A stretch of DNA of 62,052 bases, counting the filler. It is 8 parts of 8 records of this genome, joined end to end, with 100 filler letters (N's around TTAATTAATTAA, not from the genome) between each part and the next. Parts side by side here need not be neighbours in the genome. Positions count along the whole stretch, not along the records: positions 5,485 to 19,498 come from SRR31156797_68843; 7 more parts are not named here. One strand, written 5' to 3'. The translations under genes were made by a program, and so were the position numbers. The notes beneath the pieces are model-generated. The model was not told where the DNA came from and did no database searches. It saw nothing but the letters and a program-made list of their open reading frames with translations. Positions 1-62,052 of the stretch are shown here, one piece after another; the first letter of the stretch is position 1, and each line of letters begins with the position of its first letter.

Positions 1-1893
1 CAGCACCGGAGTTGCCAGGGCGGTTCGCAGCACCTGGTCATTTCCGGGATCGGAGCAGGCCCGGAGGAGATAGAGCAGGGAAACGGCCTCCTGGCTGTCA
101 AACACCGACTCCCGGTCCGAGAGGTAGACCGATCTCACCCGCCTCTTTTCAAGGGCGTTTCGGATGGCCCTGGCCTCCATGCCGTCCCGTACAAGCACGG
201 CAATGTCAGACGGCCGGAGGGGAACGAGGTCTCCGTCCTCCACCCGGAACCCGGCCCGGCAGGGCATCTCCTGCCCAAGGTTCAGGAGCCGGACGATCTC
301 GGAAGCCCCGGCCTCGGCCATCCGGTTGATATACCCGTCGGGTCCGGTCTTGCCAACGGGTTCATCCTGATCCATCTGCCACAGGGTCACGGGAAAGGCC
401 TCTTTGCCCGCCACCATGAGCTTCTCGGACCTTCCCTGGGCCCGGACCTCGTCAAAGGGGATCTCGTCCTTGAACAGAAACGCGCCGTGGTCAAACCCGG
501 CGGCCCTGGAAAACATCCGGTTCACGGCATCCACCATGCCCTGGGTGGAACGGTAATTCTTCTCCAGGGTGTAGTGGCGTCCGCTGGTATCGTTCTTGGC
601 CCCGAGATAGGTGTGGATGTCGGCCCCCCGGAAGGCGTAGATCGCCTGCTTGGGATCCCCGATCATGAACAGGCCCGCATCCTCCCGGTCCAGGTAGATG
701 GTGCTGAAGGAAGAATACTGCACGGGATCGGTGTCCTGGAACTCGTCGATCATGGCCACGGGGAACTGCTGCCGGATCACGTCGGCAAGGCGGCTGCTCT
801 CGGGCCGGGACAGGGCATCCCCCAGGCGGGTCAGAAGATCGTTGAACCCCATCCGGGAGAGCCGGGCCTTTGCCGCGATCACCCGGCGGTTGATCTCCGC
901 CGCGGCATGGGACACAAGGGCCTCCTTGACATCGATGGAGTCCAGGAAATCGTTCAACTGATCAAGGGCGTCATAGGCGGAATGAACCGGGGGATTCTTT
1001 TTCTTTGACACCCCGGCGGCAAGGCCTTGGGTTGAAAATTTTTCCAGCACCTGGGTTTCCGGCAGGGAACCGGAACCGTTAACCCAGAGGTCCAGCTGGG
1101 CAATCGCCTTTTTCAGGAATGGTTTCCGGTACTTGTTGTTGTTCAGGCTCTTGTCTGCCTGGGCCTTGACAACCAGGTCCACGGCCTGTTGGAAATCCGG
1201 CGCCCACGCCTTCCGGGCCGCTTCAACGGCCTGCCTGCGATCCTCGAGCATCTCAAAGGGATTGGCGCCGTTCTTTTTTCCGGCATTGACCAGGGGCATG
1301 GCCTGCTTCAGCAGTTCCTGGGGGGTGGTGATGCCGGCCGCATCCTTGAATTCAGCCAGCACTTCCACGGTCTGGGGATAAAAACCGGCCCGCCAGAAGT
1401 CGCAGGCCGCCTCCTCCAGAAGGTCCTGGTCGCTGGGGGCTAGCTCGAGATCAAACAGGGAGAGGCTGTCAAAGGCATGCTGTCGAAGCATGCGCTGGCA
1501 CCAGGCGTGGATGGTGTGGATGGCGGATTCATCCATCCACTGGGCCGCCTGGTCAAGCAGCATTGCCTTGCCGGGCCAGAGGTCGGGGTCATAATCGGCC
1601 CTGAGCCCTTCAAGGAAATCGTCCCCTTCCCCGGTACCCCGGAAAAAGGCCGCCGCCTCGGTGAGCCGGCTTCGGATGCGCTCCCGGAGCTCTTCGGTGG
1701 CCGCGTTGGTAAAGGTGACCACCAGGATTTCCGGCGGGGTCAACGGCCTTGAAAAGCCGTTCTTGCCGCCATGGCCCAGCACCAGGCGCAGGTAAAGGGC
1801 CGCAATGGTATAGGTCTTGCCCGTTCCGGCGCTGGCCTCGATGAGCCGGGTGCCATGGAGGGGGAAAGTCAGGGAATCAAGTGTTTCAGCCAT
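1..1893 (-). CDS. recB: Exodeoxyribonuclease V beta subunit (RecB), 3' end runs off the window
   Basis: Absent from the ORF track because it has no stop. Manual translation from ATG at 1893 gives MAETLDSLTFPLHGTRLIEASAGTGKTYTIAALYLRLVLGHG (Walker A ASAGTGKT), later ILVVTFTNAATEEL and ALIDEFQDTDPVQY. Directly downstream of recC. Confidence 0.95.
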   Translation of the reverse strand, partial: MAETLDSLTFPLHGTRLIEASAGTGKTYTIAALYLRLVLGHGGKNGFSRPLTPPEILVVTFTNAATEELRERIRSRLTEAAAFFRGTGEGDDFLEGLRADYDPDLWPGKAMLLDQAAQWMDESAIHTIHAWCQRMLRQHAFDSLSLFDLELAPSDQDLLEEAACDFWRAGFYPQTVEVLAEFKDAAGITTPQELLKQAMPLVNAGKKNGANPFEMLEDRRQAVEAARKAWAPDFQQAVDLVVKAQADKSLNNNKYRKPFLKKAIAQLDLWVNGSGSLPETQVLEKFSTQGLAAGVSKKKNPPVHSAYDALDQLNDFLDSIDVKEALVSHAAAEINRRVIAAKARLSRMGFNDLLTRLGDALSRPESSRLADVIRQQFPVAMIDEFQDTDPVQYSSFSTIYLDREDAGLFMIGDPKQAIYAFRGADIHTYLGAKNDTSGRHYTLEKNYRSTQGMVDAVNRMFSRAAGFDHGAFLFKDEIPFDEVRAQGRSEKLMVAGKEAFPVTLWQMDQDEPVGKTGPDGYINRMAEAGASEIVRLLNLGQEMPCRAGFRVEDGDLVPLRPSDIAVLVRDGMEARAIRNALEKRRVRSVYLSDRESVFDSQEAVSLLYLLRACSDPGNDQVLRTALATPVL

Positions 1894-1895
1894 GG

Positions 1896-4800
1896 TTACA
1901 TCTCCTCTCCCTTAAGGGCACTTACCAGGGGTTCATACAGGGTTTCACAAAGGGTGATAAAGCGGTTGTCCCGGGCCTGCCACAGGGCATCAAACGCCGG
2001 GTACGCCCGTTGGAGATAGAGATCATACCCAAGTTCTCCATGGGATCTGAAGCCGTCCCCTTCATAGGTCTTCAGCGCTTCTCCCTTTGCCTTTTCTTCA
2101 TCCTTTGCCTTCAGGATATTCACATAGGTGATCCCGGTTTTGGCGGTCACGGGCAAAGGATGGTTGAGTCCCTCTTCCCAAAGGGCGATGATGGCCATGA
2201 GAATCCGCCTGGCCCGTGTGCTCTCCAGGGGGGCAAGGGTTGCGACACCGTCCGGGGCCACCAGGTGGCTGGCAAGGTCCATCCCCTGGGCGCAGCCCGC
2301 AAGGTGTCGGACCCAGAGGGGAACCAGGCTGTATAGCCGGGACAGCTTCCCCGACTTGTCCATGATGGGCCTTGGATAGAATTCCCACCGCCCGTACCGG
2401 GCAGGAACGTCCTGGGCATCCTGGGTGTCCGGGGTGGCCGGGCCACCGGTTTCATGGAGCCGGTCCAGCCAGTCGTCCAGGGTGACGGCCAGTGTGAGAC
2501 CCGGATCAAGGCCAATGGCGATCTCCATGGGATCGTGTTCAAGGGGCCATTTGGCACACAATTCATGGTGATGGTTGACCATGGAGACAATGGGTTGTTT
2601 GAGCTCCTTTGCGGCAAGCTTGCCAAATCCCGCCATGGGCAGCTCCCCTGTGCGGGTGAGGCGTTCGGCTTCCTTTGCGATGGTAGTCTCCACCGCTTCC
2701 GGTTCCGCTGAAAGTCCTGCTTCCAGCAGGCGGTTTCCAAGGCCGAAGGGGGCGAGAAAATCCAGGGCAAAGGGCTCCAGGTCCTGACTCACCACGGACA
2801 CCTCGTCAAACCGGACAGCCAGGCGCTGGGTGAAAAAATACTGCACGGGATTCTTCAAAAACCGGATCAGGGAATTGAGCTGGAGGGCACCCTCAAACCG
2901 GGCAGGTTCCAGGGGCTCGTCAGCCGTTCCGGGGACCACGGGGTCAAGGGAATTTCGCCACTCCCGGGCATAGGTGAACAGCTCCGGCTGATCCTTGAAA
3001 AAATAGGCGCTGCCAAAGGGCTGCAAGGGATGAATACAGGTGAGGTTATCGAGCAACGGGCTGTTTTCGCCATCCTCCCCTTCCCTTTCCAGCTGCCACC
3101 CGGCGTCAAGGTAGTCCCTGAGCTGGCCCACCAGCACCGAGGGCATGCGCTCGCTGTTGTCCCGGACATCCCTGCCCACATAACTGATGTAAAACTTTTC
3201 CCGGGCCGACAGCAGGGCCTCGAGGAAGAGGTAGCGGTCATCCTCCCTGCGGGAACGGTCCCCGGGGCGGTAGAGCCCTTTTCCGGCCATGAGGTCGAAA
3301 TCAAGGGGCGGATGGCTCCTTGGGAACTCCCCGTCGTTGATTCCCAGCAGGCACACCACCTTGAAGGGAATGGCACGCATGGGCATGAGGGTGCCGAAGT
3401 TGACCATGCCGGCAAGGAATCGCTGGGAGATGCTGGACTCCACCATCATTCCAAGGAAGAACTCCCGCACCACGGCCAGGGTCAACTCCTCCTCGAGTTC
3501 GGCCTCATCGCAGGCTTCAAGCCAGTCATCCAGCACCTGCTCCAACCGGTTGAGGGTCAGGCGATCCTGGTTGCCCATGGGCAGAAAGCAGTCCCTTGCA
3601 AGGTTCCGGATGCGCTCACACCATTGTCCGGGAGTGCCGGGCCGGCTCAAGGCCTTCCAGAGGACCTCCATCTGGTCGAGCACGGCTGCAAGGGGCCCCA
3701 CCAGGGCGGCTTCAAGCCCCCCCACCTCATCATAGGGCTCGATGCCGTTCCACTCCTCCCCCTTGCCCACGGCATAGCCCAGGAGCATTCTTTTCAGGCC
3801 GAAATCCCAGGTGTTCTGGCCAAGGCCCGGGGGCAGCCCGAAACTTGTGCGCTGGTCAGGGTTCAGTCCCCAGGAAATGCCCGCCCCCTCGATCCACTGG
3901 CGGAGCTTTGGCAGGTCCGCCTCTCCCATGCCGAACCGTTCCCTGAAGGCCGGCGCCTCCAGGAGATCCATGAGGTCGCTGACAGCCATGCGGGAATCGG
4001 GAAGGTGCATGAGCTTTTCAAGGGCCTTGAGCATGGGCACGCTCTCCCTGTTGGGCTTGTCCGCAATGGTAAAGGGGATAAACCTCGGATCCCCGGGTGG
4101 CAAGTTGCCGAACACGGCCTCGATATGGGGGGCATAGGCCTCGATGTCCGGTGTCATCACGATGACATCCCTGGGATTCAGGTCTTCAATGGTCTCAAAG
4201 CTGTGGAGGAGCTGGTCCTGGAGAATCTCCACCTCCCGCTGGCGGCTGTGGGCGATCTGGAAGCAGATGGACCGGTCGTCCACATCCACCCATTGCCGCC
4301 CTTCCCTGTCGTTGGGAAGGGGGTCAAGGTCGAGGACCGCCTGCTGAACCTGCTGGAGCAGTGTCCCTCCGGTTTCCGGCGGTATGAAATCATCGAACAG
4401 ATCGATTTCGGCCCAATCCTTTTCATAGTTTTCGGGCTGGTCATAGCCGTAGAGCAACCCGATGTAGTCCCTGCCCTGCTTGCCCCATGCCGCGAGAAGG
4501 GGGTTGGCGTGCTGGTGAAGCAGCTCGGGATCAAGGGGCTCCGGCATGGAGGCCTTGGCCTTGTGCCGGGCATGCTCGATTCTCAGGAGCTCCCGGTCTT
4601 CGATGATGTCGGCCCAGAAATGGCGGCAGGGATTGTGCACGAACAGCAGCACCTGGCACAGGCCGGAAACGGCCTGCAGGGCCTCCAGCACCTGTTTGGG
4701 CAAGGATGAGATGCCGAACACGATGACCCTTGGGGGCAAGGCCGCGGGCCGCACGCCCCGGAGCTCTTTTGTTGCCTGGAGAAAGCGCTGGTGCAGGTCC

Positions 4801-5384
4801 GACCGGCCGATCATCCGAAACGCCTCCGGCACATCGGCCTTGAGCCGCCGCCACAGTTCGGCCTGCCATTTCTGCTCCGGGGGCAAGTCAACCGGTTCTC
4901 CCCCGCCCTTCCGGAGCTGGTCCATGCCTGCGGCCCAGTCCTCGAGCCAGTCGGCCCGGTAGACCTGGTACTGGTCATAGAGGTCCGCCAGGTGGCAGGA
5001 GAGCTGATGGCGTTTGCGCAGGTCATCGTCCTGTTCAAGGAACCGGTTGAGGGGCAGAAAAGCGCTGTCCCCGGCAAGGGAGGGCAGGAGACGGAAAAGC
5101 CGCCACACCAGCCGCTCTTTGTCATAGGGTGAATCCACGGGGATGGTGTCGTCCCCCAGGACGGAACGGTAGGCGGTCCAGATGTAACGGCCGGGCAGCT
5201 GCACTTCGAGCCCCGCACTGATGCCGCATCCGTCGTCCGCGGCCAGGGCCAGCTTGAGCCACTGGGCCATGCCGTTGCTCTGGACGATGAACTGCTCGGT
5301 CTCGAGCACCTGGAGGGGGTGGGCCTTTATCCAGCCCACGGCCACCTTTCTCAAGTCCTCCAGATGGTTGGAATGAATAATGGA
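1896..5384 (-). CDS. recC: Exodeoxyribonuclease V gamma subunit (RecC), 5' end truncated by contig edge
   Basis: HSNHLEDL, IVQSNGMAQWLKL, LYDQYQVYRADW, NPLLAAWGKQGRD, REVEILQDQL, TLMPMRAIPFKVVCLLG, DDRYLFLEALLSAR. Confidence 0.95.
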   Translation of the reverse strand, partial: SIIHSNHLEDLRKVAVGWIKAHPLQVLETEQFIVQSNGMAQWLKLALAADDGCGISAGLEVQLPGRYIWTAYRSVLGDDTIPVDSPYDKERLVWRLFRLLPSLAGDSAFLPLNRFLEQDDDLRKRHQLSCHLADLYDQYQVYRADWLEDWAAGMDQLRKGGGEPVDLPPEQKWQAELWRRLKADVPEAFRMIGRSDLHQRFLQATKELRGVRPAALPPRVIVFGISSLPKQVLEALQAVSGLCQVLLFVHNPCRHFWADIIEDRELLRIEHARHKAKASMPEPLDPELLHQHANPLLAAWGKQGRDYIGLLYGYDQPENYEKDWAEIDLFDDFIPPETGGTLLQQVQQAVLDLDPLPNDREGRQWVDVDDRSICFQIAHSRQREVEILQDQLLHSFETIEDLNPRDVIVMTPDIEAYAPHIEAVFGNLPPGDPRFIPFTIADKPNRESVPMLKALEKLMHLPDSRMAVSDLMDLLEAPAFRERFGMGEADLPKLRQWIEGAGISWGLNPDQRTSFGLPPGLGQNTWDFGLKRMLLGYAVGKGEEWNGIEPYDEVGGLEAALVGPLAAVLDQMEVLWKALSRPGTPGQWCERIRNLARDCFLPMGNQDRLTLNRLEQVLDDWLEACDEAELEEELTLAVVREFFLGMMVESSISQRFLAGMVNFGTLMPMRAIPFKVVCLLGINDGEFPRSHPPLDFDLMAGKGLYRPGDRSRREDDRYLFLEALLSAREKFYISYVGRDVRDNSERMPSVLVGQLRDYLDAGWQLEREGEDGENSPLLDNLTCIHPLQPFGSAYFFKDQPELFTYAREWRNSLDPVVPGTADEPLEPARFEGALQLNSLIRFLKNPVQYFFTQRLAVRFDEVSVVSQDLEPFALDFLAPFGLGNRLLEAGLSAEPEAVETTIAKEAERLTRTGELPMAGFGKLAAKELKQPIVSMVNHHHELCAKWPLEHDPMEIAIGLDPGLTLAVTLDDWLDRLHETGGPATPDTQDAQDVPARYGRWEFYPRPIMDKSGKLSRLYSLVPLWVRHLAGCAQGMDLASHLVAPDGVATLAPLESTRARRILMAIIALWEEGLNHPLPVTAKTGITYVNILKAKDEEKAKGEALKTYEGDGFRSHGELGYDLYLQRAYPAFDALWQARDNRFITLCETLYEPLVSALKGEEM

Positions 5385-5563
5385 NNNNNNNNNNNNNNNN
5401 NNNNNNNNNNNNNNNNNNNNNNNNNNNNTTAATTAATTAANNNNNNNNNNNNNNNNNNNNNNNNNNNNNNNNNNNNNNNNNNNNCATTGCGCTTTTTACC
5501 GAGATGTATGGATTCCCCAAATTACTATCGATTAAACGACTACAACTTATTAAGGATTATGCT

Positions 5564-6028
5564 ATGAAAAATTTCATAAAAACACTGTGTTCCACCATCG
5601 TTGTTGCCGCTGTAATGTCTTCAACGATATTTGCTGAAAAAGTATATGCCCAAACTGATGAAAACCAATCCATGGGCGGTACCATGATGATGGGTATGAT
5701 GAGCCGAGAACAGATGGCTGATATGTCTGAGCACATGCAAAAAATGCTCAAAATAATGGACAAAATCAAAGGCGAAACCGATCCGGAAAAACGTCAGCAA
5801 TTAATGCAGGAACATATGCGGGCTATGCAGGAGGGGATGCAGATGATGAATAAAGGTATGCCTATGCAAGACAGTATGAAAATGACTGAACATCAGGGTA
5901 AAGGCATGTCGGATAAAATGGGTGAGCCAGACATGATGAAGCGCATGGACATGATGGAAGAGCGCATGGGTATGATGCAAATGATGATGGGACAGATGAT
6001 GGAGCATGAATCTGAAGCGAAATATTAA
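5564..6028 (+). CDS. Secreted Met-rich helical protein, putative periplasmic Cu(I)/Ag(I) sponge
   Basis: RBS AAGGA before ATG 5564; signal peptide ending VYA; about 36 Met in about 125 mature residues; located in the copper island. Confidence 0.7.
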   Translation: MKNFIKTLCSTIVVAAVMSSTIFAEKVYAQTDENQSMGGTMMMGMMSREQMADMSEHMQKMLKIMDKIKGETDPEKRQQLMQEHMRAMQEGMQMMNKGMPMQDSMKMTEHQGKGMSDKMGEPDMMKRMDMMEERMGMMQMMMGQMMEHESEAKY

Positions 6029-6051
6029 CAGCACTACTTTCCCTGTGTCTA

Positions 6052-6082
6052 TTGACCTTCCCCTAAGGGAAGGGTCTATAAG
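6052..6082 (+). promoter_or_regulatory. CueR-type (MerR) promoter/operator
   Basis: TTGACC, 19-bp spacer TTCCCCTAAGGGAAGGGTC, TATAAG; dyad ACCTTCCC...GGGAAGGG resembles the E. coli copA CueR box. Confidence 0.85.
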
Positions 6083-6133
6083 TTCTCTTAGGTTGTGTCA
6101 TAAACACAATTTTGTAAGGATGCCTGAGAGGTT

Positions 6134-6526
6134 GTGATGCTAAAACCGTTGCATACAATTTGGTTAACCGGACTCACACTGTTTGCTTTATTGCTCTCTA
6201 GTGTCTCTGCCAGTGCCTCTCTTAATATGCCGCTCAAAAATAGGGGCGATTCTTTAACTGTATCGTCTCTTTCACATGATGAGCATTTGAAGTGTTTGTC
6301 ATCACAACTCGAATCAATAACGACCGAAACAGATTGTCATGATTCAACCAATGATATGAATCCAGAGCATCAGTGCTACCCTTCGAGCTGTGCAGCTAGC
6401 GCTCTGCTGATTTCTCAAGTCATCATCACAAACTATCAAACACCCCAACGTATCCCTTTCTTCAGGGAAACTGCTGAGTATGTCAACTCGGTAACAGGCA
6501 ATTTGTATCACCCTCCAATAGTCTGA
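6134..6526 (+). CDS. CopL/DUF2946-like exported Cys/His protein ending LYHPPIV
   Basis: Hydrophobic N-terminal signal, DCH...HQCYPSSC metal motif, C-terminal xYxPP motif; first gene after the CueR-type promoter. Confidence 0.55.
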   Translation: MMLKPLHTIWLTGLTLFALLLSSVSASASLNMPLKNRGDSLTVSSLSHDEHLKCLSSQLESITTETDCHDSTNDMNPEHQCYPSSCAASALLISQVIITNYQTPQRIPFFRETAEYVNSVTGNLYHPPIV

Positions 6527-6671
6527 TTCCTTCTTAACGGTTAATACCCTCGTCAACAGTGGCTTTGACATGCTTATCTTGCATGACGTTTGTCTGTATA
6601 ACCGGCTCAATTTCGTTATTAGATAACGAGCATTTTTGCAGTATCTATCAACTCGAAAAGGAAAATCATCA

Positions 6672-7313
6672 GTGAATATTCGAAAACCTTTAGCTTGCTT
6701 TGCTGCCTTGCTACTTGGATTGAATTCGATCACAGCATTCGCTCATGAAGGTATGCATGACTCAGAGAGGGACTCTGGTTTGAAAGAAGTGAACCAAGAC
6801 GTACCAGCATTAGCACTGGATTCTGCTGAATTTAAACAAGCCCAAAACCTTTTTCGTGCGGTTGGTGGCTATGGCTGCACCGCATGCCATGGTCTGTTTG
6901 CTCAAGGGGGCGGTAACGTGGGGGGAAATATAAGAGACCATTCACTAAGCCAGATAAATTATGCCCTTCAGAATGAGCCAACAATGAAGCTACTGAATAA
7001 TGCACTTAGCGATGGAGATAAATATGCTCTGGCTGGATATCTCAAAGCTTTGGGTAAATTGGAACTCATTGAGTGGACGATTGATGGAGAGGTTTCATAC
7101 ACCAAGGTGGAAATTGATAAAGAATCAGATAATCAACTGGTTATATTCAACAAAACTTTTGACTCTATCGATTTGTCTTTGATGCCGATTGGTAATAATC
7201 ACACACTTTCAATCGAACCCTATGCAACAGAATCGTATACGTGGAAAGCACAACCCGGTGAATACAGATTGCAATACAACCAGCATGTTCTTGATATGTC
7301 CTTCAGGTTCTGA
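6672..7313 (+). CDS. Monoheme c-type cytochrome with C-terminal cupredoxin-like beta domain
   Basis: Signal peptide (AFA-HEGMH), CTACH heme motif, candidate axial Met (EPTM); C-terminal LVIFNKT...YTWKAQPGEYRL pattern. GTG start after AGGA. Confidence 0.7.
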   Translation: MNIRKPLACFAALLLGLNSITAFAHEGMHDSERDSGLKEVNQDVPALALDSAEFKQAQNLFRAVGGYGCTACHGLFAQGGGNVGGNIRDHSLSQINYALQNEPTMKLLNNALSDGDKYALAGYLKALGKLELIEWTIDGEVSYTKVEIDKESDNQLVIFNKTFDSIDLSLMPIGNNHTLSIEPYATESYTWKAQPGEYRLQYNQHVLDMSFRF

Positions 7314-7339
7314 ATAAAAGGAAAATTGACGATAGTCTC

Positions 7340-7371
7340 TTGACCTATGTGTTGCACACAGGTTTTAAACT
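7340..7371 (+). promoter_or_regulatory. Second MerR-type promoter/operator (20-bp spacer)
   Basis: TTGACC-TATGTGTTGCACACAGGTTT-TAAACT with dyad ACCTATGTG-N3-CACACAGGT (1 mismatch), upstream of small ORF-merR-copA. Confidence 0.75.
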
Positions 7372-7409
7372 CAAAATAGAAACATAGATAAAGATGTAAG
7401 GAGTTCGTT

Positions 7410-7523
7410 ATGAGTTGTTGTAATAAAGCGCCTAATGGCGGAACCAGTGACCCTAAATTATTGTTGAAAGTGACTTTAGGTATGTTAGCGGTCATTGTGT
7501 TGTTAGTTTTTTTATTTGGTTGA
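7410..7523 (+). CDS. 37-aa single-TM microprotein with N-terminal Cys-Cys
   Basis: RBS TAAGGAG; MSCCNKAPNGGTSDPKLLLKVTLGMLAVIVLLVFLFG*; first ORF after the MerR-type promoter; below the ORF-track cutoff. Confidence 0.65.
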   Translation: MSCCNKAPNGGTSDPKLLLKVTLGMLAVIVLLVFLFG

Positions 7524-7580
7524 TTATCCTTAGGAATTTTGTGCTATCTCACTATTTTGTTGCCATTCAGAGGGTTAAGT

Positions 7581-8027
7581 ATGCTGACAACTGAAATTGC
7601 CCGGACAGTCGGGGTTACTGCGGAAACGGTTCGCTTTTATACCAGAAAAGGACTGATCTCTGCGACGAAAGACCCTAGTAACGGCTATAAAATTTACCCA
7701 CCGAGTGCTGTGGATAGATTGCGGTTTATTAGTCATGCGCGAAGTATTGGCTTTAGCTTAAGCCAGATTGAAGAGATCATAGAATACTCTCAGCAAGGAA
7801 ATTCTCCCTGTCCGAAAGTACGGAAAATGCTGAGTGATAAAATATCTGAGACACAACAAAAAATTAAAGAATATCAGATGCACCTGGCTGTTATGGAAGA
7901 AACTTATTCCGAGTGGGTGCATGAACCAGACATGACTCCTGACGGGAAGGCGATATGCTGCCTGATTGAAGACTGGTCAGATAAACATCCATCGATTAAC
8001 TCTCAGGAGGCAAAAAATGAAGGTTAA
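7581..8027 (+). CDS. MerR-family metal-responsive regulator
   Basis: HTH EIARTVGVTAETVRFYTRKGLI, NGYKIY, ARSIGFSLSQI; Cys at start of dimerisation helix (SPCPKV) and C-terminal ICCLIE. Confidence 0.9.
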   Translation: MLTTEIARTVGVTAETVRFYTRKGLISATKDPSNGYKIYPPSAVDRLRFISHARSIGFSLSQIEEIIEYSQQGNSPCPKVRKMLSDKISETQQKIKEYQMHLAVMEETYSEWVHEPDMTPDGKAICCLIEDWSDKHPSINSQEAKNEG

Positions 8028-10737
8028 AGAATATTCTCTTGCGTTATCAGGTGTCAGTTGCGGCAATTGTGTTACAAAGATCGTTTCCGCTTTAAGGGAA
8101 AGCGATCCTGATATCTCGCTGGTTATTAATAATAGTAAAGATAAAACAGATCTTATTACCACATTGGAACCAGAAAACGCGATACAAATTATTTCCAGCA
8201 CTGGATATGCTGCGACTTTGCCCGTAATTCACCAATACGAAACAACATTGGCTAACGTTTCTTGCCAAAACTGCGTTAAAAAAATCACGTCTGGCATTAG
8301 AGATGTGGATAACAACGCTGATGTGTCAGTGGACATTTTGGCTCAGCGGTTAGTTGTCAATAGCCATGTCAGTGATTCAGAGGTGGAACGTATTTTACTG
8401 GAGTTAGGATACAGTGGCCGAAACGGAGAGCGGAATACCGCTGTTCCCGATGTGGCTGAATCTAATACGACCAGTGTTCATATGGATTTATTGGCTCAAA
8501 AGCAGACGGTGAATCTGGCTTTAGTGGGAGTGACATGCGCCAGTTGTGTCAATACCATTGAGGGGGCTCTGACAAATCTGGAAGGTGTTGAATCAGTGGA
8601 TGTCAACTTTGCCAACCGTACAGCGACCGTTCAGTCTCATCAATCAACACTATCACTTATTCAGGCGATTCAGGCGGTTGGTTACGATGCCAGTGAAATC
8701 GTTGATGCTGATGAGGCGGAAGATATCAAAGCAGAGCAGGAAGCCCAAGAGTATCGGTTTAAAATCAGGCAAAGTATTATCGGTCTGGGACTGGGTATTC
8801 CATTGATGGGTTATGGCCTGCTGGGTGGCCCTATGAACGTAAATACCCTCTCAGAGCAAGCTCTCTGGCTTGGTATCGGTTTGTTGACATTGGTTATTTT
8901 GTGGCGAGCCGGCAGGCATTTTTTTAAGGGAGCCTGGAAAGCGTTCTTAAATCGTAACGCCAACATGGATACCCTTATTGCACTCGGCACTGGGACGGCC
9001 TGGCTCTATTCAATGGTGGTAGTTTTAGGACCTCAATGGTTACCTGAAAGTGCCAGACACCTCTATTTTGAGGCGACCGCAATGATAATCGGTTTGATCA
9101 ACCTTGGGCAAGCGCTTGAGGTTCGGGCTAGAGGCAGAACGTCTCAGGCTATCAGACGGTTACTTGATCTGAGAGTAAAAACTGCGGTGGTGATTCGTGA
9201 CGGACAAGATGTCTCCGTTCCTGTCGAACAGGTGATGCGGGGTGACAAGATCCGGGTAAGAGCAGGTGAGAAAATTCCTGTGGACGGTGTGGTCACTGAT
9301 GGGCGTACGACGATAGATGAGTCTATGTTAACCGGGGAACCGATTCCCATAGAGAAGCAACCGGGCAGCCAGGTATCCGCAGGCACCATAAACGGTCAGG
9401 GAAGTTTTGTGTTTGAAGCGAAAAAGGTAGGTAGTGACACTGTTCTTGCTCAGATTATCAGCATGGTCTCCAATGCGCAGAACTCGAAACCTCCTATTAG
9501 TCACTTAGCCGACAAGGTTTCTGCCGTTTTTGTACCAACAGTTATGATCTTATCCATTATGACTGCTTTGATATGGTACAACGTTGGTCCGCAGCCAACT
9601 CTGGCCTATATGATTGTTGCCGCAACCTCAGTACTTATTATCGCTTGTCCCTGCGCTCTCGGGCTGGCGACGCCAATATCTACCATGATTGGAGTTGGGA
9701 AGGCGGCAGAGTTTGGTGGTTTGATCCGCAACGGAGAAGCCTTACAGCGGGCAAGTGAATTGGATGTTGTCGTATTGGATAAAACCGGGACCATCACACA
9801 GGGTAAACCTGAGGTCACAAACTTCCGTGTCTTTTCGGGTGAAGAAAATATTTTGTCGCTGGTTGAGACTTTGGAAAAAGGCTCTAACCACCCATTGGCT
9901 CAGGCATTAACCAGCTATGCGCAACACCACGCTCAATCTGGAGAGTCACCACAAGTATCCGAGTTTGAGTCCTTAACCGGTATGGGAGTGCAGGCTCACT
10001 ACAACGGGAAAAGATTGCTCCTTGGTAACGATAAGCTTATGAATCGGTTTGGACTGAAAACAGAGACCGTGAGTGAATACGCCATCCAGTGGGAACAAGA
10101 TGCAAATACTGTGGTGTACTTTGCTGTAGATAACGATATTCAGGCTCTTTTTGGTATCAGCGATCCTATAAGAGAAGATGCCCGAAGTGCGATTGATCGT
10201 TTTCACCAACAAGGTATTCATGTCGTTATGCTAACCGGAGATAACGAAAATACGGCTAGGGCGGTTGCGAGCTTGTCCAATGTTGACGAGTTTTACGCAG
10301 GGCTAATGCCAGAGGATAAGCTTAGCTGGATTAAAGAGTTTCAGGTACAGGGAAAAGTTGTCGGCATGGTTGGCGATGGGATCAATGATGCTCCGGCACT
10401 TGCTCAGTCCGACGTTGGGTTTGCTATCGGAAGCGGCACCGATGTTGCCATTGAAAGTGCGGATATCACTCTGATGCGAAGCTCTCTGCATGGTATTTCA
10501 GATGTTATAGGGATCAGCAGTGCAACGATGACAAATATCAAACAGAACCTCTGGGGGGCGTTCATTTACAACTCCCTGGGTATACCGGTCGCAGCAGGAT
10601 TACTATTTCCATTTACGGGCTGGCTTCTAAGTCCAATCATTGCAGGAGCAGCAATGTCGCTGTCATCTGTTACGGTCGTCACTAACGCAAACCGGTTGCG
10701 CTTATACAAGCCTGGCCGTTCTATCAGTAATAAATAG
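8017..10737 (+). CDS. copA: Cu(I)-translocating P1B-1 ATPase with three HMA domains
   Basis: GVSCGNC, NVSCQNC, GVTCASC; TGE, CPCALGLA, DKTGT, HP, GDGINDAPAL, YN..GIP, AMSLSS. Confidence 0.95.
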   Translation: MKVKEYSLALSGVSCGNCVTKIVSALRESDPDISLVINNSKDKTDLITTLEPENAIQIISSTGYAATLPVIHQYETTLANVSCQNCVKKITSGIRDVDNNADVSVDILAQRLVVNSHVSDSEVERILLELGYSGRNGERNTAVPDVAESNTTSVHMDLLAQKQTVNLALVGVTCASCVNTIEGALTNLEGVESVDVNFANRTATVQSHQSTLSLIQAIQAVGYDASEIVDADEAEDIKAEQEAQEYRFKIRQSIIGLGLGIPLMGYGLLGGPMNVNTLSEQALWLGIGLLTLVILWRAGRHFFKGAWKAFLNRNANMDTLIALGTGTAWLYSMVVVLGPQWLPESARHLYFEATAMIIGLINLGQALEVRARGRTSQAIRRLLDLRVKTAVVIRDGQDVSVPVEQVMRGDKIRVRAGEKIPVDGVVTDGRTTIDESMLTGEPIPIEKQPGSQVSAGTINGQGSFVFEAKKVGSDTVLAQIISMVSNAQNSKPPISHLADKVSAVFVPTVMILSIMTALIWYNVGPQPTLAYMIVAATSVLIIACPCALGLATPISTMIGVGKAAEFGGLIRNGEALQRASELDVVVLDKTGTITQGKPEVTNFRVFSGEENILSLVETLEKGSNHPLAQALTSYAQHHAQSGESPQVSEFESLTGMGVQAHYNGKRLLLGNDKLMNRFGLKTETVSEYAIQWEQDANTVVYFAVDNDIQALFGISDPIREDARSAIDRFHQQGIHVVMLTGDNENTARAVASLSNVDEFYAGLMPEDKLSWIKEFQVQGKVVGMVGDGINDAPALAQSDVGFAIGSGTDVAIESADITLMRSSLHGISDVIGISSATMTNIKQNLWGAFIYNSLGIPVAAGLLFPFTGWLLSPIIAGAAMSLSSVTVVTNANRLRLYKPGRSISNK

Positions 10738-10746
10738 GAGGTTGAT

Positions 10747-10827
10747 ATGTGGGTGAACGTAATAGGTCTTACAGCCATTGTACTGATCATCTGGTGGTTT
10801 TGGGGGAAACAACTCGGCAGAAAATGA
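10747..10827 (+). CDS. 26-aa membrane microprotein (N-terminal anchor of CupA-like cupredoxins, no domain attached)
   Basis: RBS AGGAGG straight after the copA stop; MWVNVIGLTAIVLIIWWFWGKQLGRK*. Confidence 0.55.
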   Translation: MWVNVIGLTAIVLIIWWFWGKQLGRK

Positions 10828-10879
10828 CAATATTGTCATCATTACCGTCCGGTTACTGACAGGTACTGTAGGCTAAGAT
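10824..10879 (+). promoter_or_regulatory. CusR/CopR box 1 with -10
   Basis: Perfect palindrome ATGACAATATTGTCAT (10824-10839); TAAGAT 34 nt downstream; precedes the 10915 ORF. Confidence 0.85.
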
Positions 10880-10914
10880 CAGCACTAGATAGAGTAAGTA
10901 ATTTGGAGAAAGTT

Positions 10915-11238
10915 ATGAAAGCTAACAACAAAAATCACAGTTGCCATTCGGGACACGGCGAGCACAAAGGCCATGGTTGGATGATGCTTCTATGTGTACT
11001 GTTTATGGTCGGAATACCGTTCCTGGTTCTCTCCTCAACCATGAGTTCGTTTAGTCCGTCTCTGCTTGGTACCGCACTTGTGCCTCTGATTTTATGTCTG
11101 GTCATGCACGGGGTGATGATGAAATTTATGATGCCAGGAAGTACAAAAGATCAGGATGCTTCTCAAGAACCGCAGGATAAGAAAGAGGTGCAAATGGTAG
11201 AAGATAAAACGAATGATGGTGGTCGATTTAGCGCTTGA
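10915..11238 (+). CDS. DUF2933-like His-rich two-TM membrane protein
   Basis: HSCHSGHGEHKGHGWMMLLC, two TM segments, LCLVMHGVMMKFMM motif typical of copper-locus small membrane proteins. Confidence 0.65.
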   Translation: MKANNKNHSCHSGHGEHKGHGWMMLLCVLFMVGIPFLVLSSTMSSFSPSLLGTALVPLILCLVMHGVMMKFMMPGSTKDQDASQEPQDKKEVQMVEDKTNDGGRFSA

Positions 11239-11338
11239 TTTATCTCATTCAAAGCAACGAATCAGGAAACCAAGATTTCTAAGTCTTTTGATAACGCCGT
11301 ACAACTTTAAATTTAAAAAAGAGAATAAGGATTGAATA

Positions 11339-11632
11339 ATGAAAACTGTTCTTACAACAATGCTGATCGGTAGCCTTATTTCTGCACCAATATTTGCACA
11401 GGATATGGTAAAAGACAGCGCAACCGAAGGTTCTCATAATCAGCACCACGGTTCGGAGAGTAACACTTCTTCATCCGCTGAAATGCCGATGATGGATATG
11501 ATGCAGAACATGGAAAATCACCAGCAGATGATGTCGCAGATGCATGCCATGATGACTGAAATGCATCAGATGATGTCAGAGAAAGGTTGCGACAAAGCAA
11601 TGGGAAAAAATATGATGGAAAAAGAAAGCTAG
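11339..11632 (+). CDS. Second secreted Met/His-rich periplasmic protein
   Basis: Signal peptide (IFA-Q), HNQHH and MPMMDMMQNMENHQQMMSQMHAMMTEMHQMM. Confidence 0.7.
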   Translation: MKTVLTTMLIGSLISAPIFAQDMVKDSATEGSHNQHHGSESNTSSSAEMPMMDMMQNMENHQQMMSQMHAMMTEMHQMMSEKGCDKAMGKNMMEKES

Positions 11633-11676
11633 TTACCGATTCCGTACATAATTTCTCTTTATCTACTTCAAATTTA

Positions 11677-11709
11677 GCTCGTGCTTATGGCCGGGCTTTT
11701 TCTTTTTTT
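11677..11709 (+). terminator. Rho-independent terminator
   Basis: AGCTCG...CGGGCT imperfect stem followed by a T tract. Confidence 0.5.
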
Positions 11710-11810
11710 CAAAATTTTAATTGATATTTAGCATGATATAGATCATCTGAATATTTTGTAACTTCATGTATAACCATCTGATGTGTCGAATGTTTTCTGG
11801 ATTAATATAA

Positions 11811-13763
11811 ATGTTTAATAACTTGAAACTTGGTCAAAAGATAGGCTTGGGTTTTGCGACTCTTATGGTATTTCTTTCCATTATAGTGATGATGAGTATT
11901 TTCACGCTGAATAAGGCTGATTTGGGTATAGAATCGTATAGTCGCCTTAGTGAAGTGTCTGACTTTAGTTATCATATTCGAAATAAATTGATTGAAGTGA
12001 AAGAAGATACACGAGCGTACTTATTGTCAAATAGTGATACAGACATTCAACGCTACAACAAACATATCTCGGAGTTGGACAAAGCCCTTCAGATGCACTT
12101 ACCCTCATTCGACATGAAAAATGCAAAAGTGCTTAACGACATATCAAATAAACTGCATCAATATGATGAAATATTTTCAGATGTAATCAACCAAACAAAA
12201 CAGAGAAGCGATGTTTTGAATGGTGTCCTTGAACCGAGTGGTGAGCATATGTTCAGTACCATGCGTCAACTTGCAGTCAAGGCTTATGATTATGGTGACA
12301 CAGACTCTGCGTATCGGGCATCTCTGGTTCAGGAAAAGCTGCTATCAAGTCGGATCAATGTGTTGAAGTTTCTACAGTCAAGCAGTGATGAAAATTACGA
12401 TATAGCCTTGAAAGATATGCAAGAGTTGAAAGGCGAAGCTATGGCGTTAAAGAACCTGTTAACCGAGGATTCATTGAAAGGCCTCCTTACTCAGTATCAC
12501 ACGTCACACAAATCGTATCTTCAAGCAATGAGTTTGATTCAACAGGCCGAAGTTGCCCGAAAAGAATTGATTCAAGTTCGCCTTAAAGGTTTAGAAACTG
12601 AAATAGAAAAAGACATATTAGAGATTCAATCTACCGTCAATGATAGCAAGAGAACAACCGAACTGGCATTGAAGTCAACAACAAAGCAGAGTATCCAGTT
12701 TACTACTGCTATTTCATTTATTGCCATTTTAATCGGTACTGTCTTGGCGTACTTGATGACTATCTCGATTACTAAGCCCATTTTGAAAGCTATCGATGCA
12801 GCAGATAAGCTTTCTCAGGGAGATTTATCGGGCTGCTCTGACGAATCAAGTGTTCGAAAAGATGAGGTCGGAACGTTACTCAATGCGATCAATGTTACGA
12901 CGATACGATTGAGAAGTATGGTCAGCACGATTGCTGAAGCCGGTAAAGAGCTGAATCAAACATCTTCGGTGATGATCAATCTGACGGAGAAATACTCCAA
13001 CAGTATCCAGAGACAAGAACAGGAAACCGATTCCGTAGCAACTGCAATGACGGAAATGACAGCGACCGTAAAAGATGTTGCTCAAAATACTTTAATGGCT
13101 GAACAAACAGCAAGTGAAGCAAGGGAGCGAGCAACGAAAGGTTATATCATTGCAAAAGAGACCACGCAGATAATCAATAAGCTAGCTCAATCCGTTGGTG
13201 ATTCTGCTGAAAAATTATCTGTAGTGGAAGTTGAGTCCGGTGATATTGGCAATATATTAAATGTTATCTATGAAGTCGCGGAGCAAACGAATCTTCTCGC
13301 TTTAAATGCGGCCATTGAGGCAGCAAGAGCGGGGGAACATGGTCGTGGTTTCGCGGTTGTTGCTGACGAAGTAAGGCTACTTGCACAGCGAACTCGAGAG
13401 TCAATCACTCAGATACATACTATCACTGAAAAACTACAACATGGTATCCAAGATGCTGTTCAGGCAATGAACAATGGTAAAACTCAAACCGTGTCCAGTG
13501 TTGAACAGGTTAGCCTCATGGGCGACGCACTATCGGCTATTGAAGAGTCCGTGTCGGTTATTTCTGATATGAATACTCAAATTGCTAGTGCTTCTGGTCA
13601 GCAAAGTATTGTCGCGGATCGTGTCGGTGAACATATGAAATCCGTTGGTGAAATTGCTCGTAGAAATACAAACACGATTATGGATATCAACTCGTTATGT
13701 AGTGATGTCGGTAGTTTATCAATTCAACTGAGTAAGCTGATCAGTCAGTTTAAGCTTTCATAA
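11811..13763 (+). CDS. Methyl-accepting chemotaxis protein (helical periplasmic sensor, HAMP)
   Basis: Two TMs, [44 protein letters not shown]. Confidence 0.95.
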
Positions 13764-14151
13764 ATCAGCAAATTATTTGGATGGTGCCTGGTTGAGCTGA
13801 GATGCATAAAAATTCGCTTTAATTAAAAAGAGACGTTGGGTAGCTGAGCCACATGAAATGAGGTTGATAGGTTGTTCAGGTTGGTTCTCATATATTGAAG
13901 TGCTGTGTCTGCGCGGGCTTACCGTGGCACTCTTTCTTTCTCTGCCATTGAAGAGACAAGGAAGTTCAACAAATATGAAATTTGGTGCACTCTTCCTTAG
14001 GTGTATTGCGAATAATTCATTTTAGTACTACTTGTTTCTTTGGTGAAAAGATCGAACCAGATTTTTCGTATTCCTATCTTCTGTCGTTATTATTCATCCT
14101 CTCCTATGTTTAATCTCGTATTAGAGATAACGTTTATTAAGTAGTGATAAT

Positions 14152-14233
14152 AAAAAAAGCTGAGCCTAATGCTCAGCTATAAATGATAAATAAAATAATG
14201 AACCTCAAATGTTACCATATGAGTAAGCAGTGG
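14152..14233 (-). ncRNA. Candidate CusR-induced sRNA A (about 80 nt)
   Basis: Lies between the minus-strand CusR promoter and the terminator AGCTGAGC-ATTAG-GCTCAGCT-TTTTTT; no RBS-led ORF inside. Start inferred from the -10. Confidence 0.55.
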
Positions 14234-14239
14234 ATCTCT

Positions 14240-14294
14240 AGTATAAATGTAATATAATGAATTTTTCCTGACCAGAGAATGACAGATTTGTCAT
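14240..14294 (-). promoter_or_regulatory. CusR/CopR box 2 with -10, leftward
   Basis: Minus strand ATGACAAATCTGTCAT (14294-14279), N6-GTCAG, then TATACT exactly 33 nt after the box. Confidence 0.75.
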
Positions 14295-14577
14295 GGAATT
14301 AACAATAAATATAAGATATAACGCCATTGTTCTTAATCATTAATTACAGAAAAATTAATAGGATGAGAGGTAAAGGTTAAACTTTACGATGCAGATGATG
14401 TTTTGTTGTCTTTTATCTATAAACTTATGATTTTTTTGTTTTTCATCCCAAGTGTTGCTTTTACTAATATTACATTCCCAAATATTTTCCTACCGCAATG
14501 AATTGCTTGTATCACTATTTTCTATATTTATCCCTGTGCTGGGAATACTTAAAATATAAATAGCAAAGGATATTAAA

Positions 14578-14632
14578 ATTACACGAATGTCATTTTTGAG
14601 TCATGTTTATGACATGAATGAATTGTTAATTT
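14578..14632 (+). promoter_or_regulatory. CusR/CopR box 3 with -10, upstream of porin
   Basis: ATTACACGAATGTCAT (degenerate), N6-GTCAT, TAATTT 33 nt after the box. Confidence 0.6.
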
Positions 14633-14951
14633 CTCCGTTATAGAAATTAGATGAATGATTACCTATTCAAAAATATGCATGGTTAGAATAAATTAAGCAG
14701 CTTTGTCTGCTTAATTATTGTTTGAGTAGAAAGCAGCGTGATATTGCTTTGCCAGTATTTTAATTTTGTTGAGTGGGGCGATACCATAATATTATATGGC
14801 ATATTTTTCTTTGTCTCCCTCGTGACTTTGTTAGTACTGGCATGCAATTAAATGGCCCCTCTCTTTCTGTAGTAGGGGGTAGGAATGTCGAAAATCATAT
14901 GAGAATCGATAGATTTTTGTCCTGTTTCGACGACACAAGGAAATTGCATAA

Positions 14952-16298
14952 ATGATTGAAAAAAAATTAAAAATGGCTGCTCCTTTGGCAGTGGTACTAA
15001 TTACAGCTCCGGCACTGGCTGATGTCGCTTCACCATCGCTAGATGGTTTGAAGGGTGAAATTGATCAACTGACCGCAGAAGTCGCTAACCTAAAAAATGA
15101 CCAATCTGCTATCAGGCTTAATGGTTATTACCGTATGCAAGGCACGGCGGAAAGCCTCGATGAAACTGACGATAATAGTAGTACTTGGGTTGATCAGCGT
15201 CTGCGCATGAAGGTCACCGGCGACCTGAATGAAAATGTTACTGTGGTTTGGTACGGTGAGTACGATGCTCCCTTTGGTGAAAAAGGTAGTAAGACGGTCG
15301 CAGGTTCAGGTGGCAAACTCAGCTCTGATGGCGTTGGTATTGAGACAAAAAACGCTTACGTTGATTTTAGACTACCGAATACGGACTGGAAGGTACGAAC
15401 GGGTATTCAAGGGTATGGTTTTGGCAAATATGAGAGTTTCGTGACTGATGATGACATGAACGGCATCTCGTTTTTGGGCAATATAGACATGGTCAACCTG
15501 AGCGGGGGTTGGTTTAAATGGGATGAAGGAGAAAGAGATTCGTCAGACGACGTCGACTTCTACGTGTTGAATGGTGAGTTAAACCCTAACGATAATCTAA
15601 GTTACGGTTTTACTGGAGGCTCAATCAACAACAGGAACGAAGATGCCATTAATGGCACGGCTGCTCGAACGGACGATATTTATCTTGGATCCTACGTTGA
15701 CTACACTTATGGTGACATGGCTTATAGCGGTTCTGTACTCTATAAGATTGCGTCAGGAATGGACTCAAATGCTTCTGATGGCGAAGCATTCATGTTAAAT
15801 CTCTATGCTCAAAAGCATTGGACTGGCGGTTATATTAAAGTCCACGGTATCTATATTCCTGCTGACGACAGCAGTAATGGGACAGATCGTTTTGCTGAAA
15901 ACAATTCAGGTTATGAGCTCAACAGTAGTAACCTGATGATCTTTGGAACCGATTCATACTACAACAACGGCTCGCAAGGAGGTAAGGCAGTTTTAGATGC
16001 AGCTTACCAAGGGTACGGCTTGTTGGGACTGATGCTTTCTGGTGATCAGATGCTAGAAGATGACTACTATGTTAAGTATGGCGCTGGTTACTTCAGAGTG
16101 GCTGACGATGCCCCTCAGAGTGCTTCACAGGCAAATGGTTCGAATCTTGGTGCTGAATTGGCTGCACAGTTTGGCAAAAAATTTGCGGGTATATATGACT
16201 TGAGTTTGCGTGGTTCTTACGGTTTTATGGGGGATTTCTATCAAGAAAGCTCTGAGGACACATACAAGATTGTTGCTATGCTCAATGTCGTATTCTAA
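14952..16298 (+). CDS. Outer-membrane beta-barrel porin, deltaproteobacterial (OmpJ-like) type
   Basis: Signal peptide, short coiled coil, WVDQRLRM, GEYDAPFG, SSDGVGIETKNAYVDF, alternating beta strands, terminal Phe. Confidence 0.75.
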   Translation: MIEKKLKMAAPLAVVLITAPALADVASPSLDGLKGEIDQLTAEVANLKNDQSAIRLNGYYRMQGTAESLDETDDNSSTWVDQRLRMKVTGDLNENVTVVWYGEYDAPFGEKGSKTVAGSGGKLSSDGVGIETKNAYVDFRLPNTDWKVRTGIQGYGFGKYESFVTDDDMNGISFLGNIDMVNLSGGWFKWDEGERDSSDDVDFYVLNGELNPNDNLSYGFTGGSINNRNEDAINGTAARTDDIYLGSYVDYTYGDMAYSGSVLYKIASGMDSNASDGEAFMLNLYAQKHWTGGYIKVHGIYIPADDSSNGTDRFAENNSGYELNSSNLMIFGTDSYYNNGSQGGKAVLDAAYQGYGLLGLMLSGDQMLEDDYYVKYGAGYFRVADDAPQSASQANGSNLGAELAAQFGKKFAGIYDLSLRGSYGFMGDFYQESSEDTYKIVAMLNVVF

Positions 16299-16330
16299 TT
16301 GAATCATTAAATACAATTAATTTTATTATG

Positions 16331-16358
16331 ACGGTCAAGCAGTCGCTTGACCGTTTTT
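16331..16358 (+). terminator. Rho-independent terminator after porin
   Basis: ACGGTCAAGC-AGTC-GCTTGACCGT-TTTT. Confidence 0.85.
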
Positions 16359-16567
16359 CTGCGTTATCAAATCATTCAAGATTATTATTTTATTGAATCC
16401 AGGATGTTCTTCTCATGAGTTTTAATCAAAGTCGAGCCTTATGGATAACCTTTTTCTTATTAATGGGTTAACCGATTTTTACCATTCGGACCGTTTCCAT
16501 TGTTAATCTTTCCGTGTATAGCGTTGATATCAACCAATGAGTTCAACTCATTAACTTTTAAGGAAAT

Positions 16568-16622
16568 ATGACAAAATTGTCATCTTAAAGACCAGAGTTC
16601 GACACCATGGCACCATTAAGAT
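16568..16622 (+). promoter_or_regulatory. CusR/CopR box 4 with -10
   Basis: ATGACAAAATTGTCAT (16568-16583); TAAGAT 33 nt downstream. Confidence 0.85.
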
Positions 16623-16663
16623 GTGATCAAGTTACAAATATCAACGCAACAAAAGGAAATCCA

Positions 16664-17035
16664 ATGAAACTGATGAAAACGACTTTTACGACAGCAGCCT
16701 TGATTTTACTAAGTGGAAACGTCCTGGCAGGTCAGTATATTAATACTTATGGCAATTTTGAGGAAAGACTGGACACTCGCACATTTCACACCGAAGCGGT
16801 CTCTTCAAAACAAGAAGCCTATAAACTGGGGTTACAGCAACTACATGAACTTGACAATAGCTCGTCACAAGAGCTCAATCATAAATTATTGGTCACTGGC
16901 GACAGTAGTAATGATATCCATTTGAATAAAAACGGTTATGTAACCGTACAGGAATTTATGAACGATGCTGGCCAGATATTGTACAAAGGTGAAGTTAACG
17001 TCAGCTATCACTACGCAGAACGTCGTGACGATTAA
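16664..17035 (+). CDS. DUF3316-like secreted protein (Vibrio-enriched family)
   Basis: RBS AGGA, signal peptide, SKQEAYKLG...YVTVQEFM...YKGEVNVSYHY. Confidence 0.7.
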   Translation: MKLMKTTFTTAALILLSGNVLAGQYINTYGNFEERLDTRTFHTEAVSSKQEAYKLGLQQLHELDNSSSQELNHKLLVTGDSSNDIHLNKNGYVTVQEFMNDAGQILYKGEVNVSYHYAERRDD

Positions 17036-17211
17036 AACGATTAAGTAACAGTGACTCGAAACTCTAGCGTTATAGGGTAGTCGAGTCATTGTTATTTTTT
17101 TGCGCTAAATGACATCGGTTGAACAGTCATTCGGCAATATCCAATTCAAGTTATTTGAGCTAGTTTGTATAATAACGCTCTAAGTACATAACACTATAAT
17201 ATTTATTAGAA

Positions 17212-17895
17212 ATGAAGCTATTAATTGTTGAAGACGAGCCTAAAACAGGCAGTTACTTAAAAAAGGGATTTACTGAGTCAGGCTACGTTGTTGATCTTGC
17301 TTATGACGGCGTCGATGGACTCTACCAGGCGACCACCAATCATTATGATCTCATTATATTAGATATCATGCTTCCTAAGTTAAATGGTTGGCAAGTGTTA
17401 CAAACAATGCGAAGCAGTCAATTAGATACACCAATCATTATGCTTTCTGCAAAAGATCAGGTAGAAGACAGGGTTAAGGGACTGGAGTTGGGAGCGAACG
17501 ATTATGTCGTCAAACCTTTTGCTTTTGTTGAGTTGCTTGCCCGGGTTAAAAATGCGTTAAGACACCAAAACGGGCAAGTGAAGAATGATGCGACCTTAGC
17601 TATCGCTGATTTATCTCTGGATCTTTTGAAGCGGACAGTTCACAGAGGGGGGGACGCGATCCTTCTGACCGCCAAAGAGTTCTCTTTATTAGAACTCTTT
17701 TTGCAAAGACGTGGCGAAGTTCTGTCGCGTTCACTCATCGCCTCTTTGATATGGGATATGAACTTTGATAGTGATACCAATGTTATTGATGTGGCGGTCA
17801 AAAGGTTGCGATCTAAAATTGATAAACCTTTTGATGTTAAATTAATTCATACGGTGCGTGGTATGGGTTATAAACTCGATGATTCTGTAGAATGA
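17212..17895 (+). CDS. cusR: Heavy-metal response regulator CusR/CopR
   Basis: [63 protein letters not shown]. Confidence 0.9.
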
Positions 17896-19229
17896 AGCTG
17901 AAACTTAAAAACTCAATGGCAACAAAGCTTATTGTCATGTACATGGCGTCTTCATTTGTCGTCCTTACTTCATTTGCTTTAATTGTTCAGTATTCAATTA
18001 AACATCATTTTTATCAGCAAGATTACAAACGGCTCGACAACTATTATCATACGGTTTTTTCCTCGTTTGATAGTTTAAGTGATAATGCTATTACAGCGTT
18101 AAAGGCCGAGTCGGTTTCCTTGTGGGTGTTAGACCGGAATGGCATGACTGTGTTAACAAACACGACGTTATCTCTGCCCGAGAATGCAAAAAAGCTAAAA
18201 TCGATGGAATGGACGGTCGGTGGACAAACATATCGCACTTTCCTGTTTCAGCTAAAGCATCCACAATACGGCGCCATTGTACTTGGACTCAATATTGACC
18301 TCCATCTCTTATTTATTAGTCAATTTAATATTGTTCTGCTGTGGACGTTTGTCATAACGAGCGTGATATCAGGGGTGTATGCGGTGTTTATTGTTCACAA
18401 AGGCCTAAAGCCTCTGCACGTTTTACAGAAGTATCTGAGTAAAGTTAGCCCTAATCGGCTGGATATCAGAGTTCCGGTTGAAACACTTCCTATAGAGCTA
18501 GTGCAACTGGTTGAAACACAAAATGAAATGCTGAAACGCTTACAGCATGGCTTCAACAGGCTGAGTGAGTTTTCTTCCGATATTGCACACGAACTCCGAA
18601 CTCCGTTAACCAACATTATGACCCAGACGCATGTCACGTTATCTTCAAAAAGAACAGTGGAGGAATATGAAGAAATACTCCTTTCCAATGTGGAGGAATT
18701 GGAAAGGCTGAACAAGACCATACAAGATACACTTTATTTGGCTAAGTCTGAAAATCATTTACTTCATACTAATAAAGAGATGCTACAATTAGCAGAAGTT
18801 ATCAGGCCACTGCTTGAATTTTATGAATTTATGGCTGACGAAAAGGAAGTTTGTTTAGAGTTACGTGGAGATAGCGAGCAGTTTGGGGATAAACAGATGC
18901 TGCAACGTGCAGTGGGAAATATTATTTCTAACGCGCTGAGGCATTGTGATGTTGGCTCTGTGGTATCCATACAGCTTTCAGAAGGTGAAGAATACAATTC
19001 TATCAAGATAAAAAATACCGGAGAGACAATTCCGGAAAGTTCTTTACCCTATCTGTTTGACCGATTTTATCGAGCAGATAAATCCAGACAGCATAGCAGA
19101 AGTATTGGTGCGGGGCTTGGTTTAGCTATTACCCGATCTATTGTCCAGGCGCATGGTGGTGAAATCACTGTATCTTCCAGTGAAAGAGTCACTGAGTTTA
19201 CTCTGACAATGAAAAAGGGTGAGGTCTAA
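17892..19229 (+). CDS. cusS: Heavy-metal sensor histidine kinase CusS/CopS
   Basis: HF..QD periplasmic motif, [31 protein letters not shown]; overlaps the cusR stop. Confidence 0.9.
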
Positions 19230-19316
19230 ACGAGCATAGTCAGATTTTTTCATTGAATCTGTTTTGTTGCGTGTATTGTTGTCTAGCTTAAACTAAGAAC
19301 CTATTGACTCCGCTTC

Positions 19317-19371
19317 ATGACATTATTGTCATATTTCAGTCAGATAAAAATCAGTATGTATCCTTTATTCT
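19317..19371 (+). promoter_or_regulatory. CusR/CopR box 5 with -10
   Basis: ATGACATTATTGTCAT (19317-19332), N6-GTCAG, TATTCT 33 nt after the box. Confidence 0.8.
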
Positions 19372-19377
19372 AACCTT

Positions 19378-19474
19378 GTTCTCATAATTAATTGGTTCGA
19401 TGAGAACGTTAAAGCAATAGTACTTTTTTCATTTCTTATTCATTTTATGCTGAGTGTCAACTCAGCATTTTTTT
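19378..19474 (+). ncRNA. Candidate CusR-induced sRNA B (about 97 nt)
   Basis: 5' stem GTTCTCAT/ATGAGAAC begins at the predicted TSS; U-rich linker; terminator ATGCTGAGT-GTCA-ACTCAGCAT-TTTTTT. Confidence 0.55.
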
Positions 19475-19598
19475 GCTCTCCAATTACTTCCCAATAGANN
19501 NNNNNNNNNNNNNNNNNNNNNNNNNNNNNNNNNNNNNNNNNNTTAATTAATTAANNNNNNNNNNNNNNNNNNNNNNNNNNNNNNNNNNNNNNNNNNNN

Positions 19599-20319
19599 CG
19601 AAGCCCCGGCTCTCGGCCAGGCGCCTCAGGGTTTTTCTGGAGAAGAGGAACAGATGGTCGGCGATCACCGACCGCCAGCGCTCTGCGAAGAGACGGGCCT
19701 GGAAACCCGAGCTGTTGGGTGTGGCGCAGAGGCAGTAGCCCCCGGGCTTGAGGATCCTGTACAGCTCGGATATAAACTCGTCGGGTCTGTTCAGGTGCTC
19801 GATGACATGGGAACTGTGTACGAAGCGGAAGCTCTCATCCGGAAAGGCGGCGTCCTCAAGGGTTCCCGGATGGATCGTGATATTGTAGCGCTCATTCCCC
19901 CAGGCAGCGGCCTCGCGGCAGACCTCGACACCCCGGGCCTCCCAGCCCCTGTCGTTCAGCCAGGAGCCCAGTCGGCCCGTGGCACAGCCTATGTCAAGGA
20001 AGCTGCCGTCATCCCCGTTATCCCTCCTCGCTTTTTCTCCCCAGTCGAAGAAGCGGATGTCCGCAAGCCCCAGAAGCATCAGCTTCAGAAAGGCCTCTTC
20101 GTTCTCCGTTTCATAGCCGAAGTATTCGCCGTCATATCTCTCCAGGACATCCTCGGCCAGGGGCTGGGGATTCTGCAGCACCAGTCCGCAACGGTCGCAT
20201 CGCACCCAGCGGCCCTGATCGGCGTCCCAGTGGGGAGAGAAGTCCTCAGAACCGCAGCAGGGGCAGCCGATGGAAGCCGATCGCTCGCCCTCGGCGGGCT
20301 TTTTGGAGAAGGTTTTCAT
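19599..20319 (-). CDS. Class I SAM-dependent methyltransferase with N-terminal Zn ribbon (3' truncated)
   Basis: CPCC...CDRC, LDIGCATG, HVIEHL, LKPGG. Confidence 0.85.
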
Positions 20320-21170
20320 CGGTACACCTCCACCGTATAGGAACGGCTGCTTTCGTTGCCCTGAATATCCGTCAGAGAGATCTCCAGATCCGATTGCCCG
20401 GAGGTCAGGTTGACAGTCCCCAGATAGACGTAGTCCTTCCGGCCGAAAACGGAATCGACGGACTGGCCGTCCTTGAAGGCAAGGCCGTTCTCATCCTGCC
20501 TGACCGCGTCAAGCCGGCGCTCCAGCATCAGGCTCCCCAGATTATAGAGCGAATAGGCATAGGGCATCCGGACCAATCCCTTTCCATAGGGATCGCTTCC
20601 ATCCACATAGACGCCGTACCTCCCCGTCTTGAGGGAGAGCTCGTCTCCAAGCTCGTACTCTTCGCTTCCCCGGACCAACAGCACCGACCGGATCGAGGGC
20701 GGGGCTTTATCCTCAATCGAAGGGAGCAGAACAAAAGGGTTAACAAGCTGATTCAGCTGGGCGTCGCGAATCGTAAAACGACAGGATCCGGGTTCGCCGC
20801 TGCCGTCGGGGGCCTTCAGAAACTCCCCCACAGAGAGCCTCTCCCTGTCCGGCCGGAGCTCCCGCTCATCTATCCCGCTGTAGATGGACTGAAAGCCGTT
20901 CTCATGTTCCAGAACGAGGATGGCCTCACCCGCACCCGGAAGGGCCCCGAAGTCATCGGGAGCGTAGCGAAACACCACCTCACCCGTATCGAAGGGGCGC
21001 ATGGACTCATAGCCCTCGAACACCACAAAGGGTTCGGCGCCGCCTTCCCCTTCGCCCCCGTCATCGAGGAAGGAGGAGGTCATGCTGCCGACGGCCACAG
21101 GCCACTGCAAAGCGAAAACTCCGGATCCGGCCATAAGAAACAGAACGCAAACCAGGCTCTTTTTAATCAT
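20316..21170 (-). CDS. Spirochaete exported protein with degenerate M23-like fold
   Basis: Signal peptide, LQWPV...SSF, GEVVF, LEHENGFQSIY, LVNP; the HxxxD/HxH zinc ligands are not evident. Confidence 0.5.
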   Translation of the reverse strand: MIKKSLVCVLFLMAGSGVFALQWPVAVGSMTSSFLDDGGEGEGGAEPFVVFEGYESMRPFDTGEVVFRYAPDDFGALPGAGEAILVLEHENGFQSIYSGIDERELRPDRERLSVGEFLKAPDGSGEPGSCRFTIRDAQLNQLVNPFVLLPSIEDKAPPSIRSVLLVRGSEEYELGDELSLKTGRYGVYVDGSDPYGKGLVRMPYAYSLYNLGSLMLERRLDAVRQDENGLAFKDGQSVDSVFGRKDYVYLGTVNLTSGQSDLEISLTDIQGNESSRSYTVEVYR

Positions 21171-22213
21171 CAGCTTTTCCGCCTCGCCATCTTCATAATC
21201 CTCCCTCCTATGGAGAAGTAGATCCGATCATCCCCGAGGACGACGTCATCCGGCGGATTCGAGAAGGTCATGGAGCTGACCACAGCGCCTTCGGGGGTGT
21301 AAAAGTTCATCAGATATCTGGCGGCGCTGTTCTTCCGGCGCTCCTCTGTCAGGACCATAAGCTGGCCGTCCCCTTCCATGGCTCCCAGGGCCAGAAGCCT
21401 TCCCTCCTGAGGGATCTCAAGGACGCCCTCATCCGGACCGAGCTGAAGCACCATATCCTCCTGTTCCACCCAGAGCAGCCGTCCGTCCGGGGAATAGCTC
21501 ATCTTCACAGGACGGCTGAAACGGCTTTCCAGCGTCCGCGCCTCCCCGAGGGCCGTCAGAGTCCCAAGTTCGTACTCCCTTACACGCTGTTCATCCAGCC
21601 CGGACAGAACGGAAAACCGGTCTCCTCCGGGGGAGAGGGCCAGGCCGTAGATTATGCCGTCCCCACCGACCTCTTCGGCTTCGATCTCACGCCTCAGACC
21701 GCTCCTGTCGAAGATCTGCACCGAACCGTCCAGAAGCCCCAGAACCGTTGCGTTTTCCCCTGCATCGAAGGCCGTTACGGGCCCCAGGGCCTGCCAGTTC
21801 CAGAGTTCCCGGCCCCGGCCGTCATACTCCCGTATGCGCCCCTTCCAGAGGTCGACGAGAAAGATGCGGGAGTTCCGTATCAGGGCCTGCCCCTCCCCCT
21901 GGACAGGGTATCGGGTTCCCTGTTCAAAATCTTTCAGTACAAATCCCGCGCCCTCTCTGTAGAGGTAATACCTCTCGGTCAGCACGGCGTTCCCCGCGGG
22001 CACCGGCAGAAAGGGATCGGAAGCGTCCTCAGTGAAAAGCGCCTTTTGCGCGCCCCTGGAAATGACCAGGTCCTCCCGGGGCAGAGCATTCGACGAGAGC
22101 GACCAGGCCCGGTCCGGCATAAGGGTAAACTCGGCGCCTCCCTCCCGGGGAAATAAAAAATAATAGAATGTAAAAAAGACGATAATCAAAGGCAGAAAAA
22201 AGGTTTTATTCAT
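21170..22213 (-). CDS. Membrane-anchored beta-propeller (WD40-like) protein
   Basis: N-terminal TM; GLLDGSVQIFD, YGLALSPGG, YSPDG repeats. Confidence 0.55.
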   Translation of the reverse strand: MNKTFFLPLIIVFFTFYYFLFPREGGAEFTLMPDRAWSLSSNALPREDLVISRGAQKALFTEDASDPFLPVPAGNAVLTERYYLYREGAGFVLKDFEQGTRYPVQGEGQALIRNSRIFLVDLWKGRIREYDGRGRELWNWQALGPVTAFDAGENATVLGLLDGSVQIFDRSGLRREIEAEEVGGDGIIYGLALSPGGDRFSVLSGLDEQRVREYELGTLTALGEARTLESRFSRPVKMSYSPDGRLLWVEQEDMVLQLGPDEGVLEIPQEGRLLALGAMEGDGQLMVLTEERRKNSAARYLMNFYTPEGAVVSSMTFSNPPDDVVLGDDRIYFSIGGRIMKMARRKS

Positions 22214-22309
22214 GCACGCTCTTCGCTTGGTTAACTTTGCATTTATATTATACTATGTATATAGAGCTGGTCAAACTGAGCGACCCTATCAATGAACCGG
22301 AGTACCGAT

Positions 22310-22714
22310 ATGAATACGACAGAATTAATGGCTGCGGCACGAAAGGCGGCTGAACGATCCTACTCTCCCTACTCTCATTTCAGAGTGGGAGCCGCCCTGC
22401 TGTGCAAGAACGGAGAGATTTTCACCGGAACCAATGTGGAGAACAGATCCTTCGGCCTGACCATATGCGCCGAAAGGAACGCCCTCTGCCGCGCCGTGGC
22501 CGAAGGCAACAATGATTTCGAAGCCCTTTTCATTTCCTGTCCCGACGCGGACTATCCCGTATCCCCCTGCGGAGCCTGCCGGCAGGTGATCAGTGAATTC
22601 GTCCCCGGGGATTTTCCCATCCACTTCCAGGGCGGAAAGGGAGAGATGGTCGTGCGGACCATGGAGCAGCTGTTTCCTGACGACGCCCTTTCCGAATTGA
22701 AAGAGCAGTCCTGA
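22310..22714 (+). CDS. cdd: Cytidine deaminase
   Basis: YSPYSHFRVGAAL, NVENRSFGLTICAERNA, SPCGACRQ. Alternative start at 22292. Confidence 0.95.
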   Translation: MNTTELMAAARKAAERSYSPYSHFRVGAALLCKNGEIFTGTNVENRSFGLTICAERNALCRAVAEGNNDFEALFISCPDADYPVSPCGACRQVISEFVPGDFPIHFQGGKGEMVVRTMEQLFPDDALSELKEQS

Positions 22715-22747
22715 GCAAAAGGTCGCCGGAAAGGGCGAACTCTCCCG

Positions 22748-23572
22748 TCAGCGGGAGAGCCTCTTCATCCTGGCGGCCTTCTCCGTCTGCTTGGCGTCGG
22801 CCTCCATCTTATGCTTCCAGATGTCGATCTTCTTCTTCAGCTCTTCAATCTCACGCTTCTGATTGGTAAGGGTCAGAAAGCGCTTGAGGGCGGCCAGGTA
22901 ATTGATCGCCTTCTTGAAATCGTCCATACGGTTGGTCGAGAGCTCATACTTCATCCGGTAGCTGTCTCCCGCGCTCTGCAGAAGACGGCATGTCCTCCTG
23001 AAATGTTCCACCCTCTCGCGGAAGCCCTCGGAGCGGGGATCCATTCCGGCGACGAATTTTTTCAGATCAATGATGTTCTTGGAAAGAGTGGCCACCCGGC
23101 CCTCCAGCTCGATGATGGACCACTTCCATTTTGAGTTCTCTCCGAATCCATCCTTAACCATCTGCACGGAGAACCCAAGCTTCCGGAGCAAAAGAAAGCG
23201 CTTCAGTTCCGGAAAATCCTGTACCGCTTCAATCCGGTCCGCATATTCGGAGTAAGGGACGTCCAGGTAATCGGAAAAGACATCTTCCATATAAATGACG
23301 ATTTTATAGCAGGCCTTTCTGGCATCGTTGAGAAAGTTCTCGTTTTTGATTCCCAGAAGATCCAGGGAGAGCTGGTTCATGATCAGAAAATTGGAGACGA
23401 CCGAAAGGTTGGACTCCGCCATCTCAAGCTTTCTGTAGGAGGCCTGTTCTCCATCGCTGCTGAGAGCGGCCTGGATCTTTCTCTCTTCCTTGAGAGTAAG
23501 GTCTATCTGGTTCTTATAGTCCCGTATCTTTTCAAAGTATCGGGTTCTTGCTTCTTCACTGACTTTGCCCAT
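22748..23572 (-). CDS. Conserved all-helical spirochaete hypothetical protein
   Basis: 274-aa ORF directly downstream of recN; LNDARK, NSKWKWS, YELST motifs. Confidence 0.7.
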   Translation of the reverse strand: MGKVSEEARTRYFEKIRDYKNQIDLTLKEERKIQAALSSDGEQASYRKLEMAESNLSVVSNFLIMNQLSLDLLGIKNENFLNDARKACYKIVIYMEDVFSDYLDVPYSEYADRIEAVQDFPELKRFLLLRKLGFSVQMVKDGFGENSKWKWSIIELEGRVATLSKNIIDLKKFVAGMDPRSEGFRERVEHFRRTCRLLQSAGDSYRMKYELSTNRMDDFKKAINYLAALKRFLTLTNQKREIEELKKKIDIWKHKMEADAKQTEKAARMKRLSR

Positions 23573-23583
23573 CTACAATACCT

Positions 23584-25266
23584 TTAAACCGATGCCCCTT
23601 TCAGCATCTGTTCGGCATGGGTAAGAGACGCGCTTCCCTCACTGTCCCCGGACAGCATTCTTGCGATTTCAGCGACCCTCTCGTTCCCTTCCAGAGAGAA
23701 CAAGTCCGTATGCGTGCGGTTTTCCCTCTCTGATTTTTTCACCTTTATATGATTATCGGCATAAACCGCGATTGACGCAAGGTGGGTTATACATAATATC
23801 TGGTGAAAGCCCGCCAGACCCTTCATATGCCGTCCTATGGAGGACGCCACCTCCCCGCCTATCCCCGCATCAATCTCGTCAAATACCAGAACGGGGATAT
23901 TGTCCGATCCCGCGAGAGCCGTCTTGACGGCCAGCATCACCCGGGAGAGTTCCCCCCCGGACGCCACGTTCCGAAGAGGCTTCGGGGGTTCGCCCCTGTT
24001 GGCGGAGAACAGGAATTCCACCCGGTCCAGACCGTTCATCCCGCACAGGGCCTGCCCCTGGTCGCCGGTTTTCTGGCTTATGTCGACGGAGAATGTTGCG
24101 GAAGGCATCCCCAGCGTGGTCAGAAGCTCGCGGATCTTTTTCTCCAGGCCGAGGGCCGTCTCCTTCCTCTTTTCCGAAAGCGTCCTGGCCCTGGCGATCA
24201 GCTCCTCCTCCAGGGCATCCCGTTCGGCGCTCATCGCCTCCAGACGATCGGCCGCGTTGTCCAGACGCTCCAGGGCCGATAGGCTCTCGGCCAGATGGTT
24301 CTGCACATCCTCGAACCCGGGTCCGTATTTCCGGCCTATCTTCCTGACTAGGGCCAGACGGTCCTCCAGGGCCTCTTTCTCTGCGGGGGTATAACTGATC
24401 TCGTCGCTTATGCCCGCCAGGGACTGGGCTATATCTTCCAGCTCGTAGAAGGCATCGTCGAAACGGCTTTTCAGCTCTCCCCTCTCAGGCTCCATCTCGG
24501 TCAGCCTTTCCACCAGAGGCTGAGCCTTGCTGAGTGCGGACAGGGCGCCGCCCCGGTTCTCGGGAAGGAGATCCATCAGAGCGTTCAGGAGGCCGTAGAG
24601 CTCCTGGGCCTGCTCCATGCGCCTGAGGACCTTCCGGAGCTCCTCCTCCTCTCCCTCCTTGAGCTCGGCCTCTTCGATCTCGTTCACGGCGAACTGAAGC
24701 AGCTCGATCTCTTTTTCACGATCCTCCTGAGCGGCCTTCAGTTCATCAATCCCGGCGCTCTTTTCCTTCAGAGCGCCGAAGAGCCGCTGAACCTCTCTGT
24801 TAATCCCCTCGAGCTTTCCGCTCTTATCCAGAAAGCGCCGATGCTGATCGATATAGAAAAGGGACTGATGGTCATGCTGCCCGTGGACGTCAACGAGAAG
24901 GCGCCCCAACTCGCCGAGATCGGAGAGAGTGAAGGGTCTGGACTGGATGTAGACGGCTCCGCGTCCCGTACTGCGGATCTTCCTCCGGATGATCAGGGTA
25001 TCCTCGGAAGGATCCAGATCATGATCCTCCAGCCAGCGGCCGATATCCTGTGAGCCGCAATGGAATACGGCGCTCACCTCGGCTTCGTCGCAGCCGGTGC
25101 GGATGGCCGTACTGTCGGCCTTGTTTCCCAGCACAAGCCCCAGAGCGCCGATAAGGACGGACTTTCCCGCCCCCGTCTCCCCGGTGAGGATATTCAGTTT
25201 CCCGGCGAAACGAACCCGGGTTTCTTCTATCAGAGCATAGTTTCTGATATACAGTTCTTCAATCAT
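23584..25266 (-). CDS. recN: DNA repair protein RecN
   Basis: TGETGAGKS, VHGQHDHQ, ASGGELSRVMLA, FDEIDAGIGG, CITH. Confidence 0.97.
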   Translation of the reverse strand: MIEELYIRNYALIEETRVRFAGKLNILTGETGAGKSVLIGALGLVLGNKADSTAIRTGCDEAEVSAVFHCGSQDIGRWLEDHDLDPSEDTLIIRRKIRSTGRGAVYIQSRPFTLSDLGELGRLLVDVHGQHDHQSLFYIDQHRRFLDKSGKLEGINREVQRLFGALKEKSAGIDELKAAQEDREKEIELLQFAVNEIEEAELKEGEEEELRKVLRRMEQAQELYGLLNALMDLLPENRGGALSALSKAQPLVERLTEMEPERGELKSRFDDAFYELEDIAQSLAGISDEISYTPAEKEALEDRLALVRKIGRKYGPGFEDVQNHLAESLSALERLDNAADRLEAMSAERDALEEELIARARTLSEKRKETALGLEKKIRELLTTLGMPSATFSVDISQKTGDQGQALCGMNGLDRVEFLFSANRGEPPKPLRNVASGGELSRVMLAVKTALAGSDNIPVLVFDEIDAGIGGEVASSIGRHMKGLAGFHQILCITHLASIAVYADNHIKVKKSERENRTHTDLFSLEGNERVAEIARMLSGDSEGSASLTHAEQMLKGASV

Positions 25267-26110
25267 AAGGCCTGCCCTTCCAGTTCAGCTTTTTCCTGAC
25301 AACCTCATAGAAATTCATGGTGGTGAAACTCAGCAGATCGGCGCTGCAGCCGTGTCTCCTGGTGACGACCTGGTCACCGGGCAGCAGCTCCACAACGATC
25401 TGTCCGTCCAGGGTCATGGCCAGATCGGTCCTCTGTTTGCTCCCGATCTCGATCGTAACCTCCTCGTCCGCCGGGATAACCAGGGGCCTGTTGGAGAGGG
25501 TGAAGGGATTGATGGGATTCACGATCATGGCGGCCAGTTCGGGGTGCAGTATGGGCCCCCCCGCCGCCAGGGAGTAGCCCGTCGATCCGGTGGAGGTGGA
25601 GAGAATGATCCCGTCGGACCTGTACTTGATGACCTCCTGGTTGGAGATGCCCACGTTCAGGTTCACAAGCTTCGCCATCCCCGTCGAGGTAATGACGCAG
25701 TCGTTGAGGCAACAGGCATTGAAGATGACATTGCCCCGGCGCTTCAGGGAGGTACTGAGCATAACCCTCCGGCTCAGGCCCATCTGTCCCTGTTCAAACA
25801 TCTCGAAGGCCCACTTCCACTCGGTGGGATTCACCTCGGCGAGAAAGCCGAAGGTACCCAGATTCACCGCCAGGATGGGCATCCCCAGGCCGGCGCAAAG
25901 GCGGGCGCTGTAGAGAACCGTGCCGTCCCCTCCCAGAACCATGACCAGGTCGGCCTCGGGAGGCGCCACCGCCTCGGGTTCTCCGGAGAAGCTGTGTTCA
26001 TGAACCGCGATATTCCGCTCCCGCAGAAAATCGCAGATATCGGAACGCAGCTCGTCCGCCCTTTTTTTAGAGAGATTGGTAATAAGGAAAACAGATGCTA
26101 CATCAGCCAT
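25259..26110 (-). CDS. nadK: NAD kinase
   Basis: GGDGTVL, NLGTFGFL, STGSTGYSLAAGGP, LDGQ; upstream of recN. Confidence 0.93.
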   Translation of the reverse strand: MADVASVFLITNLSKKRADELRSDICDFLRERNIAVHEHSFSGEPEAVAPPEADLVMVLGGDGTVLYSARLCAGLGMPILAVNLGTFGFLAEVNPTEWKWAFEMFEQGQMGLSRRVMLSTSLKRRGNVIFNACCLNDCVITSTGMAKLVNLNVGISNQEVIKYRSDGIILSTSTGSTGYSLAAGGPILHPELAAMIVNPINPFTLSNRPLVIPADEEVTIEIGSKQRTDLAMTLDGQIVVELLPGDQVVTRRHGCSADLLSFTTMNFYEVVRKKLNWKGRPYD

Positions 26111-26137
26111 AGAGATCCTTTCATCCTCGCGCCGGAG

Positions 26138-27163
26138 TCAGGGCAGAGTGGCCAGAATCCGGGCGATGCTTTCACAGTTGCTCTTGCCCAGGGACGGATA
26201 CAGAGGGAAGAGCAGGCAATTCAGAATAAGAGTTTCCGCCACAGGGCATACGATCATATCCCCCAGCTCCTCTTCGAGACAGCAGCCCTTGAAGGCCAGC
26301 GTGGTTTCCACATTCTTCTTCTGGGCGTACTTCTGAATCTCCCTCCTGTTTCCCTTGATCAGAACCGGAAGGGACGAACGGACGATCCGCTCATCCCCGG
26401 GGGTATGGAGACAACCGTGCTTTCCCTTCTGAAGGGATGCTATAAATAACTGATAAATCTCTTCCCGTAATTCAAAGGTTTTCTCAAATTCCCGAATCTG
26501 CGCGGCCCCCAGGGCCGCATTCATATCCGGCAGGAGTATGGTTCCGTCAAAACCGGCCGTTATTTCCGCAAGGCCGGACAGATGCTCCTTCCTTCTGAAA
26601 AGCAGGGCGGCCCCGCCTCCCGTGGTCACGAGATCCTGAGGCTCCAGGCGCATCACGACGGCATCGCCGATGGTTCCGGCGGGGAACTCGCCGTTGACTG
26701 AACCGAAATTCAGTGTGACGTCTTCGATCACCGGAACCCCAGGGTTCTCCCACTCTGAGAAATCCCATTGGTAACCGAACACCCCGCCCAGGACGACGGC
26801 GCCCGTGTTCTCCCCGGTTTTATCCAGGATATCATCCATATCCGGAACGGCCGTCGCCGGATTCACATCCACGAAGACCGGAACGAGGCCGAGCTTCTGA
26901 ATCACATGAAGATAGGTTCCGGGAGAGAGAGGAGAGAGTATGACCTCCGCCCCTTCGCTCAGCCCCAGAGCGCGAAAGCAGAGCTCCAGGGCCCTTTCGA
27001 ATTCCCTCAACAATAGGGAACCGGCCGCAGCGCAGTGCTGTATGAGGTATTCTGATAACTGATCTGAGTACTGCCCCGGGCCGATATGATCGGAAACCAT
27101 ACAGCTCAGGACGGCATCCATCTCCTTTCTCTTGATGGACGGCCTGTAAACGGGAATAGACAT
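26138..27163 (-). CDS. DegT/DnrJ/EryC1/StrS-fold protein, catalytic Lys apparently absent
   Basis: GLVPVFVDV, PVIED, LPDMNAALG, LFPLYPSL; the SFxxxK motif reads RLEPQD. Confidence 0.8.
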   Translation of the reverse strand: MSIPVYRPSIKRKEMDAVLSCMVSDHIGPGQYSDQLSEYLIQHCAAAGSLLLREFERALELCFRALGLSEGAEVILSPLSPGTYLHVIQKLGLVPVFVDVNPATAVPDMDDILDKTGENTGAVVLGGVFGYQWDFSEWENPGVPVIEDVTLNFGSVNGEFPAGTIGDAVVMRLEPQDLVTTGGGAALLFRRKEHLSGLAEITAGFDGTILLPDMNAALGAAQIREFEKTFELREEIYQLFIASLQKGKHGCLHTPGDERIVRSSLPVLIKGNRREIQKYAQKKNVETTLAFKGCCLEEELGDMIVCPVAETLILNCLLFPLYPSLGKSNCESIARILATLP

Positions 27164-27164
27164 A

Positions 27165-27638
27165 TCAGCTGCGTACGAGACTTATCTGCTGAAGTTCCTC
27201 AGGGTCGAAGAGGCGGCGGATATCGAGGATAATAAGATACCCCTCATCCTGATGGACGACCCCCTGGATGTACTCGGTTCCGATTCCGGAAATCATCTGG
27301 GGAGGCGGCTGGATCTGTCCATGGTCTATGGACACGACGCGGAGGACCTTGTCGATGATGATTCCCAGCTGCATTCCGTCCAGATTGATGATGATAAATC
27401 CGCTGAGAAGAGCCTCGTCCTCGCTGAGCTCAGCCTTCTTCAGATGGAAACGCTTATGGAGATTGATTACGGGTATGATATCGCCTCTGAGGTTGAATAT
27501 CCCTTCCACATAGGAGGGCGCATTGGGAATGTCTCGGACCTCCTGCACGCTGTAGATCTCTTTGACATCCATGATGTTGATTCCGTAGTTCTCAACCCCC
27601 AACTGGAAGGTAACCATTTGCAATGTTGTATCTGCCAT
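27165..27638 (-). CDS. cheW: Chemotaxis protein CheW
   Basis: YGINIMDVKEI, IPNAPSYVEGIFNLRGDIIPVINL, GIIIDKV. Confidence 0.95.
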   Translation of the reverse strand: MADTTLQMVTFQLGVENYGINIMDVKEIYSVQEVRDIPNAPSYVEGIFNLRGDIIPVINLHKRFHLKKAELSEDEALLSGFIIINLDGMQLGIIIDKVLRVVSIDHGQIQPPPQMISGIGTEYIQGVVHQDEGYLIILDIRRLFDPEELQQISLVRS

Positions 27639-27680
27639 TAAAAACTCCCAATCTCATTATGTTCTATTCTGATTCTAAAA

Positions 27681-28280
27681 TCAATTACTTATGTTCAAGA
27701 GTGATTGTTTCAGAAAGGCATAGAGCTCCATGCAGCAGGACCTGACGTTTTTCCTGAAATTCGGGACCGTTTTCTCATCGGCGAGATCGCTCACCACACG
27801 GACACTGGCGAAGGCGCAGCCCCAGGCCTCTGCCGCGGCAGCGAGGAAATAACTCTCCATGGTACAGATATCCGCACGCCCGGCCAGGGCGCGTCTCCGC
27901 CGGGAGTCAAGAACGGGGCTGTCAACGGTCAGAACGGTACATTCTTTTACCTGAGAACTGAGCCCTGGCCCCCTGCCGGCCTCGATCTCCGGCTCTCTGC
28001 CGTATAAAAACGTCCTTCCAGACAGAATCTGTCCCATTGCTATGCCGTCGGCAAGCCCGCCCGCCGTTCCCGTATCCAGAAGAAGGTCGGGGATCTCTGT
28101 CGGGGAGACCTGCTCTATCCATTTCCCAGTGGCGAAGCCCGTATGAACGATCTTCACCTTAGCGGAGCCCAAACGGGTTTCAGCGCAGCGGAAGTCGTGA
28201 TCAGCCGATTCTTTCGCAGCGAAGCTCTCCCTGGCGCAGTGATACTCCCGGAGAACCGGCGTGACGATAAGGACCGATCC
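27681..28280 (-). CDS. MTA/SAH nucleosidase / nucleoside phosphorylase-like protein (5' truncated)
   Basis: Frame stays open to the contig edge (GSVLIVTPVLREY); DTGTAGGL, TMES, VRVVSDLAD. Confidence 0.7.
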   Translation of the reverse strand, partial: GSVLIVTPVLREYHCARESFAAKESADHDFRCAETRLGSAKVKIVHTGFATGKWIEQVSPTEIPDLLLDTGTAGGLADGIAMGQILSGRTFLYGREPEIEAGRGPGLSSQVKECTVLTVDSPVLDSRRRRALAGRADICTMESYFLAAAAEAWGCAFASVRVVSDLADEKTVPNFRKNVRSCCMELYAFLKQSLLNISN

Positions 28281-28381
28281 GNNNNNNNNNNNNNNNNNNN
28301 NNNNNNNNNNNNNNNNNNNNNNNNNTTAATTAATTAANNNNNNNNNNNNNNNNNNNNNNNNNNNNNNNNNNNNNNNNNNNN

Positions 28382-28675
28382 CTCTTCAAGAAACGCGCCC
28401 ATTATTTCAATGCTTTCCTTTTCCACTATTTTATCGAAAATTTTGTCTTTAACGTCCTTGGGCAGAAGCTCGATGCTTTTGGTTGTGGCGCTGTCGAATT
28501 TGGCCGTGGGAAAAAGTTGAAGCAGTTTGTCTTTTTGCGCATCATCGGCGTACACCCGTAAAACTTTCAAGCCGGCCAGCATTTCCTCGCACATATCAGC
28601 CAGGCCGGCTTTCTGCAGCTTGGCGTACCGCTCTTCATTTATCCAAATATTTATGGGATATTTGTCCGGGCTCAT
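28382..28675 (-). CDS. Conserved small hypothetical protein downstream of sat (3' truncated)
   Basis: RBS AGGAGG; YPINIWINEERY...EMLAGLKVL...FDSATTKSIELLP. Confidence 0.7.
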
Positions 28676-28693
28676 GATCTTTCCTCCTGTCTT

Positions 28694-29950
28694 TCAGCCA
28701 AGGGGCGGAAAAGTATAAACCGGAGTCCGTGTTTCCAGGTATTCATCTGTCACGAACGGCGATCCATGGCCGTACTTTTCAGCGCACTCCATCACGAGGT
28801 CGAAAATTTCCGGCCTGAAAATCAGGCGCGGCGGCTTGACCCCGTCCTGGACGATGCTGCGGATCACGGTGCCGCTGAATTTCTGCCATTCATCCTGGTG
28901 ATTGCATAAGCCTTCGGATGTTATTTCTCCGCAATGGGGGCAATATAGCCAGTTCATGGAATAGACCGGGGTGATATTTATATCGTCCTGCACCGTGGCC
29001 AATAGCTTGTGGGCGTCGTAGGGGCCGTAATATGTCCCCACCCCGGCGTGGTCCCGGCCGAACATATGGTGGGTCAGGCCGAGGTTGGTTCGCAGGGCGG
29101 CGTGAAAAACCGCTTCCCTGGGGCCGGCGTATCGCATATCCCACAGGGTCAGGGAAGTCATGTGATTGTGATCGCCGAAATATCCGGCGCGCCTCTGCTC
29201 GTCCTGGGTTAGAATTATGGCTTCATCTATATAGTCGCCTTTTCTTTTTTCTCCGACAATGGCATTGACCAGAACCCCGACCAGGGGCTTCTCTATGGGA
29301 AGTTCGGCATAAGTCTGAAACCAGGCGCCTTTCATCAGCCATTCATGCCCTGTGTGAGGCACATTGCGGGTTTGATGGGCCACAATTCTTTCCCAGCCCT
29401 TTTCCTTGAATTTTTGACGCATTTGCAGGGGCGGAAGGAAATACGGCTCGTATGGAGGATTGATGACCGGCCTGTTCACCAGGCTGACATTTCCGCCGAT
29501 AAATTTTTCTTTATACTTGTACGTCCTGGCGCAGCCCGGATGTTTGTCTTCCGTTGTGCCGTACACGGCCTGGCACATGTCCTGCCGGTTGTAGTCATAA
29601 ATTTCTTCAACTTCCAGGACGGCCATTGGATTGCCGCCGCAAGTCAAAAGCAGGGTTTTTCCCGGGCTGACCTCGTATTCCGATATTTCGGCACCGGAAA
29701 GATCAAATAGAATGGGAATGCTCCAGACCGTTCCGTCGGTCAGCCTCATTTTGTCGCACACGGATTCCAGGTCGGCCTTTTTCATGAACCCTTGCAAGGG
29801 AGTGAACCACCCGTACGCTATGTCGATAACCTCATTTGCGATTTGGCTTCGGACTTCAATGGATTTAAGCCCCTTGATTTTTTCCGCGGCATCGGAGGGA
29901 TCAAGAATCCTCTCTTCAATCTCCCGGCCGCCGTGACCTATTTCCGGCAT
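28694..29950 (-). CDS. sat: Sulfate adenylyltransferase
   Basis: GWFTPLQGFM, WSIPI, QTRNVPHTGHE, MRYAGPREAVFHA, GRDHAGVG, CPHC...CNH Zn site, SGT. Confidence 0.93.
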   Translation of the reverse strand: MPEIGHGGREIEERILDPSDAAEKIKGLKSIEVRSQIANEVIDIAYGWFTPLQGFMKKADLESVCDKMRLTDGTVWSIPILFDLSGAEISEYEVSPGKTLLLTCGGNPMAVLEVEEIYDYNRQDMCQAVYGTTEDKHPGCARTYKYKEKFIGGNVSLVNRPVINPPYEPYFLPPLQMRQKFKEKGWERIVAHQTRNVPHTGHEWLMKGAWFQTYAELPIEKPLVGVLVNAIVGEKRKGDYIDEAIILTQDEQRRAGYFGDHNHMTSLTLWDMRYAGPREAVFHAALRTNLGLTHHMFGRDHAGVGTYYGPYDAHKLLATVQDDINITPVYSMNWLYCPHCGEITSEGLCNHQDEWQKFSGTVIRSIVQDGVKPPRLIFRPEIFDLVMECAEKYGHGSPFVTDEYLETRTPVYTFPPLG

Positions 29951-30688
29951 GTTTTTTCCTCCTTTAATAATTGATGGGCTCGACTAGAAAATTGAGGCTG
30001 CGGATAGGAGATCGACTGCACGGGAATAAAGTCAGGGTTTAATGGGCCAATGCTGTTTATGGAACTTCCACATGGAAAATATGAGAGTCGTCAACTGACT
30101 TGATTTTTCGGTCGAAAGATAAAAAGCCGGTTTGAAAACGCACGGTCTTAATGAAAGAAGAACAAGCAGAATATTTTAAATTGTAGATCGGTTCCCGTAT
30201 CGATCCAGCCCCAATTTAAATTTATAGCCCCGGAGCGGAAAAGGCAATATATGTTCATGATAAATCATCAATATGAAACACTATTTATTAATAGATCGTC
30301 GCAGGGCCTCGGCCGGCCGTCGCGGTGTTATAAATAAGTATTGAAAATGTTAATGTTTTCAGATATTAATTTTTTAGAGTTCTTTTGAATCCTATTTTAC
30401 GGCATTTGGCTGGATCCCTCAAAATAAGCTTTTTCAATTTCCATCTTTTTACCATCAGGCTTGTTTTGTAGTTTCCGATATTACGGCTCGGAGACCAAAC
30501 GCCGGCGCCCGCATCGGTTTGAACGCTGCTGTATCGCAACAAAAAGCCGATGAACCGGGATTCGACCGGACTTGATAAAGGCCCGGCAGACAAATTATCC
30601 GGTATTTACAGTCAATTTTTATCGGCAGTTGTCGCGCCGTCAGGATGCATTAAACCAAGAAGGCGTTAAGCCTTCACAGGAGTGATTT

Positions 30689-31114
30689 ATGAGTGAAATA
30701 AAAGATGGGGACAAGGTTCAGATCCACTATACGGGTCGTTTGGAAGATGGGACGGTTTTCGAAACATCGGACGAGGACAAACCCCTCGAATTCGTAGTCG
30801 GCAGCGACCAGATAATAACCGGCATCAGCATGGCCGTGCTAGGCATGAAAGTCGGTGAAACCAAAACAGTGAATATATCGCCGGAAGACGGTTTTGGGGA
30901 ATGGCAGCCCGACCAGGCGACCAGGGTTGACCGACAGTATCTTCCCCATGACGTCCATGTCGGGGCGGCCCTGCAAGCCAATGATGAGGAATCCGGCCGG
31001 ACGTTTACGGTTTGGGTAGTGGAACTTGACGACGAAACTGCGCTATTGGATGCAAACCATCCTCTGGCCGGAACCAATCTCATTTTTGATTTGGAAGTTA
31101 TAGCGATTGCATAA
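30689..31114 (+). CDS. FKBP-type peptidyl-prolyl isomerase (SlyD/SlpA-like)
   Basis: HYTGRLEDGTVF, LDANHPLAG. Confidence 0.92.
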   Translation: MSEIKDGDKVQIHYTGRLEDGTVFETSDEDKPLEFVVGSDQIITGISMAVLGMKVGETKTVNISPEDGFGEWQPDQATRVDRQYLPHDVHVGAALQANDEESGRTFTVWVVELDDETALLDANHPLAGTNLIFDLEVIAIA

Positions 31115-31126
31115 TTATTAATATAG

Positions 31127-31158
31127 GGGCGCGGTCTTTCCGTATAAGGCCGCGCCTC
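31127..31158 (+). terminator. Hairpin/terminator after FKBP gene
   Basis: GGGGCGCGGTCTT...AAGGCCGCGCCTC. Confidence 0.55.
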
Positions 31159-31254
31159 TCGCCTTCCTCGGTTTTTTTATCCCCCGTATTGATTTCCTGT
31201 TTACACTTGACACGTCTTTAAATAAGATGTAGTTAGCGTGCGAAGGGTAGATAT

Positions 31255-31677
31255 ATGAAATGGGATAGAGAAAACCTTCCGGACTGTGTAGTCTTCTTTC
31301 TGGCCAAGGCCTATCAAAAGGCGCATGGACATTTTAAGCAGTATTTGAAACCGTTCGGACTGACCAATCTTCAACACCTGGTTCTGGAAGCCCTTTGGTA
31401 CCAGGAAGGTTTTACCGCGACCGAACTTGGAAAAAATCTGATTCTGGACAAAGCCACTCTATCGGGCGTGCTGGACCGCATGACTGATGCAGGGTGGATC
31501 GAAAAAATACCGGACCCGGATGACAGAAGGGTTCACCGGTTATATCCATCTGAAAAAGCTAATGAAATTAAGGATGAACTTATAGAGGCCCGTCGTAAGG
31601 CCAATGAAGAGTTGTTGACGGATTTCACGGCGGAAGAGAGAATTCTTTTTAAACGTTTTTTGATGGATTTTGTCTGA
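31255..31677 (+). CDS. MarR-family regulator
   Basis: LDKATLSGVLDRM, DPDDRR wing motif. Confidence 0.92.
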   Translation: MKWDRENLPDCVVFFLAKAYQKAHGHFKQYLKPFGLTNLQHLVLEALWYQEGFTATELGKNLILDKATLSGVLDRMTDAGWIEKIPDPDDRRVHRLYPSEKANEIKDELIEARRKANEELLTDFTAEERILFKRFLMDFV

Positions 31678-31755
31678 AAATATTTTTTTACCTTAAAGGT
31701 TCGTACGCGAACCATGTGATTTGTCGATTCTTTTTCAAAATAATATTATGAAAGG

Positions 31756-33465
31756 ATGGAAGACATGCTGCTTAATCCGAAAAAAGAAAAGTACGAACAC
31801 CTGGATGAACGCTCCAGGGAAATCATGCTCAAGACCATCGAATTTTTTGAGAAAAAAGGTAAACAGCAGTGTAAGCATGATTTACACGAACGTATCTGGC
31901 ATGATGAATTTTTTGAATTTTTAAAAGAAAACAGGATATTCGCCGACTTGCTGACCCCCCGCAAGTACGCCGGCGACAATGCCGATGCCAGGTGGGACAC
32001 GGCGCGCATCTCCGATTTTAATGAAATCCTGGGATTTTACGGGCTGTCTTACTGGTACGCCTGGCAGGTTACCATACTGGGTTTGGGCCCCATATGGATG
32101 AGCAATAATGAAAAGGTGAAGCAACAGACCGTCAAGATGCTGGATGAAGGCGGAATTTTCGCATTCGGCCTGTCCGAGCGCGCCCACGGGGCCGACCTTT
32201 ATTCATCGGAAATGATGCTCACCCCCCTGGCCGAGGGAAAATACGTGGCCGACGGCGGTAAATATTATATCGGCAACGCCAATAAGGCTTCCTATGTTTC
32301 CACATTCGCTAAAAATTCGGAAACCGACGAATACGCCTTTTTCGTGGCCGAACCTACTCATGAAAACTACGAGTTGGTAAAAAACACTGTTGACTGGAGC
32401 GGTTATGTGGCCGAATACGCCTTGAGCGGTTACCCGGTCACGGATGATGAAATTTTAAGCACGGGTTCCGAAGCATGGGATGCGGCCCTTAACACGGTTA
32501 ATGTCGGCAAGTTCAACCTGGGTTGGGCGTCCCTGGGAATTGGCGAGCATTGCTTTTACGAATCCTTAAACCATGCGGCCCATAGAAACCTGTATGGTAA
32601 ATTCGTAACCGAATTCCCGCATATCAAGCAGCTTTTCACCGATGCATATACAAAACTTGCCGCTATGAAGCTTTTCTCCAGCCGCGCGGTGGATTACATG
32701 AGGTCCGCTTCCCCTGAAGACCGCCGTTACCTTCTTTTTAATCCCCTGGTCAAGATGAAGGTCACCTGCGAAGGCGAGGAAGTTATAAACCTGCTGTGGG
32801 ATGTTATCGCGGCCCGCGGTTTTGAAAAAGACATGTATTTTGAAAACGCCGCCAAGGACGTTAGGACTCTGCCCAAACTGGAAGGCACGGTCCATGTAAA
32901 CATGGCCCTGGTGGTTAAATTCATGGCCAATTATTTCTTCAACCCGGATGAATTCCCGGAAATTCCCAGAAGAACCGATTCGGCCGACGATGAATTCCTC
33001 TTTAACCAGGGGCCGACCAAGGGTTTGGGTAAGATCCGTTTTCATGATTATAACATCGCGTATAACAGTGTGGATTTGCCCAATGTGAACATATTCAAGA
33101 AGCAGATAGCCGTGCTCAAGGAATTTCTGGCAACCGCCCCTCCGAGCAAGGAACAGTCAAAGGACATAGACTTTCTGCTTACCCTGGGCGAACTATTCAC
33201 CCTGGTGGCATACGGTCAGCTTATTATTGAAAAGGCCAACATGGAAAACCTGGACCAGGATCTGCTCGAACAGATTTTCGACTTCATGATCCGCGACTTT
33301 TCCAAGTTTGCCCTGCAGCTCTACCAGAAAACCAGCAGCACCGAACAGCAGATGGAGCTATGTCAAAAGATGATCGCCAAGCCGGTTATCGATCGTGAAC
33401 GTTTCGACCGGGTTTTGAAAACCTACATCTATTCCCAGGTGGATGCTTTCGAACAGAACGCTTAA
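31756..33465 (+). CDS. Acyl-CoA dehydrogenase
   Basis: AFGLSERAHGAD, GGKYYIGN, VNVGKFNLG, PKLEGTVHVN. Confidence 0.92.
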   Translation: MEDMLLNPKKEKYEHLDERSREIMLKTIEFFEKKGKQQCKHDLHERIWHDEFFEFLKENRIFADLLTPRKYAGDNADARWDTARISDFNEILGFYGLSYWYAWQVTILGLGPIWMSNNEKVKQQTVKMLDEGGIFAFGLSERAHGADLYSSEMMLTPLAEGKYVADGGKYYIGNANKASYVSTFAKNSETDEYAFFVAEPTHENYELVKNTVDWSGYVAEYALSGYPVTDDEILSTGSEAWDAALNTVNVGKFNLGWASLGIGEHCFYESLNHAAHRNLYGKFVTEFPHIKQLFTDAYTKLAAMKLFSSRAVDYMRSASPEDRRYLLFNPLVKMKVTCEGEEVINLLWDVIAARGFEKDMYFENAAKDVRTLPKLEGTVHVNMALVVKFMANYFFNPDEFPEIPRRTDSADDEFLFNQGPTKGLGKIRFHDYNIAYNSVDLPNVNIFKKQIAVLKEFLATAPPSKEQSKDIDFLLTLGELFTLVAYGQLIIEKANMENLDQDLLEQIFDFMIRDFSKFALQLYQKTSSTEQQMELCQKMIAKPVIDRERFDRVLKTYIYSQVDAFEQNA

Positions 33466-33486
33466 TTTTTTAAATTGGAAATAAGG

Positions 33487-33516
33487 CAAGCCCGGCCTGA
33501 CGGCCGGGCTTGTTGT
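33487..33516 (+). terminator. Terminator hairpin
   Basis: CAAGCCCGGCC-TGAC-GGCCGGGCTTG. Confidence 0.75.
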
Positions 33517-33645
33517 GTAACGGGCTGATTTTTCTATTAAGGCGCNNNNNNNNNNNNNNNNNNNNNNNNNNNNNNNNNNNNNNNNNNNNTTAATTAATTA
33601 ANNNNNNNNNNNNNNNNNNNNNNNNNNNNNNNNNNNNNNNNNNNN

Positions 33646-34371
33646 AAAGGTGTTGAACTTCGCTTGAACATGCGTCGTACGAACCGTCTTGCAGGAAGTG
33701 TTAACTATACACTAACATTGGCAGATGGTACTGCATCTAACAGTACGTCAGCACACGGTGCTCTTTATATGAACACTCAGATGCCGACAACGATCAACCC
33801 GCTTGATTTCTCACAGATGCATACCGGTGCTATTAATCTTGATTACCGCTTTGGCGATAACGATGGCGGCCCCATTCTTCAAAACATGGGCGCTAACGTC
33901 TTGATCGGCTTCTCAAGCGGCCACCCCTACACAAAAGTTGATGTGATGGTCGGTGGACAATCAGATCCTTATACAGCAGGTATCGACTATATGGATGATA
34001 CCCGTGACCGTGTGGCAGAAGAACCGATTGGTGCTTCAACCACACCTTGGCAATTCACTACAGACCTACGTTTGGATAAATCATTCAAAATTGGTGGTCT
34101 GGATGCCAATGTATTTGTTATGGTTACCAACCTCTTTAACCGTAAAAACGTTGTCAATGTCTATGAATTCACCGGTAGTGCCGAAGACGATGGTTTCCTG
34201 ACCGATCCTGTTCGTTCAGCAACGACCATTGCCAATAATGGTGGCCAAGACTATATAGATATGTATACCGCCATTAACCTGGTTAACACCCAGGCTTACT
34301 GGGATGCTATCGATAGAGAGATCTACGGCAATCCGCGTCAGATCAATTTTGGTATCCGCTTATCATTCTAA
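33646..34371 (+). CDS. TonB-dependent receptor, C-terminal fragment (FCB type)
   Basis: KGVEL..., YTL..A.G.., SGHPYT, DLRLDKSF, TNLFNRKN, YGNPRQINFGIRLSF with terminal Phe. Confidence 0.85.
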   Translation, partial: KGVELRLNMRRTNRLAGSVNYTLTLADGTASNSTSAHGALYMNTQMPTTINPLDFSQMHTGAINLDYRFGDNDGGPILQNMGANVLIGFSSGHPYTKVDVMVGGQSDPYTAGIDYMDDTRDRVAEEPIGASTTPWQFTTDLRLDKSFKIGGLDANVFVMVTNLFNRKNVVNVYEFTGSAEDDGFLTDPVRSATTIANNGGQDYIDMYTAINLVNTQAYWDAIDREIYGNPRQINFGIRLSF

Positions 34372-34400
34372 CATTGATAAAACGTATAGTTAAGGAGATA

Positions 34401-37400
34401 ATGATGAAAAAAATAATTACAATAGTAACCATTGTCGCTCTGCTCTTTGCGGTCGGCCTGGTAGCCAAGCCATTGGACGGCCAGCCTCTTGCAAAGCCGG
34501 CTGCGGCAACTGGCCAGGTTACCCGTACCCTGTCGAATATTTCGAACTGGGCTTACTGGGTATATTACAATGGACAAACCGGTCATGCGCCGGACGGTAG
34601 TTCCGGAGGTACTTATCCTCGCGGTACGGCTGCCGCCATCTACCAGGACGGTTTCGTCTGGGGTGGTATGTATGACAGTAATGGCGATGGAACTGCTAAT
34701 CAGATCCGCGTCGGTGGTCAGACCTATAATATCGGTACTGTCCCCGGTCGTGTTATCACCGGTGGTAAATATGAAGATGGCAATTTTGAAATTGCCGATC
34801 CTACCGATGAAGCAGTCCGCGTATACCGCATACGCCCGGACTATGAAAGCCTGACCTCTGCTATGGTCATTCAGGATGCAGCTGAACAGAATGAGATCTC
34901 AGCTTCTTCCGTTACGGATGCTATGACACAGGCGATCATTGACCAATATGAACAAGATTGGGATGAATGGCCCACAGACTGGGGCGCACCCTATTATGAT
35001 CTTGATGATGATGGTGTTTACACCGCAGATGTTGATGAACCGGGTATTGCTCAGGCAGACCAGGTTGTTTGGTATGTTGTAAATGATTATAACGCAACAG
35101 CCACAACAGCACTTTACGGTTCGCAACCGATCGGCGTCGAGGTCCAGACAACACTTTGGGCTTATAATCAGCCCGGCGTTCGTTTGGGACAGCTGATCTT
35201 CCGTTCAAACAAGATCATTAACAAATCAGGAACCACATTGGAAGATGTATATGTTTCTATGTGGGCAGATCCCGACTTGGGTTCAGCAGCAAACGACTTT
35301 GCAGGCTGTGATACAACTCTAAGTTTAGGTTTCTGCTACAATGGTGAAGCAACCGATGCCGATTACGATGCATTTGACCTTGCACCGCCCGCTTTCGGTT
35401 ATGACTTTTTCCAGGGTCCTATTGTCGACTCTCCCGGAGATACGGCAATTTTTGAATTAGATTATGTTCCGGATCACAAAAACTTACCGATGACTTCATA
35501 CGGTTGGTTTGCTGCCGGTTCATCGATCGAAGATCCCGAATTGGGTGACTATGTTGGTACACTTCAGTTCTATAACCTGATGAAAGGTTATAAACCTACT
35601 GAAGATGCTATCCCGGTTCCCTGGCATTTGGGAAATATTGATACAAACCCGACAACCAAATATCCGCTTCACGGTGATCCCACGGTCCCCGGAGCTTCAG
35701 AAGTTGACGGTACGGACAGTTACTTTACACCCGGCGACCGCCGTATGTGTGTATCTTCCGGACCTTTCACCTTTGAACCCGGTGACGTACAGGAAGTTGT
35801 TGTAGCTATCGTTGGTGGTTTGGGTGTTGATAATATTGGTTCTGTTGCAGATTTAAAACTATCTGACGCCGTGGCTCAGACTCTCTTTGACGGTCTGTTC
35901 CTCGAAGTTCCGAAACCACCGGCATCACCTGATGTTGTTGCACGCGCATTTGAGAACAGCGTTGTTCTGGAATGGGGTTCAAACTCAGAACGCGTAGCTA
36001 CAATTGAAGAAACGGTTGTTTCAGGATATGAATTTGAAGGTTATACTGTTTATCAGTTGCCTCATGCAACAGCAACCAAAGATCAGGCTACACGTATTGT
36101 CACTTATGATATTGACAATGAATATAAACTGATCTATGAAGCACGTACTCCCGATCTTTATGAAGGTGAAGAAGTACAGGTTCCGATCGCTTATGGTGAC
36201 AATACTGGAATTCAGCGTTATCATATGATCGATTGGGATTATATTGACAACAAGCCTCTTTATGAAGGCAAGACCTATTATTATGCGGTTACCGCATACA
36301 ACCAGAATCACGATGCCGGCCGTTTGGCCGAAAAAGCCCAGGAATCTGCAATTATCGCTATGGCTGTTACTATGCAAGAGCCTCTGCCCGGTAATATGTT
36401 GAATACTGAAGCTGAAAGTGAATTTGACGTTGTTCATGCTGCCGGCGCTTCCGGTGGTCAGGTCCAGGTAACAGTTGTAGATCCTTTTGCCGTAACCGGT
36501 GAAGACTACAGCATTACTTTCTCATATAATGAAGATTCAACAGCCATTGTTTTCAATGTGCTTGATGAATCGGGCGTTGTATTGAGTAGCGGTAATTCTC
36601 AGGTTACAGATCTTACAGACAAAGCCGGCGCACCGATCGTCGATGGTCTTGAGATCAAAGTAGCGGGTCCTCCTTCAGGTATTGCAGAGTGTGTCCAGCC
36701 GGACGCGCACGGCAGTTCCAATATTGTTGATTCCAATGTTTGGCATTCACTGCAGGCAGCCGGTGACGGCTCAGAACCATGGCACCGTGAAGCCGGCGCT
36801 CCATGGATGTACATGGATTCACGTGCAGGCGACCTGAATGGTGATCTTTATGATAACGTTCCTGACCGCTTCCAGAACTGGGGAACTGCCGATTTCGAGA
36901 TCGTTTTTGGTGATTCTTCCGTTGCATGGAGTTATTTGTACGATTACGTTCTGGATGATAAAGTCCCGTTCGCTATTTACAAATACAATCTTGACGGCAC
37001 TGTAAAACGTATGTTCATCGCAATTTTTGATGATCAAGTTGATACAGTCGGTGGTTCATGGGACCAGGGTCTTGCAACCGCTTATACCGCCACCAGTGGT
37101 TATGAAGAAATTTACGCATACGATAATGACGGAACAGGCTATCAGGTTTCTGATGAAGCTACTTACATTTCCGCCGATGATCTCTATGCCGCTCCTTCAA
37201 ACACCGGTTGGGGATCAGCGGGCAACCCTTACGGTTATCCTCAGATCAACCGTCTGATCGTAGCTATGTATCCTGAAGGTACGGTAGGTCCTCCTACTGC
37301 AGGAACTGTCATCCGTTTCAATACCTATAAACCTATTGATCTGGATGATGTTTATACTTTCACGACCGAAGGCTATGAACCTGAAAACAGTGATTCGCTC

Positions 37401-37733
37401 ATGGCGCTTGCGATTGAAAAGATCAATGTATTCCCTAATCCATACTACGCTTACAATGAACTGTCAACAACGCCGTACGATCAGTATGTAACATTTACAC
37501 ATTTGCCTGAAATGGCAACGATCAAGATATTCAACTTGGCCGGTGTACTTGTTAAAACGATCGAACACGACAACGCTGCTTCACAGTTTGAACAATGGGA
37601 TCTGACCAATGCGTCCGATATTCCTGTTGCAAGCGGTATGTACATTGCGCATATCGATATGCCCGATGAAGGTGCACAGAAGATCTTAAAGGTCATGATC
37701 GTTCAGAAGAAACAAATTCTGGAATATTATTGA
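34401..37733 (+). CDS. Large acidic secreted protein with T9SS type-A-like C-terminal sorting domain
   Basis: RBS AAGGAG, signal peptide, WADPDLG, FN3-like FEGYTVY/YYYAVTAY, CTD INVFPNPY...IKIFNLAGVLVKTI...WDLTN...VASGMYIAHI. Confidence 0.85.
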   Translation: MMKKIITIVTIVALLFAVGLVAKPLDGQPLAKPAAATGQVTRTLSNISNWAYWVYYNGQTGHAPDGSSGGTYPRGTAAAIYQDGFVWGGMYDSNGDGTANQIRVGGQTYNIGTVPGRVITGGKYEDGNFEIADPTDEAVRVYRIRPDYESLTSAMVIQDAAEQNEISASSVTDAMTQAIIDQYEQDWDEWPTDWGAPYYDLDDDGVYTADVDEPGIAQADQVVWYVVNDYNATATTALYGSQPIGVEVQTTLWAYNQPGVRLGQLIFRSNKIINKSGTTLEDVYVSMWADPDLGSAANDFAGCDTTLSLGFCYNGEATDADYDAFDLAPPAFGYDFFQGPIVDSPGDTAIFELDYVPDHKNLPMTSYGWFAAGSSIEDPELGDYVGTLQFYNLMKGYKPTEDAIPVPWHLGNIDTNPTTKYPLHGDPTVPGASEVDGTDSYFTPGDRRMCVSSGPFTFEPGDVQEVVVAIVGGLGVDNIGSVADLKLSDAVAQTLFDGLFLEVPKPPASPDVVARAFENSVVLEWGSNSERVATIEETVVSGYEFEGYTVYQLPHATATKDQATRIVTYDIDNEYKLIYEARTPDLYEGEEVQVPIAYGDNTGIQRYHMIDWDYIDNKPLYEGKTYYYAVTAYNQNHDAGRLAEKAQESAIIAMAVTMQEPLPGNMLNTEAESEFDVVHAAGASGGQVQVTVVDPFAVTGEDYSITFSYNEDSTAIVFNVLDESGVVLSSGNSQVTDLTDKAGAPIVDGLEIKVAGPPSGIAECVQPDAHGSSNIVDSNVWHSLQAAGDGSEPWHREAGAPWMYMDSRAGDLNGDLYDNVPDRFQNWGTADFEIVFGDSSVAWSYLYDYVLDDKVPFAIYKYNLDGTVKRMFIAIFDDQVDTVGGSWDQGLATAYTATSGYEEIYAYDNDGTGYQVSDEATYISADDLYAAPSNTGWGSAGNPYGYPQINRLIVAMYPEGTVGPPTAGTVIRFNTYKPIDLDDVYTFTTEGYEPENSDSLMALAIEKINVFPNPYYAYNELSTTPYDQYVTFTHLPEMATIKIFNLAGVLVKTIEHDNAASQFEQWDLTNASDIPVASGMYIAHIDMPDEGAQKILKVMIVQKKQILEYY

Positions 37734-37770
37734 TGCCACATGAAAAACATAACGATATTAAAGGAGTGTT

Positions 37771-38802
37771 ATGATGAAACTTCAAAATAAATTCATGTCG
37801 CTATTCCTGATCGCAGCCCTGCTTGTGGGTGTTGCCTTTGCGGGTGATGTCGACCGTACCGGTACTACAGCCGGTGTACAGGTCCAAATCCCCGTTGGCG
37901 GACGTTCATTGGCTATGGGCGGATCGGATATTGCCTACACCACAGGTGCAGATGCAATTTTCTGGAATCCAGCAGGTCTGAGCGATGCAAAAGGCCAGGT
38001 GGACGCTATGTTCTCCTCGGCAAAGATCATTGCAGACATCAATACCAATTACTTTGCTTTAGCTTTTAATACTGGAGCAAATGGTGTTTTGGCTGTCAAT
38101 GTTAAATCTTTAGGTATGGGCGACATCAAAGTTACCACCGTACAAGATATGGATGGTGATGGCGGTACAACCTTTTCACCGACATTTGCGGTGATGGGTG
38201 CGTCCTACGCCCGTAGACTGACAGACAGAATCTCTGTCGGTATTACTGGTAAACTGGTATACGAAAGTATTCCCCGCGCTACCGGTACGGCATTAGCATT
38301 CGATTTCGGTCTTCAATATAAAGACCTGATGGATGTTGAAGGCCTCGGTTTGGGTCTTGCTATACGCAATATCGGTACCAATATGTCATATAGTGGTACT
38401 GCCATGTTATTGCAAGCTCGTGAAGAATATGAGACATATGATGATTTCTTCAATGTTCTCACATCTTCAGATCAGCTTCCCGCCAGCATGGAAATGGGTT
38501 TGACTTACAAACCTACAGACATGATCATGCTGAGCGCTGTTTATCAAAACAGTAATGCTGAAACCGATTATCTCAAAGTTGGTACAGAACTTAACTTTGC
38601 GGGTATCGGCTTCGTCCGCGCCGGTTATAACTTTCAGTTGAATAAAGCCGGTGAAGAACTTGGATACAGCGTATATGGTTTAACTCTGGGTGCAGGTGTT
38701 AAATTTGACGTAGGTACTACCAAGATCTTAGTTGATTACGTATTTCGTCCGGGACAATTCCTTGGAACAGAAAACCTTATCTGTTTGGGAATCGGTCTCT
38801 AA
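37771..38802 (+). CDS. PorV/PorQ-family outer-membrane barrel
   Basis: GGRSLAMGG, AIFWNPAGL, AFDFGLQY, IRNIG. Confidence 0.85.
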   Translation: MMKLQNKFMSLFLIAALLVGVAFAGDVDRTGTTAGVQVQIPVGGRSLAMGGSDIAYTTGADAIFWNPAGLSDAKGQVDAMFSSAKIIADINTNYFALAFNTGANGVLAVNVKSLGMGDIKVTTVQDMDGDGGTTFSPTFAVMGASYARRLTDRISVGITGKLVYESIPRATGTALAFDFGLQYKDLMDVEGLGLGLAIRNIGTNMSYSGTAMLLQAREEYETYDDFFNVLTSSDQLPASMEMGLTYKPTDMIMLSAVYQNSNAETDYLKVGTELNFAGIGFVRAGYNFQLNKAGEELGYSVYGLTLGAGVKFDVGTTKILVDYVFRPGQFLGTENLICLGIGL

Positions 38803-38821
38803 AAGAGAATACGATCACAAT

Positions 38822-38858
38822 AAAAAAAGCCTCCGTCAATTGACGGGGGCTTTTTTAT
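38822..38858. terminator. Bidirectional-type terminator
   Basis: AAAAAAAGCCTCCGTCAA/TTGACGGGGGCTTTTTT. Confidence 0.85.
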
Positions 38859-39165
38859 TTCAAGAAACAATATCCAAACACCGATAACTAAGCCCTTGGT
38901 TAAAGAATATCTAACCATAGATACCTGATTATCAACAAATCAACTTTATTTATTAACGATTCATCAAAATTCGCATCGTAATTGTATTATTTTCAGTAAA
39001 AACACCCAAGATATTGTGGTTTGTGGATTGCAATGTATATATCAGCAACAAAAAATCGTCAAAATTGAGCTAATATTTACTTACATAATTCAAAAATATT
39101 CCATTTTTTTACTTGTTGGCTTGCAAATTATCATGTAATTTCAACTTTAACAGGAGAAAAACAAA

Positions 39166-39615
39166 ATGTTAGACCAAAAAGATAAGATCATTCTTAAGAT
39201 CTTGCAGGAGAATGCACGCACTTCTAATGCTGAGATCGCCCGTCATATGGGCATGACCGCATCCGCTATTTATGAACGAGTTAAAAAACTTGAAAAAGCG
39301 GGAATTGTAAAGAACTATGAAGCAAGGTTGGAGCCGGGCGTTTTGGGGCTTAATCTTTTAGCTATAGTTCTTATCTCACTTTACGATCTGACAAAGATGC
39401 GCGATACGGGCAAGATCCTGGCGGGGTTCGATAAGATCCAGGAAATTCATTATATTGCCGGTAAGGGTTCTATTATGGCTAAGGTACGCACATCGGGCAC
39501 TGAAGATCTTGAAAAATTATTGGATAGTATCAATTTGATCGATAACGTAAAAAACACGGAATCGACAATTGTATTAAAGACAGAAAAAGAAACATCAAGC
39601 TTATACGTAGAATAA
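39166..39615 (+). CDS. Lrp/AsnC-family regulator
   Basis: DKIILKILQENARTSNAEIAR, RVKKLEKAGIV, C-terminal RAM domain. Confidence 0.93.
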   Translation: MLDQKDKIILKILQENARTSNAEIARHMGMTASAIYERVKKLEKAGIVKNYEARLEPGVLGLNLLAIVLISLYDLTKMRDTGKILAGFDKIQEIHYIAGKGSIMAKVRTSGTEDLEKLLDSINLIDNVKNTESTIVLKTEKETSSLYVE

Positions 39616-39731
39616 AATAATTGTTGGAGGNNNNNNNNNNNNNNNNNNNNNNNNNNNNNNNNNNNNNNNNNNNNTTAATTAATTAANNNNNNNNNNNNNN
39701 NNNNNNNNNNNNNNNNNNNNNNNNNNNNNNC

Positions 39732-42086
39732 ATGGGGTGGGACGCATTCGGCATGCCGGCGGAAAACGCAGCCATCGAAAACAATACCCATCCGGCCCGA
39801 TGGACCTATGAAAATATCGACGCCATGAAAACCCAACTGAAACGGATGGGGTTCAGCTACGATTGGGATCGGGAACTGGCCACCTGCGATCCCGAGTATT
39901 ATCGATGGGAACAATCGGTTTTTATCGAAATGTATGAAAAGGGGCTTGCTTACCGTAAGAAAACCCATGTGAATTGGTGTGAAAAGTGCCAGACGGTTCT
40001 GGCCAACGAGCAGGTTGAAGACGGTTGCTGTTGGCGGCACCCCGAACTTGAAGTCAGCATCAAGGAGATGAACAGCTGGTTTCTCAAAATTACCGATTAT
40101 GCCGATGACATGCTCCGATACTGTGAAAAGCTTCCGGGCTGGCCTGATCGGGTCATGAGCATGCAGAAAAACTGGATCGGGAAAAGCCATGGCGCTGCCA
40201 TACGGTTCCCCATGGTGGGTGCGGAGGATGATATTGAAGTCTTCACCACCCGACAGGATACCCTCTACGGCGCTACATTCATGTGTCTGGCGCCCGAGCA
40301 CCCCATGGTGAGGGGGATTGTTCAGGGGTTGCCCCAGGAAGAAGCGGTCCTTGACTTTGTGGACCGTACCCTCAAAATGGACAGCATCACACGAACCGCC
40401 GATTTCACCGCCAAGGAAGGCGTTTTTACCGGAAGACACTGCCTGAATCCGGTAACCCGTGAGGAGATCCCCATATTCGTGGCCAATTTTGTCCTTTTTG
40501 ACTACGGCACCGGCGCCATCATGGCGGTTCCCACCCATGATCAGAGGGATTTCGAGTTCGCCAAAAAATATGATTTGAAGCTTCGGGTGGTCATAAAACC
40601 GGAAGATTCCGACCTGGACGAAACAACCATGACGGAAGCCTATGTGGATCGGGGGATCCTGGTAAACTCGGGTCCTTTTGATGGGCAGCGCAATCTGGAA
40701 GCCCTGGACAGTATCGCCGATTACCTTGAAAACAAAGGTATCGGTCATAAGACCGTGAATTACCGGATCAGGGACTGGGGTATTTCACGGCAACGTTACT
40801 GGGGAGCGCCGATCCCCATGATCCATTGTGAAGATTGCGGTATCGTTCCGGTGAAGAAAGAAGACCTGCCCGTGGTTCTGCCGCTGGATCTGGACATGCG
40901 GCCCAATGGGGGATCTCCTTTGCCGTTCGATCCGACATTTACCGAAACCGTCTGCCCCAAATGCAATGGTCGGGCCAGGCGTGAAACGGACACCATGGAC
41001 ACCTTTGTGGAGTCCTCATGGTATTTCGACCGGTACGCGTGTCCCGACCACAGGGAAGGTCCCCTGGATGCGGAACGGGTGGATTACTGGTTGCCCGTGG
41101 ACCAGTATATCGGCGGTATTGAACATGCCATTTTACACCTGTTATATTCCAGGTTTTACACGCGGGTCCTCAAGGATCTGGGACACATCAGGATTAAAGA
41201 ACCGTTCACCAATCTTTTGACCCAGGGCATGGTCTGCAAGGCCACCCAGCAGTGTCCTGAACACGGTTATCTATACCCGAAGGAAGTTGTTGAAGACCGG
41301 TGTTCCCGGTGCGGTGCGGAAGTGACTGTCGGGAACATTGTAAAAATGTCCAAATCCAAGAAAAACGTGGTGGATCCCCAGGAATTGATTGACCGTTACG
41401 GTGCAGATACGGTTCGAATGTTCTGCCTCTTTGCATCCCCGCCGGACAAGGATCTGGAATGGAGTGAAAAAGGCGTTGACGGTTCTTACAGATTCCTTCA
41501 AAGGGTATGGCGGCTTGTGGCCGATCACCTGGAAGATGTGAAAAAAGTAAAGGCCTATGATGGAAAGACCGATCTCACGGAGCCGCTGAAATCCGTCCAT
41601 CGTAAAACCCATGAAACCATCAAAAAGGTCACCAGCGACGTGGAAAACCGGTTCCATTTTAATACGGCCATATCAGCGGTGATGGAATTGGTCAATGAAA
41701 CCAACCAATTCTTGAATGGTGACGGGAAGAAGGATGCCCTTTGCTGGTCCGTGATCCGAGCGTCCATTGAAACCACTGTCATTTTACTCTCCCCGGTGGT
41801 GCCCCATATCACCGATGAACTCTGGCGGATGATGGGTCATGAAGGTTTTCTGTTGAATGTTGCGTGGCCGGACTACAGTGAAGATGCTCTCAAAACCGAG
41901 AAAAAACTGATTATTCTTCAGGTAAACGGCAAGGTGCGAAGCCGGATTGAAGTGCCCGCCTCAAGCAGTGAGAAGGAAATCGAAACCCTCGCCCTGGCGG
42001 ATGAAAAAGTTCAGCGCCATTTGAAGGGGAAGCCGGTCAGGCGCGTCATCGTGGTCCAGAAGAAACTGGTGAATGTGGTGGTTTGA
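39732..42086 (+). CDS. leuS: Leucyl-tRNA synthetase (5' truncated)
   Basis: [50 protein letters not shown]. Confidence 0.97.
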
Positions 42087-42133
42087 CAAGAGCAATGTCC
42101 ATTTGGACAAAAAAAAAGTTGGATTATCTTGGA

Positions 42134-42682
42134 ATGAAAATCATCTCCGGCACACTGAATACCTCTCGGGTTTTGACGATACTCCTCGGTCTGATCCTGC
42201 TCTCCGGTTGCGGTTATTCTCTGCAGGCGACCGGACAACCCATGCGCATCAGCATCCCCAGTATGGCCATTCCCCTCATGGAAAGTCCTTCTTCCGCCAT
42301 CGGTTTTGAAGGGGATTTTACCAAGATGATTCGCCGGGAATTTGTAAGCCATTCCCAGGTGCCGCTGGTCTCAAAGGGACAGGCTGCCGCGGTCTTGATC
42401 GGAAAAGTCACCGATATTAAGACCGAGCCGTTGAGCTACCGGGTAACGGATAATACCTTTGATGTAACGAGTTCACGCTGGCTGAAGATCAAGCTTCAGG
42501 CAAAACTCGTGGATACGAGGACCGGAAAAATCATATGGAATGATCCGAACATGGAAGAAAAGGCGTCTTTTTCCGTGGATTCGGATCCTCTGAAAACCCG
42601 GTACAATCAGAGGCGGGCCACCAAAAAAATAGCACAATTGCTGGCTGAAAGGATCTACCTGAAAACCATGGAAAGATTCTGA
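42134..42682 (+). CDS. lptE: LPS assembly lipoprotein LptE
   Basis: Lipobox LLSGC-GY; canonical leuS-lptE-holA synteny. Confidence 0.8.
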   Translation: MKIISGTLNTSRVLTILLGLILLSGCGYSLQATGQPMRISIPSMAIPLMESPSSAIGFEGDFTKMIRREFVSHSQVPLVSKGQAAAVLIGKVTDIKTEPLSYRVTDNTFDVTSSRWLKIKLQAKLVDTRTGKIIWNDPNMEEKASFSVDSDPLKTRYNQRRATKKIAQLLAERIYLKTMERF

Positions 42683-43680
42683 TGCCCGTTGAAACAGCGC
42701 CGGAAACGGTTTTGAACCATCTCCAAAGGGGCCGCCTGGGCCCGGTCTATCTTTTCCATGGTCCTGATGATTTTCACCTTGAAAAAGTCCTGAAACAAAT
42801 CCGTGAGACATTTATTCCTGAAACGGCCAGGGATTTTAACCTATCCATTTTTGACGGGGACAGCCGCATCAATCCGGGTGATATCCTTGATGCTGTTCGG
42901 TCCATGCCGTTTTTGTCTTCAAACCGTCTCATCATCGTCCGGCGAACGGACCACATTCCTGCTTCCGATCTGGAAGCCTTGATCCCCTATCTGGAAAAGC
43001 CGGTGGATACCACTTGCCTGATTCTGGTTGCACAGAAGCCTGATTTCAGGTTGAAGTTTTTCAAATGTATCAAAAAGCTGGGCCACGCCGTGAATTTCAG
43101 GGAGTTGACCGACCGTCAAGTGATACCCTGGATAAAGACCGAAGCCCGGGAGATGGGTTTAAATATCCAAACGGAAGCCTGCCGTCATCTTCAGGCGATT
43201 GTCGGTAACCGTTCGAGAACACTTCATACGGAACTTGAAAAGCTGTATCTTCGTCATGGCAGCAAAGAAATCGGGGTTTATGAAATAAAAGAGCTGAGTA
43301 TCTTCAGTCGTATGTATACAATTTTTGAACTGATGGATGAAATTTCTCAGCGTCGAAAGGCACAATCCCTGTCCATTCTGAACCGCTATCTGGAAGAAGA
43401 AGGGAAGGACGCGGCCTTTGGTATCATCGGCATGTTGACCCGGCAGATCCGCATTATTTTTCAGGCCAAGGTCTTTACATCCGAACGTGTCCCTAAACCG
43501 GAAATGGCGAAGAAATTGGGTGTGCCCGGATTTCTGGTGAGCAAAGTTCTGGATCAGGCGCGACGTTGGCGGGAAGACGACCTGGAAAAAGCGCTGGTGC
43601 TGCTTTACCAGGCAGACGGGCGCCTGAAATTGGGATCTCAGGCGCGCCTGGTGCTTGAAAATTTTGTGTTGTCCATTTAG
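42682..43680 (+). CDS. holA: DNA polymerase III delta subunit
   Basis: PVYLFHGPD, SMPFLSSNRLIIV, ELEKL, IFELMD, ADGRLKLG; synteny. Confidence 0.92.
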   Translation: MPVETAPETVLNHLQRGRLGPVYLFHGPDDFHLEKVLKQIRETFIPETARDFNLSIFDGDSRINPGDILDAVRSMPFLSSNRLIIVRRTDHIPASDLEALIPYLEKPVDTTCLILVAQKPDFRLKFFKCIKKLGHAVNFRELTDRQVIPWIKTEAREMGLNIQTEACRHLQAIVGNRSRTLHTELEKLYLRHGSKEIGVYEIKELSIFSRMYTIFELMDEISQRRKAQSLSILNRYLEEEGKDAAFGIIGMLTRQIRIIFQAKVFTSERVPKPEMAKKLGVPGFLVSKVLDQARRWREDDLEKALVLLYQADGRLKLGSQARLVLENFVLSI

Positions 43681-43952
43681 GATTCGTTTCCGGACAGCTT
43701 GTTGACCTGAAGTGTCAGTCTGGAGACTTTTCTCGCGGCTTGATTCTTGTGGATAACGCCCTTTGAGGCGGATTTCTGGATGATGGAAACGGCCTTATCA
43801 AGCGTCTCTCTGGCTTGGGTCGGGGTGTTTTCAGCAATGGCGGTTCTGACCTCTTTGACGGCCTTTTTCACCTTGGTTTTGTATCCTTTGTTTTGAATCC
43901 TCTGAATCTCGTTTTGTTTTGCCCTTTTGAGGGCAGATTTATGGTTCGCCAA
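43677..43952 (-). CDS. rpsT: 30S ribosomal protein S20
   Basis: MANHKSALKR, KGVIHKNQAARKVSRL; TTG start after AGGAGG. Confidence 0.97.
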   Translation of the reverse strand: MANHKSALKRAKQNEIQRIQNKGYKTKVKKAVKEVRTAIAENTPTQARETLDKAVSIIQKSASKGVIHKNQAARKVSRLTLQVNKLSGNES

Positions 43953-44083
43953 GCTGAGCCTCCTTGAAGTGGTGCAATATTTTTGATGTTCGTTTTTCTA
44001 CTCGCAACAAACTGTTTGAATTAAACAAGAAATGATAGCAATATTATTTATTATGTCAAGGTTTTTTTGCCCTTTTAAACACA

Positions 44084-45658
44084 TTGTATAAGCCTGAGAG
44101 AAAAAACATCAGCGGTGCTGCCGGCGTCATTGCCTTTTTTACGCTTTTGAGCCGAATCCTCGGGCTTGTCCGCGATATGGTGATGGCCGCATTGTTCGGT
44201 TCGGGCATGGCGGCGGATGCGTTTTTTGTGGCTCTCCGCATTCCGAATCTGCTGCGGCGTCTTTTTGCGGAAGGCTCCCTGACCATTGCGTTTATCCCCG
44301 TCTTTACGGAATATTTAACACTCAAAAGCAGAGAGGATGCCTTTGATCTGGCCCGGATTGTGTTCACAATCCTATCCCTGATTCTGGTGGTCGTCACGGT
44401 ATTGGGAGTCCTTTTGGCCCCCGTTATCGTAAAAATTCAGGCCTTCGGTTTCGGAAGTTCGGGCATTAAATATGAACTGACGGTTCTTCTTACCCGGTTG
44501 ACTTTCCCATACATTTTTTTTATCGGCATAGTGGCTTTTTTTATGGGGGTGCTCAATTCCCTTCGCCATTTTGCTGCACCTGCCGCTGCACCCATTTTAC
44601 TCAATGTGGGCATTATCGGTGCAGCCTGTTTCATTTCTCCCCACTGCGCCGAACCCATTGCGGGGGTCGCCATGGGGGTTATTTTGGGGGGTGTTTTGCA
44701 GGTGGCGCTACAAATTCCTATGGTGTACGGCACGGGGTTGAGGCTTTTTCCGAAATGGCAGCCGTTCCATCCGGCGGTCAAGCGCATCGGGTACCTGATG
44801 CTGCCCGCTGTGTTCGGTTCGGCGGTATATCAATTGAACCAGTTTGTGGGAACCCTGCTGGCGTCGTTTTTGCGAGAGGGGAGCGTTTCATGGCTTTATT
44901 ATGCAGACCGGCTGGTTCAGTTTCCCTTGGGCATTTTTGCCATTGCCATTGCCACGGCCGCCCTGCCGTCCCTCTCCGCCGATGCCGCCCGGAAGGACCT
45001 TGGGCAGTTTCAGAAAACGCTGGATCACGGCCTGTGTCTTGTCTTTTTCATTGTGTTGCCGGCAATGGCAGGTCTTGTCATACTGGGAAAACCCATTGTT
45101 GAGCTGTTGTTTGAAAGGGGCGCCTTTAGCGCTGAAGCTTCCCAAATGACAACGGATGCCCTTATCTGTTACGCCGTTGGCCTCTGGGCCTTTTCCGGCA
45201 TGCGGGTGCTCATAGCCGCATTCTATGCCCTTCAGGATACGAAAACACCGGTGAAGGTTGCCATCATTTCTCTGGGTGTCAATGTGATTGCGAGCTTTGT
45301 GTTGATGGGTCCCATGCAACATGCGGGGCTTGCCCTGGCATTAACCGTTGCATCCGCGGTTCAATTCGGGCTACTGACTTTTTTTCTTTGGAAAAAAGGT
45401 CTGTTTATCCATGCGGCACCGATCTTGAAATCCATTTCAAAATCTATGGCCGCCACCCTGGTAATGGGTTTAATTGTTTTCAGTTGCCGCACCCAATGGT
45501 TTTACAAAACCGCCACCCATACCCTTTCAGAAAAAATATTGATTCTTTCAGCCCTTGTTTTTACGGGAATTGTTGTGTATTTTCTCGTAGCCCGCGTGCT
45601 GAGGTGCCGGGAGATAAGCGCCGTTTCGGCTATGTTAGGCGTTAACCGCACCCGATAA
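44084..45658 (+). CDS. murJ: Lipid II flippase MurJ
   Basis: SRILGLVRD, RIPNLLRRLFAEG, YYADRLVQFPLG, FYALQDTKTP. Confidence 0.95.
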   Translation: MYKPERKNISGAAGVIAFFTLLSRILGLVRDMVMAALFGSGMAADAFFVALRIPNLLRRLFAEGSLTIAFIPVFTEYLTLKSREDAFDLARIVFTILSLILVVVTVLGVLLAPVIVKIQAFGFGSSGIKYELTVLLTRLTFPYIFFIGIVAFFMGVLNSLRHFAAPAAAPILLNVGIIGAACFISPHCAEPIAGVAMGVILGGVLQVALQIPMVYGTGLRLFPKWQPFHPAVKRIGYLMLPAVFGSAVYQLNQFVGTLLASFLREGSVSWLYYADRLVQFPLGIFAIAIATAALPSLSADAARKDLGQFQKTLDHGLCLVFFIVLPAMAGLVILGKPIVELLFERGAFSAEASQMTTDALICYAVGLWAFSGMRVLIAAFYALQDTKTPVKVAIISLGVNVIASFVLMGPMQHAGLALALTVASAVQFGLLTFFLWKKGLFIHAAPILKSISKSMAATLVMGLIVFSCRTQWFYKTATHTLSEKILILSALVFTGIVVYFLVARVLRCREISAVSAMLGVNRTR

Positions 45659-45672
45659 TACAGGTATTTCAT

Positions 45673-46671
45673 ATGGATATATTTAAAATCGCCCATATCT
45701 TTCCCCAACAGGTCAATCTGAATCAAATCGACGATTCTCCGGGACCCTGTTGTATGAGCCATGGGTTTGACACGACACCCCTAATGGAATCCATCAGCAG
45801 AATCGGTCTGATCAATTCGCCGATTCTGGTCCAAAAAGGGGAGGGGGGAGACCCGGTTGAATTTGCGGTGGTTGCCGGCTTTCGAAGGATCGCAGCCTTG
45901 AAAGGGTTGCAGGTGGAACGGTTTCCATGCCGCATATTGCCGGCTGAAGCGTCATCCCTTGAATGCCTGCTCATCAACCTTTACGATAACCTGACGGTCA
46001 GGGAATTCAACCCCGTGGAGACGGGCATGGCTTTGGCGCGTCTTACGGAACTGCTTCCCGGAGAAGAAGTGGTTAAATCCTTCATGCCCCTGTTTAATCT
46101 CCCTTCACACCCGGATACCCTGCATCTTTTTGTGCGGATTGAAAAAGATCTTGAGAACCGGGCCAAAGACCTGCTTGCGGGGGGAGGGCTGTCAATGCAG
46201 GCGGCAAAGTTGCTGCTGGAAATGGATTCAGCTGCTCGAGAGAGATTCTGCCGCTATTTTTCCATTGTCAAGTTCAGCAGGAACCAGCAAGCTCAATTTA
46301 TCGATTTCGTCAATGATTTATCGCATATTGAGAACAATCCCATGGAAGGATTACTGGACGACCACCAGTTGACGGAAATTCGCGATAATGAGCAGATGAA
46401 CAACCCACAAAAAGCGAGAGCGCTCATCAAGCTTCTGCGCACCCGGCGGGTGCCCCGTCTGGTGAAGGCTGAAATGGGCTTCAGGCGTATGGTGGAAAAA
46501 CTGGAACTTCCCGCGGGTTACCACATGGCACCGCCGCCTTTTTTCGAAGGCCCGCATTACAGACTCGAAATTTTATTTAAAGACGGAAAAGACCTGTTGG
46601 AAAAGCTCTTGATTCTGGTAAAAAAAGAAGGGCTTTTAAATCTTGAGGATCCCTGGAACAAGGGCATATGA
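45673..46671 (+). CDS. ParB/Srx N-terminal domain protein
   Basis: LMESISRIGLINSPIL, VVAGFRRIAAL, DNL..REFNPVE. Confidence 0.75.
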   Translation: MDIFKIAHIFPQQVNLNQIDDSPGPCCMSHGFDTTPLMESISRIGLINSPILVQKGEGGDPVEFAVVAGFRRIAALKGLQVERFPCRILPAEASSLECLLINLYDNLTVREFNPVETGMALARLTELLPGEEVVKSFMPLFNLPSHPDTLHLFVRIEKDLENRAKDLLAGGGLSMQAAKLLLEMDSAARERFCRYFSIVKFSRNQQAQFIDFVNDLSHIENNPMEGLLDDHQLTEIRDNEQMNNPQKARALIKLLRTRRVPRLVKAEMGFRRMVEKLELPAGYHMAPPPFFEGPHYRLEILFKDGKDLLEKLLILVKKEGLLNLEDPWNKGI

Positions 46672-47741
46672 TGGCGAATTTTCATATCAAAAAGGCCATT
46701 GTAGAGATCGGCTCCAACATAAGCCCCATGGGCAGAAGAATCATGGGACGGGTTTCCCATGAATCCTTTGAAAAACCCGTGGACCGGGGCAATATGGGAA
46801 AGGATACGCTGCACCTGCTTTCCTATAAAGGTGATTTCCTCAAGCCCTGCCCGGGGACGAAGGAATATATCTGTTGTGGATATCAAATCCTCAATGTTGC
46901 GACCAATTGCCCCCTCGACTGTAGTTACTGTATTCTTCAATCGTATTTTCTGCACCAGCCCCATTTGAGAATTCACGTTAACCTGGAAGAAAACCTGGTG
47001 CCGATTCTGGCGATCATCGACCGGGATCCGGATCAGATCTTCCGCGTGGGAACCGGAGAATTTGCGGACAGTCTTGCCCTGGATCCACTGGCCCGCTGGA
47101 CCGACATATTAATGCGCCCTTTCTCTGAAAGAAATAACGCTGTTTTGGAATTCAAAACCAAAACCATCCAAATAGACGGTTTGCTCTCCTCCCCATACAG
47201 AAATCGCATCATTGTGTCCTGGTCCCTCAACAGCCCGCTCATTTCAGCTACGGAAGAAAAAGGGGCCGCAACACTTAAGCAAAGGCTTGAAGCGGCCCGG
47301 AGATGTCAGGAGGAGGGATTTGTGGTGAGTTTTCACTTTGATCCGCTCATACCCCATAAAGGATGGCGGGAAGGATACCTGAAAACCATCGACCTCATGG
47401 ACCGGTATCTGAAACCAAAAGGGATTATCTGGATCAGCATGGGATCTTTGCGGTTCATGCCGGATCTGAAACCCATCATCAGAAAACGACATCCCGGGAC
47501 CTCAATCCTGAATGGAGAATTTATCACGGGCCTGGACGGCAAGATCCGCTATTTTAAACCGATCCGCATTGATCTCTATGGGTTTATGCGGCAAAATCTG
47601 GAGAAATGGCATTCCGATTTGGGTCTCTATCTCTGTATGGAATCGGATGAAGTGTGGCGGAAAAGCATGGGTTGGTCTCCTCTAGATTCAAAGGGCCTGA
47701 AAGGTTTTCTCGATGGGCGGGTCGTCAAGATTTTTAGGTAG
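46668..47741 (+). CDS. Spore photoproduct lyase-like radical SAM protein
   Basis: CPLDCSYC, GTGEFADSLALD, LEFKTK, SWSLN, HFDP, YLCME. Confidence 0.85.
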   Translation: MMANFHIKKAIVEIGSNISPMGRRIMGRVSHESFEKPVDRGNMGKDTLHLLSYKGDFLKPCPGTKEYICCGYQILNVATNCPLDCSYCILQSYFLHQPHLRIHVNLEENLVPILAIIDRDPDQIFRVGTGEFADSLALDPLARWTDILMRPFSERNNAVLEFKTKTIQIDGLLSSPYRNRIIVSWSLNSPLISATEEKGAATLKQRLEAARRCQEEGFVVSFHFDPLIPHKGWREGYLKTIDLMDRYLKPKGIIWISMGSLRFMPDLKPIIRKRHPGTSILNGEFITGLDGKIRYFKPIRIDLYGFMRQNLEKWHSDLGLYLCMESDEVWRKSMGWSPLDSKGLKGFLDGRVVKIFR

Positions 47742-47820
47742 TAATCTACCCGAGTATATGCTAAAAGACAGCGGTTAAGGAGAGACTGGCTGAAAAGAAG
47801 GAAAAACGGGGTATAAAAGT

Positions 47821-48048
47821 ATGGCATTAAAGGAAAAAGTAGAGGATGCACTACGAAAAGTCAGGCCTTCCCTCCAAGCGGATGGAGGGGATGTGCAACT
47901 GGTGGATGTGGATGCAAAAGGGGTGGTAAAGGTTAAATTGATGGGTGCCTGCGCGGGTTGCCCCATGAGTCAAATGACCCTCAAAATGGGCATTGAAAAG
48001 GTCCTGAAGCAAAACATCCCCGAAGTGACTTCGGTTGAGTCCGCGTAA
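47821..48048 (+). CDS. NifU/NfuA C-terminal domain protein
   Basis: [18 protein letters not shown]. Confidence 0.93.
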
Positions 48049-48093
48049 TAAAATATGGACAGTAAAGAATTACCAATTTAACAAGGAGATACC

Positions 48094-48954
48094 ATGGAGA
48101 TCAAAAAAATTGGCGTGATCGGAGCCGGCGCCATGGGTAACGGCATTGCACAGATGGCAGCTCAAATCGGTTGCGAGGTTGTTCTAAGAGATATCAAAGA
48201 GGAGTATGTGGAGCGGGGGATGAAAAACATCGACCGCTTTCTTTCAAAAGGTGTTGAAAAAGGTAAGCTGGAAGCGGCACAGAAAGATGCCATTCTGGGC
48301 AGAATTAAGGGCACCACGGAGATGACCGACCTGAAAGACGTTGATTTCGTCATTGAGGCCGTCATTGAAAACCTGGATCTGAAAAAGAGTGTGTTCAAGG
48401 AACTGGATGAACTCTGTGCACCCCATGTTATCCTGGCTTCCAACACATCATCCATGTCGCTGACTGAAATAGCAGCGGCCACCAAAAGACCCGAGAAGGT
48501 CTGCGGCATGCATTTTTTCAATCCCGTTCCCATTATGAAGCTGGTGGAAATCATCCGGGGCTATTCAACCGACGATGAAACCATCGACATTACCACCGAG
48601 CTGGCCAAGAAAATGGGCAAGATCACCATTGAAGTAAAGAAGGATTCTCCCGGATTCGTGGTGAACCGGATCATGATTCCCCATATGCTGGAAGCCATCA
48701 AGATCGTGGAGGAAGGCATTGCCAGTATAGAGGATGTGGATATCGCCGTGAAGGGCGGGCTCAATTATCCCATGGGTCCTTTTGAGCTGATGGACCTCAC
48801 AGGGATTGATATCTGTTATTTTGTCAGCGAATATTTCTATAAGGAACTCAACAAGGAATCCAAATGGGTTTCGCCGAACCTCCTCAAGACCATGATCCGC
48901 GCCAATAAACTGGGCCGGAAAACAGGCGGCGGATGGTATGATTACGGAAAATAG
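48094..48954 (+). CDS. hbd: 3-hydroxybutyryl/3-hydroxyacyl-CoA dehydrogenase
   Basis: GAGAMGNG, ASNTSS, GMHFFNP, PGFVVNR, YPMGP, LGRKTG. Confidence 0.9.
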   Translation: MEIKKIGVIGAGAMGNGIAQMAAQIGCEVVLRDIKEEYVERGMKNIDRFLSKGVEKGKLEAAQKDAILGRIKGTTEMTDLKDVDFVIEAVIENLDLKKSVFKELDELCAPHVILASNTSSMSLTEIAAATKRPEKVCGMHFFNPVPIMKLVEIIRGYSTDDETIDITTELAKKMGKITIEVKKDSPGFVVNRIMIPHMLEAIKIVEEGIASIEDVDIAVKGGLNYPMGPFELMDLTGIDICYFVSEYFYKELNKESKWVSPNLLKTMIRANKLGRKTGGGWYDYGK

Positions 48955-49007
48955 AGTGTATTGTCCAAGCGGCCTTTTCGCGCCGCTTGGGCGGAATGCT
49001 TTAATGG

Positions 49008-49042
49008 AAAAAGGGCAGTCCTTTTGGAACTGCCCTTTTTTT
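49008..49042. terminator. Bidirectional terminator between convergent hbd and bS22
   Basis: AAAAAGGGCAGT-CCTTTTGGA-ACTGCCCTTTTTTT. Confidence 0.85.
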
Positions 49043-49062
49043 GGGTGGGGGTAAGGGAACTG

Positions 49063-49152
49063 CTACTTGTTTTTATGCCGCATCTTTTTTCGAAGTTTTC
49101 GGTATTTGTGCTTGGTGATTTTTTTTCTTCGCTTCTTAACAACGCTACCCAT
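49063..49152 (-). CDS. bS22 / AURKAIP1-COX24-like basic ribosomal microprotein (29 aa)
   Basis: MGSVVKKRRKKITKHKYRKLRKKMRHKNK*; RBS GGAGG; below the ORF-track cutoff. Confidence 0.85.
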   Translation of the reverse strand: MGSVVKKRRKKITKHKYRKLRKKMRHKNK

Positions 49153-49481
49153 TCGATCCTTCCTCCCTGTAGTGATTTGATCTTTCTACTAAATTTTATC
49201 CCAAGTTGTCAACCGCTATTCAGTACTGACGCACGAATAAAAAACCNNNNNNNNNNNNNNNNNNNNNNNNNNNNNNNNNNNNNNNNNNNNTTAATTAATT
49301 AANNNNNNNNNNNNNNNNNNNNNNNNNNNNNNNNNNNNNNNNNNNNGGATGTCACCTAATTTTTTCATATCGCACGTCCCGCAGAAAAATGATTGGAATT
49401 TAATACAACCATATCATGGATTTATTTAAGCAGCAATATCAAGCTTTTGACCCCAGAAATCCTTTTTTTCAGTGTGCCGGT

Positions 49482-49973
49482 TCACGCCCCGTCCCCGCTG
49501 TCCGGCGCCCCGGGAGCAGGAAAACGCACCCCCAGCGCCATCAGGGCCTGCTTTCCTCTCAGGGTCAGGTCCGTTGTGAACCGGAACTGCGGGCTGCCAA
49601 CTGATTCAAAAAGGCGCTTGCCTTAACACCGGCATCTGCAGGCAGAACTGTTTCTCCGTTGTCTGCCTGGCGGAAGTGTATCTGCCGGCCGCCTCCATCA
49701 TCTGCCCTCTGGCTCAGCCATCTACCCAGGGAGTGATCGTCAAAGGCTTGGTCTAACACTGCCCCTGGAAACGGGACCGGGACTACCCGTCGTAAATAAG
49801 CCAGGGCCCAGGAGTTGCATCCGATAACACCAGGGCCCGCAGCCTTTGAATTGATGCGCGCCAGGAGTTGGCGGACCAGGGTCAGCCCACGAACATGGCG
49901 CAGATAGGTTTTACCCAGGTCAGGGAGCACCCAGGGGGACATATTCCCACAGCTTCGGTTCTTTCTGGTTCAC
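49482..49973 (-). pseudogene. Deleted, frameshifted remnant of coding sequence
   Basis: GTG-NQKEPKLWEYVPL in one frame, PWVLPDLGKTYLRH...IGCNSWA...FLNQLAARS in another, and QFRFTTDLTLRGKQAL...* after a further shift. Confidence 0.4.
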
Positions 49974-49974
49974 T

Positions 49975-50904
49975 TCATTTCCTTATGTCAAATTCAGGTA
50001 AGTGTTCGTCCGGCGGCCCTTCCGGACTGATCAGGTCTTCTTTGCCGCTTGGCGGATTCAGCCGCTCTGAACAGAATTTACAGAACACCGCGTCAGGATC
50101 ATGGCCATGGGCCATGCAGGCCGGGCAGGCCTGGGTGGAGATTTTTTTCCGGGTGGTATGGCTCAGCTCCGCCGTTACAATACCCGTGGGGACGGCAATA
50201 ATGGAATAGCCAAGGATCATGATCATCGAGGCCAGGCCCTGGCCCAGATTGGTCTTGGGGGAAATATCCCCGTATCCCACGGTGGTCATGGTCACAATGG
50301 CCCAGTAAATGCTCCTGGGAATACTGGTAAAGCCGTTTTCCGCCCCCTCGATGAGGTACATAAGGGAGCCGAAGATCACCACCAGGGTGACAATGGTCAA
50401 AAGAAAAATGGTGATCTTACGGCGACTGGCCAGAAGCGCCCGCATGAGGATAGTGGCTTCTCCCACGTAAGAGGCCAGTTTCAGCACCCTGAAGACCCGG
50501 AGCACCCTTAAGATACGGATCACCAGCATGTATTGGCTTCCCGGCAGGACCAGGCTCAGATAGGTAGGCAGCACCGCCAGGAAGTCCACAAGCCCCAGAA
50601 AACTAAAGGCATAACGCAAAGGCTTTTTCACACAGAAAAGACGCAGCAGGTACTCCAGGCTAAACAGGAGGGTAAATCCCCATTCAATCCCGTATAAAAG
50701 AGGCCCGTAACCGGCCTTTACAATGGCCACACTGTCCAGCATGACTACCAGGACGCTGGAGAGAATGGAGAGGATGAGAATAAGGTCAAACCATTTACCG
50801 GCCCGGGTATCGGCTTCAAAAATGATCTCGTGGAGCCGGTGCCGGATCCTGTGGAACCCATCCTGGGGTTTTATTTCTGACACGGTCTGTTCTCCTTGCT
50901 TCAC
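49975..50904 (-). CDS. 6-TM voltage-gated-type K+ channel (ion transporter) with C-terminal Zn ribbon
   Basis: S4 RILRVLRVFRVLK, filter TTVGYGD, CPAC...CKFC. Confidence 0.92.
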   Translation of the reverse strand: MKQGEQTVSEIKPQDGFHRIRHRLHEIIFEADTRAGKWFDLILILSILSSVLVVMLDSVAIVKAGYGPLLYGIEWGFTLLFSLEYLLRLFCVKKPLRYAFSFLGLVDFLAVLPTYLSLVLPGSQYMLVIRILRVLRVFRVLKLASYVGEATILMRALLASRRKITIFLLTIVTLVVIFGSLMYLIEGAENGFTSIPRSIYWAIVTMTTVGYGDISPKTNLGQGLASMIMILGYSIIAVPTGIVTAELSHTTRKKISTQACPACMAHGHDPDAVFCKFCSERLNPPSGKEDLISPEGPPDEHLPEFDIRK

Positions 50905-51378
50905 CTCTTCGCCCGGGGGCCGGCTTCAAATTTATTTTTGTGAAGCGGTTGAATAATAACTGCTCTATTTCCAATCCCCAGATCCTTCAACCATTTTCGC
51001 ATGACCGGATTCAGGACAACATGCGGGCACAAGGTCAATAATGTCGTTTCTATATTATTATAAATCTCATTTTTCAAGACCCTGTTTTTTGCATTTTTTA
51101 TTTGACAAAATGGACTTTCATCTTCTATATATTCAAAAGGCATTACATATTAGGCCATTCTGACGCTGATTTTAGAATTTTCTTCTTTTAATTCTCTTTT
51201 TTTTACAAAGTTGCTCCTAAGTGAACCCAAGTGCCGTGATGAATATCCATACTTCGGGCTTTAAAATTCAATTCAAGTACCGGTTGTGGTGTTTAACCGG
51301 CGTGGAAGGCATGCGCCTACTGATCCTGCGATAGGTATCAGGTGATATTCTCAACACTAAACAAAGGGAGGTTGAATT

Positions 51379-54300
51379 ATGAAACGCAAAGTTATTTTAA
51401 TTGCAATGCTGTTTGGCTTGCTGGGATCATTTTGCCTGATCTCGCCCATTTCGGCATCGCCCTTTATCCCTCTGGAATGGCAAACGAGGGTAAAATCCGG
51501 CCCATTGGAGGATCAGAGAAAACATGTCAACTGGTCCAGGGATCAAAATGGTGATTTTATTGATGACGCTTTTTCGACACTTAATTATGAAGAAAAAACA
51601 GATGTTATTCTGCAGCTCAGCGATTGTGCAGCCAAGGAGGAACTCGCAAGGCGATTTTCACAGTATGGTGATATAAAGATAATCGGTGAACTTGTGGCCT
51701 ACGTTTATCTGGCAAATGTGGAAGCAAAAAATTTGGAGGCACTGGCCAAAGATCCTTATGTGGCTGCAGTGGAAAAACCGGTTGAACTTATGACAGACCT
51801 TGACACCAGCACACGCACAGTCCGGGCAAGAGCAAGTAACACATACTCTCCGGAATCTTTTGCCGAAGCGTTTGGATATGATGGCACCGGAATAAACATC
51901 GCTGTGATGGATACTGGCGTGGATGATACACATATCGGCCTGGCTGGAAAATATGTCGCCGGCTATAACGGGGTGACCGATACTGTAGGAAATCCGGTGG
52001 ATGACAACAGATATGTCGGCAGTGGTGCCGACGGCATCTGTGACACCACAGCCATAATGGACGATGTGCAGGTTGTGCCTGTCGGCCAGGGTGCGCCGGA
52101 TACCGTCTGCGTCTGGGACGGCGGCGACGGCTTCACGACAGTGCCGGCTGGAGATGATACGATATACTTCAATGTTATCCTGACCGGGGCCGACGGCATA
52201 TGCGACACTGCTGCGGCAGCCGGGGACGTTCAGATCATCGCGGTAGGGAGGGGCCAGGCCAACCGGGGATGTATTTCCTTCGGGCCCAACAGGACAGTGG
52301 ATACAGCGCCGGTATTTGACGACTCGGTCAGAGGGGCACGTCACGGCAGTCATGTCGCCGGCATTGCCATGGGACTGGGAACCGGGACGGGCTGCGGCCC
52401 CGCCGATGACGGATCCACACCTAATAATTGTGAGGGGATGGCTCCCGACGCAGGGCTGATTGATGTCAAGGTATTGGCTTTTGATGGTGTTGGCAGTGAA
52501 GAAAGTATGCTCAGGGGTATTGAATGGATATGGTCAGACGGTCGGGCGAATGTCCTCAATCTCAGTATTGGCACCTCCTCCGAAGACGATGGTACCAGCA
52601 CCCTTTCCAAAGCATTGAATGCATTGGTGGCCAATGATATCTCGGTGGCCACGTCTTCGGGCAATACCGGAGATCAGAGAATTGACCACACCGGGGCGGC
52701 CGAATTGGTCGTGACAGTGGGAAGTTCTGATGATAGTGGATCGGTTGACCGGGACGACGATACCATGAGTTTTTTCTCCACGTTCGGCCCCAGGGTGGAT
52801 ATGGACGTGACCGATCCCACCCTGGGAATGTTCAAACCGGACCTTGTGGCTCCGGGAAGCAGTATCGGGTCTGTGGACGGGAACTCAGGTAATGGCTACC
52901 ACACCATTTCAGGTACATCCATGTCTTCGCCCCACGTTGCCGGTGCAATGGCGCTCCTTCTGGATATGCGCTCCGACCTGCCGCCGGGGGCTTTAAAAGA
53001 CCTTCTCCTTCGTTCTGCATACGAGACCCCTGCCCACGCAACGGCCGGTGCTTCTTTTCCCGCCCTGGACGCTGTCTGGAACGATAATTGGGGCAAAGGG
53101 CTGCTTGATGTATTCGAGGCCGGCTCTTTACTGGCAGACGGAATCACCGATCTGTCTTTTACCGACTGTACCGGCCCGCATCCCGATTACCCGGACAACC
53201 GCCGCTGTTTACTCAGCGGGGGTAAACCCTCTTATGCCAATAATGTGGATATTACCCTTGCCACGGATCCCCCTATACAGGAAGTCCCCAATACCATAAA
53301 CATCAGAGTAGAAAACCGGGGGACATCCACGGCAGAAAGGATCGTCGTAAGTGTCGGGGTAAAAGATTTTGCTGTAGGAGTTCTGGAATTCTACGATGTG
53401 GGCAGCCGGGAAGTGGCATCACTGGGGCCCGGGGCGTCTACCATTGTCAGTTTCCCATGGACGCCTTCAGCCTCGAGTCATCAGTGTATTCAGGCAACAA
53501 TTGATTACGGGTTTGATACCGAGTTTGCCAATAACCTGACCCAGCGAAACGTGGCCCCAATCACCGGTGCCTCTCCGTCAAAAGCCACATTCAGGGTAGA
53601 GAATCCGCTTCAGGAAGAGGCGGACATTATTCTGCAGGTCAAGCTTGATGAACGGGCCAAAAAAATTCTGGAGGATGTCAATATTGAAGGGATTCCCATT
53701 GGCAAGCCCCTTACAATGCAGCCGGGAGACTGTCCCGTTATCGGCGAAATTGAGTTTATTCCCAACGGGAACCTGCCGGTGGGAACCGAAGGGATGGTTG
53801 ACGTAGCAGCCAGGGCATATTCAGAGCATCACCAGGAAGGCCTGGAGCTCAGCGGCGTGGTATTCCATTACCAAACAGTGGCCGCAGGCCTGCAATATGC
53901 GTATACTTGTGCGGACCACAGGGATTCCGGTGAATTATGCATCCCCCTGGCCCTTGCCGGCAGACCCACCTCGGACCCCCGCAGGCGGGTAGAAAAAGTC
54001 AAGGCGGTTTTCAATGTCTCTGTCCAGCCGAACCCGAAACTTACCTTGGAGGAGTCCATTAAAATTTCAGCACATGACGGCAGTAAAGTCCCGCCTTTTC
54101 AGGCATTTTTTGACAATGGTGAAAATTCCGGTAATGAGTTGATCATTTTGTTTGAAGACCCTCTGCCGGATGAGGAAAGATACACTTTTGATTTTTCAAG
54201 ATTGGAGGATCTGGACGGTGATCCCTTGACAGGTGATCCTGACTTTGACCTGCGTGTGGTACAGGCAGATGCCAATAACAGCGGCTCAGTAACCGGAGCT

Positions 54301-54441
54301 GATGTTTCCTATGTAAGAGGGCGGATCAATCAGCCGGTAGAATACGGCCCAACCTCCCGTTCCGACGGAAACATGACCGGAACACTTACCGGCTCTGATA
54401 TCAGCTACATTCGTGGAAGGATAGGGCACAGTGCACCTTGA
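51379..54441 (+). CDS. Secreted S8 subtilase with CARDB/Ig-like domains and C-terminal dockerin
   Basis: Signal peptide, propeptide, triad IAVMDTGVD / HGSHVAG / GTSMSSPHVAG, oxyanion SGN; duplicated Ca-loop DANNSGSVTGAD...DGNMTGTLTGSD at the C-terminus. Confidence 0.9.
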   Translation: MKRKVILIAMLFGLLGSFCLISPISASPFIPLEWQTRVKSGPLEDQRKHVNWSRDQNGDFIDDAFSTLNYEEKTDVILQLSDCAAKEELARRFSQYGDIKIIGELVAYVYLANVEAKNLEALAKDPYVAAVEKPVELMTDLDTSTRTVRARASNTYSPESFAEAFGYDGTGINIAVMDTGVDDTHIGLAGKYVAGYNGVTDTVGNPVDDNRYVGSGADGICDTTAIMDDVQVVPVGQGAPDTVCVWDGGDGFTTVPAGDDTIYFNVILTGADGICDTAAAAGDVQIIAVGRGQANRGCISFGPNRTVDTAPVFDDSVRGARHGSHVAGIAMGLGTGTGCGPADDGSTPNNCEGMAPDAGLIDVKVLAFDGVGSEESMLRGIEWIWSDGRANVLNLSIGTSSEDDGTSTLSKALNALVANDISVATSSGNTGDQRIDHTGAAELVVTVGSSDDSGSVDRDDDTMSFFSTFGPRVDMDVTDPTLGMFKPDLVAPGSSIGSVDGNSGNGYHTISGTSMSSPHVAGAMALLLDMRSDLPPGALKDLLLRSAYETPAHATAGASFPALDAVWNDNWGKGLLDVFEAGSLLADGITDLSFTDCTGPHPDYPDNRRCLLSGGKPSYANNVDITLATDPPIQEVPNTINIRVENRGTSTAERIVVSVGVKDFAVGVLEFYDVGSREVASLGPGASTIVSFPWTPSASSHQCIQATIDYGFDTEFANNLTQRNVAPITGASPSKATFRVENPLQEEADIILQVKLDERAKKILEDVNIEGIPIGKPLTMQPGDCPVIGEIEFIPNGNLPVGTEGMVDVAARAYSEHHQEGLELSGVVFHYQTVAAGLQYAYTCADHRDSGELCIPLALAGRPTSDPRRRVEKVKAVFNVSVQPNPKLTLEESIKISAHDGSKVPPFQAFFDNGENSGNELIILFEDPLPDEERYTFDFSRLEDLDGDPLTGDPDFDLRVVQADANNSGSVTGADVSYVRGRINQPVEYGPTSRSDGNMTGTLTGSDISYIRGRIGHSAP
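52024..52323 (+). repeat. Tandem 54-aa Cys/Asp-rich repeat (2 copies) inside the S8 domain
   Basis: GADGICDTTAIMDDVQVVPVGQG...C...GDD at 52024 and GADGICDTAAAAGDVQIIAVGRG...C...FDD at 52186 (162-nt period). Confidence 0.8.
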
Positions 54442-54478
54442 TCACTATAAATCAAAAATTAAACAAGGAGAATCAAAA

Positions 54479-55162
54479 ATGAAACTAAAAAGCAAAGCGA
54501 CGGCATGTTTAACTGGTGGTATACTGATCCTTATGTTTGTATTGGCCGGCGTAAATCAGGCATTTGGCGCAGTGACATTTTCTCTTTTTAAGTCAGGTAC
54601 TTCAGACACTTCGGTTACCGTATCTGCGGGGGGGGATTTCATGATGGATGTAGTGGCGGATAATATGACGGCTGAAGGTTCTGCTTTAGCTGAACTGGAT
54701 GCATTCACCTACCGGATCAATTTCCCCAATGAAGCGTTTACACTAGTGACTAATAATTTTGGCCCTCCATTTGATAATGGCCAGGTTCCCGCAGGGTTTA
54801 ACGGCAGTGTTCCGTGGGCAGACGGGGCTTCTATTCCCATTTTAAACGGAGTGGATGCAGGATCACCCGGTGCCACTCCGTTGATCGCCGATCTGTACCG
54901 TACAACGGCATCCGAGGCAGGCACGCCGGCAAAAGGAAGCGTCGTGATTGAAACTCTGGAACTGCTGGCCCCCCTTAGCTTGGGGAATTATATGATCAGC
55001 ATGGATATTATTGAGGCCGTGGATACCATGGGAGAATTTCATACAGCAGAATTCTCAATGGATTTTAAAGTGAATGTTGTACCTCTGCCTTCGACGGGCG
55101 GCCTGTTGGCCATGGGATTATTAGGACTTGTATATTTTCAACGCAAGAAATACAACTTCTAA
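54479..55162 (+). CDS. Cohesin-like domain protein with PEP-CTERM (VPLP) sorting signal
   Basis: RBS AAGGAG, signal peptide, beta-sandwich pattern TVSAGGDFMMDV / LDAFTYRINF / GSVVIETLEL / GNYMISM / VDTMGE; C-terminus VPLPSTGGLLAMGLLGLVYFQRKK. Confidence 0.75.
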   Translation: MKLKSKATACLTGGILILMFVLAGVNQAFGAVTFSLFKSGTSDTSVTVSAGGDFMMDVVADNMTAEGSALAELDAFTYRINFPNEAFTLVTNNFGPPFDNGQVPAGFNGSVPWADGASIPILNGVDAGSPGATPLIADLYRTTASEAGTPAKGSVVIETLELLAPLSLGNYMISMDIIEAVDTMGEFHTAEFSMDFKVNVVPLPSTGGLLAMGLLGLVYFQRKKYNF

Positions 55163-55187
55163 TAGCTGGCTATACCTGCTGAGATTT

Positions 55188-55218
55188 AAATGCGGTCCCG
55201 CCATGGGGCCGCATTTTT
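55188..55218 (+). terminator. Terminator closing the protease-cohesin operon
   Basis: AAATGCGGTCCC-GCCAT-GGGGCCGCATTTTT. Confidence 0.8.
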
Positions 55219-55439
55219 CTTTCTTTAGGGTTGTCTTTAGCTCCAGAACCGTTTTGACATCGAAGCTCCTGGTGAACACGGTCCCAACATGTTGGGGCTG
55301 TGTTTAACTAGTGCCTGAACGAAAACCTGGAAATTTTAANNNNNNNNNNNNNNNNNNNNNNNNNNNNNNNNNNNNNNNNNNNNTTAATTAATTAANNNNN
55401 NNNNNNNNNNNNNNNNNNNNNNNNNNNNNNNNNNNNNNN

Positions 55440-55494
55440 CCACGATATCGTGGTTGTCCTCAACGATCACCCCCCTGACTTGTTCCATATTCAT
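55440..55494 (-). CDS. Start of a probable response regulator (fragment)
   Basis: MNMEQVRGVIVEDNHDIV overlapping the end of the TolC gene; cut by the contig edge. Confidence 0.4.
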
Positions 55495-56818
55495 CCCATT
55501 TCTCGAGGTTCTTTCCTGTGTAATAATCCAGCTGTTCCAGGGCCAGCACCAGGGAGACCCGGGCCTTGGCAAGTTCCCCCCGGCTTGCCACCAGGGTGTT
55601 CTGGGCCTCGTTAAGCCGCACCAGGGAAACCTGGCCCGCCCGGTACTCCTTTTCCACAAGATCCCGGGTCCGGGTCACCAGGACAACATTTTCCTCCTGA
55701 AGCGCGAGCTGTTCCCCGGCGGAAACCACCTTGGTAAACGACGCCCGGACATCGGATATGGCATCAATCCGGACTTTTTCAAGCGCCTTCTCCTTTTCCC
55801 GTTTACCCGACCGGGCCTGGCTCACCTTGGACCGGGTGGCGCCCCCGGCAAAGAGGTTGAAATTCATGGTAATCCCCAGGCTGGCCCCCAGTTCATCCCG
55901 GTCTCCCACCTCGTCCCAGGCGCCATCGGAGCCATAGGCGCCGGTGAGGGTGAGCTCGGGATAGAAACCGGATTTCGCCTTTTCCACCTCGGCGTCCGCC
56001 TGTTCAAGGGCCAGTCGGTCCTGTTTCAGGTCGGGCCGATTCTCCAGGGCGGCCGCGATCCGGGCCTCCGGATCAAGGGGCATGGCGTCCCTGTCCGGGT
56101 TCAGCCCTTCAATCTCGATGCTGTCCACATCCCCGGGGATGGTCTCGCCCATGAGGGCGTACAGGGCAAAGAGGGCTTCCCGAAAGGTCTGTTTTGCCTC
56201 GATCAGGGAGGCCCGGGCCGAATTGACCCGGATTTCAAAGTTCATGTGATCGCTCAACGACCCGGTGCCGGCCTTGAGTTTGGCCTCGGCCTCCCGTGCC
56301 AGGGCAGTATTGTATGCCATGTCCGACCGGGCAATGGCCATGTTCTCCCGGGCCAGCTGAAGGTTGAGAAAGCCCTGGGAGACGTTCCAGAGCAGCAGCC
56401 GCCTTGCCTCCTGTTCCCCTTCCCGGCTCATCTTCACCCCCGTCCTGGCGGAAAGGGTTGAATATCGGGTCAGGAACCCGTTGAACAGCACCTGGGTGAC
56501 GGAAAGGCGGTTGGCGTACTGGTTCTCGTCAACCGCCGGGCTCCCCTCCCCGGTGGCTTCGGTATACTGCCAGGAGGCGGTATGGGAAATGGAGGGAAGA
56601 TATGCGGCCCGGGCCTGGTTGACAAGCTCCAGGGCCTGGCGGGTCCGCTCTTTTGCCGCATCCAGGTCCGGATTGTTCAAGAGCGCCGTGGCCTTTGCCC
56701 CTTCCAGGGTGAGCACCCGGTTTTCTTCGGTTGCCCCAGTGGCAGCGGCAGAGGCAGCGGCAAAACCGGTAACGGATAAAACAAGGGTCAATACAACACT
56801 TACGATAAACTTTTTCAT
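55460..56818 (-). CDS. TolC-family outer-membrane efflux protein
   Basis: ALLNNPDL, ARAAYLPSI, ALENRPDL, KSGFYPEL, YRAGQVSLVRLNEAQ. Confidence 0.92.
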   Translation of the reverse strand: MKKFIVSVVLTLVLSVTGFAAASAAATGATEENRVLTLEGAKATALLNNPDLDAAKERTRQALELVNQARAAYLPSISHTASWQYTEATGEGSPAVDENQYANRLSVTQVLFNGFLTRYSTLSARTGVKMSREGEQEARRLLLWNVSQGFLNLQLARENMAIARSDMAYNTALAREAEAKLKAGTGSLSDHMNFEIRVNSARASLIEAKQTFREALFALYALMGETIPGDVDSIEIEGLNPDRDAMPLDPEARIAAALENRPDLKQDRLALEQADAEVEKAKSGFYPELTLTGAYGSDGAWDEVGDRDELGASLGITMNFNLFAGGATRSKVSQARSGKREKEKALEKVRIDAISDVRASFTKVVSAGEQLALQEENVVLVTRTRDLVEKEYRAGQVSLVRLNEAQNTLVASRGELAKARVSLVLALEQLDYYTGKNLEKWDEYGTSQGGDR

Positions 56819-59800
56819 GCACCTTCTCCCGGGACGGTCTCCCCCGGCGCGAACCGGGGGACCAGCCCCTGGTTGCGGGTAAACGCCGGTTCCAGGGCCT
56901 CCCGTGTGACATCCCGCCTGCCGGAAAGCCTTGCTCCGGCCAGGCGCAGATCGTTGATAATGGTAAAGAAACAGGGAATGAGCACCAGGGTCAGCACCGT
57001 TGCAAAGGCCACCCCAAAGGCAAGGGAGATGCCCATGGGCACCAGCTGCCGGGCATACTGGCTCGTCTCCGTGATCAGGGGCAGCAGGCCCCCCACCGTG
57101 CTGATGGAGGTGAGCATCACCGCCCTGAACCGGCGCACGCCGCCCTGGAACAGGGCCTCGTAAAACGCCATGCCTTGTGCCAGGTTCATGTTGATCCGCT
57201 CCATGAGCACGATGGCATCGTTGACCACCACGCCGATGAGGGCCACCATGCCGAACACGCTCAAAAGGGAGAGCATCTCGCCCATGGCAAAATGGCCCAG
57301 CACCGCGCCCACAAGGCCGAAGGGAACCGTGACAAGCACCACCAGGGGCTGGACATAGGAGCGGAACATGGTGGCGATGATCAAAAACATCCCCATGACG
57401 GCAATGGGCACCCAGAGATAGAGGCTTGAAAACGACTCCTGTGACCGTTTGGCATCCCCTTCAAAGGAGATGGTGATGCCGGGATATTTGGCCTTGAGCG
57501 CCGGAAAAAAATCCCGGTTCAATTGATCGATCACATCCCCCGCCACAACAACGGCGGTATTCACCTCCGCACTCACCATCACCTGGCGCCGGCCGTCCTT
57601 CCGGGTGATGGAGGAGAACCCGGGCCCATAGGCAACATCCGCCACACTGGACAAGGGCACTTGGGCGCCGGTACCGGTCCGGACCATGAAATCCCTGATA
57701 CTTGCAAGGCTTGCCCGCTCGGATGCCGTCAGCCTTACATTGACCTCCACCTCGTTGTCTCCCCGCTGCACTTTCATGGCTTCCGCGCCATAGAAGCCCC
57801 CGTACACCTGGGCGGCAAGATCGGTCACCGTCAGGCCCAGGTGTTCGGCCCCGGATTTGAGGGAAAACTTGAACTCGTTTTTCCCGGGGGCGTTGTCCGA
57901 GAAGACCTGGGTCACCCCCTGGATCTGCCTGAGCCGTGCCATGGTCTCGTCGGCGGCCCCTGAGATCCCGGAAAGGGAATCTCCCCGGAAGCAGATCTCC
58001 AGGGGAGCGCCCGGGGGACCGCCACCGGAGGCGGTGAACTCCAGGGTCTGCACCCCGGCAAGGTCGCCGGCTTCCTCTTCCCAGGCCCGGATGAACCCTT
58101 CGGAATGAATTCCGCTGATGTCCGGGTCCAGAAGCGTCACCCGCACGCCCCCCACATGGGGCTGGCCCGTCTCCACCGCCCCGGCTTTCTCCCCGGCGGC
58201 CTGGCCCACGGTTGAAAGAATGTTGACGATGAGCTCTCCGCCCGTGGGAACGGAGAACCGTTGGGCCGCCCGTTCGGCCGCACCGACCACACGGGCAACG
58301 GCCCGTTCCGTGACCCCATGGGGAGTGCCTTCGGGAAATTCAATGACGCTGGTGACAATGGAGGAAGCGGACTTGGGGAACACATTGAACCGGATGAACC
58401 CGCCCCGGACGAGCCCTGCGCACATAAGCAGCATCACCATGGCCACACACACGGCCACATACCGCATCCCCACCACCCGCTTCAAGAGGGGCAGATAGAT
58501 CCGTTGCGCCATCCAATCCATGCTGTTCACCGTCATCCGGTGGAACCGGTCCACAAAAGCAAAAAACCGGTTCTTTGGTCCGGCGTCCCCGGTCTTGAGA
58601 TCGGAAAGGTGGGCCGGCAGCACCAGGACGCACTCCACAAGGGAAATGACCAAACACCCGATCACCGCCGTGGGCAGAGCAATGATGAACTTTCCCATCA
58701 CCCCGTCGATATGGTAGAGGGGAATGAACGCCACAATGGTTGTCAGGATGGAGGCAAGCACGGGCAGGCCCACCTCGGACACGCCGTTGACCACCGCCAT
58801 TGCAGGCGAATCCCCGTTCTTCCGGCGCACAAAGATCGCCTCCCCCACCACAATGGCGTCATCGGCCACGATGCCCAACACCATGATGAGACCGAACAGG
58901 GTGATCTTGTTCAGGGAAATCCCGGCAAAGTGGACAATGGCAAGGCCCCCCAGGAGGGAGGTGGGAATGCCCATGCCCACCCAGAAGGAAATGGTGGTGT
59001 CCATGAAGAGCCACAGGAGGAGAAACACCATGACAAGCCCCAGAAGGGCGTTGTTGACAAGGGTGTTCAGGCTTGCCCGGATGCCTTCGGTGTTGTCGGA
59101 CAGGATCATGATCCCGGCGCCCTCCGGAAGGGTGCGCTGCTTCTCCCGCTGGAACCGGATCACCCGGTCGGCGATCTCGATGGTGTCCTCCTCCCCGGCC
59201 AGCACATTGATCAGCACCCCGGGCGCGCCGTTCACCGCCATGGACAGGGTGTTCTCGGTAAACCCGTCCCGGATGTCGGCGATCTCTCCCAAGGTCACCG
59301 TCTCCCCCCGGGGGCCGGTGACCACCTTGATCCCGGCAAACTCCTTGCCGGTATAGCGCCGGCCAACTGTTCGGACCCGGATCTCTTCGGCATCGGTCTT
59401 GATGGTTCCGCCGGACCGGTTTTGGCTTGCGTCGGCAATGATTTGGGCAATCCCGGCAATGGTGAGGTCGTACTTGAGAAGGGTGGCCTGGGAGACTTCA
59501 ATGGAGATCTCATAGGCCCGGGTGCCCGAGACCTCGGCCCGGCTCACCCCGTCAATGGCCTGGAGCTCCTGCTTGACCGATTCGGCCCACTCCTTGAGCC
59601 GTGCCTCGGGCATGTCGCCGGTCAGGGCAAGGCTGATGACACCCTTTTCGATCTGGGGCCTTACCACGGACGGGGTCTCGGCATCCTCGGGAAAGGTGGT
59701 GATGGCATCCACCTCGTTCCTCACCCGGTCCAGGAGCACGTTGGGATCATGCCCGTCGGTCACGGTGATGGTGGTGGTGGAGATCCCTTCGGCAGAGGTG

Positions 59801-60048
59801 CTGGTGTACTCGTCAATGCCCTCAAGGCCGTCAATGGCGTCCTCGATCTTCCGGGAGATCCCCTCCTCCACCTCTTCGGGATCGGCCCCGGGAAAGGCAA
59901 CGCTGACACGGATGAAGTCCAGCTCCATGTCCGGCATCTCCTCCCGCACCATACCATTGGCGGCGAGCATGCCGGACACAAGGATCAGCGCCATGACAAG
60001 GTTGGCAAACACGCGGTTGCCGGAAAACGCCTTAATAATCGCTTTCAT
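56815..60048 (-). CDS. RND efflux permease (AcrB/AcrD/AcrF family)
   Basis: FPGADPEEVEE, GIVADDAIVVGE, GVVVNDAIVL, RFRAVMLTS. Confidence 0.93.
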   Translation of the reverse strand: MKAIIKAFSGNRVFANLVMALILVSGMLAANGMVREEMPDMELDFIRVSVAFPGADPEEVEEGISRKIEDAIDGLEGIDEYTSTSAEGISTTTITVTDGHDPNVLLDRVRNEVDAITTFPEDAETPSVVRPQIEKGVISLALTGDMPEARLKEWAESVKQELQAIDGVSRAEVSGTRAYEISIEVSQATLLKYDLTIAGIAQIIADASQNRSGGTIKTDAEEIRVRTVGRRYTGKEFAGIKVVTGPRGETVTLGEIADIRDGFTENTLSMAVNGAPGVLINVLAGEEDTIEIADRVIRFQREKQRTLPEGAGIMILSDNTEGIRASLNTLVNNALLGLVMVFLLLWLFMDTTISFWVGMGIPTSLLGGLAIVHFAGISLNKITLFGLIMVLGIVADDAIVVGEAIFVRRKNGDSPAMAVVNGVSEVGLPVLASILTTIVAFIPLYHIDGVMGKFIIALPTAVIGCLVISLVECVLVLPAHLSDLKTGDAGPKNRFFAFVDRFHRMTVNSMDWMAQRIYLPLLKRVVGMRYVAVCVAMVMLLMCAGLVRGGFIRFNVFPKSASSIVTSVIEFPEGTPHGVTERAVARVVGAAERAAQRFSVPTGGELIVNILSTVGQAAGEKAGAVETGQPHVGGVRVTLLDPDISGIHSEGFIRAWEEEAGDLAGVQTLEFTASGGGPPGAPLEICFRGDSLSGISGAADETMARLRQIQGVTQVFSDNAPGKNEFKFSLKSGAEHLGLTVTDLAAQVYGGFYGAEAMKVQRGDNEVEVNVRLTASERASLASIRDFMVRTGTGAQVPLSSVADVAYGPGFSSITRKDGRRQVMVSAEVNTAVVVAGDVIDQLNRDFFPALKAKYPGITISFEGDAKRSQESFSSLYLWVPIAVMGMFLIIATMFRSYVQPLVVLVTVPFGLVGAVLGHFAMGEMLSLLSVFGMVALIGVVVNDAIVLMERINMNLAQGMAFYEALFQGGVRRFRAVMLTSISTVGGLLPLITETSQYARQLVPMGISLAFGVAFATVLTLVLIPCFFTIINDLRLAGARLSGRRDVTREALEPAFTRNQGLVPRFAPGETVPGEGA

Positions 60049-61403
60049 GACGCCTCCACAGCCGCTGCCACCCGGATGTCCCCCAGGGTCACCGGCTGGT
60101 TTTCCAGGGGATGGGCCAGACGGGTGGTGATCACCGGGGTGCCGTCTGGGATATTGCCGGTAATATAGGCCTGGTCCCCGTCCGCCATGACAAGGTCCAC
60201 CGCAACGGTTCGAAGGCGGCCGTTTTCCGCGATAAACACGGTGTTGTCGTCATTGACAACAGAAGCGGGCACCCGGATCGCCTTTGAAAGGGTTTTTCCC
60301 GGGATGAACACGGTGCAGAACATGCCGTCCACCACGGGAAACCGGGTATCGTCAAGGCGATAGGTGGCCCCGTTGATCCGCACGGCAACAAGGAGGGTCC
60401 GGGTGGCAGGATCATACTTGACCATGCGATGGATGGTCGCCCGGACAGCGGAGGTCAGCTTGCCGGTCACGGATTCGACCCGGCACGGCCTTTCTTCAAG
60501 GCCGTCAAACCAGTTCCCCGAGTCAACCGCCCCTCCCAGCCCGAGCTTCCCAAAGCAATCATCCTCGCTAAGGGAAACCTGGATCTCCAGCAGGTCATCG
60601 TTTGCCAGGGTCAGGGCCCTTGCGCCCGCGGCGAGATAGATGCCGGGCTCGAGAGCCTCCTCCCGGATTCTCCCGTCAAAGGGCGCCCGGACCGTGCACC
60701 GGTCAAGGTTGAGGCGGGCCGTCTCAAGTTCGGCCCCGGCATTGGCGCGGTTCTCCTCCGCCTCCCGGATCTTGAGGGGATAGAGTTCAATGGACTTGAC
60801 CAGGGCGCGTTCCGTATCAAGGAGGGTGTTATAGGTCTGCTCGGCCCCCTCCACCCCGGAGAGGGTCCCCACCCGCTCCTGTTCAAAAAGATTTTTCAGG
60901 CGCAGGTGCTCGGCCCCGGCAAGGGCGGTGGTCCGCCGGACCGCAGGCAGCCGTGCCCGGTCGTTTTCATACTCCACCGTGATCTGCTTTACCTTGTTCT
61001 CCTGCAACCTCAGGTTGATCCCGGCCTTTTCCCAGGCAAGGGCATAATCCCTGTCATCGATCTCGAACAGGATCTCGCCCTTTTTGACCCGGCCCCCCTG
61101 GACAAGGTTGGGGCTGACCCGGCGGATGGTCCCGGACACCTCGGACGCGATATCCACGCACTCAACGGGAACGGCCTGGCCGTATCCCTTGACCGGGACC
61201 ACCACATCCCGGGACCGGGCAATCACCGCGTCAACGGCTGTTGCTGCAATCCCGGGCGCTTTTTCCGGCAGCGGCTTCCTGGCCCGGGCCAGGGTGTTCA
61301 TGCCAATGAACCCGGCCAGGAGCAGCCCAAGGCAGACCAGGACGGTCACGGCCGGCTTACGCCATCTGTTTATTTTTTTTGATTTTTTCTCCGGTGATTT
61401 CAT
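60045..61403 (-). CDS. RND periplasmic adaptor (MFP)
   Basis: ATG 61403 after GGAGG (the ORF-track extension to 61670 is unlikely); ASEVSG, GGRVKKGEILFEID, VRAPFDG. Confidence 0.9.
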   Translation of the reverse strand: MKSPEKKSKKINRWRKPAVTVLVCLGLLLAGFIGMNTLARARKPLPEKAPGIAATAVDAVIARSRDVVVPVKGYGQAVPVECVDIASEVSGTIRRVSPNLVQGGRVKKGEILFEIDDRDYALAWEKAGINLRLQENKVKQITVEYENDRARLPAVRRTTALAGAEHLRLKNLFEQERVGTLSGVEGAEQTYNTLLDTERALVKSIELYPLKIREAEENRANAGAELETARLNLDRCTVRAPFDGRIREEALEPGIYLAAGARALTLANDDLLEIQVSLSEDDCFGKLGLGGAVDSGNWFDGLEERPCRVESVTGKLTSAVRATIHRMVKYDPATRTLLVAVRINGATYRLDDTRFPVVDGMFCTVFIPGKTLSKAIRVPASVVNDDNTVFIAENGRLRTVAVDLVMADGDQAYITGNIPDGTPVITTRLAHPLENQPVTLGDIRVAAAVEAS

Positions 61404-61768
61404 GAATCCCTCCATGTTGAATTTACCGCCCAATATAATCCACGGAAGGTGAAGCCCGGGTGAAATCGGTGTGAAAAAAACGTGAAATCGTTTCCGATTC
61501 ACACGCCCCTTCCCCGGGCCAACACGGCGAGCGGGCCAACGGGTGCTGGCGTATACCGTGCGCAAGGATATTGACCGGGAACTCACGGACCTTGCCATGT
61601 ATGAGGCCCAAAGGCTGGCCGGGGACGATACGTGGCCCATATGGAAAAAAATTAAACCATCTTTTTTCAATGACCAGTTACAAAAAGAGTTGCTTTTTAC
61701 AGCTCAGCCCTGTATATGTTTCTCCACATAGAAACAAAATTAACCTTCAGGGAGAAAGGAACCGATAA

Positions 61769-62052
61769 ATGAGCGACACCATCACCGACTACCAGCTGCC
61801 GGACAGCAAAGGATACTTTGGCAACTACGGAGGAAGTTTTGTCCCCCCCGAGCTCCAGGACGTTCTGGACGAGATCACGGAAAGCTATCTTGCCATCAGA
61901 AAGGACGAAAGCTTCATCCGGGAGCTTGCCATGCTCAACCGGCACTTTACCGGCCGGCCCTCCCCCATCTTCCATGCGAAAAACCTCTCTGAAAAAATCG
62001 GCGGCGCCGACATCTATCTGAAACGGGAAGACCTGAACCACACCGGCGCCCA
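61769..62052 (+). CDS. trpB: Tryptophan synthase beta chain (3' truncated)
   Basis: Manual translation [26 protein letters not shown]...GRPSP...[13 protein letters not shown]. Confidence 0.93.

What the first reader, a model, noticed from the sequence alone, without database searches (positions are those of the whole stretch)
14152..14294. CusR-box promoter driving a short non-coding transcript (candidate copper sRNA A)
Seen: on the minus strand, box ATGACAAATCTGTCAT-N6-GTCAG, then TATACT 33 nt after the box. This matches the box upstream of the DUF3316-like gene (33 nt; box 1 has 34). About 80 nt later is an 8-bp terminator with a U tail. Between them are a small CTCA...TGAG hairpin and a U-rich tract; the only ORF is 13 codons (MVTFEVHYFIYHL) with no RBS. 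Inference: an Hfq-type sRNA directly induced by CusR. I am not aware of CusR/CopR-driven sRNAs being described.
Basis: partly seen in the sequence, partly recalled or inferred. Interest (0 to 1): 0.78.

Follow-up and report, generated by a model that had tools for sequence, protein, structure and literature searches.

The report
Copper-switched porin-silencing small RNA family
A mobile Vibrio copper-resistance island carries two or three sibling genes that likely make small RNAs when the copper sensor CusRS is active, and this one begins with the same pairing sequence as the host's envelope-stress RNA MicV, so it is predicted to shut off the host's OmpT porin and would thereby limit copper entry.

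Summary
The element is one of 2-3 sibling units on a rare mobile Vibrio copper island, all built alike: CusR-type box, GTCAG, -10 hexamer, 84-115 nt body, covarying terminator, U tail. Copies lie in this contig (A, B), G001, G285, G345, G377, G383 and two Vibrio plasmids. The 13-codon ORF has no Shine-Dalgarno, is frameshifted in one orthologue and is missing from most siblings.

New here: A starts with an unpaired AUCCACUGCUU, the seed of the sigmaE RNAs MicV/VrrA/RybB. Among 2,014 called genes of G001 (47% of the genome), its best predicted target is the ribosome-binding site of the ompT-like porin, where G001's MicV also pairs; 1 of 500 shuffles did as well. The seed recurs in two differently built siblings. 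The target pattern occurs in 145 of 151 Vibrio genomes. Other siblings carry UUUUUCAU, which is complementary to MKK-type starts. The island also encodes its own LamB-like and barrel proteins.

Against: no expression, binding or Hfq data; one natural allele breaks the seed; the siblings' extensions are not porin-specific. Verdict: probably a new CusR-driven, porin-repressing sRNA family; untested.

The parts
14279..14294 (-). CusR-type palindromic box ATGACA-N4-TGTCAT
   Evidence: matches the E. coli CusR palindrome quoted in PMC11195947 (passages); box halves invariant in 10 of 10 aligned copies
14258..14272 (-). Extra half-sites GTCAG and TCA downstream of the box
   Evidence: invariant in the aligned copies; partly by construction, as copies were first found with a GTCA pattern
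14240..14245 (-). -10 hexamer TATACT, 33 nt after the box
   Evidence: siblings carry TATACT, TATTCT or TATAAT 32-33 nt after the box
14152..14235 (-). Predicted sRNA A, about 84 nt (5' end inferred, +/-3 nt)
   Evidence: near-identical in G001, a Vibrio sp. dhg plasmid and a V. crassostreae plasmid
14224..14235 (-). Unpaired 5' seed AUCCACUGCUUA (MicV/VrrA/RybB-type), predicted to pair with the ompT-like ribosome-binding site
14204..14223 (-). Small internal hairpin; its loop letter varies between alleles
14179..14203 (-). Single-stranded U-rich tract, a likely Hfq contact
   Evidence: fold; the Hfq role is inferred from general knowledge
14152..14178 (-). Intrinsic terminator, 8 bp plus U7
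   Evidence: 80 of 80 cells paired and 3 pairs changed on both sides across 10 copies
14177..14218 (-). 13-codon ORF, judged non-functional
   Evidence: no Shine-Dalgarno; frameshifted in the V. crassostreae plasmid copy; no ORF of 8 or more codons in B, C, H1 or G345a
19317..19475 (+). Sibling unit B (box, -10 TATTCT, 5' hairpin, UUUUUUCAU core, terminator) right behind cusS
17212..19229 (+). cusR/cusS-type heavy-metal two-component pair, the presumed activator
   Evidence: TIGR01387 and TIGR01386 above cut-off; Pfam CusS sensor domain
14578..16298 (+). Divergent gene for an outer-membrane barrel-like protein (14952-16298) behind a weaker CusR-type box (14578-14593)
   Evidence: weak DESULF_POR1 porin hit, E 5e-18, below cut-off; Atlas nearest clusters are alginate-export barrels at 0.95-0.96; the box is an exact match in G285

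Best explanation
This is likely a copper-induced small RNA, predicted to be switched on by the island's CusR and to pair, probably with Hfq's help, through a MicV/RybB-type 5' seed with the ribosome-binding site of the host's ompT-like porin mRNA, which would block porin synthesis and lower copper entry. Shown here: the promoter and terminator layout, the sibling family, the seed, the complementarity and its rank, and the genus-wide target pattern. Inferred: transcription, CusR binding, copper as the signal, Hfq use, repression and any effect on copper flux. Siblings with UUUUUCAU likely dampen exported proteins that start MKK/MKN, porins among them. The island's own LamB-like and barrel proteins may stand in for the silenced porins.
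For: Layout: 10 of 10 aligned copies share box, GTCAG, -10 and terminator, and the terminator covaries. Seed: A shares 9 nt (CCACUGCUU) with G001's own MicV-like RNA and 8 letters in a row of the CRCUGCUUUU motif (PMC6694218 passages); both have a 12-nt unpaired leader and then a hairpin. Target scan on 2,014 called genes: ompT-like gene rank 1, 11 bp at -16..-6, -14.8 kcal/mol; the MicV control also ranks it 1 at an overlapping site; the other five Porin_4 genes rank 29, 35, 105, 145 and 343. Shuffles of A: 1 of 500 reach the ompT energy and 0 of 500 the six-porin sum. The seed recurs in differently built siblings: H1 (G377; like copy in G383) and G345a, which was not in the model's training set. 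Their seed regions rank ompT-like 2 and 1 in the G001 set, and it is the best of their own genome's porins tested, 6 and 4. CCACUGC is expected 0.0012 times per 90 nt. The target pattern is present in 145 of 151 Vibrio genomes. All 5 carrier genomes tested have hfq and are the five best hits for the island LamB.
Against: There is no expression evidence: the RNA runs were contigs, three with flat DNA-like cover and one with no contig over the element. One of four distinct A alleles (runs X2 and X4) has a change inside the seed, which drops the ompT energy to -8.3. The ompT rank follows from the seed, so it is not independent of the resemblance to MicV, and the model that found G345a already held such seeds. 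In G345a and H1 the seed is partly in predicted hairpins. For the UUUUUCAU siblings, whole-RNA scans put the best porin only at rank 88 (B) and 162 (C). The better ranks came after I restricted the query to the conserved core, and shuffling the extension did as well as the real one (12 to 87 of 100 shuffles). The scan is home-made, uses my own gene calls and covers 2.46 of 5.19 Mb in blocks chosen partly to hold porin genes. The role of porins in copper uptake is mixed even in E. coli (PMC7558416 passages). The C copy has decayed in one island.
Confidence: 0.66

Rival explanations
1. It is a real CusR-driven sRNA, but its purpose is to relieve envelope stress or periplasmic load, or its main targets are others, rather than to block copper entry. 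A would act as a copper-inducible extra copy of MicV while the island floods the envelope with CusCBA and barrels.
For: The seed is that of envelope-stress RNAs. 36 of 53 genes starting ATGAAAAA look signal-peptide-bearing against 471 of 2,014 overall, by a crude hydrophobicity rule. The siblings' extensions are not porin-specific.
Against: A's single best site is still the ompT-like ribosome-binding site, and this rival shares most molecular steps with the best explanation.
Confidence: 0.17
2. The units are decoys: extra CusR sites that titrate the regulator, or RNAs that sponge MicV targets or Hfq, with no repression of their own.
For: There are several boxes per island, one allele has a broken seed, and one copy has decayed.
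Against: A DNA decoy needs no -10, body or covarying terminator. The seed has the same sense as MicV, so it cannot pair with MicV. The seed recurs in three body types.
Confidence: 0.07
3. It is the mRNA of a 13-residue microprotein.
For: An ATG-started ORF lies inside the unit in the four A alleles seen; H2, H3 and G345b also hold short unrelated ORFs.
Against: There is no Shine-Dalgarno; codon 2 reads V, E or G at a hairpin-loop base; the frame shifts in the V. crassostreae plasmid copy; B, C, H1 and G345a have no such ORF.
Confidence: 0.04
4. It is a relic promoter and terminator left after a coding gene was deleted.
For: The island is rearranged between carriers, and the flanks of A are about as conserved as A among close alleles.
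Against: Two or three such units are kept in each of six islands with divergent bodies but fixed seeds, and A moved intact in a rearranged island.
Confidence: 0.06

Closest known systems
MicV, VrrA and RybB (sigmaE-dependent OMP-repressing sRNAs; PMC6694218, passages read)
   Same: The seed (8 of the 10 motif letters in a row), a 5' unpaired leader plus hairpin like MicV, and a predicted site on the ompT ribosome-binding site.
   Different: The promoter is a CusR-type box with a TATACT -10, not a sigmaE promoter; the unit sits on a mobile island; pairing is 11 bp against MicV's 17 in G001; likeness to MicV beyond the seed is not significant (407 of 5,000 shuffles).
InvR and IpeX (horizontally acquired sRNAs that repress host porins; recalled, only a search listing seen)
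   Same: An RNA on acquired DNA, driven by that DNA's own regulator, aimed at a core-genome porin.
   Different: Here the input is a metal-sensing two-component system, there are sibling copies, and no sequence relation was tested or expected.
MicF, MicC and OmrA/B (OmpR-controlled sRNAs; recalled)
   Same: An OmpR-family regulator uses sRNAs, including sibling ones, to turn activation into repression of outer-membrane proteins.
   Different: Different regulator, signal and seeds; these are core-genome genes.
CopR/CzcR repression of OprD in Pseudomonas aeruginosa (PMC5083921, passages read)
   Same: A copper two-component system lowers a porin, and Hfq is required.
   Different: The authors knew of no repressing sRNA there and describe transcriptional repression; this element offers a candidate RNA for that logic in Vibrio, not in Pseudomonas.

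Membership tests
sigmaE-dependent OMP-repressing sRNAs (MicV/VrrA/RybB) | CRCUGCUUUU seed, accessible | tested here: inconclusive
   8 of 10 letters in a row, unpaired at the 5' end; the last two letters differ
sigmaE-dependent OMP-repressing sRNAs (MicV/VrrA/RybB) | sigmaE promoter | tested here: not met
   upstream lies a CusR-type box and TATACT; G001's MicV-like gene shows GAAC...GTCTA instead (the sigmaE consensus is recalled)
sigmaE-dependent OMP-repressing sRNAs (MicV/VrrA/RybB) | Homology beyond the seed or an Rfam match | tested here: not met
   no Rfam hit at E<=5; post-seed alignment to MicV reached by 407 of 5,000 shuffles
sigmaE-dependent OMP-repressing sRNAs (MicV/VrrA/RybB) | Pairs with ompT at its ribosome-binding site | tested here: met
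   by prediction only: rank 1 of 2,014, 1 of 500 shuffles
Hfq-dependent trans-acting sRNA | Stand-alone 50-200 nt unit with seed, U-rich tract and intrinsic terminator | tested here: met
Hfq-dependent trans-acting sRNA | No conserved reading frame | tested here: met
Hfq-dependent trans-acting sRNA | Binds Hfq and is expressed | not testable with these tools
   hfq is present in 5 of 5 carriers; the RNA runs were contigs only
CusR regulon member | CusR palindrome at activator spacing, with a cognate cusRS nearby | tested here: met
   box and 33-nt spacing equal to the coding promoter at 16568; consensus from PMC11195947; cusRS 3 kb away
CusR regulon member | CusR binding and copper induction | not testable with these tools
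   needs EMSA or ChIP and expression data; the sensor family also covers silver and zinc systems

The most novel reading that the evidence does not exclude
The island runs a copper-triggered porin swap. CusR turns on sibling sRNAs, one of which reuses the host's sigmaE seed to hit an ompT site conserved across Vibrio, so it works in any new host, while the island supplies its own LamB-like and barrel channels. This would be a direct metal-sensor-to-sRNA-to-porin circuit and a case of a mobile element plugging a new signal into an old seed-target pair.
Probability: 0.4. Interest if true: 0.85.

Novelty: new variant of a known kind. Interest (0 to 1): 0.74.

Why it matters
CusR/CopR-type regulators are known as activators of efflux and chaperone genes. 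How they lower porins has been left open in Pseudomonas, where Hfq is needed but no RNA was known (PMC5083921, passages). This family gives named RNAs, a seed, a target site and a one-base natural variant, so the link from copper to porin loss can be tested directly. It also tests, on a natural case, the proposal that sRNAs can be annotated by seed (PMC6694218). Such islands lie on Vibrio plasmids and in a Tn7-like element, so copper exposure could remodel the outer membrane of new hosts.

Tried and rejected
Rfam: nothing at the element. BLAST of A over 401 Vibrionaceae genomes: 53 matched at E<=0.01, but only G001 and G285 over the full length; of the 30 loci cut out, the rest were ordinary terminators or chance. 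A strict promoter pattern over genome contigs gave 11 stretches: 2 (three units, Vibrio sp. HN007) are of the sRNA type and 9 run on without such a terminator, several into coding genes; this scan missed G285's copy, so it is not exhaustive. The metagenome pattern gave 20 stretches, 4 of them near-identical A, B or C copies and no new type. None of 30 other cusS-type loci (the 30 best-scoring of 86 places, +/-1.5 kb) holds such a unit. The RNA model found 4 of 151 Vibrio genomes. RNA runs were uninformative; X10's lack of cover over the element is not read as evidence. Descent of A's 5' half from MicV: not significant. Porin-specific extensions in B, C, H2, H3 and G345b: rejected. A DUF1304 remnant next to A: not found. 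Earlier scan notes held nothing. Paper searches listed no CusR- or CopR-driven sRNA; a 2026 review of signal-responsive sRNAs has no occurrence of copper or CusR (PMC13501541, term search). No supplements were read; sRNA catalogues of Vibrio strains in supplements or subscription journals could list these RNAs.

Full report
Setting. The window is a chain of unrelated contigs joined by linkers; the finding lies in contig 5485-19498. It encodes a MerR regulator, a heavy-metal P-type ATPase, a chemoreceptor, DUF3316 and a cusRS-type pair. G001 carries the 1,301 bases around the element at 100% reported identity. There the island goes on with cusCBA-like genes and ORFs that look like Tn7 transposition genes (the Tn7 label is my reading of the sequences, not a family search). 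The same island is on a Vibrio sp. dhg plasmid and, rearranged, on a V. crassostreae plasmid; neither record annotates the element.

Observation. The box matches the E. coli CusR palindrome quoted in PMC11195947 (passages).

A family. A box-plus-GTCA pattern found 18 places in 11 of 401 Vibrionaceae genomes. Eight of them run into a short body and a GCUGAG-type terminator: three in G001, three in G377, one each in G285 and G383. The window holds a second unit, B, behind cusS. A model built from 10 copies found three units each in G001, G377, G383 and the dhg plasmid, one plus a decayed one in G285 and the V. crassostreae plasmid (same letters, counted once), and two divergent units in G345 that were not in the training set. 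The terminator is paired in 80 of 80 cells, with three pairs changed on both sides; related sequences can beat the shuffles, but slid controls fall to 21-43% paired. The family is rare: 4 of 151 Vibrio genomes and none of 30 other cusS loci. The five carrier genomes are the five best hits for the island's LamB-like protein; the sixth hit, G181, has no unit. The ORF is not conserved.

The seed of A. The predicted RNA starts with 12 unpaired bases, AUCCACUGCUUA. PMC6694218 (abstract and passages) reports the seed CRCUGCUUUU shared by MicV, VrrA and RybB, and pairing of MicV's 5' end with the ompT ribosome-binding site. G001 has a MicV-like gene at C1:357655 (my label, from its seed and promoter). 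I called 2,014 genes on 2.46 Mb of G001's 5.19 Mb and scored duplex energy plus opening cost from -60 to +60 of each start. MicV ranked one Porin_4 gene first, with 17 bp at its ribosome-binding site, which is why I call that gene ompT-like. A ranked the same gene first, with 11 bp at -16..-6. The other five Porin_4 genes ranked 29 to 343; ompW and host lamB ranked low (836 and 1385). One of 500 dinucleotide shuffles of A matched the ompT energy. CCACUGC occurs in at least one unit of each of the six islands, in three body types: at the 5' end in A, internal in H1 (G377, G383) and internal in G345a. In G377, G285 and G345 the ompT-like gene is the best of the porins tested for these seeds; G383 was not tested with its seed-bearing copy. 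The pattern AAAGGCAGTGG-N10-AAA occurs in 145 of 151 Vibrio genomes, and in most listed matches it precedes ATGAAA (20 matches unlisted). A mobile RNA with this seed would therefore find its target in nearly any Vibrio.

The other siblings. B, C, H1-H3 and G345b share UUUUUCAU, complementary to AUGAAAAA. With the query cut to this core, a porin ranks in the top 10 for 6 of 7 RNAs tested (H1's best was 29) and rank 8 for G345b. This is largely the core itself: 53 of 2,014 genes start ATGAAAAA, 6 of the 7 porin genes checked among them, and shuffled extensions do as well as the real ones. I read these siblings as broad dampers of exported proteins, porins included.

Against. No call shows the RNA: the runs held were contigs. 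Runs X2 and X4 carry an A allele with a changed seed base that halves the predicted pairing. The target ranking is a consequence of the seed and not separate proof, and the scan is home-made and partial. Evidence that porins carry copper is mixed (PMC7558416 passages). The sensor family also includes silver and zinc systems.

Mechanism. Periplasmic copper likely activates CusS, and CusR likely binds the box and starts an 84-nt RNA. With Hfq (present in 5 of 5 carriers) the RNA would cover the ompT ribosome-binding site and stop new porin. The island's barrel gene sits behind its own weaker box and its lamB-like gene lies between B and C in G001, which suggests replacement channels; this last step is the least supported.

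Comparison and novelty. It works like MicV but fails membership on promoter and homology. In logic it resembles InvR, IpeX and OmrA/B (recalled). In P. aeruginosa CopR needs Hfq to repress OprD and the authors knew of no such sRNA (PMC5083921 passages). Six searches of the held library listed no CusR- or CopR-driven sRNA (listings only), and no supplements were read. Verdict: new variant of a known kind, best explanation 0.66, interest 0.74.

Noticed in passing
window 5385-5484, 19499-19598 and five further places: The window is a chain of unrelated contigs joined by N44-TTAATTAATTAA-N44 linkers; the GC-rich flanks do not belong to the copper island.
   Followed up: yes
window 19317-19475 (+): Sibling sRNA candidate B behind cusS; a third, C, lies just beyond the contig end in G001 (C1:3935567), on the far side of a lamB-like gene.
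   Followed up: yes
window 14952-16298 (+): An outer-membrane barrel-like protein without a Pfam hit, nearest to alginate-export barrels and Desulfovibrio-type porins, behind a CusR-type box; possibly a copper-regulated channel.
   Followed up: partly
L003 14159-15397; L265-L269: A maltoporin-like gene inside copper islands, away from any maltose genes in the stretches seen; the five closest hits are all genomes that carry the sRNA units.
   Followed up: partly
window 11811-13763 (+): A methyl-accepting chemotaxis gene inside the copper island; in the V. crassostreae plasmid only a short piece matches at this place.
   Followed up: no
L054 30438-30571: A decayed C copy: one change in the box, core kept, terminator lost.
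   Followed up: partly
G001 C1:3306733-3310452: A second cusS-type gene with two CusR-type boxes nearby, elsewhere on the chromosome; cross-talk with the island promoters is possible. The RNA model found no unit there.
   Followed up: partly
L004 5884-13645: ORFs that look like Tn7 tnsA/B/C/tniQ, interrupted by an insertion-sequence transposase, border the island in G001.
   Followed up: no
window 16607-17035; L053, L269, L297: DUF3316 genes recur, often twice per island, each behind a CusR-type box, so DUF3316 looks like a regular copper-regulon protein.
   Followed up: no

Follow-up and report, generated by a model that had tools for sequence, protein, structure and literature searches.

The window analysed here (62,052 nt, the whole stretch of DNA) is made up of unrelated contigs joined through N spacers (e.g., 19499-19598), with GC contents from ~40% to 63%. 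One of these contigs, at 5485-19498, is a copper island. Its genes are a merR/cueR-like gene, copA, an MCP gene, a porin-like gene, a DUF3316 gene and a two-component system of the cusRS type (Table 1). The region of interest, candidate RNA B with its promoter (19317-19474), lies at the end of the contig and is followed by an N spacer after 19498; ORFs spanning 19543 onwards belong to a different contig and not to the island of B. The continuation was taken from homologous islands: the island is present in a Vibrio genome, G001, at 98-99% identity to the window contig, and has relatives on two named Vibrio plasmids, L001 and L002. A prior sequence-only reading of the locus had looked to the DNA beyond the contig end; in G001 and L001 that DNA holds a lamB gene, ~265 nt beyond B, and then a third sibling RNA, C. 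The gene hfq is present in all five of the genomes that carry the RNA family.

Table 1. Features of the copper island around candidate RNA B (window coordinates unless another source is named)
Feature	Position	Strand	Basis or remarks
cusRS-type heavy-metal two-component system	17212-17895, 17892-19229	+	TIGR01387 and TIGR01386, over cut-off
CusR/CopR-type palindrome (box) of B	19317-19332	+	matches the E. coli CusR palindrome as quoted in PMC11195947
Rest of B promoter	19339-19371	+	GTCAG 19339-19343; TCA 19351-19353; -10 TATTCT 19366-19371
Candidate sRNA B, ~97 nt	19378-19474	+	fold, conservation, no conserved ORF
5' hairpin of B	19378-19407	+	siblings D, E and F are predicted to have comparable 5' hairpins
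Unpaired U-rich element, predicted seed	19423-19434	+	complementary to AUG-AAA-AAA-G starts; mean unpaired probability 0.86
Intrinsic terminator of B, which may end cusRS as well	19447-19474	+	terminator scanner
Sibling A	14152-14294	-	box 14279-14294; -10 14240-14245; RNA ~14235-14152; 5' CCACUGCUU element
Island porin-like gene	14952-16298	+	divergent from A; CusR-class box 14578-14593
Sibling C	G001 C1:3935567-3935727; L001 16983-17147		downstream of island lamB, beyond window contig end; truncated in L002

Several observations concern the surroundings of this island and others like it. The DUF3316 gene (16568-17035) is followed by a very stable hairpin with a U tail (17050-17100, z -7.3), so that cusRS probably has its own promoter. 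DUF3316 genes lie repeatedly behind CusR-class promoters, adjoining cusRS, across the Vibrionaceae (loci L024-L044), and this recurrence suggests a copper-related role for the family. A second copper island of G001 is devoid of the RNAs; both islands of this genome are flanked by ORFs that we take to resemble Tn7-type transposition genes (C1:3295000-3325000 and C1:3944000-3952000). On another Vibrio plasmid (L028, 1-17352), a cusRS copper island adjoins a Tn7-like transposon that carries cas genes of type I-F.

The promoter of B has the composition of a CusR regulon member, with the palindrome at activating spacing and a linked cusRS; its upstream region reads as a CusR-class promoter with a sigma-70-type -10 and does not have the form of a sigma-E promoter. 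Transcription is predicted to start near 19378. The full pattern, box-N6-GTCAG-N7-TCA-N12-TA, has exactly two matches in the window (19317 on the + strand and 14294 on the - strand), and two matches are found in 0 of 100 shuffles. The identity of promoter geometry between A and B, on which the sequence-only reading had relied, is thereby borne out; as a mark of sRNA genes it fails, because coding promoters share it. The fetched loci contain 46 distinct box-plus-TCA sites, and in 38 of them the -10 falls at an identical offset. An ORF follows 28 of the sites, and a terminator that has no ORF before it follows 15: the box/TCA/-10 spacing is general to CusR-class promoters and not specific to sRNAs. 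GTCAG is present at all 15 non-coding sites and at 4 of the 28 coding sites, many of the loci having been fetched by the GTCAG pattern itself.

The RNA body folds into a 5' stem, an open linker and a terminator (19378-19474; z -3.57, with 0 of 200 shuffles as stable), and all of the elements originally noticed at B (box, GTCAG, TCA, -10, 5' stem, linker and terminator) are present, beyond chance in shuffles. The likeness of the 5' stem to that of A holds to the extent that both RNAs have one, but the stem of A is much weaker than the matching stem of B. The U-rich 17-mer at 19424-19440 is unpaired with a mean probability of 0.88 and is indeed the reverse complement of the MKK-like start region to which it had been proposed to be antisense. 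The U-rich seed, TTTTTCAT, is kept in B, C, D and E and not in A and F. The terminator stem (19447-19468) and its U tail are called by the scanner, and the GCTGAG-N6-CTCAGC pattern occurs in 0 of 100 shuffles. Across 11 copies, 93% of terminator cells are paired, and both partners vary in 3 of the 8 pairs, a count that is inflated by the relatedness of the copies and in which F is misregistered in the alignment. With its own promoter, a Rho-independent terminator with a U tail, a length within 50-250 nt and no conserved ORF, B has the anatomy of an Hfq-dependent trans-acting sRNA.

B belongs to a family. Pattern and model searches of 285 Vibrio genomes recover full units from five of them. G001, G377 and G383 have three apiece, G345 and G285 one apiece. 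G285 also has a truncated C and a remnant of B, an arrangement that is the same in L002, which is counted with it; plasmid L001 carries three units, the maximum for any carrier. The units have in common the promoter, a variable 5' hairpin, a U-rich linker and a terminator of the GCTGAG..CTCAGC type. A has no upstream gene on its own strand, and G377 contains a tandem pair whose second unit has no upstream gene to terminate. The existence of the standalone and tandem copies argues that the family does not simply consist of gene terminators. That B might be only the cusRS terminator, one of the doubts raised against it at the outset, is argued against in this way for the family, even if the hairpin of B may also end cusRS. 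The elements and their arrangement thus read as those of an independent CusR-class transcription unit, paralogous to A and part of a family wider than the pair originally proposed.

The family is new and confined to one Vibrio copper-island lineage. Model R1 scores 60-95 bits on full members; its best scores elsewhere are 23.7 bits among 280 other Vibrio genomes, 27.9 among 40 of 128 other Vibrionaceae and 25.3 among 150 order-level genomes, with a limited sensitivity to distant members. Neither the RNAs nor the barrel genes described below are found in the fetched DNA of other CusRS islands (L020-L031), and viral contigs yielded no homologue of the RNA family. Of 17 metagenome matches, 13 are attributable to chance and the remaining 4 are copies of this same island. 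No Rfam family fits: there are no hits in the window at gathering score, and weak hits of VrrA, SorY and OmrA-B on the siblings are generic terminator matches. Since all units lie within versions of one island lineage, the copies are not independent.

Within that lineage, the promoter and RNA body of B are conserved like coding DNA. Between G001 and L001, 58 of 62 promoter nucleotides and 75 of 81 aligned RNA nucleotides (with one 14-nt indel) are identical (93-94%), compared with 67 of 86 and 121 of 165 in the flanks (73-78%) and 280-282 of 300 at coding ends. Taken together, promoter and RNA have 133 of 143 identities and the flanks 188 of 251 (Fisher p 3.5e-6).

The target scan covered the start regions of 2160 ORFs in 2.48 of the 5.2 Mb of G001, in blocks chosen to include known porin genes; it employs a simplified IntaRNA-like model with approximate loop energies and non-standard ORF calls, and G001 may not be the host of the window. 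(Whole-RNA duplex energies were uninformative for targets and were discarded.) As a control, host VrrA ranks porin C1:1510577 first of 2160. A also ranks this porin first, at -15.1 kcal/mol against -11.1 for the next gene; E2 and F place it third and D fifth. The MicV/RybB-like 5' element of A is predicted to pair over 12 nt with the ribosome-binding site of this porin, and A, D, E2 and F are each predicted to pair with the orthologous site in other hosts (the OMP loci of other hosts numbered 38, of which 9 with no clear start were set aside). Of 101 Vibrio genomes, 77 have the site. Its sequence complements the seed common to MicV, VrrA and RybB, a seed that binds the ribosome-binding site of ompT according to PMC6694218. 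A matches 8 of 10 nt of that seed, given there as CRCUGCUUUU, at its 5' end, and D and F match 6 of 10; B lacks it. What makes A, D and F strong predicted porin binders is the CCACUGC element, and this too is absent from B. Porin targeting is well predicted in these models for A, D, E2 and F, and A presents the stronger modelled case than B; C, which ranks the porin 723, has little porin preference. Calling this pan-Vibrio porin OmpT-like is our extrapolation, because structure and motif comparisons gave it no name (no solved-structure hit below E 0.06; no motif hit in the supplementary files of PMC6694218).

The best match of B in the same scan is flgO (-13.2 kcal/mol). None of its top 25 among the 2160 ORFs is a porin, and its porin duplexes reach only about -6 to -9 kcal/mol. 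With three alleles of B, host lamB takes ranks of 40, 45 and 3, an OmpU-like porin takes ranks of 44, 50 and 11, and the island lamB falls to 1131-1504. The rank of B for the pan-Vibrio porin is unstable (65-393). Outer-membrane proteins are favoured as a group: ten from G001 have a median rank of 348 for B (p 7e-4; 377 for VrrA), although without accessibility terms they fare worse, at 68-1251. The linker of B favours 39 OMP starts over 500 background genes, with a median percentile of 0.15 against 0.43 for shuffles; 0 of 40 shuffles match it on four of five measures, and 2 of 40 on the fifth. Of eight natural U-tract pre-terminator controls (from 122 terminators), only VrrA equalled the linker on the top-5% count and one equalled it on the median, probably via tied scores. 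A perfect 10-nt complement of the seed lies at the start of 4 of the 2160 genes, two of which are porins (host lamB at C1:2043702 and the OmpU-like porin at C2:959272), an enrichment that is modest and post hoc, 56 genes already starting with an 8-nt complement. MKK starts are enriched among exported proteins generally (33 of 56) and the seed is consequently not porin-specific. An extended target of 17-18 nt with at most two mismatches is matched in G001 only by B's own strand, a control pattern giving similar counts, so the specific 17-nt target originally envisaged is not supported. Porin mRNAs are still the likely target class; for B itself, which lacks CCACUGC, porin targeting is only moderately supported.

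The island also contributes barrel genes of its own. The porin-like gene, preceded by a long 5' region of ~300 nt after its CusR-class promoter, encodes a protein of 448 aa with a weak NF033939 match below cut-off and an AlgE-like barrel lead (Atlas); it has no Pfam hit and no solved-structure hit. This gene occurs in exactly the 5 of 285 Vibrio genomes that have the RNA family, a LamB gene adjoins the island in each of them, and both barrel genes have CusR-class promoters. The co-occurrence of RNAs, porin-like gene and island lamB suggests that host porins may be swapped for island ones; linkage in one lineage can also explain it, and the swap accordingly stands as a hypothesis. Its fullest form is tentative and, in our estimation, doubtful: a copper-triggered module in which up to three CusR-induced siblings would seize the host's sigma-E sRNA site on porin mRNA together with MKKA starts (host lamB, OmpU-like porin), B silencing host lamB, and in which the two island barrels, a LamB whose start eludes the RNAs and the AlgE-like porin, would be induced and replace what is lost.

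These observations can be assembled into a mechanism. B is probably a transcribed, CusR-dependent sRNA gene; that its product represses host porins has slightly the better of the chances. The account that we favour, with a moderate degree of confidence, is that B is a copper-induced Hfq-type sRNA of ~97 nt that blocks translation of host porin mRNAs at AUG-AAA-AAA starts. Phosphorylated CusR would switch on B together with siblings A and C, and Hfq would bind the U tail of B. B would then cover the start codon of MKKA-type porin mRNAs, host maltoporin lamB and the OmpU-like porin being the best candidates, and A, D, E and F would cover the ribosome-binding site of the pan-Vibrio general porin. 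Less general porin would mean less copper entry while the island-encoded barrels are induced. That porins are a route of copper entry, taken for granted in the sequence-only reading, receives mixed support (PMC7558416).

B could alternatively be a decaying paralogue of a porin-silencing family, kept mainly as the cusRS terminator and with little target activity of its own. The scanner calls no other terminator between cusS and B, and shuffles are as stable as the hairpin that follows the cusS stop; the terminator of B may double as that of cusRS. Changes that fit decay are also seen: L002 has lost the promoter and 5' half of B and kept only its terminator end, the U-tract seed is apparently missing from one variant (runs X1 and X21), changes at 19381 and 19449 break stems in the X4 allele, and the duplexes of B, which is without CCACUGC, are weak. 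Against this, box, -10, 5' stem and seed, none of which a terminator requires, are as well conserved as the figures above indicate, and the linker surpasses shuffles on OMP starts; we consider the decay reading unlikely. (Just after the cusS stop, 19238-19255 is a short GTCAG/T-tract/CATT echo, at which the L002 deletion appears to start.) A rather unlikely reading accepts B as a true CusR-induced sRNA but makes its main targets exported proteins with MKK starts (FlgO, TolC, periplasmic binding proteins), so as to relieve envelope load. The top rank of flgO fits it, as do the 15 MKK starts among B's top 100, the rank of tolC among the six best with the L001 allele, and a lowering of Vibrio alginolyticus motility upon CusRS activation, as stated in the review PMC13660019. 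It accounts less well for the better ranks of barrel-like genes for B (median 477 of 2160, p 0.006) than of other signal-peptide genes (958), and for the convergence of four siblings on one porin.

Two further readings, B as an attenuating 5' leader to the lamB-like gene that follows it and B as a small-peptide gene, are very improbable; they were rejected on the separate lamB promoter and on ORF variability. That lamB follows on the same strand in G001 and L001 is what commends the leader, a possibility already foreseen by the sequence-only reading as one that would undo it; the idea is weak, since ~265 nt separate B from lamB, which is served by a box/GACAG/TCA/-10 of its own. That promoter persists in L002 and G377, both of them without B, and other copies of the RNA are in tandem or point away from genes. 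The short ORFs of some copies speak for a peptide, but neither their frame nor their length is conserved (B has one of 6 aa, the L001 allele one of 20 aa), and that of B has no ribosome-binding site.

If the favoured account of B as a porin-repressing sRNA is confirmed, copper two-component systems will have gained a post-transcriptional repressor arm, and a mobile island will be seen to remodel the outer membrane of its host. It would also provide a testable parallel for the unexplained Hfq requirement when OprD is lost through CopR, would allow the role of general porins in copper entry to be tested directly, and would bear on the co-selection by metals of lower permeability in marine vibrios. 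The roles of sRNAs in the copper response are described as little studied in PMC7563307. No CusR- or CopR-activated sRNA was found in the literature searched, mostly outside subscription papers, and term counts in two sRNA reviews (PMC13501541, PMC10335731) return no mention of copper.

By analogy, B probably works like OmrA/OmrB, and its siblings like MicV/RybB, while being members of neither group. OmrA/OmrB (RF00079), activated by EnvZ-OmpR, resemble the B family as redundant siblings under an OmpR-family regulator that repress OMPs (PMC13501541); the B family differs in having a CusR-type box in place of OmpR sites and in residing on a mobile copper island, and the OmrA-B model (cut-off 40 bits) gives no match on B and 21.5 bits on one sibling. 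The sigma-E sRNAs MicV, VrrA and RybB repress porins at the ribosome-binding site, and the top predicted target of A is also that of host VrrA, but B has neither a sigma-E promoter nor the CRCUGCUUUU seed. The VrrA model (RF01456, cut-off 50 bits) does not match B at E 10 and scores 26.6-28.5 bits on two siblings, as on unrelated loci (21-31 bits); the host VrrA loci lie elsewhere than the siblings. The precedent invoked by the sequence-only reading, CopR/CzcR and OprD in Pseudomonas aeruginosa, stands in so far as a porin is lowered there by a two-component system that senses metal, and Hfq is needed for this; it departs from the model for B in that the effect is described as transcriptional, with no repressing sRNA identified in PMC5083921. 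In gene content the island resembles the mobile cus/cop/sil islands, in which copA, a cueR-like gene, cusRS and cusCBA-like genes travel on plasmids and chromosomes, as here; the present lineage goes beyond that inventory in its non-coding siblings and in a pair of barrel genes behind CusR-class promoters.
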